DNA of 64,000 bases, taken from Escherichia coli (GTDB lineage: Bacteria; Pseudomonadota; Gammaproteobacteria; Enterobacterales; Enterobacteriaceae). Location: assembly GCF_003334815.1 (NCBI RefSeq), contig NZ_QOWO01000003.1, one strand, 5' to 3'. Both the position numbers and the translations under genes were made by a program. This document shows positions 1 to 64,000 of the stretch, piece after piece; the first letter of the stretch is position 1; the number at the start of each line of letters is the position of its first letter. The notes beneath the pieces were generated by a model. It was given only the letters and a program-made list of their open reading frames with translations, did not search any database and had not been told where the DNA came from.

Positions 1-21856: not shown

Positions 21857-23554
21857 TCACGGTTGGCGATCGCGCAAATGTGCGCTGAAGGTTTCAGCAT
21901 CCATAAAGCCCGTGACGCGTGCTTGTGGATGCTCCTGGCCTTGTCCGTCAAAAAAGAGAATTGTCGGTAGGCCAAGGACATTAAGATGCTTTAACAGCGC
22001 CACATCTTGTGCGTCGTTGGCCGTGACGTTGGCCTGAAGTAAGACCGTGTCTGCTAACGCTTTTTGCACCTGCGGGTCGCTGAAGGTGTATTTCTCAAAC
22101 TCTTTACAGGCGACGCACCAGTCGGCATAAAGATCTAACATCACCGGTTTGCCTTTGGCTTCAACGAGCGCCTGATTTAACTCATCTACCGTTTTGATTT
22201 GTGTAAAGTTGAGATGCGTCTGAGTTTGCGCGGTATGCGTCGCACCAAATGCCCAATCCTGAAGTGGGCGCACGCTAACCAATGCCGCTGCCAGCAGAAT
22301 AATTTGCACAATACGCATCCAGCCGCGTTTAGCCTGTAGGCTGGTGATAAAGGCCCAGCCAAAGAATGCGACACCCAGCGCCGACCACAAGCGTAATCCC
22401 CATACATCACCAATCACTCGCTCCAGCAGGAAGACCGGCAGTGCGAGGATCACAAAACCAAACGCGGTTTTGACTTGTTCCATCCACGGGCCGCTTTTCG
22501 GCAGCAAGCGGTTACCAAAGACGGTAATTAGCATCAGCGGCAGGCCCATGCCCAACGCATAGAGATAAAGCGTGCCGCCGCCCAGCCACATGTTCCCGCT
22601 TTGGGCGATATACAGCAGAATCGCGCTAAGCGGTGCGGTGGTGCATGGTGAACAGATCAGTCCGGCAATCGCCCCCATAACAAACACACCGCCAGGTGAG
22701 CCGCCCTGTTGGCGATTGCTCATCAACGTGAGACGTGTTTGCAGCGAAGAGGGGAGTTGCAGGGTAAACAAGCCAAACATTGACATCGCCAGCAAGGTAA
22801 AGACGATGGCGAGGCCAATGAGCACGTATGGGTGCTGTAGCGCCGCCTGGAACTGTAACCCTGCGGCGGCAACCACCAGACCCAGCGCCGTGTAGGTCAG
22901 CGCCATCCCCTGCACATAAATAAAGGTCAGCAACAATGCTCTGGCAGTGGAGAGCCGCTGTTTACCACCCAGCACGATGCCAGAAATCAGTGGGTACATT
23001 GGCAGCACGCATGGCGTAAAGGCGATACCAATACCGATCAACAACGCCCAGAGCGCGGAAAAGGGCAATTGCGCGGTGGGCTGCTCTTGCTGCGGAACAG
23101 ACACAGGCTGTGGCGCTGCGTTGTTGGCGACCACTTCGCTTAACGGAACGGTTTTGGTTTCTGGCGGATAACAGAAACCGGCATCAGCACAGCCCTGGTA
23201 GGTGACAGTTAACGTCGCTCCCGCACTCGCCTGGTTGATGGTGACGGGAAGCGTCAGCCGATCGCGGTAAATCTCGCTTTTGCCGTAAAACTCATCTTCA
23301 TGCCAGACGCCTTGCGGCAGCTGCACGTCGGCAATTTTCGCGTGTTCCGGCGTAATGCGGATCTGTTTACGGTAGAGGTAGTAACCGTCTTTGATCTGCC
23401 AGGTCAGATTAAGGTCATGTTGGTTTTGCTGAAAATCAAAAGCAAAGGCTTGATCCGCGGGGACAAATTGTGAACGTCCCGGCGCGTCGAATAATCCGGC
23501 AAAAACGGAAGTGCTGCAAAGTAGCAGGATCAGCGTAAAGATGCGTTGAGCCAT
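21857..23554 (-). CDS. dsbD: thiol:disulfide interchange protein DsbD
   Basis: ORF trimmed to [19 protein letters not shown] (565 aa); C-terminal thioredoxin-like CVAC motif. Confidence 0.92.
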
Positions 23555-23868
23555 GAGAGGTAATCTGTGTCTCCGTGTGTAACAGGTAAAACCAGAAGTT
23601 CCGGGGTTTGATATGGATGATGAGACTTCAGGCATTCCAGCAGTGCCTGCTGGTGAGATACGGTAGTTTTTAAAATCATCTGCACTTCGTATTCTTGCTC
23701 CAGCTTACCTTCCCAGTAATAGAGAGAGGTAGCGCCGGGGATCAAGGTCGCGCAGGCCGCCAGTTTTTCCGCCAGCACTTTGGCGGCTAAATCCTGGGCT
23801 GTCGCTTCATCTGGTGCCGTACATAGCACCACGACAGACGCGGTATTCGAACTTTTTTCATCAAGCAT
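23530..23868 (-). CDS. cutA: divalent-cation tolerance protein CutA
   Basis: 112 aa from [19 protein letters not shown]; stop overlaps the dsbD start by 25 nt. Confidence 0.88.
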
Positions 23869-23983
23869 AAACACCTCGCAAGAACAGATGGAACCGCAAG
23901 AGAGAGGTCACTATACAACGGACGGGGGAAGGATGTTAGTCGGCGGGAAAGAAAGCGGGGCGTGAACGCCCCGCGATTGATCA

Positions 23984-25285
23984 TTACAGCATGAAGCTAC
24001 CCAGCACGAAGCCGAAGCAAACGGCCAGGGCAACACCCAGAGTACCCGGGATGAAGAACGGATGGTTGAAGACGAATTTACCGATACGGGTAGTACCCGT
24101 GTCATCCATCTGTACCGCAGCAACCAGCGTCGGGTAGGTCGGCAGAATGAACAGACCAGACACCGCAGCGAAAGAAGCAACAGCGGTCAGCGGTGAAACG
24201 TTCAGTGCCAGAGCCATCGGCATCAGTGCTTTTGCGGTTGCAGCCTGAGAGTACAGCAGAGCAGAAGCAAAGAAGAAGATGACGGCCAGCAGCCACGGAT
24301 GACCCTGAATCACTTCACCAGCGGTATCTTTGATCCAGTCGATGTTGTTGGAAACGAAAGTATCGCCCAGCCACGCAACACCCAGGATACAAATACAGGC
24401 GCTCATACCTGCTTTGAAGGTGCTGGAGTTGAGGATGTTGTCGGTATCGACTTTACAGATAACGGTGGTCAGAGTTGCAACGCTGAGCATGATGATCAGG
24501 ATTGCGTTGGTGGTGTTCATCAGCGGTTTTTCAACCAGACCCATGCTTGGGCTGTTGATGATTGCATAGATAACCACGCCAACTACGCCCAGCAGGAACA
24601 GCCAGACGGACGTTTTTGCACCGGATTTGATTTCAATCTGCTTTTCACCGCGCAGTTCAACCAGGCCCTCTTCCAGACGCTTGCGATAAATCGGATCGTC
24701 AGAGAGTTTGGAGTTGAACAGCATAGTGACCAGGAAGGACATCACCAGAACCGCCAGCAGGGTGGACGGGATGACCACGGAGAGCAGATGGAGGTAGCTG
24801 ATGCCATGACCTTCCATCACGGAAGACATGTAAACCACTGCCGCTGAGATTGGCGATGCGGTGATCGCAATCTGCGCGGATACCACTGCAGTAGACAGCG
24901 GACGGCAAGGTTTAACGCCTTGTTCCTTCGCAACTTCAGCGATAACTGGCAGTGTCGCCAGAGAGATGTTGCCAGTACCAGCAAAGATAGTCAGGAAATA
25001 GGTCACGATCGGTGCGAGGATCGTGATGTATTTCGGGTTACGGCGCAGCAGCTTTTCTGTCTGATGAACCAGATAGTCCAGACCGCCAGCAACCTGCATG
25101 GCAGAAATAGCGGCGATAACCGCCATGATAATGGAGATGACATCGAACGGGATGTTACCGGGTTTAACGCCAATAGCGGCAAGAACCAGCACCCCCAATC
25201 CGCCTGCAAAACCAATACCTATTCCCCCCAATCTGGCGCCCAAGAAGATCGCCAGCAAAACTATGATGAGTTCTACAACTAGCAT
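23984..25285 (-). CDS. dcuA: C4-dicarboxylate transporter DcuA
   Basis: 433 aa membrane ORF, clear paralogue of dcuB. Confidence 0.93.
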   Translation of the reverse strand: MLVVELIIVLLAIFLGARLGGIGIGFAGGLGVLVLAAIGVKPGNIPFDVISIIMAVIAAISAMQVAGGLDYLVHQTEKLLRRNPKYITILAPIVTYFLTIFAGTGNISLATLPVIAEVAKEQGVKPCRPLSTAVVSAQIAITASPISAAVVYMSSVMEGHGISYLHLLSVVIPSTLLAVLVMSFLVTMLFNSKLSDDPIYRKRLEEGLVELRGEKQIEIKSGAKTSVWLFLLGVVGVVIYAIINSPSMGLVEKPLMNTTNAILIIMLSVATLTTVICKVDTDNILNSSTFKAGMSACICILGVAWLGDTFVSNNIDWIKDTAGEVIQGHPWLLAVIFFFASALLYSQAATAKALMPMALALNVSPLTAVASFAAVSGLFILPTYPTLVAAVQMDDTGTTRIGKFVFNHPFFIPGTLGVALAVCFGFVLGSFML

Positions 25286-25350
25286 ATTAGCCTTCCTTGT
25301 TTTTTAACAAGTTGATATTAGATTGTTATTTTTAAGTTACTGCTCACAAG

Positions 25351-25383
25351 AAAAAAGGCACGTCATCTGACGTGCCTTTTTTA
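25351..25383 (-). terminator. intrinsic terminator downstream of aspA
   Basis: ggcacgtca-tc-tgacgtgcc 9-bp stem flanked by A-run and T-run (bidirectional architecture). Confidence 0.7.
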
Positions 25384-25402
25384 TTTGTACTACCCTGTAC
25401 GA

Positions 25403-26839
25403 TTACTGTTCGCTTTCATCAGTATAGCGTTTTGCTTTGTAAGCCGGGTGCATCAGATTCTGTACGGAGAAAATATCGTCAAGTTCCGCTTCAGTCAACA
25501 GACCGCGTTCCAGAACGACTTCACGTACACTCTTACCGGTTTCGGCACAGATTTTACCCACGATGTCACCGTTGTGGTGACCGATGAACGGGTTCAGGTA
25601 AGTAACGATACCGATAGAGTTGTAAACGTAACCTTCGCACACTTCTTTGTTAGCAGTGATGCCGTTAATGCATTTTTCCAGCAGGTTGTAGCAAGCGTTG
25701 GTCAGAATGTGAACGGATTCGAACATGGCCTGGCCAATGACCGGCTCCATAACGTTCAACTGCAGCTGACCTGCTTCTGCTGCCATGGTAACAGTGGTGT
25801 CGTTACCGATGACTTTGAAGCATACCTGGTTAACCACTTCCGGAACAACCGGGTTTACTTTAGCTGGCATGATGGAAGAGCCCGCCTGCAGTTCCGGCAG
25901 GTTGATCTCGTTCAGGCCGGCACGTGGGCCTGAAGAGAGCAAGCGCAGGTCGTTACAGATTTTGGACATCTTCACAGCCAGGCGTTTCAGCGCGCCGTGA
26001 ACCATAACATAAGCGCCGCAGTCAGAGGTCGCTTCGATCAGGTCTTCAGCCGGTACGCATGGGAAGCCAGTAACTTCAGCCAGTTTTTTCACTGCCAGCG
26101 GAGAGTACTCTTTCGGCGTGTTCAGACCAGTACCGATTGCTGTTGCACCAAGGTTAACTTCCAGCAGCAGTTCAGCGGTACGTTGGATGTTTTTCACTTC
26201 TTCTTTCAGCAGGATGCTGAAAGCGCGGAATTCCTGACCGAGGGTCATCGGTACTGCGTCCTGCAGCTGGGTACGACCCATTTTCAGGATGTCCTGGAAT
26301 TCGACAGCTTTACGTTCAAAGCCTTCACGCAGTTGGTTAATCGCATCTACCAGCTTAATCAGGGAAGAGTAAACTGCGATACGGAAACCGGTCGGGTAGG
26401 CGTCGTTAGTGGACTGACATTTGTTAACATGGTCGTTCGGGTTCAGGTACTGATATTCACCTTTTTGGTGACCCATCAGTTCCAGACCGATATTGGCCAG
26501 CACTTCGTTGGTGTTCATGTTTACGGAAGTACCTGCGCCGCCCTGGTAGACGTCTACCGGGAACTGATCCATGCATTTTCCGTTGTTCAGGACTTCATCA
26601 CATGCGGCAATGATGGCATTCGCTACACTTTTAGGAATGGTTTGCAGCTCTTTGTTTGCCATAGCTGCGGCTTTTTTAACCATTACCATACCGCGAACAA
26701 ATTCAGGAATATCACTGATTTTGTTGTTGCTGATATAGAAGTTTTCAATCGCTCTCAGAGTGTGAACACCATAGTAGGCATCAGCTGGAACTTCCCTGGT
26801 ACCCAACAGATCTTCTTCGATACGAATGTTGTTTGACAT
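25403..26839 (-). CDS. aspA: aspartate ammonia-lyase (aspartase)
   Basis: ORF trimmed to [18 protein letters not shown] (478 aa); fumarase/aspartase signature [11 protein letters not shown]. Confidence 0.93.
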
Positions 26840-27175
26840 GTGAACCTTCTTTTTCAAGCTGCCAATGATTTGCTTTAAACACACAGAATATATGTGGTTT
26901 CGAATGTTTTTCGACCGACGATTATCCCCTGCATCGACCGAATACCCGAGATCATATGCTGCTTGAGGATTTCTACCGTAATCTGGATCACTTTAAGTGT
27001 CGGTTTTTACCCCTTAATTATTAATTTGTGAAATAGATCACCGCTTTGGGATTACTACCAAAAATAGTTGCGCAAACATCTTGAAATTTTGCTAATGACC
27101 ACAATATAAGCTAAACGCGATTCGCAACCCATTCAGGTAGCCGGGGTTAACCGGCTGCTATTACAGGAGAAACCT

Positions 27176-27652
27176 TTGCGCTGGTTACCTTTTATTGCCA
27201 TTTTCCTTTATGTCTATATTGAGATTTCAATCTTTATTCAGGTTGCCCATGTATTGGGGGTATTGCTGACCCTCGTGCTGGTTATATTCACGTCAGTTAT
27301 CGGTATGTCACTGGTACGTAACCAGGGCTTTAAGAATTTCGTGCTGATGCAGCAAAAAATGGCGGCGGGTGAAAACCCAGCGGCGGAGATGATTAAAAGT
27401 GTTTCGCTGATCATTGCTGGTTTGCTGCTTTTATTACCGGGCTTTTTTACCGACTTCCTCGGTCTTCTACTTTTATTGCCGCCGGTGCAAAAGCATCTGA
27501 CAGTGAAGTTGATGCCGCATTTGCGCTTTTCTCGCATGCCTGGCGGCGGTTTTAGCGCCGGGACCGGTGGCGGTAATACTTTTGATGGTGAGTACCAGCG
27601 AAAGGATGATGAGCGCGACCGCCTTGATCATAAAGACGATCGCCAGGATTAA
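27176..27652 (+). CDS. fxsA: inner membrane protein FxsA
   Basis: 158 aa, TTG start, MRWLPFIAIFLYVYIEISIFIQV N-terminus. Confidence 0.88.
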   Translation: MRWLPFIAIFLYVYIEISIFIQVAHVLGVLLTLVLVIFTSVIGMSLVRNQGFKNFVLMQQKMAAGENPAAEMIKSVSLIIAGLLLLLPGFFTDFLGLLLLLPPVQKHLTVKLMPHLRFSRMPGGGFSAGTGGGNTFDGEYQRKDDERDRLDHKDDRQD

Positions 27653-27667
27653 TGTCGAAACGCCGGA

Positions 27668-28924
27668 TTATGTGGTTATGCCATTTTCCGGCGTTTTTCG
27701 TTTTGGCAGCAACAGCCATAACCCCGCCAGCATGATCAGCGCATAGAGACTTTTCCAGCCGACCATTGCCAGTAACAGAACGCATAACAGCCCGCCAACC
27801 ACCGCCAGTAGTCGATAACGTCCTTGCAATAATTTACAGCCTGCCAGCATGCATAACAGATAAATCATAATAAAGATGCCATTGGCATAAATAATAAGAG
27901 CGTCCAGATTGATCTCTAAAGCATGAATCACCAAAGTGCTCACCACACAGCAGCCGAGCACCGCATTGAGGGCATTATTCGGGATATGGCGAGAAGAGAG
28001 GCGTGCCAGGTAGTGGTCAGGATTATGTTGCGCCTGCGACCAGACCAGGCGGGCGAAGCTCTGTATATAAATGTTGAGACTGGCAAAGCAGGCCAGATAG
28101 CCAATCACGCAGGCAATCCATAACGCTCCTACACCGAACAACTGCACTACAATTTTTGGAAGCGATGCTGCCGCCGCCATTTTTTCACCATAGGCGTCGA
28201 AGTGTAAGACGACTACCGTACAGCCCCAGTAGACTAATCCTGCCAGCAGCAGACCAATCATCAAAGCACGAGGAAAATCACGCTCTGGATTTTTAAATTC
28301 CGAGGCGAGATGGGCAAATGCCTCCAGACCGACAAAACACCAGAACATCACTGATAACGCAGCAAATAACCCGGTAAGTTCGATATTACCAGGTGCCGGA
28401 AAGGGGATATTCGCAGGTTTGATATCGCCCGCCCACCAGATAGCGACAATCAGCGCGACGATAAGTCCGGCAATAACGGTTTGTAGATTAGCACTGGAAC
28501 TGGCACCGCGAGTACCGATATACCACACCAGCGCCAGCGTACCGAGTTCTGCCAACAACAGTTGCCAGCTATGCCAGCCAAACATCGCCTGGCCGAACCC
28601 GGCGGCAATTTGTAGTGCGGCAGGCAAACCCACGGGAATGACCGATAAAAACAGCCAGCCGGTGACTCGCTCAAGCCGCGAACCAAACGCCATACCGACG
28701 AAGTGCGCGACGCCGCCTGCGCTGGGATAGTGGCGACCCAGAATCGCAAACACAATCGCAATCGGGAACACTAAGATAATCAAAACGGGCCACGCCCACA
28801 GGCTGTTATTGCCCGCTACCAGCGCAGCTAACGCAGGAACGGCAAACACGCCAGTGCCTAATAATGACGTCGATAGCAGGCCAATGCCCTGGGCCAGCCC
28901 CAGTTCTTGTTTGAGTCCACTCAT
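27668..28924 (-). CDS. yjeH: amino acid exporter (APC superfamily)
   Basis: ORF trimmed to MSGLKQELGLAQGIGLL (418 aa). Confidence 0.88.
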   Translation of the reverse strand: MSGLKQELGLAQGIGLLSTSLLGTGVFAVPALAALVAGNNSLWAWPVLIILVFPIAIVFAILGRHYPSAGGVAHFVGMAFGSRLERVTGWLFLSVIPVGLPAALQIAAGFGQAMFGWHSWQLLLAELGTLALVWYIGTRGASSSANLQTVIAGLIVALIVAIWWAGDIKPANIPFPAPGNIELTGLFAALSVMFWCFVGLEAFAHLASEFKNPERDFPRALMIGLLLAGLVYWGCTVVVLHFDAYGEKMAAAASLPKIVVQLFGVGALWIACVIGYLACFASLNIYIQSFARLVWSQAQHNPDHYLARLSSRHIPNNALNAVLGCCVVSTLVIHALEINLDALIIYANGIFIMIYLLCMLAGCKLLQGRYRLLAVVGGLLCVLLLAMVGWKSLYALIMLAGLWLLLPKRKTPENGITT

Positions 28925-29084
28925 GGGTTGATGTCCGATTGCGCCCAAATTTTGGGCAACTGCGTAGATTTTCGATGGTAGCACAATCAGATTCGCTTAT
29001 GACGGCGATGAAGAAATTGCGATGAAATGTGAGGTGAATCAGGGTTTTCACCCGATTTTGTGCTGATCAGAATTTTTTTTCTTT

Positions 29085-29125
29085 TTCCCCCTTGAAGGGG
29101 CGAAGCCTCATCCCCATTTCTCTGG
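29085..29125 (+). promoter_or_regulatory. sigma32 heat-shock promoter of groES-groEL
   Basis: -35 cTTGAAg at 29091-29096 and -10 CCCCATTT at 29112-29119 with 15 bp spacer, matching sigma32 consensus. Confidence 0.75.
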
Positions 29126-29148
29126 TCACCAGCCGGGAAACCACGTAA

Positions 29149-29493
<345 letters not shown>

Positions 29494-29524
29494 TCCGCGC
29501 ACGACACTGAACATACGAATTTAA

Positions 29525-31183
<1,659 letters not shown>

Positions 31184-31210
31184 TTGCCCTGCACCTCGCA
31201 GAAATAAACA

Positions 31211-31246
31211 AACCCCCGGGCAGAAATGTCTGGGGGTTTTTCTTTT
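31211..31246 (+). terminator. intrinsic terminator of groESL
   Basis: cccccgggcagaaatgtctggggg hairpin followed by tttttctttt. Confidence 0.8.
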
Positions 31247-31320
31247 GGTCATCTTTCTAGTATAAGATTCAGACACGGACGACGCGAGTGGCGTCCAGCT
31301 CATTGATTATGGGGAATAAC

Positions 31321-31674
31321 ATGCACGTAAAATACTTAGCAGGGATTGTCGGTGCCGCGCTACTGATGGCGGGTTGTAGCTCCAGCAACGAATTGAGTGC
31401 TGCCGGTCAGAGTGTACGCATTGTGGACGAGCAGCCAGGCGCAGAGTGCCAGCTGATTGGTACTGCGACAGGTAAGCAAAGCAACTGGCTTTCCGGGCAA
31501 CACGGAGAAGAAGGCGGTTCTATGCGCGGCGCAGCAAACGATCTGCGCAACCAGGCGGCTGCAATGGGCGGTAACGTGATTTATGGCATCAGTAGCCCGT
31601 CGCAGGGAATGTTGTCCAGTTTTGTCCCGACGGATAGCCAGATTATCGGTCAGGTTTATAAGTGCCCGAACTGA
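31321..31674 (+). CDS. yjeI: lipoprotein of unknown function
   Basis: ORF trimmed to MHVKYLAGIVGAALLMAGC (117 aa) with LMAGC lipobox. Confidence 0.85.
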   Translation: MHVKYLAGIVGAALLMAGCSSSNELSAAGQSVRIVDEQPGAECQLIGTATGKQSNWLSGQHGEEGGSMRGAANDLRNQAAAMGGNVIYGISSPSQGMLSSFVPTDSQIIGQVYKCPN

Positions 31675-31708
31675 TGTGATCCAGAGGCTGGGTGACAAAC
31701 GTATAATT

Positions 31709-31810
<102 letters not shown>

Positions 31811-31876
31811 ACCAACGATCACGTTATCAGTCATTTCAGGCTGGATGGCTCCAGCCTCGCATTAGCAAAGATGAGA

Positions 31877-32746
31877 TTATTTCGCCTGTGGTGCAGTTTT
31901 GCTGGTGGATTGAACACGTAAGTGATGCAGCGCGCGTAAGCATTGATCCTGGGTTAGCGGTTGGGCGTTATTCGCCGCTACGGTGCGAACATAGACCTGA
32001 CATGGCACACCCGCGAGTTTTTTCAGTCGTGGGCTGAAATCAAGCATTCGGCGAGTGATCGCTTCTATTTCTTTACCCGGCGTTGCTTCACGCGTTTTCA
32101 CCACTGCGCCGCTAAATTGTTCTTTGCCACTTTCATCTTTAAAGCGGTAAAGCACCGCCAGATAATGGTCGAACAAGTTATGTTTCCATTCCGGTTGGGA
32201 ATAGGTGTCATATTCCAGATTGCCATTGTCCTGGCAGTCAACGTCGTATAACGGCAGGAAATCTAACAGTGAGGTAATACGTAATGCCAGTTCACGCATT
32301 TCCGCATTATTAATTGCATGAATGATTGCTCGCGCCAGCATTTCAATCTGCAACTCATTGACGACTAACTCACATTTGCTACCGTCATGTAGCGTTAATA
32401 CGAAGGTAAGATTTTCGCCTTGATTATCGGTAAGTTCCAGCGTGTTAACCCGACGATTAATATCGGCATTTTTAAGCTCATCAACCAGAATTTCTGGGAT
32501 GTTTTCTGCCATTTTCTTAATGACTTTATCGCGAGCTTGCTCATACTGAAGGTGTGCAGCAGCATCCAGTTTATGCTTTTGATGCAGACGACTTTCCAGC
32601 GCAATCAGCAGGTCGCGCAGTTCCATGACAGACATAAAGAACAACGATTCTTTATTGCGAGGTTCTTTAATTTTCAGCGCCAGTGCAATGAAATTATTAC
32701 TCTTGCGAATAACACCGGTATTAACACCCTTGATGCTTATGGCCAT
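31877..32746 (-). CDS. yjeJ: uncharacterised protein
   Basis: 289 aa AT-rich ORF recognised as YjeJ; no motif I can assign. Confidence 0.8.
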   Translation of the reverse strand: MAISIKGVNTGVIRKSNNFIALALKIKEPRNKESLFFMSVMELRDLLIALESRLHQKHKLDAAAHLQYEQARDKVIKKMAENIPEILVDELKNADINRRVNTLELTDNQGENLTFVLTLHDGSKCELVVNELQIEMLARAIIHAINNAEMRELALRITSLLDFLPLYDVDCQDNGNLEYDTYSQPEWKHNLFDHYLAVLYRFKDESGKEQFSGAVVKTREATPGKEIEAITRRMLDFSPRLKKLAGVPCQVYVRTVAANNAQPLTQDQCLRALHHLRVQSTSKTAPQAK

Positions 32747-33009
32747 GTAGGTTCTCCCTAACCATTTCTCAATTAAATAATTAATTTTAATTTATAAGCC
32801 AGATAAATGGGCTTGGTAGTAATAGTTGTTAAAATAACATAAATAGCCGTACTCACTCTATATAAACAGAAAAGAAAGGTTAATTATTGGTGTTAGCTAT
32901 ATAAAAAGTAACAACAGCAATGCATATGAATAATTAAAGGTTATGCAACGGGCAAAGATTAAACTTCCCAGTTTAATGACAGGTTGCTGTACTTGCGTTT
33001 GTTGCTCTT

Positions 33010-33109
33010 GCCGGATGCAGCGTAAACGCCTTATCCGGCCTACAGTTCATTGCAAATCCATTCAATTTCAATGCACGATGTAGGCCTGATAAGCGTAGCG
33101 AATCAGGCA
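33010..33109. repeat. REP elements, two units
   Basis: gccggatgcagcgtaaacgccttatccggcctaca and tgtaggcctgataagcgtagcgaatcaggca between yjeJ and epmB. Confidence 0.7.
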
Positions 33110-33140
33110 ATTTTAATGTTTAACTTCCCTGTTTAATCAG

Positions 33141-34169
33141 TTACTGCTGGCGTAGCTGGAGATCCAGCGGCGTTTTGCTGGGTTCGCCGCCAATTTCTCG
33201 CGCCAGTTTCGGCACCAGATATCCCGACACCAGTGTCAGCAACTCACGCATAATCTGCCGTGCTTCGTCATCACTCACCATAAAATGCGCCGCGCCCTGT
33301 ACTTTATCGAGCACATGCAGGTAATACGGCATTACGCCGGCATCGAACAACGCATTACTCAGGTTTGCCAGCGTTTGTGCGTTATCGTTCACATCACGTA
33401 ACAGAACGCTCTGGTTCAGCAAAGTAACGCCTACCCGGCGCAACTTAGCCATCGCCTGACGGAATGTTTCATCTACCTCATTGGCATGGTTGATGTGATT
33501 CACCAGCAAGATTTGCAGCGTAGAACGGGCAAAGCATTCAACCAGCGCCTCGGTGATACGTGCCGGGATCACAATCGGCAGACGGCTGTGAATCCGCAGA
33601 CGTTTTATATGCGGGATGGCTTCCAGTTGTGTGAGCAACCAGTCCAGCTCGTGATCTTTCGCCATCAGCGGATCGCCGCCGGAGAAAATCATCTCGTCCA
33701 GTTCCGGATGCGCAGCAACATACTCAAGTGCAGTTTGCCAGTTACGCTTGTTGCCCTGATTTTCGGCATAGGGGAAGTGACGACGGAAGCAATAGCGGCA
33801 ATTTACCGCGCAGCCGCCTTTGACCAGCAAAAGCGCCCGGTTGTGGTATTTATGCAACAAACCAGGCACTACGCTGTGCTGTTCTTCCAGTGGGTCGGTG
33901 GAGAATCCGGGCGCGATGACAAACTCATCTTGCGAGGTAAGTACCTGACGCAAAAGAGGATCGTCCGGATTGCCTTTCTCCATGCGATCGATAAATGAGC
34001 GGGGCACACGCAGGGCAAAAAGCTTTTTGGCGCTGCGTCCGGCTAACAGTTTTTCCTCCGCGTCTATATTCAAAAGACGCAGAAGTTCATCAGGATCGGT
34101 CACAACATCGGCAAGTTGCGTTAACCAATCTTCTCTGGATGGGGTATTTAGGGTTACAATATGCGCCAT
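33141..34169 (-). CDS. epmB: EF-P beta-lysylation protein (lysine 2,3-aminomutase, radical SAM)
   Basis: 342 aa; CAVNCRYC radical-SAM cysteine motif; divergent from efp. Confidence 0.92.
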   Translation of the reverse strand: MAHIVTLNTPSREDWLTQLADVVTDPDELLRLLNIDAEEKLLAGRSAKKLFALRVPRSFIDRMEKGNPDDPLLRQVLTSQDEFVIAPGFSTDPLEEQHSVVPGLLHKYHNRALLLVKGGCAVNCRYCFRRHFPYAENQGNKRNWQTALEYVAAHPELDEMIFSGGDPLMAKDHELDWLLTQLEAIPHIKRLRIHSRLPIVIPARITEALVECFARSTLQILLVNHINHANEVDETFRQAMAKLRRVGVTLLNQSVLLRDVNDNAQTLANLSNALFDAGVMPYYLHVLDKVQGAAHFMVSDDEARQIMRELLTLVSGYLVPKLAREIGGEPSKTPLDLQLRQQ

Positions 34170-34210
34170 TTTGTGGCTTAGCTACCAATTAACAAATTTC
34201 AGAGGGCCTT

Positions 34211-34777
34211 ATGGCAACGTACTATAGCAACGATTTTCGTGCTGGTCTTAAAATCATGTTAGACGGCGAACCTTACGCGGTTGAAGCGAGTGAATTCGTA
34301 AAACCGGGTAAAGGCCAGGCATTTGCTCGCGTTAAACTGCGTCGTCTGCTGACCGGTACTCGCGTAGAAAAAACCTTCAAATCTACTGATTCCGCTGAAG
34401 GCGCTGATGTTGTCGATATGAACCTGACTTACCTGTACAACGACGGTGAGTTCTGGCACTTCATGAACAACGAAACTTTCGAGCAGCTGTCTGCTGATGC
34501 AAAAGCAATTGGTGACAACGCTAAATGGCTGCTGGATCAGGCAGAGTGTATCGTAACTCTGTGGAATGGTCAGCCGATCTCCGTTACTCCGCCGAACTTC
34601 GTTGAACTGGAAATCGTTGATACCGATCCGGGCCTGAAAGGTGATACCGCAGGTACTGGTGGCAAACCGGCTACCCTGTCTACTGGCGCTGTGGTTAAAG
34701 TTCCGCTGTTTGTACAAATCGGCGAAGTCATCAAAGTGGATACCCGCTCTGGTGAATACGTCTCTCGCGTGAAGTAA
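34211..34777 (+). CDS. efp: translation elongation factor P
   Basis: 188 aa [38 protein letters not shown] with the modified Lys in the KPGKG loop. Confidence 0.96.
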
Positions 34778-34828
34778 TGCGGTTGTGGTGCGGCCTGCAG
34801 GCTGCACCATCACTTATTCAGGTCAGAG

Positions 34829-34954
34829 ATGATGAAACGCCTTATCGTTCTTGTTTTGCTTGCCAGCACGCTGCTCACGGGCTGTAACACCGCTCGCGGT
34901 TTCGGCGAAGACATCAAACATCTCGGCAACTCCATCTCTCGCGCTGCCAGCTAA
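34829..34954 (+). CDS. ecnA: entericidin A lipoprotein (antidote)
   Basis: Manually translated 41 aa [45 protein letters not shown] lipobox; absent from ORF track. Confidence 0.88.
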
Positions 34955-35064
34955 TTTTTCTTCTCTTCCGAAAAATCATCAGATTCCCATCATTTTTGGC
35001 GATGTTGTCTATTATTAATTTGCTATAGGCAAACATAAATAACATTACCTAAAAGGAAGACGTT

Positions 35065-35211
35065 ATGGTGAAGAAGACAATTGCAGCGATCTTTTCTGTT
35101 CTGGTGCTTTCAACAGTATTAACTGCCTGCAACACCACGCGTGGCGTTGGTGAAGACATTTCTGATGGCGGTAACGCGATTTCTGGCGCAGCAACGAAAG
35201 CGCAGCAATAA
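35065..35211 (+). CDS. ecnB: entericidin B lipoprotein (bacteriolytic toxin)
   Basis: Manually translated 48 aa [48 protein letters not shown], paralogue of ecnA; absent from ORF track. Confidence 0.88.
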
Positions 35212-35218
35212 GCAATAA

Positions 35219-35252
35219 CGGTACGACAGCTGTGTCGTGCCGTTTGTTTTTT
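35219..35252 (+). terminator. intrinsic terminator after ecnB
   Basis: cggtacgacagctgtgtcgtgccg hairpin followed by tttgtttttt. Confidence 0.75.
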
Positions 35253-35324
35253 CTGCGATAGTCACAAAGGTAATAGTTGAAATTCCCCTGCCACCTGGCA
35301 AAATATCCGTTCAACCATCAGCTT

Positions 35325-64000: not shown

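Follow-up and report, generated by a model that had tools for sequence, protein, structure and literature searches.

The stretch of DNA analysed here (the window) comprises 64,000 nucleotides of Escherichia coli (contig NZ_QOWO01000003.1 of assembly GCF_003334815.1), and it carries the gene for elongation factor P (EF-P) together with the genes for the two enzymes of its beta-lysylation. The coordinates, taken from the open reading frame listing together with the raw sequence, are collected in Table 1. The RefSeq gene order is epmB, efp, ecnA, ecnB, sugE (gdx), blc, ampC, frdD, frdC, frdB, frdA, epmA and yjeM, and the start codon of epmA lies 6377 bp past the stop codon of efp, with nine genes in between according to the ORF list and the annotation. 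The earlier note had described epmB and efp as divergent and 41 bp apart and epmA as lying 6.4 kb downstream beyond the ecn, gdx, blc, ampC and frd genes; this layout was reproduced in full, and the intervening genes occur in identical order in the RefSeq annotation of MG1655. Its further statement that the two enzyme genes are not co-transcribed also stands, epmB being located on the strand opposite to efp and epmA.

Table 1. Features of the EF-P locus and of the interval between efp and epmA, with positions in the window.
Feature	Position	Strand	Description
epmB (yjeK)	33141..34169	-	342 aa; RefSeq annotation epmB; radical-SAM lysine 2,3-aminomutase making (R)-beta-lysine
TACAAT, putative efp -10	34155..34160	+	epmB codons 4-5 read on the efp strand; 51-56 nt before the efp ATG
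epmB-efp divergent spacer	34170..34210	.	41 bp between start codons facing away from each other; contains the efp Shine-Dalgarno sequence AGAGGG
efp	34211..34777	+	188 aa; elongation factor P
Stable hairpin directly 3' of efp	34781..34814	+	RNA fold -22.6 kcal/mol, z = -2.3
ecnA	34829-34954	+	RefSeq annotation; part of the predicted Enterobacterales-level insert 34829..37456
ecnB	35065-35211	+	RefSeq annotation; part of the predicted Enterobacterales-level insert
Guanidine-II riboswitch	35323-35369	+	Rfam RF01068; part of the predicted Enterobacterales-level insert
gdx/sugE	35387-35704	+	RefSeq annotation; part of the predicted Enterobacterales-level insert
blc	35701-36234	-	RefSeq annotation; part of the predicted Enterobacterales-level insert
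ampC	36323-37456	-	RefSeq annotation; end of the predicted insert 34829..37456
frdDCBA	37519..40830	-	Fumarate reductase operon (annotation); probable older insert; convergent with efp, divergent from epmA
frdA-epmA divergent intergenic region	40831..41154	.	324 bp
epmA (poxA/yjeA/genX)	41155..42132	+	325 aa; EF-P--(R)-beta-lysine ligase, paralog of the LysRS catalytic core

In a megablast search against complete E. coli genomes, positions 33000-42300 were 100% identical to E. coli K-12 MG1655, and the whole block was found in 5421 of 5426 complete genomes (at least 80% of 33000-42300 in one place). An Rfam scan of the whole window placed no RNA element within 33141-34777, and the annotation, which covers the whole window, lists no epmC (yfcM), the gene for the hydroxylase; in K-12, epmC is sited elsewhere in the genome. 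The intergenic region between frdA and epmA presumably holds the frd promoter and the epmA promoter as well. Judged from its sequence, the region is the canonical E. coli K-12 gene set for EF-P beta-lysylation.

The identities of all three proteins, as given in the earlier note, were borne out by scores above the cut-offs of NCBIfam equivalog models. EF-P scored 253.6 bits against TIGR00038 (cut-off 185.8) and 269.9 bits against NF001810 (cut-off 161), stayed below the cut-offs of the EfpL/YeiP models (126.4 and 113.3 bits versus 216 and 264), and matched chain w of PDB 6ENJ and chain B of 3A5Z over all 188 residues (E ~1e-125). The KPGKG loop reported earlier occupies residues 31-35, with the K34 codon at 34310-34312. 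The tip of the beta3-beta4 loop is the lysine of PGKG and both EpmA and EpmB co-occur with it, which assigns this EF-P to the lysine-EpmAB type; the motif [FMYI]VKPGKG was present in 49 of 49 EF-P genes near epmA in related loci. EpmB, a radical-SAM enzyme of the KamA family, scored 533.9 bits against the TIGR03821 equivalog (cut-off 369.3) and contains the CxxxCxxC motif as CAVNCRYC. Against AblA it reached 219.6 bits, under the cut-off of 525.4, and the alignment went no further than profile position 325 of 417, which leaves EpmB without the C-terminal domain of LAM; a difference in the C-terminal multimerisation domain between EpmB and true lysine 2,3-aminomutase has been described (PMC2821294). 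EpmA scored 604.4 bits against NF006828 (cut-off 264) and matched chain A of PDB 3A5Z and 3A5Y over all 325 residues (E = 1e-221). LysRS profiles were covered only at positions 169-483 of 488, with scores under their cut-offs, and EpmA is thus a class II LysRS catalytic core without the anticodon-binding domain.

EpmB converts L-lysine to (R)-beta-lysine, and EpmC/YfcM is an optional hydroxylase that is dispensable for function (PMC12856214, PMC11388002). K34 of E. coli K-12 EF-P bears epsilon-(R)-beta-lysyl(-hydroxy)lysine, corresponding to +128 or +144 Da (PMC12856214), and EF-P modified in this way frees ribosomes that have stalled at polyproline. The pathway was predicted from the finding that efp, yjeK and yjeA cluster physically (Bailly & de Crecy-Lagard 2010, PMC2821294). 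Among 200 genomes with both enzymes, that study found all three genes clustered in 31%, two of the three in 60% and no clustering in 9%, and it classed E. coli as 'efp/yjeK only', using it as an example of the efp/yjeK pair.

For the gene-order comparison, which the earlier note had proposed as a check, the flanks of epmA, each up to 10 kb long, were collected from 80 species-representative genomes (one genome per species), and the proteins of the E. coli region were mapped onto the 80 loci by tblastn. Enough upstream sequence was present at 67 loci, E. coli included. At 49 of these 67 informative loci, the divergent pair epmB (reverse) and efp (forward) was located upstream of forward epmA in the same order and orientation; cases in which efp and epmB did not fall within the flank may conceal inserts larger than the 10-kb flank.

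The gap between efp and epmA was 5-128 bp, and empty, in all 18 linked loci of Alteromonadales (13 of 14 loci linked) and of the other Gammaproteobacteria (5 of 6 linked; Hahellaceae, Sulfuriflexus, 'Pseudomonas' saliphila and MAGs). For Vibrionales, linkage was observed at 6 of 12 loci, with a gap of 3.7-5.6 kb containing frdDCBA on the opposite strand and, in Photobacterium, one extra ORF. Linked loci made up 24 of 27 in Enterobacterales and were mostly frd-bearing; where frd was present the gap measured 4.1-8.1 kb and held frdDCBA plus ecnA/ecnB, sugE and blc, and in some of these genomes, including Escherichia, Citrobacter and Enterobacter, also ampC (and ampR). Pantoea and Acerihabitans were linked across 0.6-1.9 kb without frd, and the symbiont Ca. 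Pantoea edessiphila had an empty gap of 90 bp. None of the 6 informative Pasteurellales loci was linked: the divergent frdDCBA-epmA pair was kept, and efp and epmB were not within about 10 kb of epmA.

The position of frdA upstream of epmA on the opposite strand was common to Vibrionales, Pasteurellales and Enterobacterales, with an extra insert of about 3 kb in this arrangement in the two Photorhabdus. Gene-order mapping did not find frdA in the tight clusters of Alteromonadales and outgroups, and in Vibrionales, Alteromonadales and outgroups it placed none of ecnA, ecnB, gdx/sugE, blc and ampC between efp and epmA. Other cargo at the efp-epmA junction comprised guaC with a glyoxalase-like gene in Oceanisphaera, an IS4 transposase in Pectobacterium, the LysR-type ampR in Citrobacter, and ORFs without a family match in Photobacterium and Photorhabdus.

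The backbone around the tight clusters is that of E. coli, with cutA, groS and groL upstream in Pseudidiomarina, and psd, rsgA, orn, queG, nnr and tsaE downstream in 'P.' saliphila, Psychrosphaera and a MAG, among others. For context, a protein-representative search, which brought no functional surprise, supplied six distant EpmA representatives (40-45% identity); in 4 of the 6, efp was located directly upstream on the same strand, and where the contig extends far enough epmB was divergent and psd was downstream. One reduced genome had the order cutA-groES-groEL-epmB<>efp-epmA-psd-orn-miaA, an arrangement equal to that of the E. coli window with the inserts taken out.

We consider it highly probable (about 85%) that the loose linkage in E. 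coli is the relic of a compact cluster, with epmB divergent from efp and epmA following efp, which was spread apart by nested insertions. In the ancestral gammaproteobacterial state, efp and epmA would have been adjacent on one strand, often separated by a terminator, with epmB divergent. The first insertion at the efp-epmA junction would have been frdDCBA, common to Vibrionales and Pasteurellales; the second would have brought ecnAB-gdx-blc (Enterobacterales), and the third ampC (Escherichia, Citrobacter, Enterobacter and relatives), with epmA ending up 6.4 kb away. The polarity of these insertions is inferred by parsimony over taxonomic groupings. If the intervening genes are lineage-level insertions into an older tight cluster, the linkage would be a relic and not a puzzle. 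The earlier note had added that the linkage would be uninteresting if the intervening genes were strain-specific insertions; strain specificity is refuted by the near-universal presence of the block in E. coli, and what holds is lineage specificity at the level of order and family.

The strongest alternative is that selection still holds epmA near efp and epmB, acting for example by way of a shared chromosomal domain, replication-linked dosage or co-regulation, and this we regard as improbable, though worth weighing. It would account for the fact that 24 of 27 informative Enterobacterales keep the order and orientation although the junction has repeatedly taken up inserts, for the renewed adjacency of efp, epmA and epmB in reduced-genome symbionts, and for some degree of clustering in 91% of genomes with both enzymes (Bailly 2010, PMC2821294). 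However, efp and epmB lie within about 10 kb of epmA in 0 of 6 Pasteurellales and in only 6 of 12 Vibrionales, and this loss of linkage without obvious consequence in 6 of 6 Pasteurellales and 6 of 12 Vibrionales argues that proximity is not strongly selected. In E. coli, moreover, the separately regulated opposite-strand operons frd and ampC intervene, so that neither a common transcript nor a shared promoter is possible for efp and epmA. The ancestral backbone from groESL to tsaE is retained and the whole 40-kb region is collinear, and thus no special pressure on efp, epmA and epmB is needed to explain their nearness. Polyproline content was also considered as a possible functional connection of frd with epmA and was rejected, FrdA having a single PP dipeptide.

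It is far less probable that the tight cluster is the derived state, repeatedly assembled or compacted (perhaps as a unit capable of horizontal transfer), and that the split layout with frd is older. EF-P and its modification genes have been reported to move horizontally as units (PMC11388002), and at least one tight cluster is clearly secondary, namely that of Ca. Pantoea edessiphila, whose relatives among the Enterobacterales have the split layout. Yet the tight clusters, found in 5 of 6 informative non-VAAP Gammaproteobacteria and 13 of 14 informative Alteromonadales, share the backbone of E. coli, and a setting with groESL upstream and psd-rsgA-orn downstream is what would be expected from vertical inheritance and not from acquisition. 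Finally, a coincidental nearness of epmA and efp in E. coli without shared history, which the 6.4-kb distance, the nine unrelated genes between them and the lack of co-transcription might suggest, is ruled out by the gene-order series, because the chance that a given gene of a 4.64-Mb genome falls no more than about 7.4 kb from efp in either direction is about 0.3% (by arithmetic), the inserts are graded in size from 5 bp to 8 kb, and the recurrence of the same order and orientation in 49 of 67 loci speaks for linkage by descent.

At all 48 loci in which epmB and efp were both found, epmB was divergent from efp, and the separate transcription of epmB is therefore ancestral and not a peculiarity of E. 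coli. In E. coli, efp and epmA are separated by the opposite-strand units blc, ampC and frdDCBA and by hairpins. In the tight clusters, a GC-rich hairpin with a T-run behind it is present in most efp-epmA spacers, immediately before the epmA start region, as in the Pseudoalteromonas example AAATCCCGGCTTAAGCTGGGATTTTTTTT, and in a few outgroups the gap is just 5-22 bp and the hairpin is absent. The hairpins of the tight clusters suggest attenuated read-through into epmA or a separate weak epmA promoter. In the window, the hairpin at the 3' end of efp has a U-poor tail and was not called by a terminator scan, and it is possibly a weak terminator or a stabiliser.

The codon adaptation index was 0.68 for efp, 0.79 for groL, 0.32 for epmA and 0.31 for epmB, with the weights of Sharp & Li 1987, for which the sole cross-check was a set of weights taken from groL, one gene of the window. 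The codon bias of efp is strong, and epmA and epmB look like weakly expressed genes. The simplest reading is stoichiometric, in which EF-P would be the abundant substrate and EpmA and EpmB would be catalytic and scarce, and this fits with separate transcription units.

The spacer between epmB and efp, measured from start codons extrapolated out of the alignments, was 35-43 bp (median 40) in 23 Enterobacterales, 33-36 bp in 6 Vibrionales and had a median of 41 bp in 13 Alteromonadales. About 40 bp leaves no room for a pair of promoters together with their 5' UTRs. When codons were aligned across 21 Enterobacterales, synonymous-site conservation within epmB was highest in the windows of its first codons: I4 (ATT), V5 (GTA), T6 (ACC) and L7 (CTA, a rare codon) were 100% codon-identical, compared with a gene-wide mean of 0.53. 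Read on the efp strand, codons 4-5 give the hexamer TACAAT, predicted here to be the -10 element of efp. At the corresponding position Photorhabdus has TATAAT and Vibrionales have TATGAT or TATTAT, and in Alteromonadales and several outgroups TATCAT overlaps the epmB start codon. In nearly all lineages, a hexamer of the TAnnAT type coincides with the epmB start or lies immediately inside it.

The conserved -10-like hexamer in the first epmB codons suggests overlapping divergent promoters. An RNA-seq survey of MG1655 with ExcludonFinder lists 16 divergent excludons, in which the 5' transcripts overlap, and epmB-efp is one of them (PMC12288877). A generic sigma-70 scan returned 6 promoter-like sites, fewer than the 10.2 found in shuffles; its sole candidate upstream of efp, at 34043-34070, falls within a poorly conserved part of epmB and was rejected. 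Entries for efp or the epm genes were not found in the SMRT-Cappable-seq supplements. As a tentative proposal, to which we give less than even odds, the embedded efp core promoter and the length-conserved spacer of about 40 bp across Enterobacterales, Vibrionales and Alteromonadales might form an ancient excludon-type device that fixes a high ratio of EF-P to EpmB, with the synonymous sites of epmB constrained by the promoter of its neighbour.

The genes, the pathway and their clustering are textbook E. coli material and already known, and the linkage of efp, yjeK and yjeA was historically the route to the discovery of the pathway (Bailly & de Crecy-Lagard 2010, PMC2821294). Only two points are mildly new, namely the explicit insertion series that would explain the 6.4-kb gap and the conserved, putative promoter-in-gene architecture of epmB-efp. 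From the comparison, the E. coli layout appears as the ancestral efp cluster plus datable insertions (frd, then ecn/gdx/blc, then ampC), and the separate transcription of substrate and enzyme genes appears as an ancestral design. The short conserved divergent spacer with a promoter-like element in epmB may offer a small lead on how the levels of EF-P and EpmB are set.

Compared with the EpmA/EpmB(/EpmC) system of E. coli and Salmonella (YjeA/PoxA/GenX, YjeK and YfcM), the system in the window is the same, without difference, and its EpmA and EF-P align at full length with the chains of 3A5Z, a crystal structure of E. coli GenX-EF-P. With the compact clusters of Bailly 2010 it shares the same three genes, the divergent epmB-efp pair with a spacer of about 40 bp, and the order and orientation of epmA; it differs in that efp and epmA are split by 6.4 kb of unrelated genes in E. 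coli and are hence not adjacent. The E. coli layout is probably a cluster of this type expanded by nested insertions. As for the divergent excludons of PMC12288877, which have overlapping 5' transcripts, the sequence of epmB-efp gives support at its own level: a spacer of 41 bp and, within epmB, a conserved -10-like hexamer. Other modification systems of EF-P and eIF5A include rhamnosylation by EarP (Arg32), 5-aminopentanolation by YmfI, and the deoxyhypusine/hypusine of a/eIF5A. In these systems likewise, a dedicated enzyme extends the residue at the loop tip toward the peptidyl-transferase centre, and the gene for the enzyme usually adjoins efp (PMC12856214, PMC11388002). The system in the window differs from the EarP, YmfI and hypusine systems in its chemistry and enzymes, the tip residue of its EF-P being Lys and not Arg, together with EpmA and EpmB.

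A second LysRS-family gene was observed in the window at about 11712-13229 on the minus strand, about 28 kb away from its paralog epmA, and this gene was labelled lysine--tRNA ligase (lysS) by PGAP. Judging by its position, the gene is the heat-inducible lysU of K-12. A match was also obtained between EpmA and the LysU structure 1E1O (E = 5e-39).

Genes encoding polyproline proteins are also present in the window. The gene cadC (18908-20446, minus strand) encodes a protein with the polyproline motif SSPPPIPE, and the review PMC12856214 counts CadC among the classical proteins that depend on EF-P. In the annotation, cadC is followed by cadB and cadA, encoding the lysine antiporter and decarboxylase, respectively. 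In addition, AmiB (about 54451-55803, plus strand) contains eight prolines in an unbroken run, the translation of which is expected to depend on EF-P.

Some regulatory elements found between efp and epmA are listed in the table below. The hairpin and the promoter match at the end of frdD (37479-37550) match the known ampC promoter and attenuator, which overlap the frd terminator. As located by the Rfam scan, the guanidine-II riboswitch is an already-known element, with gdx/sugE (35387-35704) immediately downstream. The 3' ends of gdx/sugE (plus strand) and blc (minus strand) share 4 bp in the annotation (35701-35704), and this pair is included as a convergent excludon in the list of PMC12288877.

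Regulatory elements between efp and epmA (window coordinates)
Element	Position	Strand	Basis
Guanidine-II (mini-ykkC) riboswitch, RF01068	35323-35369	+	Rfam, 50.4 bits vs gathering score 32
Perfect 9-bp GC hairpin with T-run	37479-37499	-	Hairpin at frdD end, just upstream of ampC
Promoter match 10/12, TTGTCA-16-TACAAT	37550-37523	-	Promoter scan; frdD end, just upstream of ampC

Downstream of epmB, REP/BIME-like palindromic repeats were observed at 32943-33110 (for example, GCCGGATGCAGCGTAAACGCCTTATCCGGCCTAC), and a 40-bp piece of this region (33009-33048) recurs elsewhere in E. coli genomes (megablast match H12). In one E. coli genome, NZ_CM194529.1, the match to the 9.3-kb region (H5) consists of two pieces, divided by an IS621-family transposase that interrupts the region.

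Inserted ORFs were also present at related loci of other species. In Photorhabdus caribbeanensis (locus L022, 7595-9760), the frdA-epmA spacer holds an insertion of three paralogous ORFs in tandem, each 137-152 aa long and with internal repeats (...IALQADNGLYLSRI...), and the one of the three that was searched (7595-8008) had no NCBIfam match. In Photobacterium indicum (locus L037, 4635-6044), an ORF of 469 aa lies between efp and frdD; its C-terminal half is rich in coiled coil, and no NCBIfam match was found for it.

Only two tandem tRNA-Gly(GCC) genes were found in the window (50872-51059, plus strand), whereas three are annotated in the otherwise near-identical K-12 record NZ_CP032667.1. 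In the alignment, a 112-bp unit is absent from the window relative to that record, indicating that the source strain differs from NZ_CP032667.1 by one repeat unit.

Follow-up and report, generated by a model that had tools for sequence, protein, structure and literature searches.

Within the analyzed window, a contiguous stretch of 64,000 nucleotides of Escherichia coli DNA, two short genes encoding the mini-lipoproteins entericidin A (ecnA) and entericidin B (ecnB) are arranged in tandem. The gene efp (34211..34777) is located upstream of ecnA and sugE, also designated gdx (35387..35704), downstream of ecnB, which is the placement given in the original prediction. Both open reading frames, of 41 and 48 codons as predicted, were found in the six-frame ORF list at 34829..34954 (+) and 35065..35211 (+). 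Their products of 41 and 48 amino acids are shorter than the 60-amino-acid default of the ORF lister, and this is consistent with the statement that they had been missed by the ORF track. More generally, a size cut-off in ORF listing conceals genuine genes of 40–50 codons. The features assigned to the locus are listed below, together with the evidence used.

34781..34814, + strand: GC-rich hairpin past the efp stop codon, candidate efp-distal terminator or attenuator (fold, stem conservation)
34829..34954, + strand: ecnA coding sequence, 41 codons plus stop, ATG start (RefSeq, NF007319, PF08085, lipobox rule)
34829..34882, + strand: predicted EcnA signal peptide, residues 1–18 (lipobox rule)
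34883..34885, + strand: codon of Cys19 in the EcnA lipobox L-T-G-C (lipobox rule)
35009..35015, + strand: C-TATTAT, putative -10 element of sigma-S (sigma-38) type for ecnB transcription (sequence and conservation)
35021..35029, + strand: -10-like motif TGCTATAGG, probable sigma-38-dependent pause-inducing element of ecnB (coordinates inferred)
35053..35059, + strand: ecnB Shine-Dalgarno sequence AAGGAAG, 5 nt ahead of the ATG (direct reading)
35065..35211, + strand: ecnB coding sequence, 48 codons plus stop, ATG start (RefSeq, NF007487, PF08085, mass spectrometry)
35065..35127, + strand: predicted EcnB signal peptide, residues 1–21 (lipobox rule)
35128..35130, + strand: codon of Cys22 in the EcnB lipobox L-T-A-C (lipobox rule)
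35066..35096, + strand: predicted MicA pairing site, ecnB start codon and the next 10 codons (RNAduplex)
35217..35254, + strand: ecnB intrinsic terminator, 12-bp stem and 4-nt loop (35217..35244) followed by TGTTTTTTCT (terminator scan, fold)

In order to evaluate the identity of the encoded peptides, which the original prediction had named as entericidins, both were searched against curated protein family models. EcnA reached 114.9 bits on the NCBIfam equivalog NF007319 (residues 1–41 versus model positions 1–41 of 41; curated cut-off 86 bits) and EcnB 121.9 bits on NF007487 (residues 1–48 versus model positions 1–48 of 48; curated cut-off 94 bits), while the cross-matches remained below cut-off (44.5 bits for EcnA on the EcnB model and 46.5 bits for EcnB on the EcnA model). 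Furthermore, positions 1–20 of the 20-position Pfam model PF08085 were matched by residues 24–43 of EcnB (E = 5.9e-7) and residues 21–40 of EcnA (E = 7.6e-6). Since the equivalog scores exceed their cut-offs and PF08085 is matched over its whole length, membership in the entericidin family is established. The predicted paralogy of the two peptides was also borne out: two-sequence BLASTP yielded 24 identical residues out of 44 (E = 4e-14), and the core CNT(A/T)RG(F/V)GEDI is common to both.

Genome comparison showed that the region 34700..35400 (701 bp) is 100% identical at the DNA level to E. coli K-12 MG1655 and to many other strains. In MG1655, RefSeq coding sequences annotated as ‘lipoprotein antitoxin entericidin A’ (ecnA) and ‘lipoprotein toxin entericidin B’ (ecnB) occupy the identical positions. 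They represent the K-12 genes b4410 and b4411 described by Bishop et al. 1998 (J Mol Biol 280:583), and the proteins deduced here are identical to WP_000977757.1 and WP_000239596.1. K-12 also features the same gene order, epmB-efp-ecnA-ecnB-sugE-blc-ampC-frdDCB. Compared to MG1655, no difference was found inside the locus, whereas the window carries two tRNA-Gly(GCC) genes and MG1655 three. Both genes are already known and annotated, and nothing is new in their identity; the contribution of this analysis is to place the published regulation on coordinates and to document the functional label as a weak spot. The reading of the region as the chromosomal entericidin locus of E. coli, composed of the tandem paralogues ecnA and ecnB with the processing and the control of ecnB proposed below, is assigned a probability of approximately 0.88.

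Orthologous loci of Salmonella and Klebsiella, showing the order efp-ecnA-ecnB-(regulator)-sugE, were compared with the E. coli locus. In both genera the tandem pair also follows efp; in Salmonella a gene for a LuxR-type regulator is located between ecnB and sugE, which E. coli lacks. Between E. coli and Salmonella, 22 synonymous and 2 nonsynonymous codon changes were counted for ecnB, 13 and 8 for ecnA, and 62 and 2 for efp, respectively. Substitutions among the three genera fall mostly on third codon positions. Mature EcnB is nearly invariant in E. coli, Salmonella and Klebsiella; in EcnA the lipobox and the CNTARG(F/V)GEDI core are kept and the rest drifts. Within E. coli, ecnB is at least 99% identical in 5330 genomes, and ecnA is at least 99% identical in 3632 genomes and 90–95% identical in 675. 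In one ecnA allele of 93.7% identity, seven of the eight changed codons are synonymous. These codon changes indicate strong purifying selection on ecnB and a more relaxed one on ecnA. Both are real protein-coding genes, and constraint is stronger on the supposed toxin than on its partner.

The shortness of the two frames, and the occurrence of equally long ORFs on the opposite strand such as 34810..34935 (−) with 41 amino acids, might suggest open frames arisen by chance. This explanation has a negligible probability and was rejected in view of the equivalog-level family matches, the dominance of third-position substitutions in three genera, the conserved lipobox and core motif, the strong Shine-Dalgarno sequence and the terminator, and the direct detection of EcnB by mass spectrometry (PMC12529367). 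The antisense ORFs 34810..34935 (−) and 35049..35159 (−) are likewise unsupported as genes; the codon-position pattern of the sense strand accounts for their conservation.

The 701-bp region was matched in all 5426 complete E. coli genomes screened and was covered to at least 80% in 5420 of them. Insertions were encountered in individual strains: in the blood isolate 21AR0303, IS1 has disrupted the 3' end of ecnA but left ecnB and the ecnB promoter intact, and in strain Z142-1 an IS5-like element lies within ecnB. In 21AR0303, a single genome, the EcnA C-terminus GNSISRAAS is replaced by VMLPTY (ending KHLVMLPTY) and the conserved core is retained. Matches to EcnB were obtained in 17 of 72,556 plasmid records, mostly replicons of 0.4–5 Mb or evident chromosomal fragments. 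Two public records labeled as plasmids are in reality chromosomal DNA of E. coli type or Salmonella type. No defence-system match was obtained for the locus with PADLOC.

Regarding the predicted lipoprotein nature of both peptides, the lipoboxes LTGC (Cys19) and LTAC (Cys22) were found as claimed, and EcnA as well as EcnB conform to a PROSITE-style lipoprotein rule (K/R within the first seven residues, then a hydrophobic stretch free of charged residues, and finally the lipobox [LVI][ASTVI][GAS]C). Among 217 small ORFs of the whole window (30–70 amino acids, counted from the first Met), five pass this rule; ecnA and ecnB are two of these five and the only ones with a clean n- and h-region. Moreover, Pfam LPAM_1 matched EcnA weakly. 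In other PF08085 members, namely those of Salmonella, Klebsiella, Agrobacterium (Atu8019) and Xanthomonas citri (ecnAB), the lipobox is likewise followed by the core C-N-T-x-x-G-x-G-E-D-I.

Based on this anatomy, each pre-lipoprotein would be exported by Sec and receive its lipid at the lipobox cysteine, and signal peptidase II would remove the signal peptide. Cleavage would leave amphipathic lipopeptides of 23 residues for EcnA (predicted net charge +1) and 27 residues for EcnB (predicted net charge −1). Of 2000 shuffles, none equalled the helical hydrophobic moment of EcnA (0.587) and 0.2% that of EcnB (0.413), and since shuffles seldom match these values, an amphipathic helix is plausible for both peptides. 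A search for a solved structure of either peptide returned none. Asp at position +2 of a lipoprotein is a Lol-avoidance signal. Because EcnA and EcnB possess Asn instead of Asp at +2, both are predicted to reach the outer membrane via the Lol pathway. The cysteine of EcnB is listed as lipid-modified in UniProt P0ADB7 on the basis of curation, and the intact protein escapes top-down mass spectrometry, presumably owing to the lipid (PMC12529367).

Regarding expression of ecnA, the hairpin past efp folds at -22.6 kcal/mol (z = -2.3), and ecnA begins 15 nt downstream of it. Both arms of the hairpin have changed in Salmonella and Klebsiella, yet the stem is retained (GGTGCGGC/GCTGCACC, GGTGCAGC/GCTGCGCC and GGCGTAGC/GCTGCGCC); no T-run follows it in the window DNA. 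A consensus scan returned no sigma-70-like promoter between 34600 and 34829, and the ribosome-binding site of ecnA consists of a weak AGG only, 6 nt upstream of the ATG. Expression of ecnA would probably be low and might depend on read-through from efp.

The spacer between ecnA and ecnB comprises 110 nt. The sigma-70 consensus scan predicted no promoter for ecnA or ecnB, which has no bearing on the presence of a sigma-S promoter. In vitro, Petushkov et al. observed that RNA polymerase containing sigma-38 uses the ecnB promoter and that the sigma-70 enzyme barely does so (PMC5389655). The same study described a sigma-38-dependent pause at +17/+18 on ecnB, induced by a -10-like motif located 10–12 nt upstream, and an OmpR site overlapping the ecnB promoter and pause site (PMC5389655). 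On the DNA analyzed here, the -10 region GATGTTGTCTATTATTAA of the spacer is shared unchanged with Salmonella, the Klebsiella counterpart being TTTGTCTATGCTTA; the sigma-S-type element itself, C-TATTAT in E. coli, appears as CTATGCTTA in Klebsiella. The -10 element was assigned to 35009..35015 by inference from the sequence, and the start of ecnB transcription is predicted near 35021-35023. Furthermore, TGCTATAGG at 35021..35029 fits the published pause consensus TGcTATA(A/C)T (PMC5389655) and probably represents the pause-inducing element within the initially transcribed region.

The AAGGA of the ecnB Shine-Dalgarno sequence is kept in Salmonella and Klebsiella. Downstream of the gene, the clean terminator noted in the original prediction was recovered with a fold of -24.6 kcal/mol (z = -4.74), and none of 200 shuffles was as stable. 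A guanidine-II riboswitch is located ahead of sugE; a scan match at 35323-35342, ‘terminator-like’ in appearance, corresponds to hairpin P1 of this riboswitch. Folding of the spacer revealed no terminator between ecnA and ecnB, so some co-transcription by read-through is possible.

At the post-transcriptional level, the small RNA MicA lowers ecnB mRNA in E. coli, as reported by Andrade et al. (PMC3551931). The MicA sequence, checked as RF00078 (83.9 bits), was hybridized in silico with the locus. Nucleotides 1–28 of MicA and positions 35066..35096 form an RNAduplex structure of -24.2 kcal/mol, the best site within 34780..35250, and this energy ranks in the top 1.2% when compared with 2028 background windows. 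MicA is accordingly modelled as pairing over the ecnB start codon, which is a prediction from duplex energies. According to the proposed model, ecnB would form its own transcription unit with a sigma-S-dependent, OmpR-repressed promoter, a strong Shine-Dalgarno sequence and a strong terminator, and the sigma-E-dependent MicA would repress it by pairing across the start codon. As sigma-S, OmpR and, via MicA, sigma-E act on the gene, ecnB would answer to stationary phase, osmolarity and envelope stress. In line with this, ecnB was described as a sigma-S marker that is specifically induced under inhibition of LolCDE, i.e., when lipoprotein trafficking is blocked, and this induction occurs without ecnA (PMC5105897). 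That the locus encodes two exported paralogous mini-lipoproteins, of which ecnB is controlled by sigma-S, OmpR and MicA, is concluded with high confidence.

In proteome data, few small proteins are detected by mass spectrometry as consistently as EcnB. Healthy cells grown in minimal medium contain about 70,000 copies of it each, and an increase exceeding 100-fold was seen when clpP was mutated; EcnA is absent from the proteins reported in that study (PMC12529367).

The functional label of the pair originates from Bishop et al. 1998. According to later papers recounting that work, overproduced EcnB was bacteriolytic and co-expressed EcnA attenuated lysis (PMC7296081, 10.1101/505081), which was interpreted as programmed death of stationary-phase cells brought about by a chromosomal toxin/antidote module (PMC7296081, PMC5105897, 10.1101/505081). 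The antidote/bacteriolytic-toxin pair cited as established knowledge in the original prediction is an accurate account of the literature (Bishop et al. 1998, as cited in PMC7296081, PMC5105897 and PMC5389655). Nevertheless, the toxin/antitoxin model is thinly supported: it rests on that one overexpression study and is questioned by later papers as well as by the population data presented here.

Compared to classical toxin-antitoxin modules such as mazEF and hok/sok, and to type I membrane-toxin peptides, the entericidin locus shares a small, membrane-active peptide, lysis on overproduction, a neighbouring gene with a reported counteracting effect, and down-regulation through a small RNA. However, EcnA and EcnB are both exported lipoproteins and paralogues of each other, unlike the partners of such modules. 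MicA, moreover, is a trans-acting small RNA of the sigma-E regulon with many targets and not a cognate antisense antitoxin (PMC3551931). Toxin-antitoxin genes are expected to be co-transcribed; here the promoters of ecnA and ecnB appear to be separate, ecnB having its own sigma-38 promoter within the spacer (PMC5389655), and the pair is not known to form an autoregulated bicistronic operon, even if some read-through across the terminator-free spacer is possible. Whereas such modules are patchily distributed and mobile, ecnAB is core and chromosomal, residing at one chromosomal place in 5426 of 5426 genomes. The ‘toxin’ EcnB is abundant in healthy cells (PMC12529367), and loss of the ‘antitoxin’ appears to be tolerated, both in the viable ecnA deletion mutant of the Keio collection (PMC7296081) and in the IS1-carrying isolate with its truncated ecnA beside an intact ecnB. 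The weight of the latter case is limited because it concerns one genome and the truncated EcnA keeps its conserved core. Taken together, these observations against an addiction module are indications and not a refutation. In Burkholderia, where a single locus of 2.5 kb was examined by motif search, one EcnB-like gene without a tandem partner within 1.2 kb was found, as opposed to the tandem pair of E. coli.

An alternative explanation regards EcnB as an abundant outer-membrane, surface or vesicle lipoprotein of structural or adhesive function under sigma-S and envelope-stress control. The lysis of 1998 would then reflect an overload of the lipoprotein pathway or the membrane, EcnA would be a low-expressed, faster-evolving paralogue without antidote function, and the toxin/antitoxin label would be wrong. 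This alternative is considered to have somewhat less than an even chance. It is favored by the high copy number of EcnB, reached without harm and without any EcnA reported (PMC12529367), by the viability of the Keio ecnA mutant (PMC7296081) and by the natural IS1 truncation, although the latter again counts as one genome with a retained EcnA core. The induction of ecnB alone under LolCDE inhibition (PMC5105897), its own promoter lacking the autoregulation of a toxin-antitoxin operon (PMC5389655) and the core, chromosomal distribution (all 5426 genomes versus 17 of 72,556 plasmid records) point in the same direction, as does the far stronger constraint on ecnB than on ecnA, which is the opposite of a tightly co-evolving pair. 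Furthermore, the Agrobacterium homologue Atu8019 is surface-exposed, enriched in outer-membrane vesicles (OMVs), where it acts in OMV docking, and neither lytic nor pore-forming, in contrast to the lysis reported for EcnB; EcnB homologues are also present in OMVs of several genera (PMC7296081). On the other hand, ecnB on its own reportedly caused more lysis in the work of Bishop et al. than both genes combined (as summarised in PMC7296081 and 10.1101/505081), and an EcnB homologue that Enterobacter C6-6 secretes is reported to lyse Flavobacterium (Schubiger 2015, cited in PMC7296081). A Xanthomonas ecnA mutant was, moreover, stress-sensitive (10.1101/505081).

The Enterobacter data, according to which entericidin was reportedly needed for the antagonism of strain C6-6 towards Flavobacterium psychrophilum (Schubiger 2015, as cited in PMC7296081), lead to another conceivable role, in which EcnB would chiefly act as an outward weapon, i.e., a released lipopeptide or OMV cargo lysing competitors, with EcnA conferring immunity on the producer in a bacteriocin-like manner. 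The occurrence of homologues in OMVs (PMC7296081) and the amphipathic character of the mature peptides would fit such a role. It is nevertheless judged improbable: the neighbours are efp and sugE, and no bacteriocin-type export, processing or immunity genes were found nearby; neither PADLOC nor any other defence-system match was obtained. The peptide carries a lipid anchor and has a negative or neutral charge, and proteoliposomes containing Atu8019 left membranes undisrupted (PMC7296081). In addition, the locus is universal and near-invariant within the species and therefore would provide no discrimination among E. coli strains.

Regarding the entericidin locus as such, the two descriptions of EcnB, namely a dose-dependent lytic lipopeptide moderated by EcnA versus an abundant envelope or vesicle lipoprotein whose lysis results from overexpression, stand at roughly even odds. 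Should the latter apply, it would offer a new view of a known gene pair and not a new element. EcnB belongs to the most abundant and most frequently detected small proteins of E. coli, yet its label as a programmed cell death toxin goes back to one overexpression study. At stake is whether the pair represents a rare lipoprotein-based toxin/antidote system or a mis-annotation that has spread to thousands of genomes.

Most of the spacer between ecnB and sugE/gdx is explained by a guanidine-II riboswitch, which is already known for E. coli sugE. This element contains two hairpins with the loops ACGA and ACGG, and its end is followed 17 nt downstream by the sugE/gdx ATG at position 35387. A consensus scan had reported the first of these hairpins as 'terminator-like'; this call was rejected as a mis-report, as the hairpin belongs to the riboswitch. 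The features of this region are as follows:

35323..35369, + strand, guanidine-II riboswitch (mini-ykkC, RF01068), scoring 50.4 bits (gathering score 32)
35237..35704, + strand, mechanical ORF of sugE/gdx, GTG start at 35237, 155 aa
35387..35704, + strand, sugE/gdx coding sequence according to the RefSeq annotation, 105 aa
35701..36234, - strand, blc, convergent with sugE/gdx

If the GTG at 35237 were taken as the start codon, the riboswitch would fall inside the sugE/gdx ORF. At its 3' end, sugE/gdx overlaps the convergent blc gene by 4 nt.

Upstream of ecnA, the hairpin located distal to efp lies 15 nt from the ecnA start (34781..34829, + strand), and the ecnA ribosome-binding site is weak. 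A T-run following this hairpin is absent in E. coli, whereas Salmonella features the T-rich tract CCTATTTTT at this position. The region upstream of ecnA was searched for a promoter-like site and none was found. ecnA may be transcribed by read-through from efp or from a promoter located within efp.

In Salmonella, the spacer between ecnB and sugE harbors a gene encoding a LuxR C-terminal-type regulator, convergent with ecnB, which is missing in E. coli and Klebsiella:

L004 (locus of Salmonella sp. pPJT1-452kb, NZ_OM317741.1) 1378..1965, - strand, LuxR C-terminal-type regulator gene

The replicon pPJT1-452kb is a 452-kb IncHI2A conjugative plasmid that bears the entire chromosomal-type block epmB-efp-ecnA-ecnB-regulator-sugE. 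A further record designated as a plasmid, 'plasmid unnamed16' of K. oxytoca FDAARGOS_1334 (NZ_CP069925.1), is linear and comprises 5317 bp. Its deduced EcnA, EcnB, SugE, Blc, AmpC (BlaEC), FrdD and FrdC proteins are identical to those of E. coli K-12, and this 'Klebsiella plasmid' is probably an E. coli chromosomal fragment that is contaminating or mis-binned in the public record.

Regarding tRNA genes, the following were observed in the window:

21063..21138, - strand, tRNA-Phe(GAA)
50872..50947 and 50984..51059, + strand, two tandem tRNA-Gly(GCC) genes

MG1655 carries three tRNA-Gly(GCC) genes at the syntenic position, flanked by orn and queG, whereas only two are present in the window. The window therefore stems either from a strain that is not MG1655 or from a variant with a different copy number of the glyVXY array.

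Natural insertions were identified in both entericidin genes. In E. coli 21AR0303 (NZ_CM132268.1), the 3' end of ecnA carries IS1 while ecnB is intact; ampC of this strain also has an internal stop. In E. coli Z142-1 (NZ_CP159700.1), an IS5-like ISEc35 element resides within ecnB, directly past the signal peptide, and ecnA is intact. Across the species, ecnA (34829..34954) varies far more than ecnB (35065..35211), located only 110 nt away: among 5426 E. coli genomes, 675 fall into the 90–95% nucleotide identity band for ecnA and none for ecnB. In the one divergent ecnA allele examined, seven of the eight changed codons are synonymous. The contrast between the two genes could reflect a recombination boundary or unequal constraint.
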